Source: an uncultured Rhodospirillaceae bacterium
Lineage (GTDB): Bacteria; Pseudomonadota; Alphaproteobacteria; UBA2966
Reading direction: 5' to 3'
Assembly: GCA_964343605.1 (NCBI GenBank)
Contig: CAYFKJ010000003.1
Coordinates: 73,474-137,473 of the forward strand
DNA: 64,000 nucleotides
In this document: one piece after another, positions 1-64,000 of the stretch
How positions within the stretch are numbered: the first letter of the stretch is position 1
Layout: every line of letters starts with the position of its first letter
Made by a program: the position numbers and the translations under genes
The notes under the pieces: model-generated
What the model saw: the letters and a program-made list of their open reading frames with translations, nothing else
Database searches by the model: none
What the model was told of the DNA's origin: nothing

Positions 1-2
1 TC

Positions 3-437
3 GCCGAGTATCTTGAAGAACGCTATCCCGTGCCGGCCCTGCTGCCCGAGGATGCCATCGACCGGGCCTGGGTGCGGGCGATCTGCCAGGCGGTGGCCTG
101 TGAGATCCATCCGCTTAACAATCTCGGCACGCTCAACTACCTGGTCAACGACATGGGCCTGAGCGAGGACGACAAGCAGCGTTGGTACCGTCATTGGATC
201 GCCGCCGGCCTGGGCGCCATCGAAGCCATGTTGCAGGCGCACCCCAACTCAAGCACATTTTGTCACGGCGACATGCCGACGCTGGCCGACGCCTTCCTGA
301 TCCCTCAGATTTTCAATGCGCAGCGCTTCGATTGCGATTTGACCGGATACCCCACGATCATGCGGGTCGAGGCCGCTTGCCGCGAGCTGGACGCCTTTAC
401 GGCCGCCCACCCGGACAACCAGCCGGATAGCGAGTAG
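3..437 (+). CDS. maiA: maleylacetoacetate isomerase / glutathione S-transferase zeta (5'-truncated at window edge)
   Basis: The frame is open from nt 3. The translation AEYLEERYPVPALLPEDAIDRAWVRAICQAVACEIHPLNNLGTLNYL is typical of GST-zeta C-terminal domains. Stop TAG at 435-437. Confidence 0.7.
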   Translation, partial: AEYLEERYPVPALLPEDAIDRAWVRAICQAVACEIHPLNNLGTLNYLVNDMGLSEDDKQRWYRHWIAAGLGAIEAMLQAHPNSSTFCHGDMPTLADAFLIPQIFNAQRFDCDLTGYPTIMRVEAACRELDAFTAAHPDNQPDSE

Positions 438-456
438 GGGTCAGAAACCGATTTCC

Positions 457-572
457 GTCATTCCCGCGAAAGCGGGAATCCATTCCGCGGCCTCTTCTAT
501 TGCAAATCCAGCTGAAAATCAGTCGCTCAGGCATGGTTTCCGGATAAGCGCGTCGCGCTTTCCGGAATGACG
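457..572. repeat. MITE/REP-like intergenic element, copy 1 (GTCATTCCCGCG...CGCGCTTTCCGGAATGAC)
   Basis: Its two ends are near-identical to the element at 12265-12380. It contains a perfect 8-bp palindrome ATTCCCGC/GCGGGAAT and a second long hairpin TTCCGGATAAGCGCG/CGCGCTTTCCGGAA, with a divergent centre. It sits between convergent genes. Confidence 0.6.
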
Positions 573-582
573 AATTAATTCA

Positions 583-1437
583 TCAACAAGTCAAACAGCC
601 GGTGCGGGCCTCGTCGATGAGCTTGCGCATTTGCTGGATGTTGACGTACCCGGGGATGATGGCGTCACCCACGACAAAGCCTGGGGTGCCCTGGATGCCG
701 AGGTTCTTCGCCAGATCATAGGACTGTGCGACCACCTGCCGGACCTCGGGGCTTTCCATGTCTTCGGCGATTTGCACAACATCGAGCCCGTATTCCTCCG
801 CGATGTCGAAAACTCGTTGACGGTCGAGGTTGCCCCGCGCATCCATCAACGCGTTGTGGAAGTCGAGATATTTCGACCGATCGGTCCTCAGGGCCGCGAT
901 GGCCGCGCGCGACGCCAGATCGGATTGTGGGCCGAGGATCGGGAATTCCTTGTACACAACCCGGATATTCGGATCCGTCGCCAGCAGTTCCGCCATGACG
1001 GGGTGGAACTTTTTGCAGTAGCCGCAGCGGTAATCGAAGAATTCAACCAGCGTCACGTCGCCGTCGGGATTGCCGCCGACGAAGGAATTCGGATCGTTGC
1101 GCAGGAGTTCGCCGTTGCTCTTGAGATAGGCCATGGTTTTGGCCTTCTCTTCGGCCTCCTGCCGCGCCTGCATGGCCTTGAAGGCCTCGACGATGATTTC
1201 GGGATGGTCTTCGATGTACTTTTTGACGACTTCCTCGACGGCTTCCTTTTGAGCCGGGGTGAGGGTGTCGGCCGCCCGGACAACCGGGGTGCTGGTGAAC
1301 AGCAACAAGCCCGCCAGCAGGAGCATTCCGAACAGAGCCTTTGCGAATTGATCGAGGATCGGCTCGGCTTTCGTCCGTGGACGGGTGGGGAATTGCTGGT
1401 TCGGCAAGATCGGTCTCCTGAATGAATACGCCATCAA
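583..1437 (-). CDS. DsbA-family thiol:disulfide oxidoreductase (periplasmic, signal-anchored)
   Basis: CGYC (CxxC) active site within FFDYRCGYCKKFHP. Hydrophobic N-terminal segment MLLLAGLLLFTSTPVVRA. The start may instead be the internal Met at 1326. Confidence 0.75.
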   Translation of the reverse strand: MMAYSFRRPILPNQQFPTRPRTKAEPILDQFAKALFGMLLLAGLLLFTSTPVVRAADTLTPAQKEAVEEVVKKYIEDHPEIIVEAFKAMQARQEAEEKAKTMAYLKSNGELLRNDPNSFVGGNPDGDVTLVEFFDYRCGYCKKFHPVMAELLATDPNIRVVYKEFPILGPQSDLASRAAIAALRTDRSKYLDFHNALMDARGNLDRQRVFDIAEEYGLDVVQIAEDMESPEVRQVVAQSYDLAKNLGIQGTPGFVVGDAIIPGYVNIQQMRKLIDEARTGCLTC

Positions 1438-1540
1438 GGTTCAGACAATATGCCAAAACCCCGATGGCGTGAATTCACAAGCGGATTACTAACTTGGTAC
1501 GCTTACTAGGATACCAAACGATCTACAAGCGCTTTGGCGA

Positions 1541-3556
1541 CTAGGCCGCCTTGATGTTCTGCAGGAAATCCTCGACTTCCCGGCGCAGGTTCTGGAATCG
1601 CTCGCCCAATTCCTGGGACGCGTTGAGAACGGTGCCCGAGGCTTCGCCGGTCTGTTCGGATCCGGCTTTCACCGTGACGATGCTCTCCGAGACGTTCTGA
1701 GTGCCGCGGGCGGCTTCCTGAACGTTGCGGCTGATCTCGCCTGTGGCGGCACCCTGTTCCTCGACAGCCGAGGCGATCGTGGTGGCGATCTCGTTCATCT
1801 CCGAAATCGTCGAGCCGATGCCTTCGATGGCGCCGACGGCATCCTGTGTGGTGGACTGGATCGCACCGATCTGGTTGCTGATGTCCTCGGTCGCCTGGGC
1901 CGTCTGGCTGGCCAGGTTCTTGACCTCGGAGGCCACCACCGCGAAGCCCTTGCCGGCGTCACCGGCACGGGCCGCCTCGATGGTCGCATTGAGGGCCAGC
2001 AGGTTGGTCTGATTGGCGATGTCGTTGATCAGGTCGACGACCTCGCCGATCTTCTGGGCCGCATCGGCCAGATCACGGATGGTCTGGTTGGTGCCTTCCG
2101 CGGCCTTCACGGCGTTACCCGAGATCTCAGCCGAGTGCGAGACCTGGCGGCTGATTTCGCTGATCGAGGAGGAAAGCTCCTCGGCCGCACTGGCGACGGT
2201 CTGGACGCTGGCGGTCGCCTGCTCGGCGGCGGAGGCTACCGTGACGCTCTCGTCCTGCGTCTGGCGGGCGATCTCGGTCATCGACTGAGCCGAGGACTCC
2301 ATCTGCGTGGAACTCGCGGCCACGACGCCGAGGATGTCTTCCACGGTGTCTCCGAAACCCGACGTCAGATCGTTCATCTTGGCCTGACGGGCTTCGCGCT
2401 GACGATTTTCTTCCGCTTCACGCTCACGCTCGGCGTCCTTGCGGCGCTCTTCCTCGGCGCGGGCCTTTTCCTGCTCGGCTTCCATGCGTTCGGCTTCAAG
2501 GGCGGTTTCCTTGAAGACCACGACAGCCTGGGCCATTTCACCGATCTCGTTGCCGTAGTCGGTGGCGGGAATGTCGACCTGTTTGTTGCCGGCGGCCAAT
2601 TCCTTCATGGCCGCGATCATGGCGGCGATGGAACCCGAAACGGCGCGGCCGATGAAAACGGCCAGCACGATGACGATCAGGGAGATCACGGCCATGGTCG
2701 CCATGATGGTCTTGAACGTCGTCGAGCTATTGGCTTTGGCCTGCTGGGTCGCAGCGCTGAAAGCTTCCTTGCCGGCGCCGACCAGAGCGATCAGTTTGGG
2801 CTCGACCTCGGCATAAAGCGAACTCATTTTTTTCTGCGCCTTGGCTTCCAGGGTCAGACCCTCCACGACCTTCTTGAAAGCGACGAGGTAAATCTGGGCG
2901 CTGTCGATCAGGTACTCCTGATCGTCCTCGTCCTCGACGTGCTCGGTGACGGCCTTTTCGAAATCGGCGATGCCGGCTTCAAGCTTCTTGGCGTACTTAA
3001 CGTCGCGACGCATCAGGTAATCTTTTTCGTGGCGGCGCAGCATGAGCATGGCAGCCAGAACACTCGGATCGTTGATGTTCTTGAGTTCCGCCTCGGCTTC
3101 CTTCACGGCCTTACGCATCTGGCCGCGCAAACCGGTGCTGGGGGTCATGCCGATTTTTTCGCGCAATTCGACGACGTGCTTGAATTCGGCGACATAGGCC
3201 TCGAAACCGGTACGGACCTGCGTGAGAACCTCATGAAGTTCCGGATTTTTGATTCCCGCATCAAGCCTGTCGAAGATCACCGACATATCCGCTGCCACGG
3301 CGGCATGGCGGTCGGCATACTTTTTCTTCATGCGCAGAAAGAAGTCCTTTTCGTTCCGGCGCTCCTGGAGAAATCCGACCTGCAGCGCGTTGACGTCGGC
3401 GACAGCTTCGGTCACCACCAATTGACGCGCCTGGAAGCCAGCCTGGGTGTTGCTGCTGGAATAGTAGACGACACCGACGGCGGCAAAACCGACAAGGGCC
3501 GCGCCGATGATGATGGCGAGCTGGAAGCTCAGCTTGATTGAATTCAAAATGTTCAT
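1541..3556 (-). CDS. methyl-accepting chemotaxis protein (HAMP + MCP signalling domain)
   Basis: Highly conserved MCP signature [33 protein letters not shown]-terminal TM helix. The start was moved to MNILNSIK, which has an AAGGAAACAAG RBS. Confidence 0.85.
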
Positions 3557-3708
3557 TTTCTTGTTTCCTTCACTAACCGCCCCCTTGTTAGAGAGGCTGC
3601 GCAATTGTCGACGCGACAGCTGAACTCTCTTGGATTTCAGGCCCGGGCGGCACGGACACGCCGCACCGGGCCGAAATCACTTGGAGGATTTGTCCTAACG
3701 GAGCCCTA

Positions 3709-4071
3709 TTAACCGCAGTGGTTGAACTCCTCGTTCTTCTTGGGGTACTCCACGCAGAAGTCTTCGCTGCCACCCGGCGCCTTGATGGCGTTGCCGTTCC
3801 AAGTCGCGGTAATGACCTTGAACTTGGTGATATTGAGGCGGCGGTTGCGGCAGGACTTCATGGCCGCGGCCTGACAGGCCTCGAGCGAATCGGCCTTCTT
3901 CGTCTTGACGCACGACTGGTTGCCGCCGCACTTCTTGTAGCTCGTGGCTTCCTGGCCGGGGCAAGCCGTCCGGGTATAGCTGACGGCGCATTCGGCGCGG
4001 GCGTCGGTCGGCGTCCAGGACAACATGACGGCGACGGCCAGGGCGGCAAACGCCAGATAGATCTTTTTCAT
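3709..4071 (-). CDS. small secreted cysteine-rich hypothetical protein (121 aa, 8 Cys)
   Basis: ORF with signal peptide MKKIYLAFAALAVAVMLSWTPTDARA and a GGAGAG RBS. It lies between the two MCP paralogs. No homolog recognised. Confidence 0.45.
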   Translation of the reverse strand: MKKIYLAFAALAVAVMLSWTPTDARAECAVSYTRTACPGQEATSYKKCGGNQSCVKTKKADSLEACQAAAMKSCRNRRLNITKFKVITATWNGNAIKAPGGSEDFCVEYPKKNEEFNHCG

Positions 4072-4325
4072 TATTCTCTCCACCAGTGTTCTGTTGATAC
4101 AGTCGAGGGCTGCGCCCTCAGGAATTTTGATTCCGTCTCCGGAATTTGGTGGAGGATATAACCGAGGTTCCGTGTCGGGATTATTTCCAAATCGCGAAAT
4201 TTGATTTCGGGGAAGTAACAAATGTTTCCCGATTATTGCATTTCTACCCCTGCGTTATCGGCTACCGGACAAATGCTTATTCAATAGTGATATTGATAAT
4301 TCTCTCATTCGGGTCGAGGGATCCT

Positions 4326-4358
4326 CCAACAAAAACGGGCCCCGGAATACCGGGGCCC
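4326..4358 (-). terminator. rho-independent terminator downstream of MCP2
   Basis: GGGCCCCGG-TATT-CCGGGGCCC stem-loop followed on the minus strand by GTTTTTGTTGG. Confidence 0.5.
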
Positions 4359-4383
4359 GCCTTTGTCTTAAAGCCGATATTGC

Positions 4384-6297
4384 TTATGCGGCTTTGATAT
4401 TTTTCAGGAACTCCTCGACTTCCTGGCGCAAGCCCTGGAAGCGTTCGGCCAGTTCCTGGGAGGCGTTGAGGACATTGCCCGAGGCTTCTCCGGTCTGTTC
4501 CGACCCGGCCTTCACCGTGACGATGCTCTCCGAAACGTTCTGGGTGCCTGAAGCGGCTTCCTGAACGTTGCGGCTGATCTCGCTGGTGGCCGCACCCTGT
4601 TCCTCGACCGCCGAGGCGATCGTGGTGGCGATCTCGTTCATCTCGGAGATTGTCGAACCGATGCCTTCGATGGCACCGACGGCATCCTGCGTTGTGGACT
4701 GGATCGAACCGATCTGGTTGCTGATGTCCTCGGTCGCCTGGGCCGTCTGGCTGGCCAGGTTCTTGACCTCGGAGGCCACCACCGCGAAGCCCTTGCCGGC
4801 GTCACCGGCACGGGCCGCCTCGATGGTCGCATTGAGGGCCAGCAGGTTGGTCTGATTGGCGATGTCGTTGATCAGGTCGACGACCTCGCCGATCTTCTGG
4901 GCCGCATCAGCCAGTTCCCGGATAGTCTGATTGGTACCGTTCGCGGCTTCCACAGCACGACCGGAAATCTCGGCCGAGTGTGAGACCTGGCGGCTGATTT
5001 CGCTGATCGATGACGTGAGTTCCTCGGCCGCACTGGCGACGGTCTGGACGCTGGCGGTCGCCTGCTCGGCGGCAGAGGCCACCGTGACACTCTCGTCCTG
5101 GGTCTGGCGGGCGATTTCCGACATCGACTGGGCGGAGGATTCCATCTCGGTCGAGCTGGACGCCACCACACCGAGGATTTCCTCGACCGTGTCGCCGAAG
5201 CCGGAAGTCAGGCTGTCCATGCGTTCCTGACGGGCCTGGCGCTCGGCATTTTCCTCGGCCTCGCGTTGACGCTCGGCTTCCTCGCGCTGTTTGCGTTCTT
5301 CGGCGGCCTTCTTTTCCTCCTCCTCGAGGCGGATCTTCTCGATGGCATTGTCCTTGAAGACCTGGACGGCGCCGGCCATCTTGCCGATTTCGTTGGTCAG
5401 GCCCAATGCGGGAACTTCGACCTCGTTGTCGCCTTCGGCCAAGCGCTCCATGGTTGCCGTCATACGACCGACGGGAACGGTGATGGCGCGAGCCAGGAAA
5501 AAGGCGGCGACCAGTCCGAGGCCGATGGCGAAGGCCGTGGCGATGGCCAGCAGCCGAACGGCGGTAATTTCATCTTTCTCCAACTGAATAAGCGCGTCGG
5601 CCGTGAATTTCTCGATGCTGTGAAGCGCTTCCTCCAGCTCATGATCGATCTGGTCTTGCTGTTTCTCAATTTTTTCGGTGACTTCACCCAGGTGCTTCAC
5701 TTCTCCCTTCTCGATCTTGTGAAGGGTCTGTTCGGCCAACTGCTCGTACTCGTGATGTTCCGCATCGACCTTGGTCAGGATTTCCAAAAGGTGGTGGAAT
5801 TCATCCTTGGCGGCTTGGGTGTGCGCTGCTTCGATGGCTTCTTCAAGGGTCGCTTCGGCGTCCTTCAACTCTTCGGCGACCTTGTGGCCGAGCTCCGCGA
5901 AGTCGTGCTCCAGCTCTTTATAATGCTTCATTTTGCTGGGATCCTTGGCAAGATCCTTGCCGAGAGCAATGGAGCGTTCGAATAGAATGGCCTGTTCGAG
6001 TTGGTGAAGCGTCACTTTGGTGAGCTTTTCCGTGAGCGGCATGTCGCGTTCGGCGATGTCCTCGATCTCGGTACCGATCGCCTGCATCTCAAAGACGCCG
6101 AACCCGGCGACGCCCGCTGTGATGAGGAGGAGGAAGCCGACCAGGCCGTAAATCCTCCAGCTAATTCTCAGATTCGCTAACATTGACTTTTTTCCTTGTT
6201 CTTGTTTGCCGGCAAGTTCGGGAGCGTCGACCGTATCGGCGGTCCCATGGGTGGCGGTTAATTTGTCAAATACAAAACCCTTAACTGACTTAGACAT
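4384..6297 (-). CDS. methyl-accepting chemotaxis protein, paralog of 1541..3556
   Basis: Same MCP signature. The C-terminal ~300 aa are ~95% identical to the MCP1 C-terminus, while the sensor N-terminus differs. GAGGAG RBS before the ATG at 6297. Confidence 0.85.
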
Positions 6298-6553
6298 GAC
6301 GTTGCACTCCTCTGAAGCGCTGTTGAATTGTGTCCGGCGCTTACTCGCCCAGTACCGCGTCGCCTTGGCAGAACGATCGGGAGCACGCCGGTAAAATTAC
6401 CCCCTAACAAACTATGGACAATTTGCGCGCGAGGCGTTTCACGGATATGTCAGAGTTCGCGGAATTGGTTTCACCACCGTTACAAGTGTAACGGTTGTGT
6501 AACTCCAATCTTATTAGCGCTTAAGGAAGAAAATCCTAAACCGGCATGGAATG

Positions 6554-8047
6554 TCAGGTCGTCCGCACCCTGCCGACCGCCGTTTTCCAACCGGCGTACA
6601 ACTCCTCGCGCAAACCGTCTTCCATGCCCGGTTCAAAACGTCTGTCGCGGCGCCACTGGCGGGCGATATCTTCCTTGCCCGAGTAATAACCGGTCGCCAA
6701 ACCGGCAAGGTAGGCCGCTCCCAACGCCGTGGTTTCCGTGACAACCGGGCGTTCAACGGGCGTGCCGAGCATGTCGGCGAGAAACTGCATGGTCCAGTCG
6801 TTTGCCGCCATGCCGCCGTCCACCCGCAGCGTCGGCGGAAGGGGCGCGCCGTCGGCCGTCATGGCCTCAAGCAGGTCGCGGGTCTGGTAGCAAACGGCCT
6901 CGAGGGTGGCACGCGTGATTTCGGCCGCGCCCGTGTCCCGGGTAAGCCCGATCAGGGCGCCCCGGGCGTCGGCATCCCAGTAGGGTGCGCCGAGACCGGT
7001 GAAGGCGGGCACCATGTAGATGCCGCCCGCCGAGGACACGCTGGCCGCGAGCGCTTCACTTTCCGCGGCATCGGAGAACAGGCCTAGTCCGTCCCGCAAC
7101 CACTGGACGGCGGCGCCGGCCACGAAGATGCTGCCCTCCAGGGCATAGGTCGTCTCGCCATCCAGCCGCCAGGCCACGGTCGTCAGCAACCGGTTCGTCG
7201 AGGAAACGGCTTCGCCGCCTGTGTTGAGGAGAGCGAAACAGCCGGTGCCGTAAGTGCTCTTCAGAGTGCCGGGTTCGAACGCCGCCTGGCCGAAAGTGGC
7301 GGCCTGCTGATCACCGGCCATGCCGGTGATGGGGATCGCGGCGCCGAACAGTTCAGGATCGCAAGCCCCGAAAAGAACCGAGCAATCCTTAACTTCGGGC
7401 AGCACTTCTCGGGGAATGTTGTGTAAGGCCAGCAACGCGTCATCCCACTCTTGCGAATGAATGTTGAAGAGTTGCGTTCGTGAGGCGTTGCTAGCGTCCG
7501 TCGCATGCACCTCACCTCCGGTGAGGTGCCAGAGCAGGAAACAGTCGATGGTGCCGAAAGCCAGCTCGCCGGCATCGGCCCGTTTTCGCGCCCCGTCCAC
7601 GTTATCGAGCAGCCAGCATAGCTTGGTCGCGGAAAAATACGGGTCAAGCAGGAGACCGGTGAGCTTCTGCGTTGTTTCGGCGCAACCGGCCTCCGTAAGT
7701 TCGCGGCAGCGTTCCGCCGTCCGCCGGTCCTGCCAGACGATGGCATTGTGCACCGGTTCGCCGGTGGCGCGGTCCCAAAGAACCGTCGTTTCGCGTTGAT
7801 TGGTGATGCCGATGGCATTGATATTTCCGACGCCGACTTTTTCGATGACCTCCCTGGCCGTCGACAAGGTGTCGCGCCAGATGGTCCGCGCGTCATGTTC
7901 GACCCAGCCCGGCTGCGGATAGATTTGCGGCAATTCGCGCTGGGCAAGCGCCTCGATGGCGCCTTCGCGGTTGAACGCGATGGCCCGGCTGCTGGTGGTC
8001 CCCTGATCGAGCGCCAGGATGCAGTTTCCGGCTGGTCGGTCAGTCAT
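6554..8047 (-). CDS. glpK: glycerol kinase
   Basis: Starts [29 protein letters not shown]; FGGY sugar-kinase motifs continue throughout. Confidence 0.93.
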
Positions 8048-8068
8048 GGCTTGCGGTCCGAATTGCCG

Positions 8069-9436
8069 TCATTGGCGCTTTGCACGCTTTTTGAGCTGCC
8101 GTTCCACCGATCTCTGAATATCCAGCGCCCGGAGATGTCCCGATGAACCATGCGGCAGGTTGTCGAGGGCGCGGCGGGCAAACATACGGGCATCAAGCGG
8201 CCGGCCGGTCAGCAGGGCGTACTCAGCGCTGGCCAGGGACGACTTGGCAATCTGTCCGTCCCGCCCCAGCGCGATGGCCAACTGTTGCCAGGCGGAGCCC
8301 AGTTTGCGCTCCCGGCTGACGGCTACCTCGAGGTGGCGGATGGCTTCATGTACGAGTGCGGGATCGTCGGTTGCGATCAGGATTTGTCCCAGTAGCGTCA
8401 ACAAAAGGGGTTCCGCCGGCATTAGTTCGTTGGCTCGGCGCAGGGGGGCGATCGCCTCTTTGGCGTGGCCCTGTTCGAACAGGATCTGGCCTTTCAGTTC
8501 GTGAAAGTAAGCGTCATCCGGGAACGCATGCAGCAAGCCGTCGATTTCCCCGAGCGCCGATTGGAGGTCCGAGTCACGATGGTACGCAACCGCGCGGGCG
8601 AACCGGGCCGGCACGCTTCGGTCCGTGAGAGGATACTTGCGCAGCGTTCGGCCGGGAGATTCGAAAAAGGCGAAGATCTTGGCTTGCATCCGCGCGAGTC
8701 GAAGATCTTCCGCCTCGTTGGGCGGCGGCGGTCCGCTCTGGTCGACGATGGCGCGCAGGCTGGCGATGCGGTCCCGCGTCAAAGGGTGGCTGCGGATGTA
8801 GGGATCCTGGTTGGCGGTGACGAGGGCTTCCTGGCCTCTCATGCGCTCCAGAAAGGTCAAAATGCCGGCCGGAGATCGGCCGACGTCGCGAAGCAGTTTG
8901 ATCGCCATCTGGTCGGCTACCGATTCCTGCGTCCGGTTGTATTTGAGCAGGGACCCTTTGGCGACCTGCTGGCCTCCCGTGAAGACGGCGCTGCCCGCTT
9001 TGCCCTGGCCGGCCACGATCGCGGCCATTCCCAGCACCATGGCGACGATGGCCTGGGCATTGGCGTTCTTCATGGCGTCGCGCAGGCGAACCAGATGGCC
9101 GCCCGCGATATGCCCCGTTTCATGCGCCAGGACGCCGGCGATTTCATCCACCGACTTGGCGGAAAGCAGCAATCCGGTGTTGACGAAGATGTTCTGGCCG
9201 CCCGCCACAAAGGCGTTGAGATCACTGTCCGCGACGATATGAATGCGCACGGCATCGGATGTCAGACCGGCCGCGCTGAACAGTGGCGCAACCCAATCGC
9301 GGATGCTATGTTCGATCTCGGCGTCCCGGATCAGTCTGATAGGCGCCGAAGATGCCGGTCCAATTGGGACGGCAAGCATCCAAATTAGAGCCCACATCAC
9401 GGTCGTATGAAGTAAGCGCGGCATGGAGTTGGACAA
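8069..9436 (-). CDS. M48-family zinc metalloprotease with C-terminal TPR repeats (BepA/YfgC-like)
   Basis: HETGHIAGGH (HExxH) motif. Signal peptide. TPR-like helical C-terminus. TTG start with a GGGAG RBS. Confidence 0.75.
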   Translation of the reverse strand: MSNSMPRLLHTTVMWALIWMLAVPIGPASSAPIRLIRDAEIEHSIRDWVAPLFSAAGLTSDAVRIHIVADSDLNAFVAGGQNIFVNTGLLLSAKSVDEIAGVLAHETGHIAGGHLVRLRDAMKNANAQAIVAMVLGMAAIVAGQGKAGSAVFTGGQQVAKGSLLKYNRTQESVADQMAIKLLRDVGRSPAGILTFLERMRGQEALVTANQDPYIRSHPLTRDRIASLRAIVDQSGPPPPNEAEDLRLARMQAKIFAFFESPGRTLRKYPLTDRSVPARFARAVAYHRDSDLQSALGEIDGLLHAFPDDAYFHELKGQILFEQGHAKEAIAPLRRANELMPAEPLLLTLLGQILIATDDPALVHEAIRHLEVAVSRERKLGSAWQQLAIALGRDGQIAKSSLASAEYALLTGRPLDARMFARRALDNLPHGSSGHLRALDIQRSVERQLKKRAKRQ

Positions 9437-11048
9437 CGAGCGGACTCCCGTGAAGGTGGTTCAGCGTAAATCTGGTCGGGGAAGCCGTCAACGCGGCTTG
9501 CTCCCTTTGGTCCTGGCGTCGGCCCTGCTTGCGGCCTGTTCCAGCGAACCCGAGGTTACCACGCTTGAGTTGGGCGAGGTGATTGAGGGATTCGTCGGGG
9601 GCGTGGCGGCGGACGAGCCACGGGCGGCGTTGGTCGCCCAGGACGTATTGGCGGCAGGCGGTACGGCCGCGGACGCTTCGGTCGCCTTGGCATTCTCCAT
9701 GGCCGTCACGTACCCGTCGGCGGCCTCCCTCGGCGGCGGCGGCGCCTGCGTTATTTACGATGCGGCGACGCAAACTTCCGAAACCATCAGTTTCCTGCCG
9801 GGCCGCCCCGCCCGGGGCGGCATCGTGGCGGTGCCCGGCACCGTGCGGGGCATGGCCGCCCTGCACAGCCGATATGGCCGGATAGGCTGGGCCGATCTGG
9901 TATCGCCTGCGGAAATCCTGGCCCGGCGCGGCCATTCGGTATCGCGGGCCTTGGCTGGTCCCCTGGTCGCCGCCCGGCCCCTGTTGGCGGCCGAGCAGGG
10001 GCTGCGCTCCATCTTCATGACGCCGAGCGGCAAGGTGCTGACCGAAGGAGATACGCTCTCCCAAGTTCCCTTGTCCGCGGTATTGGCGCAAATTCGCGTG
10101 CGTGGGCCGGGCGAGCTCTATATCGGGCCGGCTGCCCTAAATTTCGTCAGCGGCGCGCGCGCGCTCGGCGGCGTCGTCGAATTGGCCGATCTCAGGGGGT
10201 ATCGGCCTTCCTGGCACGACACCATATCGATGAACACGGGCAAGTTCGTGTACCACACCAGCCCCGGTCCCATGACCGGCGGCGCCATTGCCGGTCAGAT
10301 GTGGGCCATGCTGAACGAGAACCAGCGTTTGGCGAAAGCCAAGGGCGCCCAGCGCACGCACCTGTTGGCCGAGGTTTCCGCCCGGGCCTATGGCGATCGG
10401 CGCGTTAACGCCAAGCGGCCGCTGTCGTCGTTCCGGGCGCATGCCCTGATGACAGGATATTTACCCAACCGGCATCCGCCCATGCCGAATTCGCATCAAC
10501 CGGCCCTTAGCCCGGAATTGGGCGAAGGCGGCTCGACGGGATTCGCGGTGGTTGACCGCGAGGGGTCGGCCGTCGCCTGCACGCTCTCCATGGGCCGGGT
10601 CTTCGGCGCCGGCCGGGCCGACCGGCTGACCGGCATCGTGTTTGCCGCGCCGCCGATCCAAAGCGATTTCGAATTTCTCGGCCCCGCCTTGGTAATCGGA
10701 CCAGAAGGCCGCGTGATCATGGCGGCGGCGGCGTCGGGTGGGCCTGCGGCGCCGGCCGCCCTGGTGCAGGGTGCGTTGGTGGGCGTCGAGAACGGTACTT
10801 TGAACAACGTTCTGGGCGCGCCACGCGTGTTTCATCCCAGCAATCCCGATCTCGCCTATGTCGAGCCCGACATGCACGGAGACATCGTCGCCAATATGCG
10901 GCGGCGGGGTCATACGCTGCGAATGGCGCCATCGCTGGGCCGGGTGAACGCCATTCTCTGTCCCGGCGGACTGGGCGGCGACAACGCCAAGTGTGAATAT
11001 CGCAGCGATCAACGCGGCTACGGCCTGGCTGTCGGCGGCGAGTTTTGA
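9423..11048 (+). CDS. gamma-glutamyltransferase-family lipoprotein
   Basis: GGT-family N-terminal motifs (DEPRAALVAQDVLAAGGTAADASVA; SLGGGGACVIYD). Lipobox LLAAC. The exact start is uncertain because it overlaps the divergent M48 gene. Confidence 0.7.
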   Translation: MELDNERTPVKVVQRKSGRGSRQRGLLPLVLASALLAACSSEPEVTTLELGEVIEGFVGGVAADEPRAALVAQDVLAAGGTAADASVALAFSMAVTYPSAASLGGGGACVIYDAATQTSETISFLPGRPARGGIVAVPGTVRGMAALHSRYGRIGWADLVSPAEILARRGHSVSRALAGPLVAARPLLAAEQGLRSIFMTPSGKVLTEGDTLSQVPLSAVLAQIRVRGPGELYIGPAALNFVSGARALGGVVELADLRGYRPSWHDTISMNTGKFVYHTSPGPMTGGAIAGQMWAMLNENQRLAKAKGAQRTHLLAEVSARAYGDRRVNAKRPLSSFRAHALMTGYLPNRHPPMPNSHQPALSPELGEGGSTGFAVVDREGSAVACTLSMGRVFGAGRADRLTGIVFAAPPIQSDFEFLGPALVIGPEGRVIMAAAASGGPAAPAALVQGALVGVENGTLNNVLGAPRVFHPSNPDLAYVEPDMHGDIVANMRRRGHTLRMAPSLGRVNAILCPGGLGGDNAKCEYRSDQRGYGLAVGGEF

Positions 11049-11085
11049 ATACGATGAGCAACTTTCCGGCGGAGCCCGTTCGGCG

Positions 11086-12261
11086 ATGAAGATCGCGCGG
11101 CGCACCGATGCGATTACGCCGTTCTTTGCCATGGAGGTCATGAAGGCCGCCAACGAGCGGGCGGCTGCGGGCGGTGACGTCCTGCACATGGAGGTCGGCG
11201 AACCCGCGGGCGGGGCCCCGGCAGCGGTTGTCGAATCCGCTCAAGCCTCTCTCAAGCAGGCGGCCGGTTTGGGCTATACCGAAGCCCTCGGCCTGCCCGA
11301 ACTGAGGGCCGCCATCGCCGCCCACTATATCGAGAGTTACGGCGTGGCGACCGATCCGTCGCACATCGTTGTCACCACCGGTTCGTCGGGCGGATTTCTA
11401 CTCGCATTTTCGACGGCCTTCGACGTCGGTGACCGCGTCGCCCTGGCCGCACCCGGATATCCTGCGTACCGCAACATTATGGCCGGTCTGGGTATCGAGG
11501 CGTCGGCTATCCTGACGGGACCGGAAACGCGATTTCAACCGACGCCCGAGCTATTGGAGAAAGCCGAGGCGGAGGGCGGCAAGCTTGACGGCCTGCTGAT
11601 CGCCAGTCCGGCCAACCCCACCGGCACGATGCTCGACCATGCGGCTCTTGCCGCTTTGGTCGATTACTGCCGCGACCGGGACATACGCATCATCTCGGAC
11701 GAGGTTTATCACGGCATCACCTATGGCGCCGCCGCCGAAACCATCGTGGCGTTCGATGAGCACGCCGTCGCGGTCAACAGTTTTTCCAAGTATTTCGCGA
11801 TGACGGGCTGGCGGTTGGGTTGGATGGTCCTGCCTGAAGATCTGGTGCGGCCGGTGGAACGGCTGGCGCAGAACCTCTACATCTCGCCGCCCACATTGTC
11901 GCAGCATGCCGCCGCCGCGGCCTTTGCATCATCCGGGGAACTCAATGCCAAGGTCGCCGGATACGCGCGCAACCGCGAAATGTTGTTGCGCGAGATGCCG
12001 AAGGCCGGGTTCGACAATTTGGCGCCGGCCGACGGTGCGTTTTACATATTCGCCGACGTTAGCAACCTGACGAACGATTCAAGTGAGTTCTGCCGGCGGA
12101 TGCTGGCGGAGACCGGTGTGGCGGCAACGCCCGGGATCGATTTCGATCCCGACAGGGGTGCGGCCTACGTGCGCTTTTCCTTCGCCGGTGAATATGCCGA
12201 TATGGCGGAAGCCGCCAAGCGGCTCAAAGGTTGGTTGGCAAAAAAACCTGTTTCAGACTAA
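11086..12261 (+). CDS. pyridoxal-phosphate-dependent aminotransferase, class I (aspartate/aromatic aminotransferase family)
   Basis: The N-terminus MKIARRTDAITPFFAMEVMKAA is typical of class-I aminotransferases. GGAG RBS 11 nt upstream. Stop TAA at 12259-12261. Confidence 0.8.
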   Translation: MKIARRTDAITPFFAMEVMKAANERAAAGGDVLHMEVGEPAGGAPAAVVESAQASLKQAAGLGYTEALGLPELRAAIAAHYIESYGVATDPSHIVVTTGSSGGFLLAFSTAFDVGDRVALAAPGYPAYRNIMAGLGIEASAILTGPETRFQPTPELLEKAEAEGGKLDGLLIASPANPTGTMLDHAALAALVDYCRDRDIRIISDEVYHGITYGAAAETIVAFDEHAVAVNSFSKYFAMTGWRLGWMVLPEDLVRPVERLAQNLYISPPTLSQHAAAAAFASSGELNAKVAGYARNREMLLREMPKAGFDNLAPADGAFYIFADVSNLTNDSSEFCRRMLAETGVAATPGIDFDPDRGAAYVRFSFAGEYADMAEAAKRLKGWLAKKPVSD

Positions 12262-12264
12262 ATC

Positions 12265-12380
12265 GTCATTCCCGCGCAGGCGGGAATCCATGCCGTAGCC
12301 TCGAAAAATTGTGCCTTGTAGTGGGAACCGTACGCTCAGGCATGGATTCCGGACAAGCGCGACGCGCTTTCCGGAATGGC
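12265..12380. repeat. MITE/REP-like intergenic element, copy 2
   Basis: It starts 4 nt after the aminotransferase stop. Its ends GTCATTCCCGCGCAGGCGGGAATCCAT ... TCAGGCATGGATTCCGGACAAGCGCGACGCGCTTTCCGGAATGGC match copy 1. Confidence 0.6.
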
Positions 12381-12400
12381 AAAAAACCGGGCGTTAGAAT

Positions 12401-12442
12401 GAAAAAAAGGGCGGCCACCGGAAACGGGGCCGCCCTCTTTGG
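12401..12442. terminator. bidirectional rho-independent terminator (aminotransferase / rne convergent pair)
   Basis: 11-bp GC stem GGGCGGCC(A)CCG-GAAA-CGGGGCCGCCC with a GNRA tetraloop. It is flanked by an A7 tract on the plus strand, which reads as T7 on the rne strand. Confidence 0.6.
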
Positions 12443-12459
12443 GTTCGGGAGTTTAGGCG

Positions 12460-15174
12460 CTAGCCGCGCTGCCACCATCCCTTGCGGCGGGATTTCGGAG
12501 CGTCCTCTTCAGCCGCATTCGTCCCGTCGTCGGGGGCCGGCTCGGTCGCCACGATTTGCGGCGTGGCAATTTCCGTCGCAGGCTCGGCAACTTCCGCGAC
12601 GCCGATGTCGGCATCGGCGGCGAGTGTCGGCTCGGGTTCAGGTTCCGCTTCCGGTTCGGCCTCGGCTTCCGTTACCGCTTCGGCCTCAGCCTCAGCCTCA
12701 GCCGGCTCGTCGGCGGGTTCGGGAGCGTCTGCCTCTTCCGCTTCCGGTTCAGTCGGGGCTTCTGCCTCTGTGGGCGATTCTTGGTCGCCGTCCTCAGCTT
12801 CAACGGTTTCCACCGGCGCGTCTTCCGTTACCGGCTGATCGCTTTCGGCATCGGCCGCGGCTTCGGTTTCGGGGGCAGCAGTCTCGTCGGTTGTCGCCTC
12901 CGTTACCTCCTGAGCCTCCGCCTCAACCGGCGTTTCGGCTGCCGGCTTGCGGCTGCGGCGACGACGGCGGCGGCGGCGGGGTTTCTCTTCCGCGACACCG
13001 CTGTCCTTGGCCTCCGAGTCGGCATCAACCGCTTCGTCCGCAGAATCGGCCTCCTGAGCGGCGGGCTGCTCATCGGGCGTGGCCTCCTTGTCTTCGTCGG
13101 ATTTCGCCTCGTCCGTCGCTGTTTCCGTAGACTCAGCGCTCTCCGTCTTGCCACGACGGCGGCGGCCACCACGCTTGCCGCGCCGGCGCCGTTTTTTGGG
13201 CTGGGTGTCTTCGTCGCTGTCCGAATCGTCGGCTTCGACGATGATCACTTCGCTTACCGCCTCGATTTCCTCGACTTCGCCGCTGTGCGTGCGGACCCGT
13301 TCCAGACGATAGTCCGGCGGCACCAGGCTTTCGTCGGCGCCGATCCCGATGCGCATCTTGAAGCGTTCTTCCAGCAGCAAAACGCCGTCGCGTTTCTGGT
13401 TGAGCAGGTAGAGCGCCACCGGCGTCGCCACGTGAATGAGTATCTCGGCCGCCCGGCCACGAATGCCTTCTTCCTCGATGGCCCGCAGCACGTGGAGGGC
13501 CGAGCTTTCGATGGAGCGCACCACGCCGGTGCCCTCGCAGTGGGCACAGACCTCTGTACTCGCCTCGATCAGGCTGGGCCGCAGGCGCTGGCGCGACATC
13601 TCCAAGAGCCCGAACGGGCTGATGCGGCCGACCTGGATGCGGGCACGGTCTGATTTGAGCTTTTCCTTCAGCCGCCGTTCGACGTTGCGGGCGTTACGCG
13701 ATTCGTCCATATCGATGAAGTCGATGACGACAAGACCGGCCAGGTCCCGCAGACGCAATTGGCGAGCCACTTCCTCGGCCGCCTCCAGGTTCGTGCGGTA
13801 GGCGGTTTCCTCAATGTTGCGTTCGCGCGTCGAGCCGCCGGAGTTGACGTCGATGGCGACCAGCGCCTCCGTCGGGCTGATGACGATGTAGCCGCCGGAT
13901 TTGAGCTGCACGGTGGGGCTGTGCATCGAATCGAACTGCTGCTCCACCTGGTAGCGATGGAACAGGGGAATGCGGTCGGCATAGGGCTGCACGCGCTTGG
14001 CATGAGAGGGCATGAGCATCTTCATGAAGCTCTTGGCGGCCTTGTAGCCTTCCTCGCCCTCGACGAGCACTTCGTCGATTTCCTTGGAATAGAGATCCCG
14101 GATCGAACGCTTGATGAGGTTCGCCTCTTCGTAAGTCAGGCTGGGCGCCGTCGATTCAAGCGTGAGTTCACGGACGCTGTCCCACAGGCGCAAGAGATAC
14201 TCGTAGTCGCGTTTGATCTCCGCCTTGCTGCGCGATTGGCCGGCGGTGCGGACAATCAGGCCCATGCCGGCCGGAACCTTCAGGCCGTCGATGACGCCCT
14301 TGAGTTTTTTGCGGTCCGACTGACTCGTGATCTTGCGGCTGACGCCGCCGCCTCTGGCGGTGTTGGGCATCAGGACGCAGTAGCGGCCCGCCAGTGAAAG
14401 ATAAGTGGTGAGCGCCGCACCCTTGTTGCCGCGTTCCTCCTTGACCACTTGCACCAGAAGGATTTGCCGGCGTTTGATGACTTCCTGAACCTTGTAACGG
14501 CGTTGCGGCCGGCGGCGGGGGCGGGCGACTTCGTCCAGTTCATCACCGCCCACGGCCACGACATTGCGGCCCCGGGGCTTGGGTTCGCCGTCGTCGGCGT
14601 CGTCAATTTCGCCTTCGTCGAGATCCGCTTCCTCAGCCGCCAGGTCGGCTTCGCCTTCCGCGTCCTCGGGATCGTCGGTGTCGCCGGCGTCGGCTTCCGG
14701 TTCTCCTCCATCGGCCTCCGCGCTTACGTCTTTTTCGTCGCCATCATCGGTCACGTCCTCGACGCCGTTGAGATCGTCCTCGGTATCGAGGTCTTCGGCG
14801 TCGGCTTCCTCGTCCTCGTCCTCGTTGGCTTCGGCCTGGGCGGAGCGCTCGGCCTCCGCTTCCTCCTCGGCGACCTCGGCAGCGCCCTCAAACGCTTCCT
14901 GTTCAAGCAGCGCCTGGCGGTCCTCAATCGGGATCTGGTAATAGTCGGGATGGATTTCGCTGAAGGGCAGGAAGCCGTGCCGGTTGCCGCCGTAGTCGAC
15001 GAACGCGGCCTGAAGCGACGGCTCAACGCGCGTCACTTTGGCAAGATAGATATTGCCCTTGAGCTGCTGTTTGGTGGCTGATTCGATATCGAATTCTTCG
15101 AGGCGCGTTCCCCGAACGACCACGACCCGGGTTTCTTCCGGATGGGCCGCGTCAATAAGCATACGCGTAGCCAT
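12460..15174 (-). CDS. rne: ribonuclease E
   Basis: The N-terminus MATRMLIDAAHPEETRVVVVRGTRLEEFDIESATKQQLKGNIYLAKVTRVEPSLQAAFVDYG is canonical RNase E (S1/catalytic domain). The long acidic/Arg-rich low-complexity C-terminal half is the usual degradosome scaffold. Confidence 0.93.
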   Translation of the reverse strand: MATRMLIDAAHPEETRVVVVRGTRLEEFDIESATKQQLKGNIYLAKVTRVEPSLQAAFVDYGGNRHGFLPFSEIHPDYYQIPIEDRQALLEQEAFEGAAEVAEEEAEAERSAQAEANEDEDEEADAEDLDTEDDLNGVEDVTDDGDEKDVSAEADGGEPEADAGDTDDPEDAEGEADLAAEEADLDEGEIDDADDGEPKPRGRNVVAVGGDELDEVARPRRRPQRRYKVQEVIKRRQILLVQVVKEERGNKGAALTTYLSLAGRYCVLMPNTARGGGVSRKITSQSDRKKLKGVIDGLKVPAGMGLIVRTAGQSRSKAEIKRDYEYLLRLWDSVRELTLESTAPSLTYEEANLIKRSIRDLYSKEIDEVLVEGEEGYKAAKSFMKMLMPSHAKRVQPYADRIPLFHRYQVEQQFDSMHSPTVQLKSGGYIVISPTEALVAIDVNSGGSTRERNIEETAYRTNLEAAEEVARQLRLRDLAGLVVIDFIDMDESRNARNVERRLKEKLKSDRARIQVGRISPFGLLEMSRQRLRPSLIEASTEVCAHCEGTGVVRSIESSALHVLRAIEEEGIRGRAAEILIHVATPVALYLLNQKRDGVLLLEERFKMRIGIGADESLVPPDYRLERVRTHSGEVEEIEAVSEVIIVEADDSDSDEDTQPKKRRRRGKRGGRRRRGKTESAESTETATDEAKSDEDKEATPDEQPAAQEADSADEAVDADSEAKDSGVAEEKPRRRRRRRRSRKPAAETPVEAEAQEVTEATTDETAAPETEAAADAESDQPVTEDAPVETVEAEDGDQESPTEAEAPTEPEAEEADAPEPADEPAEAEAEAEAVTEAEAEPEAEPEPEPTLAADADIGVAEVAEPATEIATPQIVATEPAPDDGTNAAEEDAPKSRRKGWWQRG

Positions 15175-15682
15175 AATATTAACCTTGGGACGGCCGACCT
15201 CCTGCGCGAATAACAGGCGGAAAGCCGCCGCTCATATATGGGCGAGATCGGTTCACCTGGCCGGCTCCAACCATTCCTTCGGGTTTGGAACCGACGCCGA
15301 CAACCGCATCGCGGTTTGCCGGGGTCCGGCCTCGCAGTTTCAACATAACTCTGCATTGTCTTGAGCGCTGATGGCCGAGTGGACTTGCCGAAACAGGAAA
15401 GCGGTGTGCCGAGTATCCCTTACCGAGTTTTTAGAGAAACGGTTTGGGACGGCCCCCTTCGTCCTGTTTCTGCGGTCCCGTCTTCGGATGCCGCGCCGCC
15501 AATTCCCGAATCTTCGAGAAATGGCTGACCACAGAGATTCGCATCGGCATCATAGTCTCAGTAACCTAGAGATGACAAACGAATTCGCGAGTGTTGCCGC
15601 CGGGGCGCGACGAATTCTAGATCGTTGCGTCTATACCCTAAATCGCATTATATCTAGTGGAAGGGAGCGGAGATTATACCAT
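15175..15682. promoter_or_regulatory. ~500 bp divergent intergenic region: long rne 5' leader plus amiC promoter
   Basis: No credible ORF. RNase E genes are classically autoregulated through long structured 5' UTRs. Confidence 0.35.
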
Positions 15683-16915
15683 ATGTTGCCTAGTTTTCGT
15701 GACCAGGGCCTTACCCGATTGTTGCGCATGTGCCACCTGGCCGTCAGGATTCTGATCCGTCTCGCACTCGGGACGCTCGTTTTCGGCTTGGCGTCGGCCG
15801 GCCAAGCGAGTGCCGCACCCGTGGTTACCGGCGTGCGCACCGGCGTTCACGCGGATATGACGCGCATTGTGCTGGACATGACAGAGGGGGTCGGATTCCA
15901 GGTTTTCCTGCTCGACAATCCGTACCGTGCCGTCGTCGACATGAACGAAGTGACCTGGCAGGTGTCGCCGGACAAACTGCGCAACCAGGGCCTGATCAAG
16001 GGCATGCGGTTCGGCCTGTTCACGGCCGGCACCTCGCGCGTCGTCGTCGATCTGACCGGGCCAGCGAAGGTTCATCGGGCGTTTTCCCTGGCGCCGCGGG
16101 GCGGATCGGGACATCGATTGGTGATCGATCTGGCCGGCATTGCGGGCAGCCAATTCAAACGCAGCACCGGCAAACGATCGAACAAACCCAAGGTACTGTT
16201 CACGCCGCCCAAACCGGCCCAGAAACCGAATCCCAAGCCCGTTATCGTCCTCGATCCGGGCCATGGCGGGGTCGATCCCGGCGCCATCGGCGGGCGCGGC
16301 GTGTACGAGAAAAACGTGACGCTCCGTGTCGCCCGAGAATTAAGGGAAAAACTTTTAAAAACAAAACGTTATAAGGTTGTTTTAACCCGAGATAGGGACG
16401 TCTTCGTCCGTCTGCGCAATCGCGTCGCCAAGGGCCGGGCGGTACGTGGAGACCTGTTCATCTCCCTCCATGCCGACAGTATCGGCAAACGCAGCGTCCG
16501 GGGGGCCAGCGTCTATACCCTGTCGGAGCGGGCGTCGGACAAGGAGGCGGCGGCGCTTGCCCGCAGGGAAAACAAGGCCGACATCATCGCCGGCATGGAT
16601 TTCGGCGAGCAAAGCGAGGATGTCGCCAATATCCTGATCGACCTGGCCCAGCGTGAAACCATGAACCTGTCGGCTACATTCGCCAACATCGCGGTGAACA
16701 AGCTGGCGGACAGCGTCAGGGTATTGCGCCGCAGCCACCGCTTTGCCGGCTTCGCCGTCCTCAAGGCGCCGGATGTGCCGTCCGTTCTGGTTGAAATGGG
16801 CTACCTCTCGAACGCTCAGGATGAGCGCATGCTCAATTCGCCCAAGCGGCGGGCGAAGCTCGTGGCGGCCCTGGTCACCGCCATCGACAAGTATTTTCAG
16901 AAAGGCGCGAATTAG
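15683..16915 (+). CDS. amiC: N-acetylmuramoyl-L-alanine amidase (AMIN domain + Amidase_3)
   Basis: VLDPGHGGVDPGAIG zinc-amidase motif. Signal peptide LALGTLVFGLASAGQASA. AAGGGAGCGGAG RBS before the ATG at 15683. Confidence 0.82.
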   Translation: MLPSFRDQGLTRLLRMCHLAVRILIRLALGTLVFGLASAGQASAAPVVTGVRTGVHADMTRIVLDMTEGVGFQVFLLDNPYRAVVDMNEVTWQVSPDKLRNQGLIKGMRFGLFTAGTSRVVVDLTGPAKVHRAFSLAPRGGSGHRLVIDLAGIAGSQFKRSTGKRSNKPKVLFTPPKPAQKPNPKPVIVLDPGHGGVDPGAIGGRGVYEKNVTLRVARELREKLLKTKRYKVVLTRDRDVFVRLRNRVAKGRAVRGDLFISLHADSIGKRSVRGASVYTLSERASDKEAAALARRENKADIIAGMDFGEQSEDVANILIDLAQRETMNLSATFANIAVNKLADSVRVLRRSHRFAGFAVLKAPDVPSVLVEMGYLSNAQDERMLNSPKRRAKLVAALVTAIDKYFQKGAN

Positions 16916-17033
16916 TTGTCGGTGGGCGACAGGAGAGACATTTCGGCCCTCCGGCCACATCACGGCCACATTTGTCTTTTACGGGTAGGCGGAGCGGAAC
17001 CATCGGGGCAAGAAAAATGATGGACGCGGCGGC

Positions 17034-19442
17034 ATGACAAGAATTCTCGCGGCCCTGTTCGGCACATTGGTGCTGGTCGGCATTACGGTGGCGGGCGGCG
17101 TGGTCTGGGGGCTTTACCACTATGGACGCGGCCTGCCGGATTACCAGCAGCTCGCCCATTACGAACCACCGACGGTGACGCGGGTTCACGCCGGCGACGG
17201 GCGGCTGCTGGTGGAATACGCCACCGAGAAGCGGGTTTTCGTCCCCATCGGCGCCATTCCGCGCCGCGTCATCAACGCTTTCCTGGCGGCCGAGGACAAG
17301 AATTTCTACACCCACTCCGGTGTCGATTTCCTCAGCATCGTGCGGGCCGCCGTCACCAATCTGATCAACATCGCCCGCGACCGCCGCCCCGTCGGCGCCT
17401 CGACCATCACCCAGCAGGTGGCCAAGAACTTCCTGCTCACCAACGAGGTCTCGATCGAGCGCAAGATCAAGGAAGCCATCCTGGCCTTCCGCATCGAGCG
17501 CGCCTTCACCAAGGACCGCATCCTTGAGCTCTACCTCAACGAAATCTACCTGGGCTTCGGCTCCTACGGGGTCGCCGCCGCGGCGCTCAACTACTTCGAC
17601 AAACCCATGGACGAGCTGACCCTGGCCGAGGTTGCCTATCTCGCGGCCTTGCCCAAGGCGCCCAACAACTACCATCCGGTGCGGCGGCCCGAGGCGGCCC
17701 TGGCGAGGCGCAACTGGGTGATCGAACGCATGCTGATCGAGGACTTCGTCACGCCGCAGGAGGCCTCCTGGGCGCGGGCGTTGCCCCTCAACATCCGCCG
17801 CCGGACGGCGACCGAGTTCGTGTCTGCCGACTATTTCACCGAGGAAGTCCGGCGGCAGCTCATCAAGAAATACGGCGAGAACGGCCTCTACGAGGGCGGC
17901 TTGTCGGTGCGCACCACGCTCGATCCCCGGCTGCAGGGCATTGCCCAGGAGGTGCTCCGCGCTGGCATCGAGGCCTACGACCGGCGCCATGGCTGGCGCG
18001 GTCCCATCACCAGCTTCGAGGTTGGTCACGATTGGGCCGAGACGCTGACGGCCATCAAACGGCCCGGCCGGCTGGGCGACTGGAAGATGGCGGTGGTGCT
18101 GTCGGTGCTCGAAACCGGCGCTGAGGTCGGTTTCGCCAGCGGCGCGCGCGGCTTCATTCCGATGAAAGGGATGGCCTGGGCCCGGCCCTGGAAGAAGGGT
18201 CAGCGGGTCGGGCCGAAACCCAAGACGCCGATGGAAATTCTGGCGGTCGGCGACGTCGTTCCCGTTGTCGCCGATCAGGAACGCACCCTCGGCGTTTACC
18301 AACTCAAACAAATACCTGAGATTGAGGGCGGCATCGTCGCCATGGATCCCCACACCGGGCGGGTGCTGGCGATGGTCGGCGGTTTCGACTATGCGGGCAG
18401 CGAATTCAATCGGGCGACGCAAGCCAAACGGCAGCCCGGATCGGCTTTCAAGCCGTTCGTCTACGCCGCCGCGTTGGAGCACGGCTTTACCCCGGCGAGC
18501 CTCGTCCTCGACGCCCCGTTCGTCATGGACCAGGGCCCCGGCCTGCCCAAATGGAAGCCCGCCAACTACACCAAAAAATTCTATGGTCCCAGTACGTTAC
18601 GGCTCGGAATTGAGAAATCACGTAATCTAATGACGGTGCGTTTGGCGCAGTTCATCGGCATGGAGATCGTCAGTGACTATGCCCGCCGCTTCGGCATCAT
18701 CGACAACATGCCGGAGATCCTTTCCATGTCCCTGGGCGCCGGCGAAACAACCCTGATGAAGCTGACCACCGCCTACGCCATGCTGGTCAACGGCGGCAAG
18801 GACATCAAGCCGACCTTGATCGACCGCATCCAGGACCGGCGCGGCCGCACGGTGTTCCGTCACGACCCCAGACCCTGCGTCGACTGCCGCGAATTGCGCT
18901 GGCTGGGCCAGAAGCCGCCGGTCATCGAGGACACCCGGTCTGCCGTGATTGCCCCCCAGACCGCCTATCAAGTCGTTTCCATGCTGGAGGGCGTGGTCGA
19001 ACGCGGCACCGGGCGGCGTATCAGGGCGGTGGGCAAGCCCCTTGCGGGCAAGACCGGCACGACCAATCAGGCGCTGGATACCTGGTTCATGGGCTTTTCG
19101 CCCGACCTCGCCATCGGTGTATATGCCGGCTTCGACAAGCCGAAAAGCCTGGGGCCGAGGGAGCAGGGGGCCTCCGTCGCCGCCCCCATCTTCCGTGACT
19201 TCGCCGCCCGCGCGCTGGAGGGCCAGCCCGCCATCCCGTTCCGCGTACCGCCCGGCATCCGTCTCGTGCGCGTCAACGCCAACACGGGTTTGCCGGCCGC
19301 TCCCTGGGACAAGAAAGTCATCCTCGAAGCCTTCCGTCCCGGCACCGAACCCACCAAGGGCGCCCCCGTCCTCGACGGCTCCGAAACCGCCGAAACCGCG
19401 GGATCGGGCAACGCCGTATCGGGTACCGGCGGGCTGTACTGA
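17034..19442 (+). CDS. mrcA: penicillin-binding protein 1A (bifunctional glycosyltransferase/transpeptidase)
   Basis: GT51 motifs (EDKNFYTHSGVD, RRPVGASTITQQVAKN) and transpeptidase motifs (SxxK in PGSAFKPF; KTGTT). Confidence 0.9.
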   Translation: MTRILAALFGTLVLVGITVAGGVVWGLYHYGRGLPDYQQLAHYEPPTVTRVHAGDGRLLVEYATEKRVFVPIGAIPRRVINAFLAAEDKNFYTHSGVDFLSIVRAAVTNLINIARDRRPVGASTITQQVAKNFLLTNEVSIERKIKEAILAFRIERAFTKDRILELYLNEIYLGFGSYGVAAAALNYFDKPMDELTLAEVAYLAALPKAPNNYHPVRRPEAALARRNWVIERMLIEDFVTPQEASWARALPLNIRRRTATEFVSADYFTEEVRRQLIKKYGENGLYEGGLSVRTTLDPRLQGIAQEVLRAGIEAYDRRHGWRGPITSFEVGHDWAETLTAIKRPGRLGDWKMAVVLSVLETGAEVGFASGARGFIPMKGMAWARPWKKGQRVGPKPKTPMEILAVGDVVPVVADQERTLGVYQLKQIPEIEGGIVAMDPHTGRVLAMVGGFDYAGSEFNRATQAKRQPGSAFKPFVYAAALEHGFTPASLVLDAPFVMDQGPGLPKWKPANYTKKFYGPSTLRLGIEKSRNLMTVRLAQFIGMEIVSDYARRFGIIDNMPEILSMSLGAGETTLMKLTTAYAMLVNGGKDIKPTLIDRIQDRRGRTVFRHDPRPCVDCRELRWLGQKPPVIEDTRSAVIAPQTAYQVVSMLEGVVERGTGRRIRAVGKPLAGKTGTTNQALDTWFMGFSPDLAIGVYAGFDKPKSLGPREQGASVAAPIFRDFAARALEGQPAIPFRVPPGIRLVRVNANTGLPAAPWDKKVILEAFRPGTEPTKGAPVLDGSETAETAGSGNAVSGTGGLY

Positions 19443-19527
19443 GAACACCGTCCATTTCCATTGACGCTTTTGCCACGCCCAAGTACCGTCTCGCCGCACG
19501 AGATCGCGATTCGTTGGGAGTAGGGCG

Positions 19528-20659
19528 TTGAAGGCCGAGATCATATCCATATCCGAAGACATCAGGCAGTCGCTGGAACTGCTGAGGAGGCGTCTTTGAC
19601 TGGGAGACCGCGCTGGTCCGGCTGGAGGAGCTGAACGCCCTGGCGGAGGATCCCACGCTTTGGAACGATCCCGACAAGGCCCAAAAGACGATGCGGGAGC
19701 GCACGCGCCTCGACAATCAGATCAAGGCTGTGCGGGAGCTTGAGAGCGGGCTTGAGGACAATCTCGAACTGATCGAAATGGGCGAGGCCGAAGGCGATGA
19801 GGAGGTCGTCGCGGAGGCGGAGGCCGCCATCGAGGCTCTGGCCAAAATCGCCGCCAAGAGCCGCATCGAGAGCCTCTTGTCGGGCGAGGCCGACGGCAAC
19901 GACACCTATCTTGAGGTCCACGCCGGCGCCGGCGGCACCGAATCCCAGGACTGGGCGGAAATGCTGCTCCGGATGTACGTGCGCTGGTCGGAAGCGCACG
20001 GCTATAAGGTCGAATGGCTGGAGGAAAGCCCGGGCGAAGAAGCCGGCATCAAGTCGGCGACCCTGAAAGTGAACGGCGATAACGCTTACGGCTGGCTGAA
20101 AACCGAGGTCGGCGTCCACCGCCTCGTACGCATTTCGCCGTTCGATTCCTCGGCGCGGCGGCACACCAGCTTCGCCAGCGTGGGCGTCTATCCCGTGATC
20201 GACGACGCCATCGAAATCGAGGTCAACGACGGCGACATCCGTGTTGATACCTATCGCGCTTCCGGCGCCGGCGGCCAGCACGTCAACAAGACCGATTCGG
20301 CCGTGCGCATGACCCACATTCCAACCGGCATCGTGGTGCAGTGCCAGAACGACCGCTCCCAGCATAAGAACCGCGCCTCGGCCATGAGCATGCTGAAGGC
20401 GCGCCTCTATGAGGCCGAGCTGCAGCGGCGCGAGGAGGAGGCCCAGGCACAGGCGGACGCCAAAACCGATATCGGCTGGGGCCACCAGATCCGCTCCTAC
20501 GTGCTGCAGCCCTACCAGATGGTCAAGGATCTCCGCACCGGCGTGGAAACAGGCAACACCAGCGCCGTGCTGGACGGCGACCTCGACGATTTCATGGCGG
20601 CGGCGCTGGCCCAGCGTCTGGGCGGAGAGGGCTCGACGGGAGACTCGAAGGAAGGGTAG
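19528..20659 (+). CDS. prfB: peptide chain release factor 2, made by a programmed +1 frameshift: join(19528..19596,19598..20659)
   Basis: The frame-1 ORF (M)[22 protein letters not shown] ends at the in-frame TGA at 19597. This lies within AGGAGG-CGT-CTT-TGA-C, the canonical RF2 shift site with an internal SD. The +1 frame continues [12 protein letters not shown]...[23 protein letters not shown], containing the GGQ motif. Confidence 0.9.
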
Positions 20660-20686
20660 GCTTCACCCGGGCTTGGGGAGGCGCCG

Positions 20687-22102
20687 ATGGGTGAAATGAT
20701 TTCCATCCCGTTGTGGGTAGCGGGACTGGTGGTGTTGCTGGCGGCGTTGGCCGTGCTGGACCGCTTCCTGTTGCCGAGCGCGCGGTGGTTCCTGCGCCGC
20801 CGGGTCAGCCGGGCGGTGGAGGAACTCAATACCCGGCTCGACCTCAAGATCCAATCCTTCAAGCTGACGCGCCGCGAGGTGCTGATCGACCGGCTGACCT
20901 ACGACGCCGAGGTCATGCAGGCGGTGGAGGAGAAAAGCGCCACCGAAAACACCCCCCGCGAGGTGCTGATGGCGGAGGTCGCGCGCCACGCCCGCGAGAT
21001 CGTGCCGGCCTTCAACGCCTACATCTATTTCCGCATCGGCGCCTGGGCGGCGCGGCGGGTTGCCGAGTGGCTCTACCGCGTGCGCCTCGGCTATGCCGAC
21101 GAGGAAGGGTTGGCGGCGGTCGATCCCGAGGCCAGCGTCGTGTTCGTCATGAACCACCGCTCCAACATGGACTACGTGCTGGTGGCCTATCTCGCGGCCT
21201 CGCGCACGGCACTGTCCTACGCGGTGGGGGAGTGGGCCCGCATCTGGCCGCTGCAGGCGTTGATCCGCTCGCTCGGCGCCTATTTCGTCAGGCGCAACTC
21301 GGGCGATCAGCTTTACCGCCGGGTGCTGGAACGCTACGTCGCCATGGCCACGGCGGCGGGCGTGGTGCAGGCCGTCTATCCCGAGGGCGGCCTCAGCAAG
21401 GACGGCTACCTCAGGCCGCCGCGGCTCGGGTTGTTGAACTACATGCTGAAAGCGTTGGACACCGACGGCGCCAAGGACATCGTGTTCGTGCCCGTGGGCA
21501 TCAACTACGACCGGGTGTTCGAGGACCGCTCGCTTGTGCGGACGCTGGACGAGGACTCCGAGCGGCGCACGACGGGCTATGCGCTGAAGAAGACATTCAG
21601 CTTCATCGGCCACAACTTCGCCTTGATGGCGCGGCGGAAGTGGTATCGCTTCGGATATGCCTGCGTCAATTTCGGGCCTCCGGTGTCGGCCCGCGCCTGG
21701 CTGGCCGACGACGCCGACCGGGTCGGCGAAGATCATCGCGAACGCATCGAAGCGCTGGGCCGGCACCTCATGGACCGGGTCGGCCAGGTGGTGCCCGTGC
21801 TGCCGGTTTCCCTTGTCGCCACGGTGTTCGCCGCGCGGGCGGAGGAGGCCATCAGCGAGCTCGACCTCAAGGTGGCGGCCCATGCCCTGATCACCAAGCT
21901 GGAAGCCGTCGGCGCTCAGGTTTACGTGCCCCACGCGGATGCCGATTATGCCCTGTCGGTGGGGTTGCGGATGCTGACGCTGCGGCACCTGGTCGAGGAG
22001 AAAGACGGCCTTTTCCGCGTCAAAGCCGGCGAACTGCCGATCCTGCACTACTACGCCAACGCCATCGCCCACTTCTTCAATGAGGAGGGTAAGGGGGCGT
22101 GA
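20687..22102 (+). CDS. PlsB/GPAT-like glycerol-3-phosphate (or lysophospholipid) acyltransferase
   Basis: Acyltransferase HX4D motif in VFVMNHRSNMDYVLVAY. N-terminal TM helix. Confidence 0.6.
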   Translation: MGEMISIPLWVAGLVVLLAALAVLDRFLLPSARWFLRRRVSRAVEELNTRLDLKIQSFKLTRREVLIDRLTYDAEVMQAVEEKSATENTPREVLMAEVARHAREIVPAFNAYIYFRIGAWAARRVAEWLYRVRLGYADEEGLAAVDPEASVVFVMNHRSNMDYVLVAYLAASRTALSYAVGEWARIWPLQALIRSLGAYFVRRNSGDQLYRRVLERYVAMATAAGVVQAVYPEGGLSKDGYLRPPRLGLLNYMLKALDTDGAKDIVFVPVGINYDRVFEDRSLVRTLDEDSERRTTGYALKKTFSFIGHNFALMARRKWYRFGYACVNFGPPVSARAWLADDADRVGEDHRERIEALGRHLMDRVGQVVPVLPVSLVATVFAARAEEAISELDLKVAAHALITKLEAVGAQVYVPHADADYALSVGLRMLTLRHLVEEKDGLFRVKAGELPILHYYANAIAHFFNEEGKGA

Positions 22103-22761
22103 CCCAACAAGTCGTTCTCGTTCACGGCCTGGGACGTGGGTGGGCGAGCATGGCTCAGCTTGGCCGCGGCTTGGAGGCCGCCGGTTTCAGGGTCGCCTAT
22201 TGGGACTATCCCAGCCGGATGCACAGGTTGGCCGATCATGTCGAAGCCTTCAGGGCCTGGCTGAGGGCGCAGAATTTTACCGGCCCGGTTCATTTCGTCG
22301 GGCATTCGCTGGGCGGCATCGTCATTCGGGGCGCGCTGGCCGACGCTCCGCCCGTCGCATTGGGCCGCATCGTGCTGATCGCCGTGCCCAATCAGGGGGC
22401 CGGGGTGGTTTCGAGCTTCGGCGCCTTGCCCTTTTCGCGTTTCATTTTCGGTTTGCCGCTGGAAGACCTGGCCGAGGGTTCGCCGGCGCTGCGGGCGCTG
22501 GGCGTGCCGGATGCCGAGATCGGCATCATCGCCGGCGTGCAGCATTTCCACCCTTTCAACCCGATCTCCTACGTCAACCTGTTCCACCGCCATGGCCACG
22601 CTCATGACGGTACCGTGGAACTTGCCAACACCCGCCTGGAGGGCGCCAAGGAAGACGTCGTGATCGACGCTCACCACACCTTCATTTGCGACCACGCCGA
22701 AGTCATCGCGCAAACGACCGGATTTCTGCAAAATGGGGTGTTTTCCAAGCCCAAGGCCTGA
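22099..22761 (+). CDS. alpha/beta-hydrolase (lipase/esterase-like, GHSLGG nucleophile elbow)
   Basis: GHSLGG motif. GTG start overlaps the upstream stop (GTGA). Confidence 0.7.
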   Translation: MTQQVVLVHGLGRGWASMAQLGRGLEAAGFRVAYWDYPSRMHRLADHVEAFRAWLRAQNFTGPVHFVGHSLGGIVIRGALADAPPVALGRIVLIAVPNQGAGVVSSFGALPFSRFIFGLPLEDLAEGSPALRALGVPDAEIGIIAGVQHFHPFNPISYVNLFHRHGHAHDGTVELANTRLEGAKEDVVIDAHHTFICDHAEVIAQTTGFLQNGVFSKPKA

Positions 22762-22773
22762 GGAGACCCGAAT

Positions 22774-23541
22774 ATGAGCGACAAAACGCAGCACCGAGTC
22801 CTGGTCATCGTGCCGTTTCCCATGTCGGCGGAAAGCCTCGAGCTTCGGCGTCAACAACTCGACGCCGTGCAGCTTGGCGACGGCATTTCGTTCACGTTCG
22901 AATCAACTCGGGCAGCGCCCAAGAACTACGTCAGCCAGTCGGACCTGGTGCTGGCGGACATGGGCATGCTTGACGCGGGGCAGAGAGCCGAGGAGCGCGG
23001 TTTCGATGCCGTCTGCATCGACACCATGAGCGATTCCGGCGTGGCCGCCCTGCGCTCCGAATTGGACATCCCGGTTTTCGGTCCGGGGCGGGCTTCCGTC
23101 CTCATGGCCCTGTTGCTGGGTGACAGGTTCTCGATCGTCACCATGTGGCCGCATTGGAAGCACCTCTACGTCAAGACGCTCAAGGACCTGCGCCTCGCGG
23201 ATCACTGCGCCTCGATCCGCAGCATCGATATCGCGCCCGATAACCAAGCTCTGTTGGGCGGCAAGGAGGAAGAGGTCTTCCCGCTGCTGGAGGATGCCGC
23301 CAACAAATGCATCGAGGAGGACGGCGCCGAAGTCATCCTGCTGGGCTCGACGACGATGCATCAGGCTCACGGCTATCTCAGCGAGCGACTAAGCGTGCCT
23401 GTGATCAATCCCGGTCCCCTGACCTACAAGCTGGCGGAAGCGGCACTGGGACTGGGCTTGACGCACAGCCGGGCGGCCTACCCGAAAACGCTGGAATCGC
23501 GGCGGGATCTCGTCAGCCGAATGTTCGACGGGGTGAGCTGA
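22774..23541 (+). CDS. Asp/Glu/hydantoin racemase-family protein
   Basis: ~250-aa two-lobed racemase-like sequence with conserved Cys positions (CIDTM...; LLGSTTM). Confidence 0.55.
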   Translation: MSDKTQHRVLVIVPFPMSAESLELRRQQLDAVQLGDGISFTFESTRAAPKNYVSQSDLVLADMGMLDAGQRAEERGFDAVCIDTMSDSGVAALRSELDIPVFGPGRASVLMALLLGDRFSIVTMWPHWKHLYVKTLKDLRLADHCASIRSIDIAPDNQALLGGKEEEVFPLLEDAANKCIEEDGAEVILLGSTTMHQAHGYLSERLSVPVINPGPLTYKLAEAALGLGLTHSRAAYPKTLESRRDLVSRMFDGVS

Positions 23542-23557
23542 AACCGACCCGAAAGGA

Positions 23558-23595
23558 AATAAGAAACGGCCCGCCGGTAGGGGGCCGTTTCAGTG
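23558..23595. terminator. bidirectional terminator between the racemase and the bactofilin gene
   Basis: AAACGGCCC-(gccggtagg)-GGGCCGTTT hairpin, with a T-rich run on the minus strand. Confidence 0.5.
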
Positions 23596-23620
23596 AAATC
23601 TTGGTCCGGAAGGCGCGAAT

Positions 23621-24106
23621 TCAGGCGCTGGCGGCCGCTTTGGGCGCTTCCTTGGCCTCTTTCACGGGGGCTTCGGGAACCTTGGCTTCGGCTTCCTTGG
23701 TGCCGAAGGTGGCCTTGGCCTTGTTGACCACCGGCTGCGCATCGGCGCGCTTGAGCTGGCCTTCGATATAAGCGCCGGATTCCACGGAAAGAATTTCGTG
23801 AACGATGTCGCCGACGACATGGGCGGTCTTGGAGAGTTTGACCTCCTTGGCCTTCACCTTGCCGTCGATGGTGCCGCGGATCTCGATGGTTTGAGCAATA
23901 ATTTCGCCACAGACCTTGGCATGTTCGCCAATGGTCAATGAACGGCTGGAGACATCGCCGTCGATGGTGCCGTCAACCTGAACCTCGCCTTCGGTCTTCA
24001 GATTGCCGACGATGTGGAGATTGGCGCTGATTATGGATGGTGCCACGTTACCCCCCTCGTTCGCTGCTCTTTGTCCCGCTTGATCTTTCTCAGTTCTTGA
24101 AAACAT
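23621..24106 (-). CDS. bactofilin (polymer-forming cytoskeletal protein)
   Basis: Bactofilin beta-helix repeats (HIVGNLKTEGEVQVDGTIDGDVSSRSLTIGEHAKVCGEIIAQTIEIRGTIDG). A/K/E/P-rich C-terminal tail. Confidence 0.8.
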   Translation of the reverse strand: MFSRTEKDQAGQRAANEGGNVAPSIISANLHIVGNLKTEGEVQVDGTIDGDVSSRSLTIGEHAKVCGEIIAQTIEIRGTIDGKVKAKEVKLSKTAHVVGDIVHEILSVESGAYIEGQLKRADAQPVVNKAKATFGTKEAEAKVPEAPVKEAKEAPKAAASA

Positions 24107-25424
24107 ATCGTCCCGCTTTCAAAAAATTGGCCGGGTTTCGGGATTTGCCGTTGAAGGTTACTTCGTAATGAACGTGGTAACCCGTGCTCCGGCCGGTGCT
24201 CCCCATGAGACCGATTTTTTCCCGAAAATCAACACGCTGTCCCTTTTTTACAAGAATCCGGTGCAAATGGCCATAGCGCGTCTTGAGACCCAATCCGTGG
24301 TCAATTTCGATCATCCGGCCCAAAGGCCCGTTGCGGCCCGCGAAGGTCACCACGCCCGCCGCCGTGGCCCGGACCCGGGATTTGAACACGCCCGCCAGAT
24401 CAAGACCGTGATGGCTGGCCCAGCGCTTGGTAAAGGGGTCCTTGCGGCGGCCGTAGCCGCTGGAAATCGAGTAGCTGTCGACGGGGGCGGTCAGAGGCAG
24501 GCGCTGGAGGATGTTCTGCAACGCTTCCCAGCGGCCGATGTGGGATTCCAAGGCGGTGACGCTGGTTTCGTAGCCCCGGTCCATGCCCGCGAATTCATCG
24601 CTCGCGTCGCCTGCGTCGAGATTGATCAACGGTCCGCCGACACCCTTGCCGTTCGGGATGGCGCGTTTCACCAGGCCTTCCAGGTCAAGCTTGGTGATTT
24701 TGATCATTTCCTCCATTTCGGCGACATTCAATTCGGTGCGTTCATGAAGCCGTGCAATCAGGTTTTGCTGTGAAAATTTGATCTCGGCCAGCCTTTCCTC
24801 AAGCTGGTTGACGTGGTCGCTGAGGGCATCGCGCCGCTCCCGCGCACTGTCCCGCTGCAGGGTAAGCTGACTAAGTTTTTCCAGCGCGCCGTCGAGCGCT
24901 TTGCTCAGGCTGCTGCGTTCGTTCGTCGTGGTTTCGAGATCGGATTCGATGTTGGCCAGGCGGCGCTTCAGATCCTTTTTAACCTGGATGACCTCGTCGC
25001 GGGCCGAGGACACCTGATCGAGTTCCTCCGTAAGCGCGCCGAGTTTCCGTTCCAAGTTGTCCTTCAAAGTCACGATCTTGACCAACTGGCGGTGTTTTTC
25101 CTCCAGTTCTCGGGTCATCGCCGTGAAGCGTTCCTCGGTATCGATGAGTTGGCTGGCGAGCTCCTCGTACGTCAGCTCCATCTTGGCGATCTGACGGTTT
25201 TTGCTGTCGATGATTTCGTTCTTGAAAATCAGGTAAATCGAGGCGAAAGCGACCCAGCCAAGGAAAGCGAGAACAGCCACCGAGATGAGGGTCTGGGAGG
25301 TCCCGCCGAGCGAAACGTAATGAACGTGGCCGCGGCTGCGGTAATAGAACTCCCGCTCCGGAAACATCCGTTTCCAGAGTCGTTTCGCGCGCACCCGCCA
25401 CGTGATGGTCTCGTCGACCCCCAT
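24090..25424 (-). CDS. M23/LytM-family peptidoglycan endopeptidase with TM anchor and long coiled coil (LmdC/EnvC-like)
   Basis: C-terminal M23 motifs (HHGLDLAG...GSTGRSTGYHVHYEV). N-terminal TM helix. Coiled-coil middle. Overlaps the bactofilin start by 17 nt. Confidence 0.8.
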   Translation of the reverse strand: MGVDETITWRVRAKRLWKRMFPEREFYYRSRGHVHYVSLGGTSQTLISVAVLAFLGWVAFASIYLIFKNEIIDSKNRQIAKMELTYEELASQLIDTEERFTAMTRELEEKHRQLVKIVTLKDNLERKLGALTEELDQVSSARDEVIQVKKDLKRRLANIESDLETTTNERSSLSKALDGALEKLSQLTLQRDSARERRDALSDHVNQLEERLAEIKFSQQNLIARLHERTELNVAEMEEMIKITKLDLEGLVKRAIPNGKGVGGPLINLDAGDASDEFAGMDRGYETSVTALESHIGRWEALQNILQRLPLTAPVDSYSISSGYGRRKDPFTKRWASHHGLDLAGVFKSRVRATAAGVVTFAGRNGPLGRMIEIDHGLGLKTRYGHLHRILVKKGQRVDFREKIGLMGSTGRSTGYHVHYEVTFNGKSRNPANFLKAGRYVFKN

Positions 25425-25566
25425 AAGCCTTCCGTTATCGCTTAAATGATCAAACCAATTTACAAACCAAGTCTATGCCGCCGACCCGATTGTTCACTCA
25501 GGCTGGACGGCCAAAACGTTAGATTTCCATGACGGACACGGCTTGTCTACCGTGTGTTTCAAATTT

Positions 25567-26403
25567 TTAGCGCTTTGCGGCGAGGGGGCCGTAAAATTGT
25601 TCCCCGAATCCGGCGAGGTCGCGGGCAGATACGTTGAACGGTCCCTGAACGCGTCCCTTGAAGTACCGATTGACCAATTCCCGGTATGCGATCTCCGATT
25701 CCATCCCACGGTATTCGGCAAGCCGGGAAAACCAGGTAACTCCGGTGCGGACATGCTTGATCTCATCTTGATAGATCACGTCCAAAACTGCCGCGTCCTC
25801 CTCGTGGCCGTGGGAACGCAGGCGTTTCACGGTGTCGGGGGTGACGTCCAGGCCGCGCGCCTCCAGAACGAGTGGTACGACAGCGAGACGGGCCAACAGG
25901 TCGCCGCTTGTCGCCTGCGCCGCTTCCCATAGTCCGTCATGTGCCGGCAAATCTCCATAACTCAAGTCGACGTGCCTGAGGCGTTCCGCCAGCAGTTCAA
26001 AGTGCTTGGCTTCCTCGTCGGCGACCTCCACCCAATCGTCGCAGAACGACTTGGCGCTCTCGCTGGAGATGGTCAACAGCGGTTCGGAGCGTACGAACCG
26101 GGCAATGATGTCCCAGGCCAGATCGATGGCATTCAACTCGATATGGGCGAGCGCGTGGAGCAGCGCGCCTTTGCCCCTGTCGCCCGCCGTGCTTCGTTTG
26201 GGCATATCGCGGGGCCGGCGCAATTCGGGTTTGGCGGGGCGTGCCGGGCGGTCGGGCGGAGAAGGGTTTCCCGGGGCGTCAAGGGTAAGGCCGCCGTTTC
26301 GCCAGTCCGAGGCGAGCACCCGGCTCAGCGCGACCTTATCCGCCGGGCGCGGGGAGTGGATTATTTCGATGCCGCGGGAAATTAGAGTGTCTGACGATTT
26401 CAT
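25567..26403 (-). CDS. ferritin-like domain protein (DUF455-like)
   Basis: Helical protein with the LLHALAHIELNAIDLAWD motif. The assignment is from memory of the family, so it is weak. Confidence 0.4.
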   Translation of the reverse strand: MKSSDTLISRGIEIIHSPRPADKVALSRVLASDWRNGGLTLDAPGNPSPPDRPARPAKPELRRPRDMPKRSTAGDRGKGALLHALAHIELNAIDLAWDIIARFVRSEPLLTISSESAKSFCDDWVEVADEEAKHFELLAERLRHVDLSYGDLPAHDGLWEAAQATSGDLLARLAVVPLVLEARGLDVTPDTVKRLRSHGHEEDAAVLDVIYQDEIKHVRTGVTWFSRLAEYRGMESEIAYRELVNRYFKGRVQGPFNVSARDLAGFGEQFYGPLAAKR

Positions 26404-26452
26404 TTATTTTTCATATTATCAATTAGATATATTTAGTTATTAAACTAATAAC

Positions 26453-29400
26453 TCATGTTTTATTCGGCTCATCAAGCTGGCCCGCGGGCTCGGCGATAAT
26501 GTCCTTGAAGTGCCCAAAGGCCACGGCCTGCGTATCGATAAGGCGGGCCCGCGCAGTGCTGAAATCCGGTTCGCCGACCGCGGCGGCGAGGGCGGCACGC
26601 AGGCCTTCCGGAGCGTTGTCATCCGCAAAATCGTCGCTCGTAGTCTGGCGCAAGAGGCCCTGGACGTTGCGCATCAAAACGATCGCCTCGACGAGATCGG
26701 CGGCAGTTCCCTGATCCAGCAAGCCAGCGCCCCTCAGGCGCTCGAAGGCGCCGCTGGTATTGCCGTCAATCACCTCCGGATGCTCGTGAGCGTGCCTTAG
26801 CACAAGGTACTGGGCGATGAATTCCAAATCGACAATGCCGCCGCGCACGTATTTCACGGACCAGGGATTGGCGGTTGGACGGTCCCGCTCGATGCGCTCG
26901 CGCATTTCGGCCACGTCCTTCAACAGCTTGTCTTCATCGCGCGAGGCGCTGAGCACTTGCCCGATCACCTGTTCAACCTGCTGCGCCAGGTTTTCCGGCC
27001 CGGCCACGGTGCGGGCTCTCACCAGCGCCATGTGCTCCCAGGTCCAGGCGTCCGATTTTTGGTAGGCGGAAAAGCCGTCGAGGCGGACGGCGATCGGACC
27101 GGCGGCCCCCGATGGACGCAGGCGCATGTCGACGTCGTAGAGCCGGCCTTCGCCCGTCATGGCGTTGAGGGCGTTGATCAGACGTTTTGCCAGGCGTGCA
27201 TAGTATTCCGTAACCGACAGCGGCCGTTCTCCGTCGGAGGCCGAAACATCGTCCGGATGATCGTAAACGAATGTCAGATCCAAATCAGAGCCCGCCGTCA
27301 TTTCACGCGCCCCCAGTTTGCCCATGGCGATAACCACGAATTCGCCGCCGGGAACGACGCCATGCCGCTCCGCCAGTTCCTCGGAAACGCAGCCGAGGAG
27401 GGCACGGATGGGAACGTCGGCGAGGTCGGCCAATCCGGGACCCGCGGCATTGGCGTCGAGAAGGTGCCGCAGGTTTTGCACGCCGACTTGAAAGCGCCGG
27501 CCGTGGCTCCATCGCCGGGTGACGTCCAGAACGTCCTGAATGTCGCGGGCCCGGCTGAGTGCGCCCTCCAGTTCCGCCCGCAATTCGTTGGCGTCGGGCA
27601 GCGGATCGTAAAACCCCGGAGATATAACGCCGTCCAGCAGACTGGGGTTGCGGCTCAGGTATTCCGCCAGGCGGGGCGCGCCGCCCATGATTTCGCCGAC
27701 CAGGCTCAGCAAACCGGGATGGGCGTGAAAAAGCGAAAATAGCTGGACACCCGACGGCAGCTTGCCCAGGAATTCGTCGAACTTGAGCAGGGCGGCATCC
27801 GGGTTCAGCGTGTCTGCCAAAGTAGCCAACAAGATCGGCATGAGTTCGGTCAGAAGCTCGCGGGCACGGACGCTGCGCGTGGCGCGGTATCGGCCGTGAT
27901 GCCAGCGCCGGATGGCGGCCGCCGCCGTGGCCGGCTCGCGGTATCCCATGGATGCCAGCGTCTCGATGGTGCCCGGATCGTCTTCGGTGCCGGTGAAGAC
28001 CAGATTGCCAGCAACCCCGTCCGCGGCGCCCAGATCGGGAGCATCCTCGAACAGCCGCGCGTAGTGGTTTTGGACCCGCTCCAGATTGCGCAGAACATCC
28101 GCCTCGAACTGGGAAACATCGTCATAGCCGGAAAATGCCGCAACATGTGCGAGGCCCTCAGGGTCTTCAGGCAGGGTCTGGGTCTGCTCGTCGGCGATCA
28201 TTTGAAGCCGGTGTTCCAGGCGGCGGAGGAAGCCGTAGCTGTCGATCATTTCCGCGGCCACGTCCGAAGTAATCTGTTCGCTTTCCGCCAGCGCCGTCAG
28301 CGCGGCGCAGGTTCCGGGCTGGCGCAGCGTCGGATCGCGGCCGCCGGCGATTAGCTGCTGGGTTTGGGCGAAAAATTCGATTTCCCGTATGCCGCCGCGG
28401 CCCACCTTGATGTTGTGTCCCGGCACCGTGACCTGCCGGTGTCCCTTGTGGGCGTGGATCTGGCGTTTGATCGAATGAATGTCCTCGATGGCCGCAAAAT
28501 CGAGAAATTTCCGCCAGATGAACGGGGAAATGCGCTGCAGGAACCCGGCGCCCGCCTCGATGTCCCCGGCCACCGGGCGGGCTTTGATCATGGCGGCGCG
28601 TTCCCAGTTCTGACCGACGCTTTCGTAATAGTTCTCCGCGGCTGCCATCGACAACGCGACGGGGGTCGCACCGGCATCCGGGCGCAGCCGCAGATCGGTG
28701 CGGAATACATAGCCGTCGCCGGTTCTGTCCTGGATGATTTTGACCAGATCCCGGGTCAGGCGGACGAAGCCGTCCTGCGGACCACGGGTCCCGACGTAGC
28801 TGTCGACTTCCTGGTCCCACAGCACGATCAGGTCGATGTCGCTTGAGTAATTGAGTTCGTCGGCGCCAAGTTTGCCCATGCCCAGGATCGTGAGGCCGGA
28901 GCTGCGGCACGGATCGTCAGGATCGGCGATCTCGAAATTACCCGCGGATGCTTCCATCCTGAGCAGATGTTCAAGGGCGAGGTCGAGCACTAAGGACGCA
29001 TACCCCGACAAGGCCGCCGTCACTTCCGCCAGGGACCAGGCGCCGGCCAAATCCGCTGCCGCTGTCAACAGCGCGAGGCGGGTTTTGCCCTGACGCAGGA
29101 CCGCCATGAGATTCGCCGTGCTGCCGGCTTCACGGGCCTGCTGCCGGACTTCGCCGAAGAGTTCTTGCAGGCTGATTTCAGGGCGCCGAGTTGCTATACT
29201 GTGAACAAATCCCGGATCTCTGATCACATTTCGCGCGAGATAAGGGCTATTGCCGAACAGCGCCGTCAGGAACGCTCGGCCGGCCTCGTCCTCCGCAAAC
29301 GCGTGGATGAAATCGGAATGGCTTTCGGTTGCAATTGATTCGGCGGCGGCATACCAATCGCTGAAGCCATTCTTGACGCTCTCAGCGTCGAATGGGGGTG

Positions 29401-29545
29401 GTAACGAAGAAGCGTCGGCAAACAGAGCGAACACGCGATTTTCCTTCCCGCCGAGGTTTCCGGCATGCTGCGCGAAGCCATGGTATGGGTCAAGAACGGC
29501 TGCGGCAATTTCGGCGGATCCGTTGCGGGCCCGGCCGAGAGTCAT
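26453..29545 (-). CDS. glnE: bifunctional glutamine synthetase adenylyltransferase / adenylyl-removing enzyme
   Basis: Two nucleotidyltransferase domains (ILGMGKLGADELNYSSDIDLIVLWD and AMGKLGAREMTAGSDLDLTFVYD). ~1000 aa. The start may be an internal codon. Confidence 0.88.
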   Translation of the reverse strand: MTLGRARNGSAEIAAAVLDPYHGFAQHAGNLGGKENRVFALFADASSLPPPFDAESVKNGFSDWYAAAESIATESHSDFIHAFAEDEAGRAFLTALFGNSPYLARNVIRDPGFVHSIATRRPEISLQELFGEVRQQAREAGSTANLMAVLRQGKTRLALLTAAADLAGAWSLAEVTAALSGYASLVLDLALEHLLRMEASAGNFEIADPDDPCRSSGLTILGMGKLGADELNYSSDIDLIVLWDQEVDSYVGTRGPQDGFVRLTRDLVKIIQDRTGDGYVFRTDLRLRPDAGATPVALSMAAAENYYESVGQNWERAAMIKARPVAGDIEAGAGFLQRISPFIWRKFLDFAAIEDIHSIKRQIHAHKGHRQVTVPGHNIKVGRGGIREIEFFAQTQQLIAGGRDPTLRQPGTCAALTALAESEQITSDVAAEMIDSYGFLRRLEHRLQMIADEQTQTLPEDPEGLAHVAAFSGYDDVSQFEADVLRNLERVQNHYARLFEDAPDLGAADGVAGNLVFTGTEDDPGTIETLASMGYREPATAAAAIRRWHHGRYRATRSVRARELLTELMPILLATLADTLNPDAALLKFDEFLGKLPSGVQLFSLFHAHPGLLSLVGEIMGGAPRLAEYLSRNPSLLDGVISPGFYDPLPDANELRAELEGALSRARDIQDVLDVTRRWSHGRRFQVGVQNLRHLLDANAAGPGLADLADVPIRALLGCVSEELAERHGVVPGGEFVVIAMGKLGAREMTAGSDLDLTFVYDHPDDVSASDGERPLSVTEYYARLAKRLINALNAMTGEGRLYDVDMRLRPSGAAGPIAVRLDGFSAYQKSDAWTWEHMALVRARTVAGPENLAQQVEQVIGQVLSASRDEDKLLKDVAEMRERIERDRPTANPWSVKYVRGGIVDLEFIAQYLVLRHAHEHPEVIDGNTSGAFERLRGAGLLDQGTAADLVEAIVLMRNVQGLLRQTTSDDFADDNAPEGLRAALAAAVGEPDFSTARARLIDTQAVAFGHFKDIIAEPAGQLDEPNKT

Positions 29546-29588
29546 GATATTGATGGTTGAAACAGATTAGCGTACCCGGACGAACCAA

Positions 29589-32500
29589 GTGATCCTTCCA
29601 GCGGGCAAATTCATTCTTCAGGTCATTGCGGCAATGGCGGCCGGCCTTGCCGTCCTGCTCGCGGTCACGGCTTGGCTGCTCTCGTCCGGCCCGGTCTCGC
29701 TGGGTTTTCTCACCCCGTATTTGAAAGAAGCATTGACGCTCGGCCGCGCCGGCGTGCGCGTCGAACTGGACGATACGATATTGGCCTGGGCGGGATGGGA
29801 CCGGACGCTCGATATCAGGGCCATCGGGGTGCGCCTGCTGAACGAAGAGGGTGGCCTGATCGCGGGCGTGCCCGAAGTCTCGCTTGGTTTGAGCGGGACC
29901 GCGCTACTGGACGGCCGGGTGGTGCCGACGACGCTCGACCTGCTGCGCCCGAAGATCAGGTTGCTGCGGACGCGGGAGGGCCAGATCGACTTGGGTTTGG
30001 GCACCAAGATCGGCAGCTCGGCGGGTGATGCCGCAGGGGCCATGGTCGAGGCCCTGCTGCACCCGAGCCCGGCCGACCGCCGCGACGGTTTCCTCAGTCT
30101 TGTCCGAATTCTCGACGCCGACCTGATCGTTGTCGACAAGGCGTCGCGCACGACGTGGCGTGCGCCTTGGGCTGATTTGACGATGCTGCGCACCGACGCC
30201 GGGATTGACGCCGAATTGACCACGGATCTCGAAATCGGCGGTGGCGCGACGCGCATCGTCGTCAAAGGCCTCTACGATTTGAATGCGGATAGCACTGCGT
30301 TGGAGGTTGTCTTGGCGGATTTTGAACCGGCGCGGCTCGCCGCCCATGTCGATGATCTTGCCGATTTCGGCGTCCTGACGGCACCTGTGAGCGGAACCTT
30401 GACCACCGTTCTGTCGGGGGACGGAGCGTTTGCTCCGGTCGACTTTGATCTGACCAGCGGGCCGGGTGCCGTCGCCCTCCCCGAATATTTCCCAGGGCCT
30501 CTGGTTTTCACGCAGATGGCCTTGCGCGGCAGCGTCGTCGACAATTTCACGGCTGTCCGCATAGACGAGCTGTTTTTCGATGGGGGCGGTCCTTCCGGCG
30601 TGGTCCGCGGGCTGGCGACGCTCGACCGCTCGGGCAGCCAGCTGGCCATCGGCGGAAATTTGGAGGGAGAGTTTCGCGACCTGCGTATCGACGACCTCGG
30701 AGAATACTGGCCGCCGAACCTGGCGCCGGCAGCGCGGGCATGGGTCACGAACAATATTCGCGACGGCGTCGTCGGTGTGGGCAAGGTCGCGATGAAGGTG
30801 GACTCGGAAAAATACCTCAAGGGTGAACTTTCCGATGACGCCCTCGAACTGGATTTCGAATTTGACGGCCTCACGGCGCATTACCTGGAAAATCTACCGG
30901 AACTCAGGGATGCCCGGGGCACGGCGCGCATGACCGTGGATGCGTTGGACATTGCGCTCTCGGCGGGTCGGATATCCGAACTGGAAATTTCCGAGGGCAA
31001 CGTCCGTATCGATGGCTTGAACGGTGATGCCCCATCCGCCGACATCAGCTTCGTCGCCAGCGGGCCGATTTCCGACAGTCTTTCGGTGCTTAACCACCCT
31101 CCCTTCGGGTTCGCCGATCTGATGTCGCTCGATCCCGGCGGACTTGGCGGTCAGCTGGCGGCGCGGGCGCGCTTTGCCTTTCCGTTGAAGAACGACATCG
31201 CCACCGAGGAAATCCGCTTTGCCGCGGCCGCCAATCTTCGGGACTTCGCGATGACGTCGGGAATTGAAGGCTATGCCCTCGACGGCGGTTCCGTCGTTGC
31301 CAGGGTTGATGCGAACGGCATGGATGTGGACGGGTCGGTCAACATCGCCGGCGTGCCCGCCAACATCAAATGGCGGAAGGATTTCCATGGCGAGCATGCC
31401 GGCACGACTTCCCTCAGCCTTGCCCTGATCCTCGACGCCCCCGCGCGGCAGGCTCTCGGTGTGCCGGAGCTGCCTTGGCTTTCCGGAGCGGTGCCGCTGA
31501 CCGCGGAGCTGGTTGCCGACGGCTGGCGCATATCGCGAGGCAGCGTCACGACCGACATGACCGGTGCCACCCTTTCGATTCCCGAGCTAATTTGGTCGAA
31601 GGCGGCAGGAGTGGCGAGCCAGGCAAATTTCAATTTCGCTCTGCCCGCCAATGGGGATGACCCGGCAACACCGGCCAATCAAGGCATTATCGCCAACTTT
31701 TCCTACGCCGGCGGCGGATTGGAGGCGCAAGGCCAAGTCGAGGCTGGGCCGGATATGGCGTTTCGCCGGCTTGAGCTGTCGCGGTTGAAGCTTGGTGAAT
31801 CCGAGGTATCCATGTCCCTCCGGCCGTTGTTGCCGTCGGGTTATTTCGTCGCGCTCGAAGGCTCGCGATTCGACATGCGTCCCTACATTTCGCAGTTCGT
31901 CGGAGGCGAATCAGAATCAGATCTGCCGCCCCTCAAGTTGGAGGCGAGACTGGGGCAAATGATATTGGGCGACGGGCACGTCCTCAATCAGATGCAAGGC
32001 AAGGCGATCTACAACGGTGCGGGATGGGAGGAAATGAGGGCTGCCGGCTCGCTGAAAATGGGTGCACCGGTCGAGCTGTCCATCAAAAGCGGCGCTGACA
32101 AAAGCGAAGTCATCGTCGTATCCGACAACGGCGGCGCGTTTGCACGCGATCTCGGAATATTCGAGAACGCAATCGGTGGCCGGTTGTCGATCACAGCCAC
32201 AATCGACGAGGCAACCGAAGGCCGGCCTGTCCGCGGACGGGTCCTGTTCAAGAATTTCAAGGTTGTGGACGCGCCGACGCTGACAAGGATCCTGACCGTA
32301 GGTTCGCTCGTCGGCGTGGCCGATCTGTTGGCCGGAGAGGGCATTTCGTTCGCCCAGTTCGAGGCGCCGTTCGCCATGCAAAGTGGTCAGATCAGGACCA
32401 AGGGAGCGCGGGGCGTGGGGTCGTCCCTGGGGATCACGCTGGATGGCGTCGTCGATCGCAACCGTGAGGAAATCGCCATGGCCGGCACCCTTGTTCCGGC

Positions 32501-32738
32501 CTATACGTTCAATTCGGTACTGGGCAAAATACCGATCCTGGGGGACATCATTGTCGGCGGCAAAGGCCAGGGTTTGTTCGGTCTGACGTTCCAGGTGACG
32601 GGCGCCATATCCAAGCCGAAAGTGACGGTAAATCCGCTTTCTGCCCTGGCACCGGGCCCGCTGCGAACCCTGTTCTTCGGTCCGCAGTCACCCAACGATA
32701 CGGAAGTCGGCGCGACCGATCGCGAAGCGGCAAATTAG
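29589..32738 (+). CDS. AsmA-like / YhdP-family (DUF3971) giant inner-membrane protein
   Basis: N-terminal TM anchor. ~1050 aa, Gly/Asp-rich and beta-rich. Architecture typical of the AsmA/TamB-like superfamily. GTG start. Confidence 0.55.
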   Translation: MILPAGKFILQVIAAMAAGLAVLLAVTAWLLSSGPVSLGFLTPYLKEALTLGRAGVRVELDDTILAWAGWDRTLDIRAIGVRLLNEEGGLIAGVPEVSLGLSGTALLDGRVVPTTLDLLRPKIRLLRTREGQIDLGLGTKIGSSAGDAAGAMVEALLHPSPADRRDGFLSLVRILDADLIVVDKASRTTWRAPWADLTMLRTDAGIDAELTTDLEIGGGATRIVVKGLYDLNADSTALEVVLADFEPARLAAHVDDLADFGVLTAPVSGTLTTVLSGDGAFAPVDFDLTSGPGAVALPEYFPGPLVFTQMALRGSVVDNFTAVRIDELFFDGGGPSGVVRGLATLDRSGSQLAIGGNLEGEFRDLRIDDLGEYWPPNLAPAARAWVTNNIRDGVVGVGKVAMKVDSEKYLKGELSDDALELDFEFDGLTAHYLENLPELRDARGTARMTVDALDIALSAGRISELEISEGNVRIDGLNGDAPSADISFVASGPISDSLSVLNHPPFGFADLMSLDPGGLGGQLAARARFAFPLKNDIATEEIRFAAAANLRDFAMTSGIEGYALDGGSVVARVDANGMDVDGSVNIAGVPANIKWRKDFHGEHAGTTSLSLALILDAPARQALGVPELPWLSGAVPLTAELVADGWRISRGSVTTDMTGATLSIPELIWSKAAGVASQANFNFALPANGDDPATPANQGIIANFSYAGGGLEAQGQVEAGPDMAFRRLELSRLKLGESEVSMSLRPLLPSGYFVALEGSRFDMRPYISQFVGGESESDLPPLKLEARLGQMILGDGHVLNQMQGKAIYNGAGWEEMRAAGSLKMGAPVELSIKSGADKSEVIVVSDNGGAFARDLGIFENAIGGRLSITATIDEATEGRPVRGRVLFKNFKVVDAPTLTRILTVGSLVGVADLLAGEGISFAQFEAPFAMQSGQIRTKGARGVGSSLGITLDGVVDRNREEIAMAGTLVPAYTFNSVLGKIPILGDIIVGGKGQGLFGLTFQVTGAISKPKVTVNPLSALAPGPLRTLFFGPQSPNDTEVGATDREAAN

Positions 32739-32744
32739 CGGGCG

Positions 32745-34001
32745 TCATCCCGGCTTGACGAGGGCGTGGCGCTTCTTCCCGGCGGACAGCTTTATCGCGC
32801 CCGAAGGGCCCACGTGATCGATGCCGATCATATCCATCTCGCCCGTGATGACGGCATCGTTCAGGCGCGCGCCGCCGCCCTTGATCAGCCGGCGCGCCTC
32901 GCCGCCCGTCTGACAAAGCCCGGCGCGGCGCAAAAGATCGAAAGCGGCAATGCCGTCTTCAAGATCGGCTGCGGCGATCTCGACGGTGGGCAGACCCTCG
33001 GCCAACGAACCTTGTTCGAAGGTCTTGCGCGCCGTTTCGGCGGCTTCGGCGGCGGCCTCCAGGCCGTGGCACATGGCCGTTGCTTCGTTGGCCAGAATTT
33101 TCTTGGCGTCGTTGAGTTCCGCACCCTCCAATTTCTCAAGCCGGGCGATTTCATCCAACGGCAGATCCGTGAAAAGCCTGAGGAAGCGCCCGACATCGGC
33201 GTCTTCGGCGTTTCGCCAGTATTGCCAATAGTCCCAGGGTGACAGCATGTCGGCATTCAGCCAGACGGCGCCGGAGGCGGTCTTGCCCATTTTGGCGCCG
33301 GATGCGCTGGTCAGCAGGGGTGTGGTGAGGCCGTAGAGGGTTCGGCTATCGACGCGGCGGGCCAGGTCCACGCCGTTGACGATATTGCCCCACTGATCGG
33401 ACCCGCCCATCTGCAGTTCGCAGCCGTGGCGGCGGCCCAGCTCAAGGAAATCGTAGGCCTGCAGGATCATGTAGTTGAATTCGAGGAAAGTCAGCGGCTG
33501 CTCGCGCTCCAGGCGCAGCTTGACGCTGTCGAACCCGAGCATGCGGTTTACCGAGAAGTGCCGTCCGAAATCCCTCAGGAAATCGATGTATTGCAGCTCG
33601 TCGAGCCAGTCAGCGTTGTTCACCATGATGGCATCGGTGGGGCCGTCACCGAAGGTCAGGAATTTGGCGAAGACATCCTTGATCCCCGCCATGTTGGCAT
33701 TGATCGCCTCGACCGTCAGCAATTGCCGGCTTTCCTCCTTACCCGACGGGTCGCCCACCTTAGTCGTCCCGCCGCCCATCAGAACGATGGGTTTATGGCC
33801 GGTGCGCTGTAATTGGCGCAGCATCATGATTTGAACCAGGCTGCCGGCGTGCAGGCTCGGCGCCGTGCAGTCGAAACCGATATAGGCCGGAACGGGCTTC
33901 CCCGATGCAGCCCTGTCGTCCAGGGCATCCATGTCGGTGCATTGGTGCAGAAACTGCCGCTCGACAATCGTGCGGAGAAATTCGGAGCGAAGCTCGGTCA
34001 T
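32745..34001 (-). CDS. tyrS: tyrosine--tRNA ligase
   Basis: HIGH-region [22 protein letters not shown]-like KMGKTASG, and a C-terminal S4 domain. Confidence 0.92.
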
Positions 34002-34119
34002 GGTTCGTCGGCTCTAAGCTGGAGGTACGAAAGGCAAAATTCTGCGCGGTGTCTAGCACACCTTGATTTTGCCGACAACGCATGCTCTTCGTATGTCCGG
34101 CAGAGGAGGGGTAGAACGC

Positions 34120-35205
34120 GTGAAATCATACACGGCAATGGGATTGATGAGTGGCACGTCGTTGGACGGCATCGATGCCGCCATCATTGAAACGGACGGT
34201 CACCGCGTTTCGGCCTTCGGGCCGACGGCGAGCAAGAGCTATGATGATGACTTCAGGGCGGATATCAGGGCGATCCTGAACGCCCGAAATGATATCGGCG
34301 ACGTCGAACAGCGACTGACTGAAAAGCATGCAGGATTAGTTAATGTTTTACTTGAGAAAGAAGATATAAATTATGAAAAAATAGATATAATTGGCTTCCA
34401 TGGTCAAACGATTGACCATCGGCCCGGAGAGGGTGTGACGCGGCAAATCGGGGACGGGGCCAAGCTTGCGGAACTGACCGGCATCGACGTCGTCAACGAG
34501 TTCCGCCTTGCGGACGTAGCGGGGGGTGGAGAAGGGGCGCCATTCGCACCGCTATATCACGCGGCTCTGGCCGGACTTCTCGAAAAACCGGTGGCGGTCG
34601 TGAATGTCGGTGGCGTGGCCAACGTCACGTGGATCGGGGAGGACAGCAACAACATAATTGCGTTCGATACCGGCCCCGGCAACGCGCTTTTGGATGACTG
34701 GATGTCAGGCCGTGCAGGCAGGCGTTGTGACCTGGATGGGAAAACCGCGGCGCTTGGGGAGACGAACACGGAAATTCTCGAAGTTCTAACGCGACATCCT
34801 TATTACGCTAGGCCCGCGCCAAAATCCCTGGATCGCAACGATTTTTCCGCCCAAGTGCTGGCCGCTGTGGAAAATCTAACGCTCGAAGAGGGCGCTGCGA
34901 CCCTGACCGCCTTGACGGCGCAAACCATTGCCGGATCGGTCGCACACATGCCCGCCCCTCCGAAACGCTGGTTGGTGTGCGGCGGCGGGCGGCACAATCC
35001 GACCCTCATGGCGATGTTGGCGGAGCGTGTTGGTGCTCCGGTCCGGCCCGTGGAATCGGTCGGCTGGCGCGGCGATTCCCTTGAAGCCGAGGCCTTCGCT
35101 TTCCTTGCGGTAAGAAGCCTGCTGGGCCTGCCTCTCAGTCTGCCGACGACGACGGGCGTTGCCAAACCCATGCCCGGGGGGCGGTTGCACAGATCTTCAA
35201 AGTAG
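34120..35205 (+). CDS. anmK: anhydro-N-acetylmuramic acid kinase
   Basis: N-terminus (V)KSYTAMGLMSGTSLDGIDAAIIETDG. GGAGG RBS 10 nt before the GTG at 34120. Divergent from tyrS, a conserved arrangement. Confidence 0.85.
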   Translation: MKSYTAMGLMSGTSLDGIDAAIIETDGHRVSAFGPTASKSYDDDFRADIRAILNARNDIGDVEQRLTEKHAGLVNVLLEKEDINYEKIDIIGFHGQTIDHRPGEGVTRQIGDGAKLAELTGIDVVNEFRLADVAGGGEGAPFAPLYHAALAGLLEKPVAVVNVGGVANVTWIGEDSNNIIAFDTGPGNALLDDWMSGRAGRRCDLDGKTAALGETNTEILEVLTRHPYYARPAPKSLDRNDFSAQVLAAVENLTLEEGAATLTALTAQTIAGSVAHMPAPPKRWLVCGGGRHNPTLMAMLAERVGAPVRPVESVGWRGDSLEAEAFAFLAVRSLLGLPLSLPTTTGVAKPMPGGRLHRSSK

Positions 35206-35217
35206 ACTGAGTTCGAC

Positions 35218-35871
35218 CTAAGCCGCTCGCGCCGCCGCCAGACGGGCGTCTAGATAGCCTGCCGCGGTCTTGGTCATTTCTTCCATCTGGCCTTCGAAGA
35301 AGTGCCCGGCGCCCTTGATCAGCTCATACTCGACCGTAATGCCCTTCTGGGCCTGGAGCTTGGCTGCCAATTTGTCGACATCCGGAATCGGCACGACTTC
35401 GTCCTCTGTGCCGTGCACGAGAATGCCCGAAGACGGGCAGGGCGCCAAAAAGGCGAAATCGTACATATTCGCGGGGGCCGCTACCGAAATGAACCCGTCG
35501 ATCTCCGGGCGGCGCATCAGCAACTGCATGGAGATCCAGGCGCCGAACGAGAAACCGGCCACCCAGCACGCCCGCGCGTTCTCGTTGAACGTCTGCAGCC
35601 AGTCAAGACAGGCGGCGGCGTCCGATAGCTCGCCTACGCCCTGGTCGAAAATGCCCTGACTGCGTCCCACACCGCGGAAGTTGAAGCGGAGGGTGGAAAA
35701 ACCCCGGCGAACAAAGGTGTGATAGAGGTTGTAAACCACCTTGTTGTTCATCGTCCCCCCGTATTGCGGGTGGGGATGGAGGACCAGCGCAATCGGCGCG
35801 CCCTCTTTGGGGTTGTGATGGTAGCGTCCTTCGAGGCGGCCTTCGGGGCCATTTATGATGATGTCAGGCAT
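35218..35871 (-). CDS. alpha/beta-fold hydrolase
   Basis: RFNFRGVGRSQG motif and an overall ~220-aa alpha/beta-hydrolase pattern. Start taken at MPDIIINGPEG. Confidence 0.55.
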   Translation of the reverse strand: MPDIIINGPEGRLEGRYHHNPKEGAPIALVLHPHPQYGGTMNNKVVYNLYHTFVRRGFSTLRFNFRGVGRSQGIFDQGVGELSDAAACLDWLQTFNENARACWVAGFSFGAWISMQLLMRRPEIDGFISVAAPANMYDFAFLAPCPSSGILVHGTEDEVVPIPDVDKLAAKLQAQKGITVEYELIKGAGHFFEGQMEEMTKTAAGYLDARLAAARAA

Positions 35872-36220
35872 GTCTTGTCGGGTATACCACTGTTTGTGGC
35901 CGGAAATCGAATTTGCTCGGGATGACCGGCGTGAATTTGCTGTCCGCGTATTCCACATTTATAGGTTGGGATTGAAAACCTACCAATTTCTAACGCTCTA
36001 CGGAAATACTTGACTGCTGTTGTCGGAATAACTATATCCTTGTCAGCGTTAGGGAGCCGAGCCTTGCTTTCTGTTTGCCGGATTCGGATAAAATCCGGCG
36101 GATTCAACAAAGCCCGTCCTCCGCGAAGCGTAGCCGGAAATGGTTGCTAATCCGTTGAATCCAATGGATTTCAGCCAAACCGGTCCATGCAACACGAGGG
36201 ATGCGGTCGGGGAATATATC

Positions 36221-37009
36221 ATGTCCGGTGGTCCGATGTTCAAGAATATTGGTTACGACATAGCAGCGGTGTTCGAGCGTGACCCTGCGGTGCGCTCAAA
36301 ACTCGAGGTCTTCCTGTGCTATCCGGGTTTCCATGCCGTCTTGATCTACCGCCTGGCGCACGCGGTCTGGATCCGGCGCTGGTTCCTCTTGGGGCGCTTT
36401 CTGTCGCACCTCGGACGGTTCCTGACAGGGATCGAAATCCATCCCGGCGCCGTTATCGGCAAGGGCATGTTTATCGATCACGGCATGGGCGTCGTTATCG
36501 GTGAAACGTCGGTGCTAGGCGAGAACGTCACGCTTTATCATGACGTTACGCTGGGCGGCATCTCGCCGGCGGAAAACTCGTCGGCCCAAGTCTCGCAAAA
36601 ACGCCACCCAACGCTGGAAGACGGCGTAATTGTCGGTTCCGGCGCTCAAATCCTCGGACCCATCGTGATCGGCGCCAACGCGCGGGTGGGCGCCAATTCC
36701 GTGGTTTTCAAGAACGTACCGGCCGGCGCGACGGTCGTCGGTATTCCCGGCAAGCTTGCGGGCGCCGCAAAACCAAGGCCCGCAGAGCGCCGGTTCGAGC
36801 CTTACGGGACGCCGGCAAGCGAGATATCGGATCCGGTGGCGCGGTCGATCGATGGACTGCTCGACCAGGTGCAGACGCTGAATACCCGGGTCGCGGAATT
36901 GGAAGCCGCGCTTGGCGCTGCCAAGAAGAATGAGTGGCCGCTCGAGGAAGAAACCGCTGACGCAGGCATAGATGCAGCAACGGATACCGATACCAAGCTC
37001 AACGTTTAG
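36221..37009 (+). CDS. cysE: serine O-acetyltransferase
   Basis: Hexapeptide LbH region [44 protein letters not shown]. The start is approximate. Confidence 0.85.
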
Positions 37010-37060
37010 CTAACCGGGCCGCGCCGATTTTTGCCGCGGGGCCGAAATGGGAGAGAACAA

Positions 37061-37549
37061 GTGAAACTCAGCACCAAAGGACGGTACGCCGTAATGGCGA
37101 TGGCTGACCTGGCAATTCAAAGTGCGGGACGGCCGGTCTCGTTGGCAGATATTGCCGCGCGTCAGGAAATCTCGCTTTCCTACCTGGAGCAGTTGTTCGG
37201 AAAATTGCGGCGCTGCGGACTGGTCAAAAGCGTCCGGGGCCCAGGCGGCGGCTATATGCTGGGCCGAGGTCCGGAGGAAATTCGCATTTCCGACATCGTC
37301 CTGTCGGTTGACGAACCTCTGACGGCAACGCGATGTACGCCCGGTTCGCCCACTGGCTGTCACAGCAACCAGGGGCGCTGCCTGACCCATGATCTTTGGG
37401 AAGAACTGTCCAACCAAATCCACCTCTATTTGTCCTCGGTCACGCTCGACGATGTAGTCAGTCGCCGTATTCTCGGCACCAGTGGCGTGCTGGCGGCCGC
37501 TTCGGTTGAACCGGACTTGGCTGGTCTGGTGCCGCAGGAGGCGGTGTGA
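37061..37549 (+). CDS. iscR: Rrf2-family Fe-S cluster regulator
   Basis: (V)KLSTKGRYAVMAMADLA HTH region. Three Cys (C..C.....C) for cluster ligation. Its position is first in the isc operon. Confidence 0.8.
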   Translation: MKLSTKGRYAVMAMADLAIQSAGRPVSLADIAARQEISLSYLEQLFGKLRRCGLVKSVRGPGGGYMLGRGPEEIRISDIVLSVDEPLTATRCTPGSPTGCHSNQGRCLTHDLWEELSNQIHLYLSSVTLDDVVSRRILGTSGVLAAASVEPDLAGLVPQEAV

Positions 37550-38691
37550 GCCAACCCCTCGCATATCTCGACTACAACGCGACGGCTCCGGTTAGATCCG
37601 GCGTCGCGGAAGTAGTCGCCGACGCGCTGTCGGTAGGCGGAAATCCATCTTCCGTCCACCGTTCCGGCCGCGCGGCGCGGGCATTTGTCGAGCGGGCGAG
37701 GGATCAGGTGGCGGCACTCGTCGGGGCCGGTACGGAAACGGTAGTTTTCACCAGCGGTGGTACCGAGGCCAACAACCTTGCGCTCAAGGGTCTTGCCCGG
37801 GCGGGGCGTCGACTAATTGTTTCGGCGGTGGAGCACGCCTCCGTGGCTGTGCCCGCTGAAGAGGCCGGAGCGGACATAATCCCGGTCGATGCCGACGGCA
37901 TCGTTGATTTGACGGCTTTGGAAAGTCTGCTTGCGGACAATCAGGAACCGGCACTGGTGTCGGTCATGTTGGCCAACAACGAAACCGGCGTTGTTCAACC
38001 CGTGGCGGAGGCCGCGGAGGTCGCGCACCGTCATGGCGCTCTGATGCATTGCGATGCCGTTCAGGGTCCGGGACGGCTGGTTGTTGATGTGGCGGCCCTG
38101 AACGTAGATCTTCTGACTTTGTCGGGCCATAAGCTTGGCGGGCCGCAGGGTGTGGGCGCGCTCGTTATCGGACCGGCTGCACACGAACTTAAGGCAATTG
38201 TTTCGGGCGGCGGTCAGGAACGCGGACTGCGCCCCGGTACGGAAAACGTCTCCGGCATCGCGGGATTTGGACTGGCGGCGGAGCTCGCCGGCACAGATAT
38301 GGATCGCGCCGCGGAAATCGCCGCGCTGCGTGACGGTCTTGAAGCAACCTTGACGGCGATAGCGCCAGAGCTGGTCGTCGCCGGCGTCAACGCCCAGCGG
38401 CTCTGCAATACCTCAACCATTATCGCGCCTGGTCTTGATAGCGAGACGCAGGTCATGGCGCTTGATCTGGCCGGTGTGGCGGTGAGTGCCGGGGCTGCAT
38501 GCTCCTCGGGCAAGGTGGCGTCCTCGGACGTGCTCGCGGCCATGGGTATGTCCGCAGAACAGGCCGGCTGCGCCATCCGCGTGAGTCTCGGTACGGACAC
38601 CCAAAAAGGCGATATCGATCGTTTTGTTATGGCTTGGCGTGAACTTTACGAGCGCCTGAGTATTGGCAAGGAAGCGTTGTCGGCGGCCTGA
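37546..38691 (+). CDS. cysteine desulfurase (NifS-like, first of two)
   Basis: Class-V aminotransferase, with SGHKLGGPQGVGALV around the PLP lysine. Start overlaps the iscR stop. Confidence 0.85.
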   Translation: MSQPLAYLDYNATAPVRSGVAEVVADALSVGGNPSSVHRSGRAARAFVERARDQVAALVGAGTETVVFTSGGTEANNLALKGLARAGRRLIVSAVEHASVAVPAEEAGADIIPVDADGIVDLTALESLLADNQEPALVSVMLANNETGVVQPVAEAAEVAHRHGALMHCDAVQGPGRLVVDVAALNVDLLTLSGHKLGGPQGVGALVIGPAAHELKAIVSGGGQERGLRPGTENVSGIAGFGLAAELAGTDMDRAAEIAALRDGLEATLTAIAPELVVAGVNAQRLCNTSTIIAPGLDSETQVMALDLAGVAVSAGAACSSGKVASSDVLAAMGMSAEQAGCAIRVSLGTDTQKGDIDRFVMAWRELYERLSIGKEALSAA

Positions 38692-38725
38692 GTGCGGCTG
38701 AACTAGGAACAAGGATTATTAAGGC

Positions 38726-39967
38726 ATGAACGACCTGTCCACGGGCACCAACATGAAAACGCCCATTTACCTGGATTATCAGGCGACGACGCCGGTGGAC
38801 CCGCGCGTACTGGAAGCGATGATGCCGTATTTCACCGCGAAGTACGGCAACCCCCATTCGCGCAGCCATTCCTTCGGGTGGGAGACCGAGGAGGCCGTCG
38901 AAGCGGCGCGCGGCCAGGTGGGCAGCCTGATCGGCGCCAACGCCAAGGAGATCATTTTCACCTCGGGCGCCACCGAATCCAATAACCTGGCGCTCAAGGG
39001 CGTGGGCCGGTTCTACAAGGACAAGAAGAACCACATCATCACGACGGTGACGGAGCACAAGTGCGTGCTCGATACCTGCCGCCACCTGGAGCAGGAGGAA
39101 GGCTTCGAGGTCACCTACCTGCCGGTCGCCGAGAACGGTCTCATCAATCTCGACGATTTGCGGGCGGCCATCACCGACAAGACCGTTTTGGTCTCCGTCA
39201 TGGCCGTGAACAACGAAATCGGCGTCATCCAGCCGCTCAAGGAAATTGGCGCTATCTGCCGTGAGAACAAGGTGTTCTTCCACACGGATGCGGCTCAGGC
39301 CGCAGGTAAGATTCCGCTCGACGTCGACGAAATGAATATCGACCTGATGAGCATTTCGGGCCACAAGATTTACGGTCCAATGGGCATCGGTGCGCTCTAT
39401 GTTCGCCGCAAGCCCCGCGTCCGCCTGCGGCCCATGATCAACGGCGGCGGTCAGGAGCGCGGCATGCGGTCCGGAACGCTGGCGCCGCCGCTCTGTGTCG
39501 GGTTGGGTGAGGCCTGCGCCATCGCCGAGGCCGATATGTCGTCCGACAACGAACGTATCCGCATGCTGTCTGACCGGTTCTACGACAAGATCACGGACAA
39601 GCTGCCCGAAGTCTTCCTCAACGGCGACCGCGAGCAGCGCTTCCCAGGCAACCTCAATCTCAGCTTCGCCTACGTCGAGGGCGAATCGCTGATGATGGGT
39701 ATCCGGGATCTGGCCGTGTCGTCGGGTTCGGCCTGTACCTCGGCTTCGCTGGAGCCCAGCTACGTGCTGCGGGCGCTCGGCGTGGAAGAGGAACTGGCGC
39801 ACACCTCACTGCGCATCGGCATCGGACGGTTTACGACAGAGGCGGAAATCGACTACGCCGTCGACACGCTGGTGGAGGCGGTCGAAAAACTGCGCGCCAT
39901 GAGTCCGCTTTGGGAAATGGCGCAAGAGGGAATTGATTTGAAGTCCATTGAATGGGCTGAGCATTGA
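38726..39967 (+). CDS. iscS: cysteine desulfurase IscS
   Basis: [39 protein letters not shown] and [21 protein letters not shown], the catalytic Cys loop. Confidence 0.9.
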
Positions 39968-40033
39968 GACGAATTGCCACGCTGCAAATTAGTCTTAATC
40001 TGATAGAAATGGTGGAGAGGTTGGAGACCGGAA

Positions 40034-40459
40034 ATGGCATATAGCGACAAACTTTTGGACCACTACGAAAACCCGCGCAACATCGGTGCTTTCGAGAAGG
40101 ACGATGACGCGGTGGGGACCGGTCTGGTGGGGGCGCCCGCGTGCGGTGACGTCATGAAGCTTCAGATCAAGGTGTCCGCCGACGGCATCATCGAAGACGC
40201 CAAGTTCAAGACGTTCGGCTGCGGTTCGGCGATCGCCTCGTCGAGCCTGATCACCGAATGGGTCAAGGGCAAGAGCCTCGACGAAGCCGGCGAGATCAAG
40301 AACACCGACATCGCCCAGGAACTGGCGCTGCCACCGGTCAAGATCCACTGTTCGGTCCTGGCCGAGGATGCGATCAAGGCGGCGATCACCGACTACAAGG
40401 GCAAGGGCGGCGCCGACGCGGCACCCGCGACCGGCGAGGAAGTCAAGGAAACCGCGTGA
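40034..40459 (+). CDS. iscU: Fe-S cluster assembly scaffold
   Basis: MAYSDKLLDHYENPRNIGAF...GAPACGDVMKLQIKV. Confidence 0.92.
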   Translation: MAYSDKLLDHYENPRNIGAFEKDDDAVGTGLVGAPACGDVMKLQIKVSADGIIEDAKFKTFGCGSAIASSSLITEWVKGKSLDEAGEIKNTDIAQELALPPVKIHCSVLAEDAIKAAITDYKGKGGADAAPATGEEVKETA

Positions 40460-40494
40460 GTGGTGGCGAGACGATTAACAAGGATTAGTTTGGC

Positions 40495-40827
40495 ATGGCA
40501 CAGATGATCACACTTTCGGACAACGCCGTGGAGCGCATCCAGGCGTTGTTGAGCAAGCGCGACAATCCGGACATGGGCTTGCGCATCGGCGTGCGGACCG
40601 CGGGCTGCTCCGGCCTGTCGTACACGCTCGAGTATGCCGAAGAACCCGAGGAGTTCGACGAAGTTGTCGAGGACAAGGGCGTGAAGGTTTTCATCGACCC
40701 CAAGGCGACGATGTTCATCGTCGGCACCGAAATGGATTTCGTCGAGGAAAAGCTGCAGTCCGGGTTCGTGTTCAACAACCCCAACGAAAAAGGCAAGTGC
40801 GGTTGCGGCGAATCCTTCCACGTCTAG
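40495..40827 (+). CDS. iscA: iron-sulfur cluster insertion protein (HesB/IscA family)
   Basis: C-terminal GCGCGESFHV. Confidence 0.9.
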   Translation: MAQMITLSDNAVERIQALLSKRDNPDMGLRIGVRTAGCSGLSYTLEYAEEPEEFDEVVEDKGVKVFIDPKATMFIVGTEMDFVEEKLQSGFVFNNPNEKGKCGCGESFHV

Positions 40828-40862
40828 GCGACCAGTAGGACCACGCGTGACCCCGGGGGGCC

Positions 40863-41555
40863 TTGCGCCCCCCATATTCATGCCCTGAGGCGGTAAAGAG
40901 AACAAAGACCGTGCACGACGGAGACGATCAACTCATCATCTCGGAGGCCTTGCAGCCGGCCCAAAGCGTTCCCTGCTGGTCCTGCAAGGGCGGCGTGGAC
41001 GGTCGGGCGCCGTTTTGCCATGCCTGCGGCGTAATTCAGCCGCCGCGCCCGGCCGACGATTTTCAGCGCCTGGGACTGGCCAGCCATTTCGACGTCGACC
41101 CCAAGGATTTGGAAAAGCGTTACTTCGCCTTCCAGCGGACGTTTCATCCCGACCGCTTCGCCACCAAGACGGCGCGCGAGCGGCAGTATTCCCTGCAGCA
41201 TGCCACGGGCTTGAATGAGTCCTACGAACGGCTCAAGGCGCCGTTGACGCGGGCCCAGTCCCTGCTGGTCGCCATGGGTGGGACATTGCCTGATGAGGCC
41301 CATACCGAGGGCGATCCCGAGTTGCTCATGGAGGCGATGGAAAGCCGCGAAGCCCTGGCCGAAGCCGACACGGCCGAGGCCGTAGCCGCCCTTGAGGTCA
41401 AGGCGCGGGTCGATATCGAAGTCTGTGAGGAGGCACTGTCGCTGGCCTTCGCCGTCGAAGATCTCGACGGCGCCGCCAATCTGATTACGCGCCTCAAATA
41501 TCTGGTTAAGTTATACGACGAGATTCGGCGCAAGCGCCGGAGCGTACAAGGTTAG
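40863..41555 (+). CDS. hscB: Fe-S co-chaperone HscB with N-terminal tetracysteine (CxxC...CxxC) extension
   Basis: J-domain (DFQRLGLASHFDVDPKDLEKRYFAFQRTFHPDRF) preceded by CWSCKGGVDGRAPFCHACG. Confidence 0.8.
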   Translation: MRPPYSCPEAVKRTKTVHDGDDQLIISEALQPAQSVPCWSCKGGVDGRAPFCHACGVIQPPRPADDFQRLGLASHFDVDPKDLEKRYFAFQRTFHPDRFATKTARERQYSLQHATGLNESYERLKAPLTRAQSLLVAMGGTLPDEAHTEGDPELLMEAMESREALAEADTAEAVAALEVKARVDIEVCEEALSLAFAVEDLDGAANLITRLKYLVKLYDEIRRKRRSVQG

Positions 41556-41561
41556 TATTCA

Positions 41562-43463
41562 ATGGTCGAACTCCTGCAAATTCACGAACCGGGCGAGACG
41601 CCTTTGCCCCATGCCGGCGAGGAGGTCGCCGTCGGCATCGATCTCGGCACGACGAACTCGTTGATCGCCATCGCCCACGACGGTGAGCCCGAGGTTCTGC
41701 GCGGTCCGGACGGCAAAACGCTGATCCCCTCCGTCGTCGCCTATGGCGACGGTGAGGCGGTGGTGGGTGAGGGCGCCCGGCGCGTCATCATGGATAGCCC
41801 GGAACGTGTCGTGTCGTCCGTGAAGCGGCTGATGGGCCGTGGCCTCGAGGACCTCAAATCGCTGGGCGGCGCCGTGCCCTACGATGTCGACGCCGATATG
41901 GAATCCGGCGGCATGGTCCGCCTCAACGTGGCGGGTCATCGCCTGACGCCGGTGGAAGTTTCATCGCACATCCTCGGCGCGCTGAGGGCTTTGGCCGAGG
42001 CCTCGCTCGACCGCACCATCGACAAGGCCGTAATCACCGTTCCCGCCTATTTCGACGACGCCGCGCGGGCGGCCACCAAGGATGCCGCCAAGCTCTGCGG
42101 TCTCCAGGTTCTACGGCTGGTTAACGAGCCGACGGCGGCGGCGCTGGCGTATGGACTGGATAAGGACGCCGAGGGGCTGTACGCGGTCTACGATCTGGGT
42201 GGCGGCACCTTTGACATTTCCATCCTGCGCATGGAGATGGGCGTCTTCCAGGTTCTGGCGACCGGTGGCGATGCCCAGTTGGGCGGCGACGATTTCGATC
42301 ACGCCGTGGCCACGCACTTCCTCGGCCAGCGCGAAGACCGGCCCGCGGATGCCAAGATTTCCCCGGGCGAAGCCAAAACCGCCATGATGACGGCCCGCCT
42401 GGTCAAGGAATGCCTGACCGATCAGGAGCAGGGCCGCTGGATGCTCGACGTCGAGGGTGAGGCGACCTGGCACGAACTAGACCGCGCGAAATTCGAGGAC
42501 CTGATCGGCGACATTGTCGATCGCACGATTAGCCTGTGCCGCGGCGTCATGGACGACGCCGACGTCTTCCCCGAGGACATCAAGGGCGTTGTCCTGGTTG
42601 GTGGCTCGACCCGGGTCCCGCTTGTCCGCAAGCGCGTTGCCGAACTGTTCGGCCAAAAGCCGCTTTCCGATATTGATCCGGATCAGGTCGTGGCTCTTGG
42701 TGCCGCGCTTCAAGCCGAGGCCCTGACGATGGGGTCAAACGCGCTGCTGCTGGACGTCACGCCTTTGTCGCTGGGTATCGAAACCATGGGCGGGCTGGTC
42801 GAAAAAGTCGTTCACCGCAACACGCCGATCCCCGTGGCCCGGGCCCAGGAATTCACAACCTACAAGGACGGCCAGACGGCCATGGCCATCCACGCCGTTC
42901 AGGGCGAACGCGAGATGGTCGACCAGAACCGCTCGCTGGCGCGCTTCGAGTTGCGCGGCATCCCGGCCATGGCGGCGGGAGCGGCGCGCATCCTGGTAAC
43001 CTTCGCGGTCGATGCCGATGGATTGCTGACCGTCAGCGCCGTCGAACAGAGCACCGGCATGGAAGCCCATGTCGAGGTCAAACCGAGCTACGGCCTGTCG
43101 GACGACGATATGGCACGGATGCTGCGGGAAAGCATGGAATTCGCGCGCGACGACATGACGGCGCGCCTGTTCGCCGAAGCCTGCGTCGAGGCTGAGCGCA
43201 TGCTGTTGGCTTTCGACGCGGCGCTGGAGTTGGACGGCGATCTCGTGAAGTCCGAGGAAAAAGAGGAAATCGAAGCCAGGATTACCGAATTGCGCGAAGC
43301 GATGGAGGGTGACGACCGGGATGCCGTGAACGGGGCAGTCGAAGCGTTGAACGCCGCAACCGAACCCTTCGCCGCGCGCCGTATGGATCGCCAGATCAGG
43401 GGGGCGCTGACCGGCGTTGCCATCGACGAACTGAATGAAGATGCCGAGATCGGCGAAGTGTAA
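41562..43463 (+). CDS. hscA: Fe-S chaperone HscA (Hsp70 family)
   Basis: [21 protein letters not shown] and [12 protein letters not shown] motifs. Confidence 0.92.
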
Positions 43464-43588
43464 TTTTGCGGCGATCAGTCGCACATAACCGGGCTGGTAA
43501 TTGCCCGCCGTCCGCGCTATGTCGTACCGCTGTTTTGTAATCTGCCCCCGGCCTGTTTCGTGCCGCTACATGTTTTCGGAGTTTGCTC

Positions 43589-43924
43589 GTGCCTAAGATG
43601 ACTTTCATCGATCCGCAGGGAAATGCCAAGGAGGTCGACGCACCTCTCGGTCTTTCGGTACTGGAGATCGCCCACCGCAACAAGATCGACCTGGAAGGGG
43701 CGTGCGAGGGGTCGCTGGCCTGTTCGACGTGCCACGTCATCGTCGACGACGAGTATTTCGACGACCTGCCCGAAGCGACCGAGGACGAGGAAGACATGCT
43801 GGACCTGGCCTTCGCCCTGACGCACACCTCGCGGCTGGGTTGCCAGATCATCATTACCGAAGAACTGGACGGACTGACCGTGACCTTGCCGGCGGCCACG
43901 CGCAATATGATGGTGGACGCCTGA
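43589..43924 (+). CDS. fdx: [2Fe-2S] ferredoxin, ISC type (adrenodoxin-like)
   Basis: [12 protein letters not shown]...SRLGCQI. Confidence 0.88.
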
Positions 43925-43944
43925 CGACAACGAAAGGGGGCGAC

Positions 43945-44145
43945 ATGCAGCTTAAGTGGACCGACGTCAACGATATCGCGATTGAGCTGGAAGACGCCCA
44001 CCCGGACGTGGATGTCGTCAATCTGCGCTTCACCGACCTGCACCGCTGGGTCACCGAACTGCCCGAATTCGACGACGATCCCAACCGCTCCAACGAAAAA
44101 ATCCTCGAGGCCATCCAGATGGCCTGGCTCGACGAGCGCGACTAG
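43945..44145 (+). CDS. iscX: Fe-S assembly protein IscX (YfhJ)
   Basis: 66-aa acidic protein MQLKWTDVNDIAIELEDAHPDVDVVNLRFTDLHRWV. AAGGGGG RBS. Confidence 0.8.
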   Translation: MQLKWTDVNDIAIELEDAHPDVDVVNLRFTDLHRWVTELPEFDDDPNRSNEKILEAIQMAWLDERD

Positions 44146-44148
44146 TCT

Positions 44149-44964
44149 GTGGCCCGCAGCCCGCAGGAGATCCAGGACACCACCCGCTTCATCGACGTCT
44201 ACCGGCGTGCCCAGGCGCCTGCCATGTTGGACGTCGAGGAAATCGCCTGCGGCTGCCGTTACGGCGCCACGAGTTGGGCGACCCTTGACGAGGTCCGGGC
44301 GATCGCCCGACTGCTCGACCTGGGACCCGGCAGGAAGCTCCTGGAAATCGGAGCCGGGTCCGGCTGGCCTTCCCTGCAACTTGCCGAAAGAAGCGGGTGC
44401 GATGCGGTTCTGACGGATCTCCCCATCTCCGGCATTCAGATTGCCGGTGAGAGGGCGCGGGCTGACGGCTTGAGCCATCGGTGTTTTGGCCTGCTGGCGG
44501 ACGGATCTCACCTGCCTTTCGCCGAGGCCGCATTCGATGCCGTTCATCACGCGGATGTTCTTTGCTGCTTGAAGTCGAAGCGGGAGGTTCTGAGGGAGTG
44601 CCGGCGCATCATGCGGTCTAACGGCAGAATGGCTTTCTCCGCGATCTTCATGGCGGCGGAATTGGCGCCAACCGAAACCGAACTCGCCGTCGCCGCCGGA
44701 CCGCCGTTCATGGAGATGAAAGGGACATATCCGACGCTTATGACGGAAACCGGCTGGCGACTGGTGGAAACTCATGATTTGACGGACGCCTTCCTCTCCA
44801 CGGCCGAGCGCCTGGTGGTGGAGGAAGAGGCGCGGGCGGCCGTTCTTGAACCGCTTCACGAAAAGGGCGAGTTCAACGCCCGCTTGAACCGCCACCGCGC
44901 CAAGATCGAGGCTCTCGGACAGGGTCTGATCCGGCGCGAATTGTATATCGCCGAACCTGTCTAA
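44149..44964 (+). CDS. class I SAM-dependent methyltransferase
   Basis: SAM motif I LLEIGAGSGWPSL. It starts 3 nt after the iscX stop. Confidence 0.6.
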   Translation: MARSPQEIQDTTRFIDVYRRAQAPAMLDVEEIACGCRYGATSWATLDEVRAIARLLDLGPGRKLLEIGAGSGWPSLQLAERSGCDAVLTDLPISGIQIAGERARADGLSHRCFGLLADGSHLPFAEAAFDAVHHADVLCCLKSKREVLRECRRIMRSNGRMAFSAIFMAAELAPTETELAVAAGPPFMEMKGTYPTLMTETGWRLVETHDLTDAFLSTAERLVVEEEARAAVLEPLHEKGEFNARLNRHRAKIEALGQGLIRRELYIAEPV

Positions 44965-45012
44965 GGGTCCCGAAACGGGCTATCATTCGCCGGAACCAAC
45001 CCTTGGGGGGGA

Positions 45013-46695
45013 TTGATGATCGCGCGCATTCGGCTTTATTCCGGCATGGTCCTGCTGGTTTTCGTCACGGGACACCTGTTCAACAGTTCGCTGGGCGTCT
45101 TCTCGTTCGAAGCGATGGATGCCGCATCCCAGTTCACGACCCGCCCCTGGCGCACGATTCCAGGCACCGTTCTTCTGCTCGGCGCCTTCCTGACGCATAC
45201 CACCCTGTCGATGAGGTCGCTGTTTTTTCGTCAAACGCTGAGGATGAAACCCTGGGAGGCCACCCAGAATATTTTGGGCATCCTCATTCCCTTATTGGCG
45301 TTCGGTCATGTCATTGCCATGCGCGGTTTGGTCGAGTTCATGGGTTTGAAAACCGGGTACGCCCTGGAAATGGTCGCCCTGTTCGTGGTGCGTCCGGATT
45401 TCGGCGCGATCCAAGTGGGGCTCGTCCTGCTTACCTGGATTCACGGCTGCATCGGTTTGCACACCTGGGCCCGCCTGAAACCGGGATACCAGAAATTCCA
45501 AGGCTGGGTACTCTCGCTGGCTGTCGCCTGGCCCGTCATGGCGTTGTCCGGCTATGTCGCGGCAGGGAACCGGGCGCAGCGGATGGTGGCGGACGAGGAA
45601 TGGCTCGGCGGCGTCATCAAGACCTCCGGTTTCAACGACGAAATGTTTGCGGCGGCCCTTCAATGGAACATCAATTTCTGTATTGGATATTTGGTATTGC
45701 TGGCGCTTCTGTTCGGCGCCCGCTGGATCCGGCTGGCCATCGCCAAGCGTGAAACGCCGATGGTCTTGCATTACCAGGGCGGTCGGGAGATCACCGCCAT
45801 ACCCGGCGCCACGGTTCTGGAATCGCTGCGGGCCGGCGGTATCCCACATGCCTCCGTGTGCGGCGGACGCGGGCGCTGCTCAACCTGCCGTATCCGCGTG
45901 GGGCGCGGCGCGGACTGGCTCAATCCCCCGGATGAAAACGAGGTCAAAGTATTGGAGCGCATTGCGGCGCCACCGTCGGTGCGGCTGGCCTGCCAGGTGC
46001 GGCCCAAGGTCGATCTCGAAATCGCGCCGCTCTTGTCGCCCGAGGCAACCGCGTCCGACGGCTTCGAACAGCCGGGTTACCTGGCGGGGCAGGAGGTCGA
46101 GGTCGCCTTCGTGTTCGTCGACCTGCGCGGCTCGACCGGGCTATCGGAAGGACGCCTGCCCTACGACTTCGTCTTCGTGCTCAACCAGTTTTTCGCCGCC
46201 ATCGACGGCGCGCTGCAGGAAACCAACGGCCATTACGCCCAGTTCAACGGCGACGGCCTGATGGCGATCTACGGTTTGAACTCGGGCATCGAACAGGGCG
46301 CCCTGGAAGCCGTTCAGGGTGCCCAGGCCATGATGCGCCGCATCGCCGAATTGAACGAACGCTTGAAAGCCGAGCTACCGGCGCCCTTGGCCATCGGAAT
46401 CGGCATCCACAGCGGCGAGGCCATTGTCGGTAGCATGGGGCCGCCCGACCATCCGATTATTTCGGCCATCGGCGATCACGTGAACATCGCCGCCCGCCTG
46501 GAAGCCAAGTGCAAGGACTTCGGCGTGCCGCTGATCGTCTCGGCCATCACGGCGGAGAAAGCCGGCGTCGACCTCGGCGGATTCCAACAGGAAACCGTCG
46601 ATGTCCGCGGCCGCGACGGCAATATCCGCATCTGGGTGATCGACGATCCTTCGAAAATCGATCTTGCGAAGACGAAAGAAACGGTGCCCGCCTGA
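45013..46695 (+). CDS. membrane-anchored class III adenylate/guanylate cyclase with an internal [2Fe-2S] ferredoxin domain
   Basis: Six-helix hydrophobic N-terminus with conserved His residues in the helices. A plant-type Fer2 module (CGGRGRCSTCRIRV...LACQV). A CHD cyclase domain (FVFVDLRGSTG; NGDGLMAIYG; IGDHVNIAARLE). Confidence 0.8.
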   Translation: MMIARIRLYSGMVLLVFVTGHLFNSSLGVFSFEAMDAASQFTTRPWRTIPGTVLLLGAFLTHTTLSMRSLFFRQTLRMKPWEATQNILGILIPLLAFGHVIAMRGLVEFMGLKTGYALEMVALFVVRPDFGAIQVGLVLLTWIHGCIGLHTWARLKPGYQKFQGWVLSLAVAWPVMALSGYVAAGNRAQRMVADEEWLGGVIKTSGFNDEMFAAALQWNINFCIGYLVLLALLFGARWIRLAIAKRETPMVLHYQGGREITAIPGATVLESLRAGGIPHASVCGGRGRCSTCRIRVGRGADWLNPPDENEVKVLERIAAPPSVRLACQVRPKVDLEIAPLLSPEATASDGFEQPGYLAGQEVEVAFVFVDLRGSTGLSEGRLPYDFVFVLNQFFAAIDGALQETNGHYAQFNGDGLMAIYGLNSGIEQGALEAVQGAQAMMRRIAELNERLKAELPAPLAIGIGIHSGEAIVGSMGPPDHPIISAIGDHVNIAARLEAKCKDFGVPLIVSAITAEKAGVDLGGFQQETVDVRGRDGNIRIWVIDDPSKIDLAKTKETVPA

Positions 46696-46708
46696 TGGGA
46701 GTAATGCC

Positions 46709-46993
46709 ATGCTGTTCATGGTGATCGAGACCTTCCGCGATCAGAATGCCAAGGCGGTCTACGCGCGCTTCCGGGAGAAGGGGCGCATGTTGCCGGCGGG
46801 TCTGGAATTCGTGGACTCCTGGGTCAGCGCCGATCTTGGCCGCTGTTTCCAGGTCATGGCTTGCGAAGACGTCGCGTTGCTGCAGCAGTGGGTGACGAAC
46901 TGGTCCGACCTCGTCGAGTTCGAAATCGTGCCGATCGTGCCCGGATCCGACGCCGCCAAGGCTGTTCAAGCAAGCGAAAGTGAACGGGCTTGA
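46709..46993 (+). CDS. DUF3303-family small protein
   Basis: Starts MLFMVIETFRD. GGGAG RBS. Confidence 0.5.
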   Translation: MLFMVIETFRDQNAKAVYARFREKGRMLPAGLEFVDSWVSADLGRCFQVMACEDVALLQQWVTNWSDLVEFEIVPIVPGSDAAKAVQASESERA

Positions 46994-47069
46994 TCGCCAT
47001 TGCCCACCCGGCGCGGCCAGATTTCTGATACTTTACCTGCAACGAATCCAATATCGGGCGAGGTCCGGC

Positions 47070-47270
47070 ATGTTGCGAATAGCATTGCTTTGGCTTGGTC
47101 TGTCTGTCCTGACCGGCTGCATGTCCGTGCAGATGGGTAAGGGGAATTACGAACAAGCCGATCACGATCGGTGTATCGGACGCGGGTTCGAGGCCGATTC
47201 CCAAAACTATAAGGATTGCCGCCTGACGATCGCCAAAAGGCGGAGTGTCGGCATGGAGCCGGGTGTCTAG
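47070..47270 (+). CDS. small putative lipoprotein (66 aa)
   Basis: Signal plus lipobox MLRIALLWLGLSVLTGC. GAGGT RBS. The ORF is short, so confidence is low. Confidence 0.3.
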   Translation: MLRIALLWLGLSVLTGCMSVQMGKGNYEQADHDRCIGRGFEADSQNYKDCRLTIAKRRSVGMEPGV

Positions 47271-48472
47271 ACCACACCGTCTTTCTTGAGGGTGGCGATG
47301 TCGTCGTCCGAGCGGCCCAGTTCGCGCAGGATCGCTTCCGTATCACCTCCGTGAAGGGGGGCGGGGCGGTTGAGCGGCCCGTCGCGGTCCGCTTGATAAC
47401 CGCCGGAGAGGATGACGGCGGGGTCGGCGGCGATGCCGTCGGGCAGTGGAGCCTCGACCAGCCGTTGGCCGGCCGCAAGCTGCGGGTCACTGACGACCTC
47501 GGGAACCGTGCGCACCCGTCCGCAGGGGATACCGGCGTCCCTTAAACGGGACTCCCAATTTTCCGCGGTATCGGCTGCGAGGGCATCGCGGATTTCCGCC
47601 TCGATGAAATCCCGATTTTGCATGCGGGCGTCAGTGGTGGCACAGCGCTCGTCTGCCGCCATTTCAGCGCGTCCGATAATCTTGAACAAACTCGCCACTT
47701 GGGCGTCGCTAATGGCGGTGATCAGGAGGGGGTCGCTCGCCGTGGGAAAAAGATTGTCGGTCGGCAGGCCGGCCTCGGTGCGGTTGCCGTTGCGGCCCGG
47801 CAGGTGGCCGCCGTTGGCGTAGTTCATGATCTGCGGCGCCATGAGATGCAGCGCACCGTCGAGCAGCGAGGCATCGATAAACTGTCCCTCGCCTGTGGCC
47901 TGCCTGCGCAAGAGGGCAGAGAAAATGGCGGTCGCCGCCATGGCACCGGCGTACATGTCAATGGCCATGATGCCGAGACGCGTGGGATCGCCGTCTGCAA
48001 ATCCGTTGACGGACATGATGCCGGTGTCCGCCTGCAGGGGACCGTCGTAGGCGGCAAGGCCCGCCTTCGGCCCGGTCTGGCCGTAGCCGCTGATGGCGCA
48101 CCAGATCAGCCCAGGATTGCGCGCCCTGCATTTTTCGGGATCGAGACCTAACCGGGTCATAACGCCGGGCCGGAAATTGTCGACCACGACGTCTGCCCGG
48201 TCGATCAGGTCCCGGGCTACGGCAACGCCCTCCGCCGACTTGAGGTTCAACGAGAGGCTTCGCTTGCCGCCGTTAAGATATTGAAACATTGGCGAAATTC
48301 GGTGTTCGGCAAAGGCGCCTTCGGCCATGATGCCGCGCATGATGTCACCGCCGTTCGGCGTTTCAACCTTGACCACATCGGCGCCGTGAAGTGCCAGTTG
48401 CCGTGTCGCCGCCGGCCCGGCGATGATCTGCGTGAAATCGACGACGAGTACGCCGTCCAGGGAATGGGGCAT
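47267..48472 (-). CDS. CoA-transferase family III (CaiB/BaiF)
   Basis: VLVVDFTQIIAGPAATRQLALHGADVVKVE N-terminus. ~400 aa. Confidence 0.85.
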   Translation of the reverse strand: MPHSLDGVLVVDFTQIIAGPAATRQLALHGADVVKVETPNGGDIMRGIMAEGAFAEHRISPMFQYLNGGKRSLSLNLKSAEGVAVARDLIDRADVVVDNFRPGVMTRLGLDPEKCRARNPGLIWCAISGYGQTGPKAGLAAYDGPLQADTGIMSVNGFADGDPTRLGIMAIDMYAGAMAATAIFSALLRRQATGEGQFIDASLLDGALHLMAPQIMNYANGGHLPGRNGNRTEAGLPTDNLFPTASDPLLITAISDAQVASLFKIIGRAEMAADERCATTDARMQNRDFIEAEIRDALAADTAENWESRLRDAGIPCGRVRTVPEVVSDPQLAAGQRLVEAPLPDGIAADPAVILSGGYQADRDGPLNRPAPLHGGDTEAILRELGRSDDDIATLKKDGVV

Positions 48473-48482
48473 TTATTCGACC

Positions 48483-50231
48483 CTACTCGAGGCCGGCCAG
48501 CCTCAAGCCCTCGATGAGTTTGTCGAGATCTTCCTTGACTGCATAAGGCTGGGTCGCCTCGATCAGTGCCAGCGTGCTGTCGGGATAGAGGGCTTTGTAC
48601 CGATCCATGACCTCGCGGGCTTCATCGATCCTACCCAGTTGGGCAAGTGCAGCGCTTTTGACACGATAGGCGCCGGGAAAATCGGGCCGGTCCTGCAGTG
48701 CCAGATCCATACATCTGGAGGCTTCCTCGTACTGGCCGCCAACGAAATGCGCGACCGCCTTCGACGCCACGAAATAGGGCACCTGGGGATCCCTTGGGCT
48801 GAGGCGCAGGGCCTGTTCGATGTCGGCCAAGGCGTCGTCACAGTTCCCGCCGAATCCTTTTGCTAAACCCCGATAGCCGAAAGCGGTGGCGCTGTTGGGG
48901 TTGAGATCGAGCGCGCGGGTCAGTTCGCTGATGGCGCCGTCGGGATTGCGGTGCATCATCTGCAGATAACCTAGCGCGATGTGCGCCCAGGAATCCCGCT
49001 CGTCCATGACCGCGGCCTTCCGCGCCAGGCGTTCGGCTTCATCCAATTCGGGTTCCCTGGCGCGCCAACCCATATGAATGGAAACGATGTACATGAAGGC
49101 CAGCGCGCTGCTGGCGAACGAAAGATCGGGGAAGTCTTCGACGACTTTACGCATCAGCCGGATGGCTTCGTCGGTATCGGCTTTGTTCAGCAGCCAAAAA
49201 TGCGTCCGCGCCTTCATCAGGGTTTCCCAGGCCGAAATCTGCGAAGGATCACGCTTGGAGGCGTTGTGTCCCTCCAGGGCGAAGACCTCGGGCTCGACGG
49301 CCGCCGCGATATTGCGGGTGATTTCGTCCTGCAGGTCGAAGATATCGACGACCTGCCGGTCGAAGCGCTCAGCCCATACGTGATTGCCGGAGCTGCCCTC
49401 GATCAGCTGAACGTTGATGCGCATGCGGTCGCCGGATTTGCGCACGCTGCCCTCGATGACGTAGCGGACGTCGAGTTCCTTCGCCACTTCGGCGACGTTT
49501 ACCGCCCGGCCCTTGTAGGTAAACGTGGTGTTGCGCGCGATCACCGTCATCCAGCGATTGCGCGAAAGTTCGGTGATGATGTCCTCGGTGACACCATCGA
49601 CGAAATATTCCTGTTCCGGATCCCCGGACATATTGTCGAACGGAAGGACAGCGAGTGAAGGCTTGTCGGATGTAGCAGACGAGGCTGTTTCCGCAACGGG
49701 GTCGGGCACTGGTGTCTCGGGCTTCGCAATCGAAACGCCGTAAACCCTGACCGGGGCGGACACATGCTTGACCTCATGCTCGCCGAGGTCTTCGAACTCG
49801 TAATCCAGCCGGTTCCGCACCTGTTCGAAGACGCCGCCGGAAATACAGACGGCGCCCGGTTCCGCCAGAGCCTCGATGCGGGCGGCGATGTTGACGCCTT
49901 CGCCGTGGATGTCTTCGCCGTCGTCGATGATGTCGCCGAGGTTGACGCCCATGCGGAAATCCAACTGGCTTCCAGCCAGCCCCTGCTGCATGTCGACGGC
50001 GCAAGTTACGGCGTTCTGCACGGTCGGGAATTCCGCCAGAAAACCGTCGCCTGTGTGTTTCACAATACGTCCGGAATGATTGTCGATTATGGGATCGATG
50101 ACGTCGGAGCGAGCTGCCTTCCAGGCGGCAACGGTGCCGTCCGTGTCTTGCTCCATAAGACGTGTGTAGCCCACGACGTCAGCCGCCAAAATCGCCGACA
50201 GCCGCCGCGCGTCACCACCCCCTTCACTCAT
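48483..50231 (-). CDS. adenylate/guanylate cyclase (class III) fused to a TPR/BTAD-like regulatory domain
   Basis: N-terminal CHD (ADVVGYTRLME...HTGDGFLAEF...GVNIAARIEALA) and C-terminal TPR helices. Start taken at MSEGGG with a GGGGGA RBS. Confidence 0.8.
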   Translation of the reverse strand: MSEGGGDARRLSAILAADVVGYTRLMEQDTDGTVAAWKAARSDVIDPIIDNHSGRIVKHTGDGFLAEFPTVQNAVTCAVDMQQGLAGSQLDFRMGVNLGDIIDDGEDIHGEGVNIAARIEALAEPGAVCISGGVFEQVRNRLDYEFEDLGEHEVKHVSAPVRVYGVSIAKPETPVPDPVAETASSATSDKPSLAVLPFDNMSGDPEQEYFVDGVTEDIITELSRNRWMTVIARNTTFTYKGRAVNVAEVAKELDVRYVIEGSVRKSGDRMRINVQLIEGSSGNHVWAERFDRQVVDIFDLQDEITRNIAAAVEPEVFALEGHNASKRDPSQISAWETLMKARTHFWLLNKADTDEAIRLMRKVVEDFPDLSFASSALAFMYIVSIHMGWRAREPELDEAERLARKAAVMDERDSWAHIALGYLQMMHRNPDGAISELTRALDLNPNSATAFGYRGLAKGFGGNCDDALADIEQALRLSPRDPQVPYFVASKAVAHFVGGQYEEASRCMDLALQDRPDFPGAYRVKSAALAQLGRIDEAREVMDRYKALYPDSTLALIEATQPYAVKEDLDKLIEGLRLAGLE

Positions 50232-50316
50232 TACCAAATTCCCCCAAGTAAGCCCTCGGGGCGATTGTACGTCATCTGAAAGGCTGGTGCGACCCCGCGG
50301 GGAGCCGGGAAATCGG

Positions 50317-51141
50317 TCAATCGTCGGGCTTCCCGCCCAATTTTTCCTTGCGCAGGCGCTCCTCGTACTGGCCCACATAAGAGGTATGCGTCACCAGCCC
50401 GGTGGCTTCGTCCCAGGTATGGAGATAGACGGCGGGCGGTTCCATGACCAGCACCAATGGGGCGTCCTCGCCCATTTCGAGGCCGATCTGGTGGGCCGTG
50501 CTGGGCGCGACCGAGACACAAGTACCGGCCCAGCTAATGGTGATGGGCCGGTGCAGGTGGCCGGCGGTGACCCGCAGGACCTGGGGATGGCGCTGGACGA
50601 CCTCCATCATCGGCGTCGGGTTGTCGAAGCCGTGACGGTCCATGATCTCGATGCCGCTGGTGATCGGCGGGTGGTGCATGAAGATCAGCGTCGGGCGATC
50701 AGGTTCCGCCCCCAACGTGGCATCCAACCAGGCCAGGCGTTCGGTGCACATGGTACCGCCGATCTCGCCCTCGATCTGGGTGTCCAGCCCGACCAGGCGC
50801 AGCGGGTAATCCTCCAGGGCGTAGTGGATGAAGCCATCGGCCGGCAAATAGTCGTGATCGGGAAAGGCGGCTCTTAGATGCTTGCGGGAATCGTGGTTGC
50901 CGGGAATGACGTAGAGCGGCATGTCCAGCGGCGCGAAAAGCTCCCGCAAGACTTCGTATTCTTCCGGCTTGGCCCAGTCGACGAGGTCGCCGGTGGCGAG
51001 CACGACATCCGGCAGCGGGTCCATCGCCATGATATGGGCGACGGCCCGGGCCAGATGGTCGCAGGTCTGGTAGTTGCCGTCCGAATCCTTTCCACGCTCG
51101 GAAACGTGGAGGTCGGAAATTTGGGCGGCGATGAAGGTCAA
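50317..51141 (-). CDS. calcineurin-like metallophosphoesterase, class III cyclic-nucleotide phosphodiesterase (CpdA-like)
   Basis: The motif series D-x-H (ISDLHV), GDLVD, GNHD, HHPP and GHLH, with the spacing of CpdA/Rv0805-type PDEs. Confidence 0.65.
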   Translation of the reverse strand: MTFIAAQISDLHVSERGKDSDGNYQTCDHLARAVAHIMAMDPLPDVVLATGDLVDWAKPEEYEVLRELFAPLDMPLYVIPGNHDSRKHLRAAFPDHDYLPADGFIHYALEDYPLRLVGLDTQIEGEIGGTMCTERLAWLDATLGAEPDRPTLIFMHHPPITSGIEIMDRHGFDNPTPMMEVVQRHPQVLRVTAGHLHRPITISWAGTCVSVAPSTAHQIGLEMGEDAPLVLVMEPPAVYLHTWDEATGLVTHTSYVGQYEERLRKEKLGGKPDD

Positions 51142-52463
51142 TCCTTTTTCCTCAGATCGACGACACGCTGGGCCTTACCGATGGAACGCGGCACCGCGCC
51201 TTCCTCGCCGACGCGGACGTCCGCCGTGACGCCGACCATGGCCTTGATATGGTGGGCGACGTCCTTGGCGGCGGCGTCGGCGACGTCCTCCCAGCCCGCG
51301 CCGTAAAGTTCGGGCTTGAGCTCGGTGACCACGGCCAGCTTGTCGAGATTGCCGTCGCGGCTCACTTCCAACTGGTAGTGCGGCGCAATGTGGTCGTCCT
51401 TCAGCAGGATTTCCTCGATCTGCGAGGGGAAGACGTTGACGCCGCGAATGATCAGCATGTCGTCCGACCGGCCCGTAATCTTGGCCATGCGGCGGTGGGT
51501 GCGCGCCGTGCCCGGCTGCAGATGCGTAAGGTCACGCGTGCGGTAGCGCACGACCGGGAAGGCTTCCTTGGTGATGCTGGAGAACACGAGCTCGCCCTGT
51601 TCGCCGTCCGTCAGCACGTCGCCGCTGGCGGGATCGATGATCTCGGGCAGGAAGTGGTCCTCCCAAATGTGGAGCCCGTCCTTGGTCTCGATGCACTCGC
51701 AGGCGACGCCCGGTCCCATGACTTCCGACAAGCCATAGATGTCGACGGCGTCGATGCCCATGCGCGTCTCAATCTCCTCGCGCATGGCCGGCGTCCAGGG
51801 CTCGGCGCCGAAGATGCCGATGCGCAGGCAGGATTTTTTCGGATCAAGGCCTTGGGTTTCGTATTCGTCGGCGATCGAGAGCATGTAGCTTGGCGTCACC
51901 ATGATGACGCCGGCGCCGAAATCCTCGATCAGTTGCACCTGGCGCTCGGTCATGCCGCCCGACATGGGTACGACCGTGGCCTTCAGCCGTTCGGCGCCGT
52001 AGTGCGCGCCAAGACCGCCGGTGAAGAGGCCGTAGCCGTAGGCGTTGTGGATGATGTCGCCGGCCCGGGCGCCTGCCGCCCGCATGGAGCGCGCCATCAG
52101 GTCCGACCAGTTGTCGATGTCGTTCTGGGTGTACCCCACCACTGTCGGCTTGCCGGTGGTGCCGGAGGAGGCGTGAACGCGGATAACTTCCTCGCGCGGC
52201 ACGGCGAACATGCCGAAGGGGTAGTTGTCCCGAAGATCCGCCTTGGTCGTGAAGGGGAACTTGGCGATGTCCTCGAGATACTGGAAGTCGTCAGGGTGGA
52301 CACCAGCGTCGTCGTACTTCTTCTTGTAGAACGGCACGTTGGCATAGACGTGCCGCAGCGTCTTCCTCAAGTGTTCTGTTTGGACGGCCGCGATTTCATC
52401 GCGGCTTGCGGTTTCGATGGCCTCCATCTCGTCCTTTGTGGGGGCGCGGTTTTCCGCCAACAT
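51138..52463 (-). CDS. paaK: phenylacetate--CoA ligase
   Basis: Near-collinear match to PaaK: FPFTTKADLRDNYPFGMFAVP...HASSGTTGKPTVVGYTQNDIDNW...IIRGVNVFPSQIEE. Confidence 0.88.
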   Translation of the reverse strand: MLAENRAPTKDEMEAIETASRDEIAAVQTEHLRKTLRHVYANVPFYKKKYDDAGVHPDDFQYLEDIAKFPFTTKADLRDNYPFGMFAVPREEVIRVHASSGTTGKPTVVGYTQNDIDNWSDLMARSMRAAGARAGDIIHNAYGYGLFTGGLGAHYGAERLKATVVPMSGGMTERQVQLIEDFGAGVIMVTPSYMLSIADEYETQGLDPKKSCLRIGIFGAEPWTPAMREEIETRMGIDAVDIYGLSEVMGPGVACECIETKDGLHIWEDHFLPEIIDPASGDVLTDGEQGELVFSSITKEAFPVVRYRTRDLTHLQPGTARTHRRMAKITGRSDDMLIIRGVNVFPSQIEEILLKDDHIAPHYQLEVSRDGNLDKLAVVTELKPELYGAGWEDVADAAAKDVAHHIKAMVGVTADVRVGEEGAVPRSIGKAQRVVDLRKKD

Positions 52464-52481
52464 ATCGACTACTCCCTTTAA

Positions 52482-53684
52482 CTAAACCCGTTCGATGACG
52501 GCGGCGATACCCTGGCCGACGCCGATACACATGGTGCAGAGCGCCAACTTGGCGCCGTTGCGTTGTAATTGATAGGTCGCCGTGGTGGCGAGGCGGGCGC
52601 CCGACATGCCGAGGGGGTGGCCCAGCGCAATGGCGCCGCCCTGGGGGTTGACCCGTTCGTCGTCGTCCTCCAGTCCCCAGTCGCGCGTCACCGCCAGCCC
52701 TTGCGCGGCAAAGGCCTCGTTGAGCTCGATAACGTCAAGCTCGTCGAACTTGAGGCCCAAGCGGTTCAGCAGCTTGCGGGCAGCCGGTGCTGGTCCGAAG
52801 CCCATGATGCGCGGCGGTACGCCGGCATGACCCATCCCGAGCACGCGGGCACGCGGCGTCAGACCGTGTTCCTTGGCGGCCTCCTCCGAGGCGATGATCA
52901 GCGCGGCCGCGCCGTCGTTGACGCCGGAGGCATTGCCGGCGGTCACCGTGCCGCCTTCGCGGAAGGGCGTCGGCAGCTTGGCCAAGGCCTCCATGGAGGT
53001 CTCGCGCGGATGCTCGTCGGCCTCCACGACAACCGGGTCGCCTTTGCGTTTGGGAATGGTGACCGGCACGATTTCCTCAGCCAGGTTGCCGTTCTTCTGG
53101 GCGGCGGCGGCGCGCTGCTGACTGCGCAGCGCGAAGGCATCCTGATCCTCGCGCTGGATCTGGAACTCCTCCGCAACGTTCTCCGCCGTCTCCGGCATGC
53201 TGTCGACGCCGTATTGCTTCTTCATCAGCGGATTGATGAAGCGCCAGCCGATGGTGGTATCGAAAATCTCGGCCCGGCGCGAAAAGGCGGCGTCCGGCTT
53301 GGGGAGGATCATCGGCGCCCGGCTCATGCTTTCGGAACCACCCGCGACACAGAGGTCGGCCTCACCCGTCTTGATGGCCCGCGCCGCCTGTCCGACGGCT
53401 TCGAGGCCCGACCCGCAAAGCCGGTTGACGGTGGCGCCCGGCACGCTGTCCGGGATACCCGCCAGCAGGGAGGCCATGCGGGCGATATTGCGGTTGTCCT
53501 CACCCGCTTGGTTGGCGGCGCCGTAGAACACGTCGTCGACGCGCGACCAGTCCATGTCCGCATTGCGTGACATCAGCTCCTTGAGCGGCAGGGCGGCCAG
53601 ATCGTCGGCGCGAACGCTGGAGAGGGCGCCGCCGTACCGTCCGATGGGCGTGCGGACGGCGTCACAGATGTAGGCTTCGGTCAT
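52482..53684 (-). CDS. paaJ: 3-oxoadipyl-CoA / 3-oxo-5,6-dehydrosuberyl-CoA thiolase
   Basis: [34 protein letters not shown]...[10 protein letters not shown]...[20 protein letters not shown] matches PaaJ/PcaF. Confidence 0.88.
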
Positions 53685-53869
53685 TTCGGGGGGCTCCTTG
53701 TTCGTGCTTTTGCGGGCTCGGCACCTTCGTTGTGGACATTTTTGATGGGTAGGCCAACAATATCGCCGACAACATATCGATACATCGTTGCGGCGGCAAT
53801 CCTTCGAATCAACGGTTAGGATAGCCGAGCAACGTCCAAAATGGCAGTTACGAGTTAGGACCCCCCACT

Positions 53870-54475
53870 ATGGCAAACACCTATTCCTTCGAAGGCATGA
53901 TTCCCGTCATCAAACCGGGCGCCTTCGTCCATCCGACGGCCGTTCTGATCGGCGACGTCATCATCGACGAAGGGTGTTTCATCGGGCCGGGCGCCGCCTT
54001 GAGAGGCGACTTCGGGCGGATTGAGGTAGGCGTTGGCGCCAACGTTCAGGACAATTGCGTGGTGCACTCGTTTCCCGGCAAGACGGTCGTCATCGCCGAG
54101 GACGGCCACATCGGGCACTCGGCCGTCATTCACGGCTGCACCATCGGCCGCAATGCGCTGGTCGGCATGAACGCCACCGTGATGGATGACGCCGTCGTCG
54201 GCGAGGAAGCCATCATCGCCGCCAATTCCTTCGTCAAGGCGGGCTTCGAGGTGCCGCGGCGCACCCTGGCGGCGGGTTCTCCCGCCAAGATCCTGCGTGA
54301 GGTGTCGGACCAGGACGTTGCCTGGAAGTCCAGCGCGACGGCTCTTTACCAGGAATTGGCGCAGCGATCGCTGCAATCGCTCGTGGCGGCGCCGGCGTTG
54401 ACGGCGGAGGAAGAGAACCGCCCCCGCGCCCCCGAGCGCGAGGATATAAAGCCGCTGCACGCCTCTAAAAAGTAG
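53870..54475 (+). CDS. paaY: phenylacetic acid degradation protein PaaY (gamma-carbonic-anhydrase-like hexapeptide thioesterase)
   Basis: PTAVLIGDVIIDEGCFIGPGAALRGDFGRIEVG...GHSAVIHGCTIGRNALVGMNATVMD matches PaaY. Confidence 0.78.
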   Translation: MANTYSFEGMIPVIKPGAFVHPTAVLIGDVIIDEGCFIGPGAALRGDFGRIEVGVGANVQDNCVVHSFPGKTVVIAEDGHIGHSAVIHGCTIGRNALVGMNATVMDDAVVGEEAIIAANSFVKAGFEVPRRTLAAGSPAKILREVSDQDVAWKSSATALYQELAQRSLQSLVAAPALTAEEENRPRAPEREDIKPLHASKK

Positions 54476-54491
54476 ATCGCTGGAGGCCTCT

Positions 54492-55151
54492 ATGACTACC
54501 GCGCTCAGCCACGAACAAGCCCGCCGTTTCTATGACGGATATGGCGCCAAGCAGGACGGCCAGGGGTTTTATGAAGACGCGGCGCTCGATCTTTTGATCG
54601 AACACGGCGATTTTGCACAAAGCCGCTCGGTCCTGGAAATCGGCTGCGGTACGGGGCGGTTCGCCGCCCGCCTGCTGTCGGATCACCTGCCGCCGTCCGC
54701 CCGATACACCGGCATTGACGTCAGCTCGACCATGGTGGAATTGAGCCGGGAACGGCTGCAGCCGTGGGCCGAGCGTTGCACCATCCATCATACTGACGGC
54801 GGCTTTGATTTCGCGTCCCTTGGCGGGCCGTTCGACCGCATCGTCAGCACCTATGTTTTCGACCTGCTGAGCGAATCCGATGTCGGCGAAGCGATGGCGG
54901 CGGCGCGACGGGTCTCGACGATGGGGGGGCGCCTTTGCCTGGCCGGGTTGTCGAAAGGCATGGGGCCGGTTTCCAACCTGTCGAGTGGGCTCTGGACCCT
55001 GGCCTACAAGATCAGCCCGTGGTTCGTCGGGGGCTGCCGTCCGATGGACCTCACCGCCCTGCTGCCACGCGATCAGTGGGCCGTCCGCCATCACGAAATT
55101 ACCGTCAGCACGACGATCCCTTCGGAAGTTTTATTGGCGGAGGCGGTATGA
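54492..55151 (+). CDS. class I SAM-dependent methyltransferase
   Basis: VLEIGCGTGRFAARLL motif I. Confidence 0.7.
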   Translation: MTTALSHEQARRFYDGYGAKQDGQGFYEDAALDLLIEHGDFAQSRSVLEIGCGTGRFAARLLSDHLPPSARYTGIDVSSTMVELSRERLQPWAERCTIHHTDGGFDFASLGGPFDRIVSTYVFDLLSESDVGEAMAAARRVSTMGGRLCLAGLSKGMGPVSNLSSGLWTLAYKISPWFVGGCRPMDLTALLPRDQWAVRHHEITVSTTIPSEVLLAEAV

Positions 55152-55612
55152 CCGCCATCTACGTGGACGCCGATGCCTGTCCGGTAAAGGACGAGGCGGT
55201 CCGCGTGGCCGCACGCCACGGTTTGAAGACCTACATGGTGAGCGATGGCGGTATCCGGCCCAGCCGAGATCCGTTGGTTGAATTGGTAATCGTACCGCCG
55301 GGAGCGGATGCTGCCGATGACTGGATCGCCGAGAACATCCAGGCCGCCGATATCTGCGTCACCAACGATATCCCGCTGGCAGCGCGCTGCCTGGAGGCGG
55401 ATGCGTTCGCCCTCAAGCCTAACGGCGAGGCGTTCACGGAAAGCGGCATCGGCATGGCCCTGGCCAACCGCGAACTGATGCAGGACCTGCGCGAGCGCGG
55501 CGAGATTACGGGTGGACCGAGGCCGTTCAGCAAGGCCGACCGATCGGCCTTTCTCAACCGCTTGGAAACCACTGTGCAAGCTGCAAAAAAACAAACAAAA
55601 TCATATACTTAA
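55148..55612 (+). CDS. YaiI/YqgV-family (UPF0178/DUF188) protein
   Basis: MTAIYVDADACPVKDE... is typical of the family. ATGA overlap with the upstream gene. GGAGG RBS. Confidence 0.7.
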   Translation: MTAIYVDADACPVKDEAVRVAARHGLKTYMVSDGGIRPSRDPLVELVIVPPGADAADDWIAENIQAADICVTNDIPLAARCLEADAFALKPNGEAFTESGIGMALANRELMQDLRERGEITGGPRPFSKADRSAFLNRLETTVQAAKKQTKSYT

Positions 55613-55677
55613 TCGAATTTTCGCTTCCTTAACCCCCAAACCCTATAATTGAACGATCCGGTCCGGAGAATTCGTAA

Positions 55678-56268
55678 TTGGGGGAATCCTTCATGGATAG
55701 CACGACTGTCATCATCGTCGTCGTCGTCGTTCTGGCGCTGATCTATCTCTGGTACGCAACCATCATCCGCCGCCGGAATAAGGTTCTGGAAGCTCTTTCG
55801 GGGATCGATGTGCAACTCAAGAAGCGCTCCAATCTCATCCCCAACATTCTCCAAATCGCCCGGAAGTTCATGGAACACGAAAAGGGCCTGTTGACCGAAA
55901 TCACCGAGCTGCGGGAGCAGGTCGATCGTGATTACGATCCGAAGGACGCGGAGGCAGTGAAGGGGCACTTGGCGCTGGCCGGGGAACTCGCCGGCAAGGT
56001 GGGCGGGCTGATGGTAAGAGTTGAGGACTATCCTGAGCTCAAATCCCAGGAAACCATGATCAAGGCGCAGCTCACCTACAATGAAGTCGAAGCCCAGATC
56101 GCGGCGGCGCGGCGCTTCTACAACGCCTCGGTCGCCGGCCTCAACAATTCGGTCCAGATTTTCCCGGGCAATCTCATCGCCGGCCTCGCCGGCGCCGCTG
56201 TGATGCCGTTTTTCGAAGCGGACGAAACCTCCAGGGCGCCGGTCAACGCCGCCGATCACCTGGGCTAG
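55678..56268 (+). CDS. LemA-family protein
   Basis: N-terminal TM helix then RRRNKVLEALSGIDVQLKKRSNLIPNI... LemA signature. Confidence 0.85.
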   Translation: MGESFMDSTTVIIVVVVVLALIYLWYATIIRRRNKVLEALSGIDVQLKKRSNLIPNILQIARKFMEHEKGLLTEITELREQVDRDYDPKDAEAVKGHLALAGELAGKVGGLMVRVEDYPELKSQETMIKAQLTYNEVEAQIAAARRFYNASVAGLNNSVQIFPGNLIAGLAGAAVMPFFEADETSRAPVNAADHLG

Positions 56269-56277
56269 CTCCACGCC

Positions 56278-57387
56278 ATGGTGTTGCGCCCGTTGCACTG
56301 GTGGCGCCTGGCCGGCGAAATCGAAGTGCCGGTCAAGGAGATCTTCCTCGGCATGTTGGGGCTGTTCGCTGGACGGGGGCTGAAACCCTTCTCGGGCGAA
56401 CTCAATTTCCGCCGTGTCGAGGGTATCGACGAACCGTTCGCGCCGCTTTACGAGCGCGACATCCGACCAAAGGTTCAGGTCTTCGAGTCGCAGCGCGTCG
56501 CCGCAGTCCGATCACTTGCGCTCCGGTTGTTCGTATCGAGCGTCGTCTTGATCGGCGCCATCGCCACGATCATCTACACCGACGGTCTAAATCAGAAAGG
56601 TGTCATTAGCGACGACACCCAAGGCATCATTATCTGGATCGGCATCGGGATCATGCTGTTCCTGTTCTGGTGGACGTTCCGGCCGGTGAGCAAGTACAAA
56701 TCCTCGGTCAAGTCGGAGATCTATCCGCTCATCTTCAAGTACTTCGGCAAGGATTTCACCTACAAGGAAGAGGGCCCCTTGAGTGCCCGATCCGTGAAGG
56801 ATTCCGGGATCATCCCGAATTTCGAGGATGAAGCGCGCGAGGATTATGTGCGCGGCACCTGGAAGGGTGTTCGGCTTGAGCTGACCGAAACAAAACTGAC
56901 CGTGGAGCACGGCAGCGGCGAGGACAGCCGGACGGAAACCAAGTTTCGCGGCCTCCTTATCCTTCTCACCATGAACAAGAAGTTCTCGGGGCGCACCGTT
57001 ATCAAGCGTGACCTGACCATGGTCTTCAACTGGTTCGCGGACAAGTTCGAACGGGAGCTCGAAAACGTCAAACTGGAGGATCCCAGGTTCGAACGCGAAT
57101 TCGAGGTTTATTCGTCGGATCAGGTTGAAGCCCGGTACCTGCTGACGCCCACGTTCATGGAACGGCTGATGGAACTGACCGAGGCCTTCGGCGGCAAGCC
57201 GATCCAGGCCTGTTTTTTCAAGAACAAACTGCTGCTGACCATCAAGACGAACAAGGACCGGTTCGAAACCGGATCCATCTTCCGGCCCGCCACCTTCGCC
57301 AAGGAGATCGATACGGTGCTGAAGGAAATGCCGGCGATCTTCAAAATCGTCGAGGTTCTGAAGCTCGACCAGAAGATCGGGCTGTGA
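56278..57387 (+). CDS. LemA-associated membrane protein (DUF3137-like)
   Basis: Two TM helices followed by a ~250-aa soluble domain, immediately downstream of LemA. Family assignment is tentative. Confidence 0.45.
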   Translation: MVLRPLHWWRLAGEIEVPVKEIFLGMLGLFAGRGLKPFSGELNFRRVEGIDEPFAPLYERDIRPKVQVFESQRVAAVRSLALRLFVSSVVLIGAIATIIYTDGLNQKGVISDDTQGIIIWIGIGIMLFLFWWTFRPVSKYKSSVKSEIYPLIFKYFGKDFTYKEEGPLSARSVKDSGIIPNFEDEAREDYVRGTWKGVRLELTETKLTVEHGSGEDSRTETKFRGLLILLTMNKKFSGRTVIKRDLTMVFNWFADKFERELENVKLEDPRFEREFEVYSSDQVEARYLLTPTFMERLMELTEAFGGKPIQACFFKNKLLLTIKTNKDRFETGSIFRPATFAKEIDTVLKEMPAIFKIVEVLKLDQKIGL

Positions 57388-57388
57388 C

Positions 57389-57895
57389 ATGCCGCCGGGG
57401 TATCAAATCAGGGTCGCGAAGCCGTCCGATGAAGCCGGCGTAACCGATTTTCTCCAGCTTTCGTACCCCGTGCTGATGGGCTCCAGTTACGAGGAGACCT
57501 TATTGGCGGTGGCTTTGCCGTTGATGACACGTGCCAATCCCGGTTTGCTCGAATCGGGGACCTATTACGTGGCGGTGGGCGAGGGCGGCCGGATCGTCGG
57601 CAGCGGCGGCTGGACCCGGGAGCGGCCCGGAACGGGCGAGATTATCGAAGGCTTGGCACACATCCGGCATTTCGCCGTTCATCCGGACTGGACGCGCCAA
57701 GGCATCGCACGGGCGATCTATGACCAGTGCGAAGCGGCAGCCAGGGCGTCGGGCTTCGGGCGCTTCGAGTGCTACTCCAGCCTCAACGCGGAAGGGTTTT
57801 ACGCCGCCCTGCGATTCAAGCGAATCCGTCCGGTCGTCGTGCCGATGGGGGAGGGTATCGAATTTCCCGCCATCCTCATGGAGCGGGATATCTAG
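57389..57895 (+). CDS. GNAT-family N-acetyltransferase
   Basis: Acetyl-CoA binding region RQGIARAIYDQCEAAARASG. Confidence 0.75.
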   Translation: MPPGYQIRVAKPSDEAGVTDFLQLSYPVLMGSSYEETLLAVALPLMTRANPGLLESGTYYVAVGEGGRIVGSGGWTRERPGTGEIIEGLAHIRHFAVHPDWTRQGIARAIYDQCEAAARASGFGRFECYSSLNAEGFYAALRFKRIRPVVVPMGEGIEFPAILMERDI

Positions 57896-58080
57896 TTCCT
57901 TTCAGGTTGGTGCCTACATCGGATCCGGGCCCCGGGAGATACTGCCGCCAGTCATAAACCGTTTCCTTTCCGCCAATGGGTGGCGGTGCAAGGCGTGGAC
58001 GCCCCGCAACTGCCGAACTATTGCCGTGCCACGAAAATATCCGGTACCGCCGATGTCGGGCGCAACGCCACCATCAATTT

Positions 58081-58310
58081 CTGAAATATGAACGCGGGCG
58101 GATATTTGTTTTCGAAATTTGAATAGAATATTTGAAATTTCCACTACTTAAGATACTGTTGAAAAAATTTAATCTTAAAAAAAGACGGTGATTACAATTG
58201 TATGCACGCTAAAATGGCGAAAATGGAATTGCCGTCACCGAACTTAAGTTGCTTAACTGCGGAACAAAACTTAGGAAAAACTGAAGTAAAAAAACTAAAC
58301 AAATAGGGAA
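58081..58310. promoter_or_regulatory. AT-rich (~30% GC by eye) promoter/boundary region of the low-GC island
   Basis: An abrupt compositional drop relative to the ~65% GC flank. Contains TTTGAAAT-type repeats and the palindrome GAAATTTC. Confidence 0.4.
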
Positions 58311-58871
58311 ATGAAAGAACAACTTATGAACCCCAGAAGTTGGTATTATCAAGACAAAGAAAAATTTCCGAATTTTCCCGATTTTGCCAATCTGTATAGG
58401 GATTGTGACGGCACCATACTTTTCAGGTCGGATTGTGGTTCCCAATCCTGTGGTTCCGCTGACTGCTGTCACTCGACCGGTGAAGACAGTTTTATTTTCT
58501 TTCTTCCGGGCGAGTTCGAATTTCAGACGTCCCAGGACCCCGCAATTCCATTTCATTCGGTATCCGAACAATTCTCGGACCGTTTTCACTGTTCCGGCAA
58601 TGCCGATTGCATTTACGAGGCCCGCCCGCTCGATTGCAGGAGCTATCCGTACTTTCCCGCGGTAATCGATATGGAACACGTGGGGTATTTCGACTGCCGC
58701 AGATCCCATGCATGTCCACTAAGAATTGATCTGGAATTGAGGGATCATCTTAAGAAAATACACAAATGGTGGCGTGTTCTCCTTAAAAACGAAGAAGTAA
58801 AAATATGGGCTAATGCTATGAGTAGGCACTGTAAATCTTTGCCAATTATGGAAATTCCGGAATTTAAATAA
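58311..58871 (+). CDS. YkgJ-family cysteine-cluster protein (putative Zn/Fe-chelating CxxCxxCC domain)
   Basis: SDCGSQSCGSADCC cluster plus downstream CIYEARPLDCRSYPYFP, resembling the PF03692 pattern. Low GC. Confidence 0.5.
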   Translation: MKEQLMNPRSWYYQDKEKFPNFPDFANLYRDCDGTILFRSDCGSQSCGSADCCHSTGEDSFIFFLPGEFEFQTSQDPAIPFHSVSEQFSDRFHCSGNADCIYEARPLDCRSYPYFPAVIDMEHVGYFDCRRSHACPLRIDLELRDHLKKIHKWWRVLLKNEEVKIWANAMSRHCKSLPIMEIPEFK

Positions 58872-58887
58872 ATGGTGTGAGGAAAAA

Positions 58888-60285
58888 ATGGCCGAATATT
58901 CGGACAATTTCTATAATACATTCGCGCGGGATGCCCTCAAGGGGCTGTCGTTATTTGGCACGGCCGGCAATCCCCTGCGCGAGGAGATGTTCGTCAGCTC
59001 GAGCCTGCCGGAAGCACGAATTCGCTTCCTGGTGGATGCCGATATTCCATCCACATACGAGGTCGAAAGCTACATCAAAAAGTTCGCCGACTTCGTTTCC
59101 GTATTCCTGATTGCCTCCCGGCTTGCCGAGGTACCGGTCCCACCTTCCATTGAAATCGAAAAGTACGTCGACCTTCTGATCAGGATTGTTGGCGGTTCCG
59201 GCGATGGCGAGGTGCCGCGCAAGCGGGAGGATATGCACTACAACCCCTCGCCCGCACTATCAGCCCAACTCGGAACTCCATTCATCGATTTCTGCGGGAG
59301 CTTCGCCGTTACCCTTATCGATTATCTCACTTATGCCGGCAAGGACAACATGTCAGCCGACGTTTCCGGGATGGCCAAGAGAGAAGTTCTGCAAATCCTG
59401 CATTTCCTGACCGACCCGGAAACCTTCATCGAGGTTGATGAGAAAATCGGTTGGGCTTTCGTGAGCGGGAGCGACTGTGACGACGGCAAGGGAATTCCCA
59501 TTCCGGATCAGCGGCACATCCTTCCGACCGCCTGGGCTGTCACGGCGCTCGCCAGGGGGTGGGCCTTGTGCAAGGAACTGGGCGAAGAAGCAGAACTGCG
59601 GAAGAAGATCAAGGGCGAGATTCTCCCGAAGGCACTGGCCTGGATCGATACGCTGAAGACCGAGAACGGTCTTTACAAGATCTCGGCTGTCGAGCGCGAT
59701 TTCGATTTGGTCGGCCACAATTTTGCCACTGAAACGCTCATAACGATGTCAGACATGGAAATTCCGGGCTCGGTTGAGGAAAGCATCGAGGCGGTTGAGC
59801 GATTCACACAGCTTCTGGATGAAGACTATCAAGGTACGTACGAAAATTTTGAAGCGAATATCGGATACCGGGTTTACGTGAAATCCAAGCCCGTAATTTC
59901 CTATGACGACAAAACGACATGGGCCCACTGTCTTTCGACGTTGGCGCTGTCGTTCTCGGCGTTGGAAAAAAGGTCTGATGCGACCGAGGAATTGCGGGAA
60001 AAGCTACGAAATCACTGTGTCTCAATGGCCGATCAAATCATCAACGTTCGGCGAAACTCTGAGAGCGGCCTTTGGGATGAAAAATACCTCCAGATTCACT
60101 GGAACCTGGCGGCGGTCGAAGCCTTGTTGAGGCTGGAAAACTTCGTGAGCATCGAGCGCTACGAAATAAGCGACGAACACATCAGGTCGGCCGTCGCGCG
60201 TCTCATGGATAGCGTCGAATTTCAATCCTCGTTGGAGGAGCATTTGATCGGTGCGCTCAGCAGAGTTCGAAAAGTATCCAAATAG
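58888..60285 (+). CDS. hypothetical protein (465 aa, no recognisable domain)
   Basis: Clean ORF with a GAGGA RBS 6 nt upstream. Low GC. Second gene of the island operon. Confidence 0.5.
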   Translation: MAEYSDNFYNTFARDALKGLSLFGTAGNPLREEMFVSSSLPEARIRFLVDADIPSTYEVESYIKKFADFVSVFLIASRLAEVPVPPSIEIEKYVDLLIRIVGGSGDGEVPRKREDMHYNPSPALSAQLGTPFIDFCGSFAVTLIDYLTYAGKDNMSADVSGMAKREVLQILHFLTDPETFIEVDEKIGWAFVSGSDCDDGKGIPIPDQRHILPTAWAVTALARGWALCKELGEEAELRKKIKGEILPKALAWIDTLKTENGLYKISAVERDFDLVGHNFATETLITMSDMEIPGSVEESIEAVERFTQLLDEDYQGTYENFEANIGYRVYVKSKPVISYDDKTTWAHCLSTLALSFSALEKRSDATEELREKLRNHCVSMADQIINVRRNSESGLWDEKYLQIHWNLAAVEALLRLENFVSIERYEISDEHIRSAVARLMDSVEFQSSLEEHLIGALSRVRKVSK

Positions 60286-60336
60286 AAATTCGCTTCCCAA
60301 ATAAAACCAAGAACAAAACGAATAGAGGTTCGGCTG

Positions 60337-61134
60337 ATGAAATACAAAATAGCGTTTCATAGTTATAAAGGCGGCGTTGGCCGGACCAAGGTAATGGTTG
60401 GCTTGGGCGCCATGCTCGCGCTTCAGGGGGTGCGCGTGGGCATGCTGGACTTCGACCTGGATTCGTCGGGACTGGCGACAATCTTCGGACACAGCAATGA
60501 CGACTTGGGGGACCGGGAGCTTCTCAGCATCCTGCAGCATGCGAATCCCAGCGTTTTGCCCGATTCGATCATCAACGTCACCGATTACGTTCAGGCGAAA
60601 TCGGGGAAAACCGTCAATGGCCACGGCTGCCTGAAATACGTTCCGACAATTTCCGACCCCGATGCATCCGACAACATCACCTTCTCAAGCCCCATGCGCT
60701 ATGCCGTTGACGAGATATTCGAGGCGCTGGTGACCGACAATGGCATCGATTTGCTGCTGGTGGATCTGAAACCGGGTTATTCGCCGTCATCCGCACTTAT
60801 TTTTCCCCTTGTGAACCGCGGTGTCGTTGTGACCCGCCTGGACCACCAAAATATCGAGGGCTTGTCGTCCACGGTACCGATCATGATCGAAAAGGATCTG
60901 GACCCGTTTCTGGTCGTAAATATGGTTCCAAATCTTGGCGAGAACGACAAAAGGGCCGAAGAGCGAATAAAGATCTTGGAAAAAGCGACGAACAGCAAAG
61001 TAAAGATCAGAATTGATTACGATCCCTTGAGCGTGTTCGAGAATGATGTCGAGGCCTGCTCAAGGGAAGATTCTTCGATGTACAAGGGACTGCAGACACT
61101 TTCGATCTTCGTTCAGGACCTGGTCAATTCGTGA
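60337..61134 (+). CDS. ParA/MinD/NifH-like P-loop ATPase with an atypical KGGVGRT Walker A
   Basis: FHSYKGGVGRTKVMVG matches the deviant Walker A (xKGGxGK[ST]), but with Arg at the P-loop Lys position. GAGGT RBS. Confidence 0.55.
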   Translation: MKYKIAFHSYKGGVGRTKVMVGLGAMLALQGVRVGMLDFDLDSSGLATIFGHSNDDLGDRELLSILQHANPSVLPDSIINVTDYVQAKSGKTVNGHGCLKYVPTISDPDASDNITFSSPMRYAVDEIFEALVTDNGIDLLLVDLKPGYSPSSALIFPLVNRGVVVTRLDHQNIEGLSSTVPIMIEKDLDPFLVVNMVPNLGENDKRAEERIKILEKATNSKVKIRIDYDPLSVFENDVEACSREDSSMYKGLQTLSIFVQDLVNS

Positions 61135-61177
61135 GGCATTGACCTGATTCGGATCTTCTTCGAGGAGAGCGTGCCAT

Positions 61178-62764
61178 ATGAATGACGATACCTTTCAGCA
61201 CTCGTTTCAGAACGCAAACCGAACCTATTACGATCCATTGTACGAGGTGGTACTGGTAACCGACCCCAGTTCGTCGACCGGCGAACGAGGATCATTTTGG
61301 GGGCGGAACCGGGTTCGCAAACATGCCTCGATAACCCACGACAGATTTCTGTCCATTGTCGACAGCTACGAATTCAGCCGCATGAACTTTCTTCACCAGG
61401 CCGGATTCGTCTGGCTGATTTTTCCCTCCGCCACGCACACCAGATTTGCCCATGCGCTGGGTTGTTGGCACCTTTCAGACCTTGCTTCCGACAACGTCAT
61501 CGTCAATCGAAAAATCGATGAAAACAAAGGAGCCAGCTCGGATTTGTTGCGGTTGAGCGAATTGCTCACCCATGCGGGGATAAAGGAAGAATTTCATTTG
61601 GCCCTGCTTCTCCATGATATCGGGCACTTCCCGTTTTCCCACGTCATCGAGAACAATCTGTTGCTCGGCCAACGTTACCCCGATCAGGATCAGACGAAAG
61701 GCATCATCCTCAATCACGAAACCATCGGCACCAGCCTGATCCAGGGTGAAAACAAAGTGAGCGAGCTTTTCAGCGAGTACATTCGGCGAAAAATCGGCGA
61801 CGATTTCGACAAGTCGAAGATTTTGTCGAATTGCCTCAAGGAGGCGGGGGAGACCATCGATCAAAAACTGATCTCCCACCTCATTTCACCAAAGCAAAAC
61901 GGATATGTCTCGAAGACCTACAAGAACGATCTCAGGTTCATCAACGGATTACACGATCTGGTTTCCGGGGTCATCGATCTGGATCGTATCGATCATTACC
62001 GCCGGGATTCCTTTTTTACATCGATTAGAACCGGCGAATTCAACGTCATCGGCCTGATCCTGAACATGGCGATGCTCGACGGTGAGGATCCAAATCGCTA
62101 CCAAACCCAACTCATGGACGACGGCATTGAACATGCCTTCCAAATTCTCTATGCGAAATCGAGCCTTACCAGGACGGTATTCCACCACGAACACAATCTC
62201 GCTTACGAAATAATGCTCAACAGGGCGATCAACCTTCATTGGGACGTTGCCGACGACCACTTTCGAACATTCTTGCCGTTTTACGACGACATGGAGCTTC
62301 TTCAAACGCTTCTGCACTCCAGCAACGCCGAGGCGTCCCGACTGATCCAGCGGATCCAACTGAGAATTCCGTTCCGCGGTATCGGTAAGTTTTGCGTCGA
62401 CGAAGCGACCTTCGAAAGCCTGGAAGGGGAAACCGCTTTTGAGAGGCGAAACGACTTCTATGAAAGATTCAGGAAGCAGCTAAAGACGCAAGGGAAGACC
62501 GAAGAGGACGTCGCGCTGAGGCTGGACAAGCAATTTGGCAAAAGCGTTCAGAGCCTGGAATGGATGGATCTCGCTAAAATTCTGGACAAGAACGAGTCGC
62601 CGCTCGACAAGATGCAGGGACATCTCAAGTTCATCGATTTCATCAGGGATCTCGGAGACATAGCAACCCGGACGTTTTGGATCTACTCCACCGAGGACGA
62701 TGCCGGCAACGCGAAAGAGCTGGAAGTTCTAGCGACGCAGATCGGCGGAAAAAAGATCAGTTGA
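61178..62764 (+). CDS. HD-domain dNTP triphosphohydrolase-like protein (dGTPase/SAMHD1 family)
   Basis: RFAHALGCWH (His motif), ALLLHDIGHFPFSH (HD motif) and IDLDRIDHYRRDS (the D-x-D-[KR]-x-D-[YH]-x-x-RD motif shared by SAMHD1/Dgt). GAGGAG RBS. Confidence 0.65.
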   Translation: MNDDTFQHSFQNANRTYYDPLYEVVLVTDPSSSTGERGSFWGRNRVRKHASITHDRFLSIVDSYEFSRMNFLHQAGFVWLIFPSATHTRFAHALGCWHLSDLASDNVIVNRKIDENKGASSDLLRLSELLTHAGIKEEFHLALLLHDIGHFPFSHVIENNLLLGQRYPDQDQTKGIILNHETIGTSLIQGENKVSELFSEYIRRKIGDDFDKSKILSNCLKEAGETIDQKLISHLISPKQNGYVSKTYKNDLRFINGLHDLVSGVIDLDRIDHYRRDSFFTSIRTGEFNVIGLILNMAMLDGEDPNRYQTQLMDDGIEHAFQILYAKSSLTRTVFHHEHNLAYEIMLNRAINLHWDVADDHFRTFLPFYDDMELLQTLLHSSNAEASRLIQRIQLRIPFRGIGKFCVDEATFESLEGETAFERRNDFYERFRKQLKTQGKTEEDVALRLDKQFGKSVQSLEWMDLAKILDKNESPLDKMQGHLKFIDFIRDLGDIATRTFWIYSTEDDAGNAKELEVLATQIGGKKIS

Positions 62765-62842
62765 GCGGGACACGGGTTGTCGACCGCCTCGTCTTACCCC
62801 GCTGGATCAGGCTCAGCATTTTCGCGCCGACTTAGGAGGTCG

Positions 62843-63598
62843 CTAAAATCCGTGTTTCTTCTTGAGCTCCCGATAGGCGTCTGATTGGAGAAACTCCCTC
62901 AGCGCGGCATCCAGTGATTTTCTGAAGTTCACGACATCCGGTAATTTCTTTGATATGCCCATGAAGACCGGCAAGCTCACGCTAGGCGGATCCAAAACCA
63001 GCATTTTGCTGGTATCTATGCCTTCCTTGCGCGCTTCAAAAAAGAATGTGGACGGATTTTGCACGGCGATTTGCACGCGCCTTTTGGCAAGCATGCGCAC
63101 CTGGGCGGACACCGAATTCACAAACACCTTGTCGAGGGATTGGGCGGTGTCAAATCTGTCGCCGTGGGTCCATCCCCGCATCGCGGCCACGCGCCGGCCA
63201 CTTAACGAAGCCATTGTGCCATCGTAGGGAATCTTGGAATCACGCAAGACGATGAAGGCGTGGTCTTCGTTAATGTGCGGCACGGTCGTGAATTCGGCGA
63301 TTTTCAAACGTTCGGACGTCGGCGACCAGTTGGGATGAATATCGATTTCGCCACGCTCCAACATCACGATTAGCCGGGCCATGGGAACACTCTTGACCGA
63401 CACGACCTTGTGCCCGAGCTTCTTCAGAACTGCCCGCGCCACATCCAGGCTCAAGCCCTGCCAACCGGATTCCCCTTGGTAGAAGAACGGCGCCATCTCG
63501 CCCGCCATGGCGATGCGGATCTCCCGCGCCGCCGCGTTTCCGGCCTGAACCACGTAGCTGCTGAAAACAAAGGCAAAAACGAAGCAACGCCACATCAC
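62843..63598 (-). CDS. periplasmic substrate-binding protein, family 3 (amino-acid ABC transporter SBP-like)
   Basis: Signal peptide, ~250 aa two-lobe SBP_bac_3-like sequence. GC is also lower than the flank. Confidence 0.65.
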   Translation of the reverse strand: MMWRCFVFAFVFSSYVVQAGNAAAREIRIAMAGEMAPFFYQGESGWQGLSLDVARAVLKKLGHKVVSVKSVPMARLIVMLERGEIDIHPNWSPTSERLKIAEFTTVPHINEDHAFIVLRDSKIPYDGTMASLSGRRVAAMRGWTHGDRFDTAQSLDKVFVNSVSAQVRMLAKRRVQIAVQNPSTFFFEARKEGIDTSKMLVLDPPSVSLPVFMGISKKLPDVVNFRKSLDAALREFLQSDAYRELKKKHGF

Positions 63599-63628
63599 GC
63601 AATCCCCCCGTCTATGTTGGCAGGTTAG

Positions 63629-64000
63629 TTAGCCTGCTGCCATCTCCCTCAGCTTAAACCTTTGCAGCTTGCCGGTCTCCGTGCGCGGCATGTCGTCGAG
63701 GAATTCGATGGCGCGGGGATATTTGTAGGGGGCGATCTCGGCTTTGACGAAATCCTGCAGTTCCTTGACCGTACCGTCGCCCGCCTCCGCGCCGTCGCGC
63801 AATGTGACGTACGCCTTGACGATGAAACCGCGTTCCGCGTCGGGAGCGGCAACGACCCCGCATTCCGCGACCTTGGGGTGGTCCAGCAGACAGGCCTCGA
63901 CCTCCGGCCCCGAGATGTTGTAGCCGGCGGAGATGATCATGTCATCGGTGCGGGCCTGGAACCAGAAGTAGCCTTCCTCGTCCATCATGTAGGCGTCCCC
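63629..64000 (-). CDS. AMP-dependent acyl-CoA synthetase/ligase, C-terminal part (gene continues beyond the window)
   Basis: C-terminal AMP-binding domain motifs (YRTGDLARWLPDG-like GYFWFQARTDDMIISAGYNISGPEVE; PRTETGKLQRFKLRE). Confidence 0.7.
   Translation of the reverse strand, partial: GDAYMMDEEGYFWFQARTDDMIISAGYNISGPEVEACLLDHPKVAECGVVAAPDAERGFIVKAYVTLRDGAEAGDGTVKELQDFVKAEIAPYKYPRAIEFLDDMPRTETGKLQRFKLREMAAG

What the first reader, a model, noticed from the sequence alone, without database searches (positions are those of the whole stretch)
61178..62764. SAMHD1/Dgt-like HD dNTPase (528 aa) with a diverged C-terminal half
The motifs RFAHALG, LLHDIGHFPFSH and IDLDRIDHYRRDS line up with the metal-binding His, HD and Asp residues of dNTP triphosphohydrolases. 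The protein is longer than typical bacterial Dgt. Its last ~200 aa (ERFRKQLKTQGKTEEDVALRLDKQ...) look unrelated, suggesting an added regulatory or oligomerisation module.
Basis: partly seen in the sequence, partly recalled or inferred. Interest (0 to 1): 0.6.

Follow-up and report, generated by a model that had tools for sequence, protein, structure and literature searches.

The report
SAMHD1-like enzyme in four-gene defence cassette
The gene encodes an intact relative of the human antiviral enzyme SAMHD1, and it is the last gene of a mobile four-gene cassette, not found in PADLOC-DB 2023 or the papers searched, that most likely starves invading phages of DNA building blocks.

Summary
The 528-aa ORF at 61178..62764 (+) is real. 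It is a SAMHD1/EF1143-clade (COG1078) HD phosphohydrolase, not a Dgt-type dGTPase. All catalytic and triphosphate-binding residues are near-invariant across 66 relatives. SAMHD1's two allosteric nucleotide sites are not conserved.

The "unrelated" C-terminal half is not an added module. A confident model (pLDDT 91) aligns with SAMHD1 over its whole length, and a family profile aligns with fungal SAMHD1 to within three positions of its end.

The gene closes a 4.9-kb low-GC island of four co-oriented genes:
- A, a CxxCxxCC/YkgJ-like Cys-rich protein.
- B, a fast-evolving helical protein of about 460 aa with no known family.
- C, a ParA/MinD ATPase with a variant KGGVGR Walker A.
- D, the HD protein.

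B-C-D recurs in about 30 metagenomic and MAG loci from several phyla. Gene A sits either first or last, and the three proteins co-diverge (r 0.83–0.89). The cassette lies next to restriction-modification, SIR2 and TIR genes, next to Tn7-like transposition genes, and on a conjugative element. PADLOC-DB 2023 and the searchable literature do not contain it.

Best reading: a candidate nucleotide-depletion defence system with the HD as effector. No function has been tested.

The parts
57896..58310 (.). Left boundary and leader of the island. GC falls from 0.62-0.67 to 0.36-0.39 at about 58000-58450. This is the presumed promoter region of the cassette.
   Evidence: Composition profiles and the sequence itself. 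No sigma-70 consensus was found on the + strand, so the promoter is inferred, not shown.
58311..58871 (+). Gene A: a 186-aa Cys-rich protein, a diverged member of the CxxCxxCC/YkgJ (PF03692) putative Zn/Fe-chelating family. The Cys cluster C42, C47, C52, C53 lies at nt 58434-58469. The RPxxCRxYP motif lies at nt 58623-58649.
   Evidence: The window copy has no Pfam hit of its own. It aligns with 16 cassette orthologues with invariant C42 C47 C94 R105 P106 C109 R110 P113 C135. Eleven of the 17 members hit PF03692, best 1.6e-14.
58888..60285 (+). Gene B: a 465-aa protein of no known family, made of helical hairpins. It is the fastest-evolving cassette component. It is possibly (alpha/alpha)6-toroid-like and is proposed here as the sensor or regulatory subunit.
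   Evidence: No Pfam, PADLOC, NCBIfam or PDB-sequence match in any of 20 members. An iterated HMM finds it upstream of the ParA-like gene in every locus with enough flank. The AF2 model is low-confidence (pLDDT 57.5, pTM 0.67). Its best fold matches are GH76/GH15/GH88 six-hairpin barrels (E 8e-5, TM 0.45/0.60). Mean pairwise identity is 23.5%.
60337..61134 (+). Gene C: a 265-aa ParA/MinD-type (SIMIBI) ATPase with a variant Walker A, SYKGGVGRT (nt 60361-60387). The signature Lys K11 is kept. The canonical P-loop Lys is replaced by Arg16. D38, D40 and D143 are invariant.
   Evidence: Pfam ParA/CbiA/AAA_31. NCBIfam NF047398 'KGGVGR-motif variant AAA ATPase' scores 73.8 bits against a cut-off of 90, and is the best family in 26/26 orthologues, best 7e-38. 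Alignment A5. The profile matches MinD, Mrp, Soj and FleN structures.
61178..62764 (+). Gene D (the finding): a 528-aa SAMHD1-clade HD phosphohydrolase, the predicted (d)NTP triphosphohydrolase effector.
61334..62077 (+). HD catalytic core of D (aa 53-300). It holds R89, H92, H146-D147, H150, H155, H180, D267, D269, R270 and D277.
   Evidence: Alignments to SAMHD1, 2q14 and 2hek. Column conservation is 64-66 of 66.
62111..62365 (+). HD-associated helical region of D (aa 312-396). It holds K327 (equivalent to SAMHD1 R366) and F335 (equivalent to Y374).
   Evidence: PF19276 HD_assoc_2 scores 20.8 bits, below the 23.1 cut-off. The same family is on record for relatives P0091, P0093 and P0104-P0120.
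62375..62761 (+). It corresponds to the C-terminal lobe of SAMHD1.
   Evidence: pLDDT is 85-97 across this stretch. The profile alignment to fungal SAMHD1 9mr6 runs to profile position 502 of 505. Full-length Foldseek alignments to SAMHD1.

Best explanation
Gene D encodes a catalytically competent SAMHD1-clade HD triphosphohydrolase. It is the effector of a horizontally mobile four-gene cassette.

Proposed mechanism:
- In uninfected cells the enzyme is held inactive in a complex with three partners: the KGGVGR ParA/MinD-type ATPase (C, a nucleotide-dependent dimerisation switch), the fast-evolving helical protein (B, the likely sensor of an invader cue), and the Cys-rich metal-binding protein (A).
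- On phage or plasmid invasion the switch releases or activates the HD enzyme.
- The enzyme then strips triphosphate from dNTPs (possibly also NTPs). The pool needed for invader DNA replication collapses.

What is shown:
- The fold, the family and the intact active site.
- Loss of the residues that make up SAMHD1's allosteric sites.
- Conservation, co-divergence and gene-order permutation of the cassette.
- Its location in defence-island and mobile-element contexts.

What is inferred:
- dNTP as the substrate.
- The defence function.
- The roles assigned to A, B and C.
For: Family and active site:
- PDB sequence hits are only COG1078/SAMHD1-type chains: 2q14 3e-34, 2hek 1e-33, fungal SAMHD1 2.5e-26, C. 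elegans and human SAMHD1, and EF1143.
- Foldseek's top 50 are SAMHD1 chains or SAMHD1-containing complexes, E about 3e-15, aligned over the full length.
- The model has pLDDT 91.3 and pTM 0.91.
- Equivalents of SAMHD1 Q149, R164, H167, H206, D207, H210, H215, H233, D311, K312, D319, R366 and Y374 are conserved in 62-66 of 66 relatives. For R366 the count pools K52 with R10, and for Y374 it pools F56 with L9.

Regulation probably comes from partners:
- Equivalents of AL1 (D137/Q142/R145) and AL2 (R372/H376/K377) are variable or replaced.

The cassette:
- Of 31 loci with a family HD (E<1e-30), 29 have the KGGVGR ATPase gene immediately upstream, often overlapping it by a few bases.
- B lies upstream of C wherever the contig extends far enough.
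- The CxxCxxCC gene is first (order A-B-C-D) in one clade and last (order B-C-D-A) in the others.
- B, C and D distance matrices correlate at r 0.83-0.89. In the Mantel test, 0 of 2000 permutations reached the observed value.

Context:
- In the window it is a 4.9-kb low-GC island (0.49-0.51 against about 0.62) between ordinary GNAT and solute-binding genes.
- Elsewhere it sits next to type III R-M (L083), an N6-MTase with Mrr (L081), a SIR2 protein and a helicase with an MZB domain (L082), and Dcm+Vsr+DUF4928 (L087).
- It also sits next to Dcm+SNF2+NOV_C (L094) and a TIR protein (L172), and immediately after Tn7-like tnsA/B/C/tniQ genes (L170; TnsA also in L085).
- In L171 it is on an element with RepA, TrwC, TraI and HipA.
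- Its distribution is sporadic across Acidobacteriota, Bacteroidota, Pseudomonadota, Nitrospirota and Theionarchaea.

Precedents:
- dNTPases are established anti-phage effectors, and Clover shows one restrained by a partner enzyme (PMC12265719).
- dGTPase domains occur fused to NLR, TIR and SIR2 modules (PMC13519002).
- 'Inactive MinD/ParA-like' domains were noted in vWA-MoxR conflict systems (PMC7159879).
- KGGxGR relatives are often fused to TPR and TPR-S sensor arrays.
Against: - No experiment bears on this. Substrate, phage protection and complex formation are all untested.
- No PADLOC model matches A, B or D. C matches only a P-loop stretch of the candidate PDC-M28B.
- About two thirds of the loci with usable flanks, including this window, have only housekeeping neighbours. 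The defence association was not tested statistically.
- The steric-gate residue L150 of SAMHD1 is a small S or A here, so sugar specificity may differ from dNTP.
- The Walker A Lys-to-Arg change may make C a poor hydrolase. Published work called similar domains inactive.
- The fold of B rests on a low-confidence model.
- No family member was found in the phage or plasmid collections.
Confidence: 0.5

Rival explanations
1. Conflict system, but a different chemistry. The cassette is a defence or conflict system, yet the HD enzyme does not deplete dNTPs. It might hydrolyse NTPs, modified or signalling nucleotides, or act on or bind nucleic acid.
For: The residue equivalent to SAMHD1 L150, which my background knowledge says helps exclude a 2'-OH, is S or A in 61 of 66 relatives. 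Q375 is replaced by E, D or H. The family is a deep, separate branch at about 15% identity to SAMHD1. Its nearest solved relatives, 2q14 and 2hek, are deposited only as 'Phosphohydrolase' and 'Hypothetical protein'. The context evidence is the same as for the best explanation.
Against: All residues that in SAMHD1 hold the metal and the triphosphate, and the catalytic His pair, are conserved. The only biochemically characterised members of this clade among the hits are dNTPases: SAMHD1, EF1143 and fungal SAMHD1.
Confidence: 0.2
2. Not immunity. The four genes form a small, horizontally transferred metabolic or maturation module. One version: a metallo-enzyme pathway in which a Mrp/MinD-like ATPase matures the Cys-rich metal protein, and the toroid-like protein and the HD enzyme process a phosphorylated glycan, isoprenoid or nucleotide-derived substrate.
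For: C gives secondary hits to Fe-S carrier ATPases (MrpORP, ApbC). A belongs to a putative Zn/Fe-chelating family. B's best fold matches are glycoside hydrolases and terpene-cyclase-type toroids. Many loci, including the window, have only metabolic neighbours. A 2OG-Fe(II) oxygenase gene accompanies the cassette in L085 and L170.
Against: The Mrp/ApbC matches cover only the P-loop (aa 2-57), and C has no conserved Cys. B's model is unreliable and B has no conserved acidic catalytic pair that I could identify. Very fast divergence of B, gene-order shuffling, patchy phyletic spread, and placement next to Tn7-like genes, on a conjugative element and next to R-M, SIR2 and TIR genes are typical of defence genes, not pathways.
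Confidence: 0.15
3. One reading: a stand-alone housekeeping Dgt/SAMHD1-type dNTPase that keeps dNTP pools balanced and has gained an extra C-terminal regulatory or oligomerisation module.
For: The HD motifs are intact. The protein is about 100 aa longer than the nearest bacterial structures. In SAMHD1 the C-terminal lobe does contribute to tetramerisation (background knowledge).
Against: The C-terminal half is homologous to the SAMHD1 C-lobe, not added. The protein is not Dgt-type. The gene lies in a low-GC island. It is almost never alone: 29 of 31 loci carry the ATPase partner. The family is rare, with only about 100 clusters among 5.8 billion listed at E<1e-30, and patchy. The other 79 were COG1078-type HDs matching about 300 residues, mostly from Bacteroidota and archaea.
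Confidence: 0.08

Closest known systems
SAMHD1 (human, C. elegans and fungal) and bacterial EF1143: the COG1078-type HD dNTP triphosphohydrolases
   Same: Same fold over the whole length, including the C-terminal lobe. Same metal ligands, catalytic histidines and triphosphate-binding residues. The nearest Pfam families are HD plus HD_assoc_2.
   Different: About 15% identity. No SAM domain. The residues of allosteric sites AL1 and AL2 are not conserved, and the L150 gate is S or A. There is a family-specific beta-hairpin insertion at aa 108-125. It is encoded in an operon with three partner proteins.
2q14 (Bacteroides 'phosphohydrolase') and 2hek (Aquifex hypothetical protein), with the ~424-aa bacterial and archaeal HD+HD_assoc_2 proteins
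   Same: These are the best sequence matches among solved structures, at 3e-34 and 1e-33 with the family profile. They belong to the same COG1078 branch.
   Different: They are 100-150 aa shorter, cover only about 57% of the query, and align to only part of its C-terminal half (2hek to profile position 419, 2q14 to about 337). The genome-scan hits of this shorter COG1078 type come mostly from Bacteroidota and archaea. Their gene neighbourhoods were not examined for the partner genes.
Defence dGTPases (Dgt-type; Tal et al. 2022) and the Clover system (CloA dGTPase plus CloB nucleotidyltransferase)
   Same: The proposed logic is the same: an HD dNTPase effector that starves phage of dNTPs. In Clover it is restrained by a partner encoded in the same operon (PMC12265719).
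   Different: It belongs to a different HD subfamily: TIGR01353 scores 18 bits against a cut-off of 152, and no PADLOC model of any kind, including any dGTPase model, matches the HD. There is no nucleotidyltransferase partner. The partners are instead a ParA-like ATPase, a helical protein and a CxxCxxCC protein.
KGGVGR-motif variant ParA/MinD ATPases (NCBIfam NF047398), including the 'inactive MinD/ParA-like' domains of vWA-MoxR conflict systems (Kaur et al. 2020)
   Same: Gene C carries the same variant Walker A and is best matched by NF047398 in 26/26 orthologues. Relatives occur in predicted conflict systems and are fused to TPR and TPR-S sensor arrays.
   Different: Here the ATPase is a stand-alone 245-270-aa protein paired with an HD enzyme. 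That pairing was not found in the papers I could search. The window copy scores below the curated cut-off, 73.8 against 90 bits.
NLR/STAND-dGTPase fusions (PMC13519002)
   Same: The architecture is conceptually parallel: an NTPase switch, a sensor and a dNTPase effector.
   Different: The switch here is a SIMIBI ParA/MinD-type ATPase, not a STAND NTPase. The parts are separate genes, not one polypeptide.

Membership tests
SAMHD1/EF1143-type HD dNTPase (COG1078; Pfam HD + HD_assoc_2) | H...HD...D metal-binding tetrad | tested here: met
   H92, H146, D147 and D269 align with SAMHD1 H167, H206, D207 and D311. They are conserved in 64-66 of 66 relatives.
SAMHD1/EF1143-type HD dNTPase (COG1078; Pfam HD + HD_assoc_2) | Catalytic His pair and triphosphate/sugar-binding residues (SAMHD1 H210, H215, H233, R164, K312, D319, R366, Y374, Q149) | tested here: met
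   H150, H155, H180, R89, R270, D277, K327 (K52/R10), F335 (F56/L9) and Q74. The substitutions K312 to R, R366 to K and Y374 to F are conservative.
SAMHD1/EF1143-type HD dNTPase (COG1078; Pfam HD + HD_assoc_2) | Whole-length fold similarity, including the C-terminal lobe | tested here: met
   Foldseek against PDB: E about 3e-15, about 555 aligned columns, TM 0.62/0.72, and the top 50 are SAMHD1 chains or SAMHD1-containing complexes. The profile aligns with 9mr6 to position 502 of 505.
SAMHD1/EF1143-type HD dNTPase (COG1078; Pfam HD + HD_assoc_2) | Pfam HD_assoc_2 (PF19276) above the gathering score | tested here: inconclusive
   The query scores 20.8 bits against a cut-off of 23.1. The family is on record for the more distant relatives P0091, P0093 and P0104-P0120.
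SAMHD1/EF1143-type HD dNTPase (COG1078; Pfam HD + HD_assoc_2) | dNTP triphosphohydrolase activity | not testable with these tools
   Needs an enzyme assay.
SAMHD1 proper (allosterically regulated orthologues) | GTP/dNTP allosteric sites AL1 and AL2, and an N-terminal SAM domain | tested here: not met
   The AL1 equivalents are D/S/N/K, N/S/T and N/S. The AL2 equivalents are D/R/T.., N/H.. and P/E/D... There is no SAM domain hit.
Dgt-type dGTP triphosphohydrolase (TIGR01353; HD + HD_assoc PF13286) | Score above the curated family cut-off, and the Dgt C-terminal HD_assoc region | tested here: not met
   TIGR01353 scores 18.4 bits against 152.35, and NF002205 scores 13.1 against 439. There is no PF13286 hit. 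No Dgt chain appears among the PDB sequence hits at E<=0.01.
Known anti-phage systems in PADLOC-DB v2.0.0, including any dGTPase models it holds | Match of the HD protein or its partners to a system model | tested here: not met
   There are no hits for A, B or D. C matches only 46 aa of the candidate PDC-M28B. B orthologues give only chance-level hits.
Clover (CloA/CloB) | dNTPase paired with a Pol-beta-type nucleotidyltransferase | tested here: not met
   None of the three partner genes has an NTase domain. The definition of the system is taken from PMC12265719.
KGGVGR-motif variant AAA ATPase (NF047398), for gene C | KGGVGR Walker A and a score above the cut-off | tested here: inconclusive
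   The motif SYKGGVGRT is present, and R16 occurs in 24/26 orthologues. The window copy scores 73.8 bits against a cut-off of 90. NF047398 is the best family in 26/26 orthologues, best 7.4e-38.
CxxCxxCC / YkgJ family (PF03692), for gene A | Cys-rich N-terminal motif plus the RPxxCRxYP core, and a Pfam match | tested here: inconclusive
   The window copy has no Pfam hit. Its motif is spaced C-x4-C-x4-CC. It aligns with orthologues, 11 of 17 of which hit PF03692, with all key Cys and RPxxCRxYP invariant.

The most novel reading that the evidence does not exclude
This would be a previously undescribed four-component anti-phage/anti-plasmid system. A true SAMHD1-clade (not Dgt-clade) triphosphohydrolase is the effector. 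It is controlled not by nucleotide allostery but by a variant-Walker-A (KGGVGR) ParA/MinD switch, a rapidly diversifying sensor protein of unknown family, and a CxxCxxCC metal protein. If so, it would be a bacterial and archaeal use of the SAMHD1-clade enzyme in immunity that I did not find described. It would also give the widespread KGGVGR ATPases a concrete role as immune switches.
Probability: 0.35. Interest if true: 0.75.

Novelty: new variant of a known kind. Interest (0 to 1): 0.62.

Why it matters
Nucleotide depletion by SAMHD1 is a central antiviral strategy in animals. The bacterial dNTPase defences described so far use the other HD branch, Dgt-type dGTPases such as Clover's CloA.

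If this cassette protects against phage, three things follow:
- The SAMHD1 branch itself is used in prokaryotic immunity.
- It supplies a new regulatory solution to the toxicity problem of dNTPases: partner proteins instead of allosteric nucleotides.
- It gives an experimental handle on two large families with no known role, the KGGVGR 'inactive' ParA/MinD ATPases and the CxxCxxCC/YkgJ proteins.

The cassette is compact at 4.9 kb. It can be tested directly by cloning and phage challenge.

Tried and rejected
- **Genome scan.** The scan of one genome per species with the family alignment returned almost only shorter COG1078-type HDs, mostly from Bacteroidota and archaea. Only L001 belonged to the family. 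It was useful as a rarity measure but not for context.
- **Searches for B.** Word-indexed searches with the single sequence and with a 20-member profile found only 2-3 proteins. B's structure therefore had to be predicted from a 3-sequence alignment, and the model is low-confidence.
- **B against TPR regions.** Profile comparison of B with the TPR regions of KGGVGR-TPR fusion proteins showed no relationship (probability <1%). B is not simply a detached TPR sensor.
- **B against PDB sequences.** No hits even at E<=10.
- **Longer HD relatives.** The 638-650-aa relatives (P0060, P0092, P0098, P0101) were checked for fusions to A, B or C. They carry insertions in the C-terminal half, not fusions.
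- **Signals in the window.** Promoter and terminator scans were at or below shuffled expectation and gave no + strand promoter. There is no tRNA in the window. Flanking repeats were not searched, and the gene lists show no integrase next to the island, so the insertion mechanism here is unknown.
- **Phage and plasmid collections.** They hold no family member, only distant COG1078 HDs.
- **Literature searches.** Searches for 'KGGVGR' and 'CxxCxxCC' returned nothing. Searches combining SAMHD1, HD, ParA and defence terms found no description of this cassette.
Full report
**1. The observation**

It contains all four quoted peptide strings. It is not a chance ORF.
- It matches the Pfam HD domain (2.5e-7) and, just below threshold, HD_assoc_2 (20.8 against 23.1 bits).
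- It has an exact copy in public MAG and metagenome data.
- It has about 100 relatives of about 500 aa at E 1e-150 to 1e-30 that cover 90-97% of its length.

**2. Which HD subfamily**

Curated models for Dgt-type dGTPases fail badly: TIGR01353 scores 18.4 bits against a cut-off of 152, and NF002205 scores 13 against 439. No PADLOC defence model matches, the dGTPase models included.

Sequence searches of the PDB return only the COG1078/SAMHD1 branch, whether run with the single protein or with a 66-member family profile (A1):
- Bacteroides 2q14 (3e-34) and Aquifex 2hek (1e-33).
- Fungal SAMHD1 9mr6 (2.5e-26) and C. elegans SAMHD1 (2.8e-25).
- Many human and mouse SAMHD1 entries (about 1e-22) and EF1143 (9e-23).

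An AlphaFold2 model built on A1 is confident (pLDDT 91.3, pTM 0.91). Its 50 best Foldseek matches in the PDB are SAMHD1 chains or SAMHD1-containing complexes (E about 3e-15, about 555 aligned columns, TM 0.62 by query and 0.72 by target).

The protein is therefore SAMHD1/EF1143-like, not Dgt-like.

**3. The "diverged C-terminal half"**

This part of the interpretation does not hold.
- The C-terminal half is conserved across the family.
- Residues 312-396 are the HD-associated helical region.
- Residues 400-528 fold as a confident alpha/beta lobe (pLDDT 85-97).
- The family profile aligns with fungal SAMHD1 continuously from profile position 246 to 502 of 505 (i-Evalue 6.5e-9).

The extra length relative to 2q14 and 2hek comes from three sources: this full-size C-lobe, an N-terminal extension, and a family-specific beta-hairpin insertion at aa 108-125. 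It is not a foreign module.

**4. Active site and regulation**

I mapped SAMHD1 residues through the HMMER alignments. The functional roles of those residues come from my knowledge of the SAMHD1 literature. I then counted the columns of A1.

| SAMHD1 residue | Query residue | Conservation in 66 relatives |
|---|---|---|
| H167 | H92 | 65 |
| H206 / D207 | H146 / D147 | 66 / 66 |
| D311 | D269 | 64 |
| H210 | H150 | 66 |
| H215 | H155 | 65 |
| H233 | H180 | 65 |
| R164 | R89 | 66 |
| Q149 | Q74 | 66 |
| K312 | R270 | 64 |
| D319 | D277 | 65 |
| R366 | K327 | K 52, R 10 |
| Y374 | F335 | F 56, L 9 |

The residues of SAMHD1's allosteric sites are not conserved:
- D137, Q142 and R145 correspond to D/S/N/K, N/S/T and N/S.
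- R372, H376 and K377 correspond to D/R/T.., N/H.. and P/E/D...

The L150 position is a small S or A in 61 of 66 relatives.

Inference: the enzyme is catalytically competent as a nucleoside-triphosphate triphosphohydrolase. It is unlikely to be switched by GTP or dNTP as SAMHD1 is, and its sugar specificity is uncertain.

**5. Surroundings: a four-gene cassette**

The gene ends a 4.9-kb stretch of low GC (0.49-0.51, with a dip to 0.36-0.39 at 58.0-58.45 kb). The rest of the window is at about 0.62. The stretch lies between ordinary genes:
- Upstream: LemA, DUF3137 and a GNAT acetyltransferase.
- Downstream: a family-3 solute-binding protein and an AMP-binding enzyme.

Three co-oriented genes precede the HD gene.
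- **A** (58311-58871, 186 aa) is Cys-rich.
- **B** (58888-60285, 465 aa) has no detectable family.
- **C** (60337-61134, 265 aa) is a ParA/MinD ATPase. Its best curated match is NCBIfam NF047398, 'KGGVGR-motif variant AAA ATPase'.

Look-ups of relatives' contigs and a metagenome scan were analysed with iterated HMMs. This is a conserved unit.
- Of 31 loci with a family HD (E<1e-30), 29 have the KGGVGR ATPase gene directly upstream, frequently overlapping the HD start by a few bases.
- B precedes C in every locus with enough flank.
- A CxxCxxCC protein is encoded either first (A-B-C-D: the window, L081, L082, L083/84, L091, L093) or last (B-C-D-A: L085-L087, L089, L090, L094/L101, L096, L097, L001, L102-L104, L170, L171).

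The two kinds of A align with each other. C42, C47, C94, C109, C135 and the RPxxCRxYP core are invariant, and 11 of 17 members hit PF03692.

In C, the signature Lys of the deviant Walker A (K11) and the Mg/nucleotide aspartates (D38, D40, D143) are conserved. The P-loop Lys is Arg in 24 of 26 orthologues.

The pairwise distance matrices of B, C and D correlate at r 0.83-0.89, and in the Mantel test 0 of 2000 permutations reached the observed value. B diverges fastest, with mean identities of 23.5%, 29.6% and 32.2% for B, C and D. The A-first order forms one clade of the HD tree. The genes therefore evolve as one unit.

**6. Genomic context elsewhere**

Where neighbours could be annotated, the cassette repeatedly sits among defence or mobile genes:
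- L083: type III R-M.
- L081: N6/N4 methylase fused to Mrr.
- L082: a ThsA/Dsr2-like SIR2 protein, and a helicase with an MZB domain.
- L087: Dcm, Vsr and DUF4928.
- L094/L101: Dcm, an SNF2 helicase and NOV_C.
- L172: a TIR protein immediately downstream of the HD gene.
- L085: DUF4062 and TnsA.
- L170: tnsA, tnsB, tnsC and tniQ immediately upstream, so the cassette is probably Tn7-like cargo.
- L171: a RepA/ParA/TrwC/TraI element with HipA.

Other loci, like this window, are flanked by housekeeping genes.

The phyletic spread is patchy: Acidobacteriota, Bacteroidota, Pseudomonadota, Nitrospirota, Thermoanaerobaculia and Theionarchaea. The family is also rare. None was found in the plasmid or phage collections.

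**7. The partners**

C's profile matches MinD, Mrp, Soj and FleN structures. An exhaustive search found 1411 relatives at E<=1e-3. Of the 150 best, 89 carry KGGxGR. Several of the long ones tested combine an N-terminal KGGVGR ATPase with TPR arrays, and three of those ten also match the TPR-S 'sensor' family, mostly just below its gathering score.

Kaur et al. 2020 (PMC7159879) reported 'inactive MinD/ParA-like' domains in vWA-MoxR conflict systems. This fits the view that this ATPase clade belongs to conflict systems.

B remains opaque.
- It has no family match in any library.
- Only a low-confidence model is available (pLDDT 57.5, pTM 0.67). It is made of helical hairpins, and its best fold matches are (alpha/alpha)6 barrels (GH76, E 8e-5, TM 0.45/0.60).
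- It is not related to the TPR regions of the fused ATPases.

**8. Mechanism proposed**

The best-supported reading is a nucleotide-depletion defence system.
- D is the effector.
- C is a nucleotide-dependent dimerisation switch that is co-translated with D and probably bound to it.
- B, the most variable component, senses the invader.
- A is a metal-dependent accessory, with a redox or structural role.

Precedents exist:
- dNTPase effectors in phage defence, and Clover, in which a partner enzyme restrains a dGTPase (PMC12265719).
- dGTPase domains fused to NLR, TIR and SIR2 modules (PMC13519002).

Shown: family, intact active site, loss of the allosteric-site residues, cassette conservation and co-divergence, and mobile/defence contexts.

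Inferred: substrate, immune function and division of labour.

I put about 0.5 on this overall: about 0.95 on the family assignment, about 0.6 on dNTPase activity, about 0.55 on a defence role, and about 0.3 on the specific partner roles.

Rivals:
- A conflict system with a different HD substrate (0.2).
- A transferable metabolic or maturation module (0.15).

**9. Novelty**

The enzyme alone is a new, deep-branching member of a known family. The cassette is absent from PADLOC-DB 2023 and from every paper I could search. I could not check newer DefenseFinder or PADLOC releases or paywalled literature. I therefore rate it a new variant of a known kind (regulated nucleotide-depletion defence), not categorically new.

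**10. Verdict**

The enzyme class is right. The subfamily is half right: SAMHD1 yes, Dgt no. The C-terminal claim is wrong. The operon was missed.
- Interest is 0.62. It rests on the candidate system, not on the HD gene by itself.

Noticed in passing
L170:1-7331 and L085:4744-5589, 12273-12932: In L170 the cassette lies directly downstream of Tn7-like tnsA, tnsB (Mu-transpos_C), tnsC (TniB) and tniQ, so it is probably transposon cargo. A 2OG-Fe(II) oxygenase gene lies next to the cassette in both L170 and L085, and L085 also has a TnsA-like gene. The oxygenase could be an optional fifth component.
   Followed up: partly
L172:9543-12589: Here the HD gene is followed by a TIR_2/CAP12-PCTIR_TIR protein (286 aa) where the CxxCxxCC gene normally sits. 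The gene before the HD is only 137 aa, possibly a truncated ATPase gene. This may be an effector or accessory swap, or a decaying copy.
   Followed up: no
L105:3-3874: A family HD (E 2e-44) is preceded by two different co-oriented genes (516 aa and 275 aa). Neither matches the B or C profiles or any Pfam family. The HD effector may be paired with alternative partners.
   Followed up: partly
L109:5033-7967, L112:1320-2846, L115:4545-7393: A sister subclade of HD proteins (E about 1e-29 to the query) lacks the ParA-like and B genes. In L109 and L115 the HD gene is followed by an unannotated ORF of about 430-460 aa. This may be a different two-gene arrangement.
   Followed up: no
L082:3996-5494 and L086:5839-7225: Gene B is split into two overlapping ORFs in these two loci. 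This is either a frameshift or pseudogene, or a sequencing error, in the fastest-evolving component.
   Followed up: no
P0160, P0190, P0197, P0243, P0244, P0255: Relatives of gene C carry the KGGxGR Walker A at the N-terminus of proteins of 600-950 aa, followed by long TPR arrays. Three of them (P0160, P0243, P0244) also match PF20308 TPR-S at scores below its gathering cut-off. The architecture resembles that of STAND sensors but is built on a SIMIBI ATPase.
   Followed up: partly
H2/H4 (Klebsiella pneumoniae plasmids) and H10 (Klebsiella phage ST11-VIM1phi8.3, 2514-3329): A distant COG1078-type 'HD domain-containing protein' (28% identity over 54% of the query) is carried on Klebsiella plasmids and a Klebsiella phage. 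It is not part of this family, but it is another mobile SAMHD1-branch HD.
   Followed up: no
P0123/P0275 (Theionarchaea archaeon): The best profile hit for gene B outside the bacterial loci is an archaeal hypothetical protein of 445 aa. This suggests the cassette or its B component also occurs in archaea.
   Followed up: no
P0060, P0092, P0098, P0101: Four HD relatives of 638-650 aa (for example from Candidatus Magnetoovum) carry an insertion of about 120 aa within the C-terminal half rather than an extra domain at either end.
   Followed up: partly
window 58000-58450: A sharply AT-rich leader (GC 0.36-0.39, with runs such as AAAAAATTTAATCTTAAAAAAAAGA) lies upstream of gene A. No + strand sigma-70 consensus was detected, so the promoter type is unknown.
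   Followed up: partly
window 55678-57387: A LemA gene is immediately followed by a DUF3137 gene just upstream of the island, before the GNAT gene. It was not examined further.
   Followed up: no
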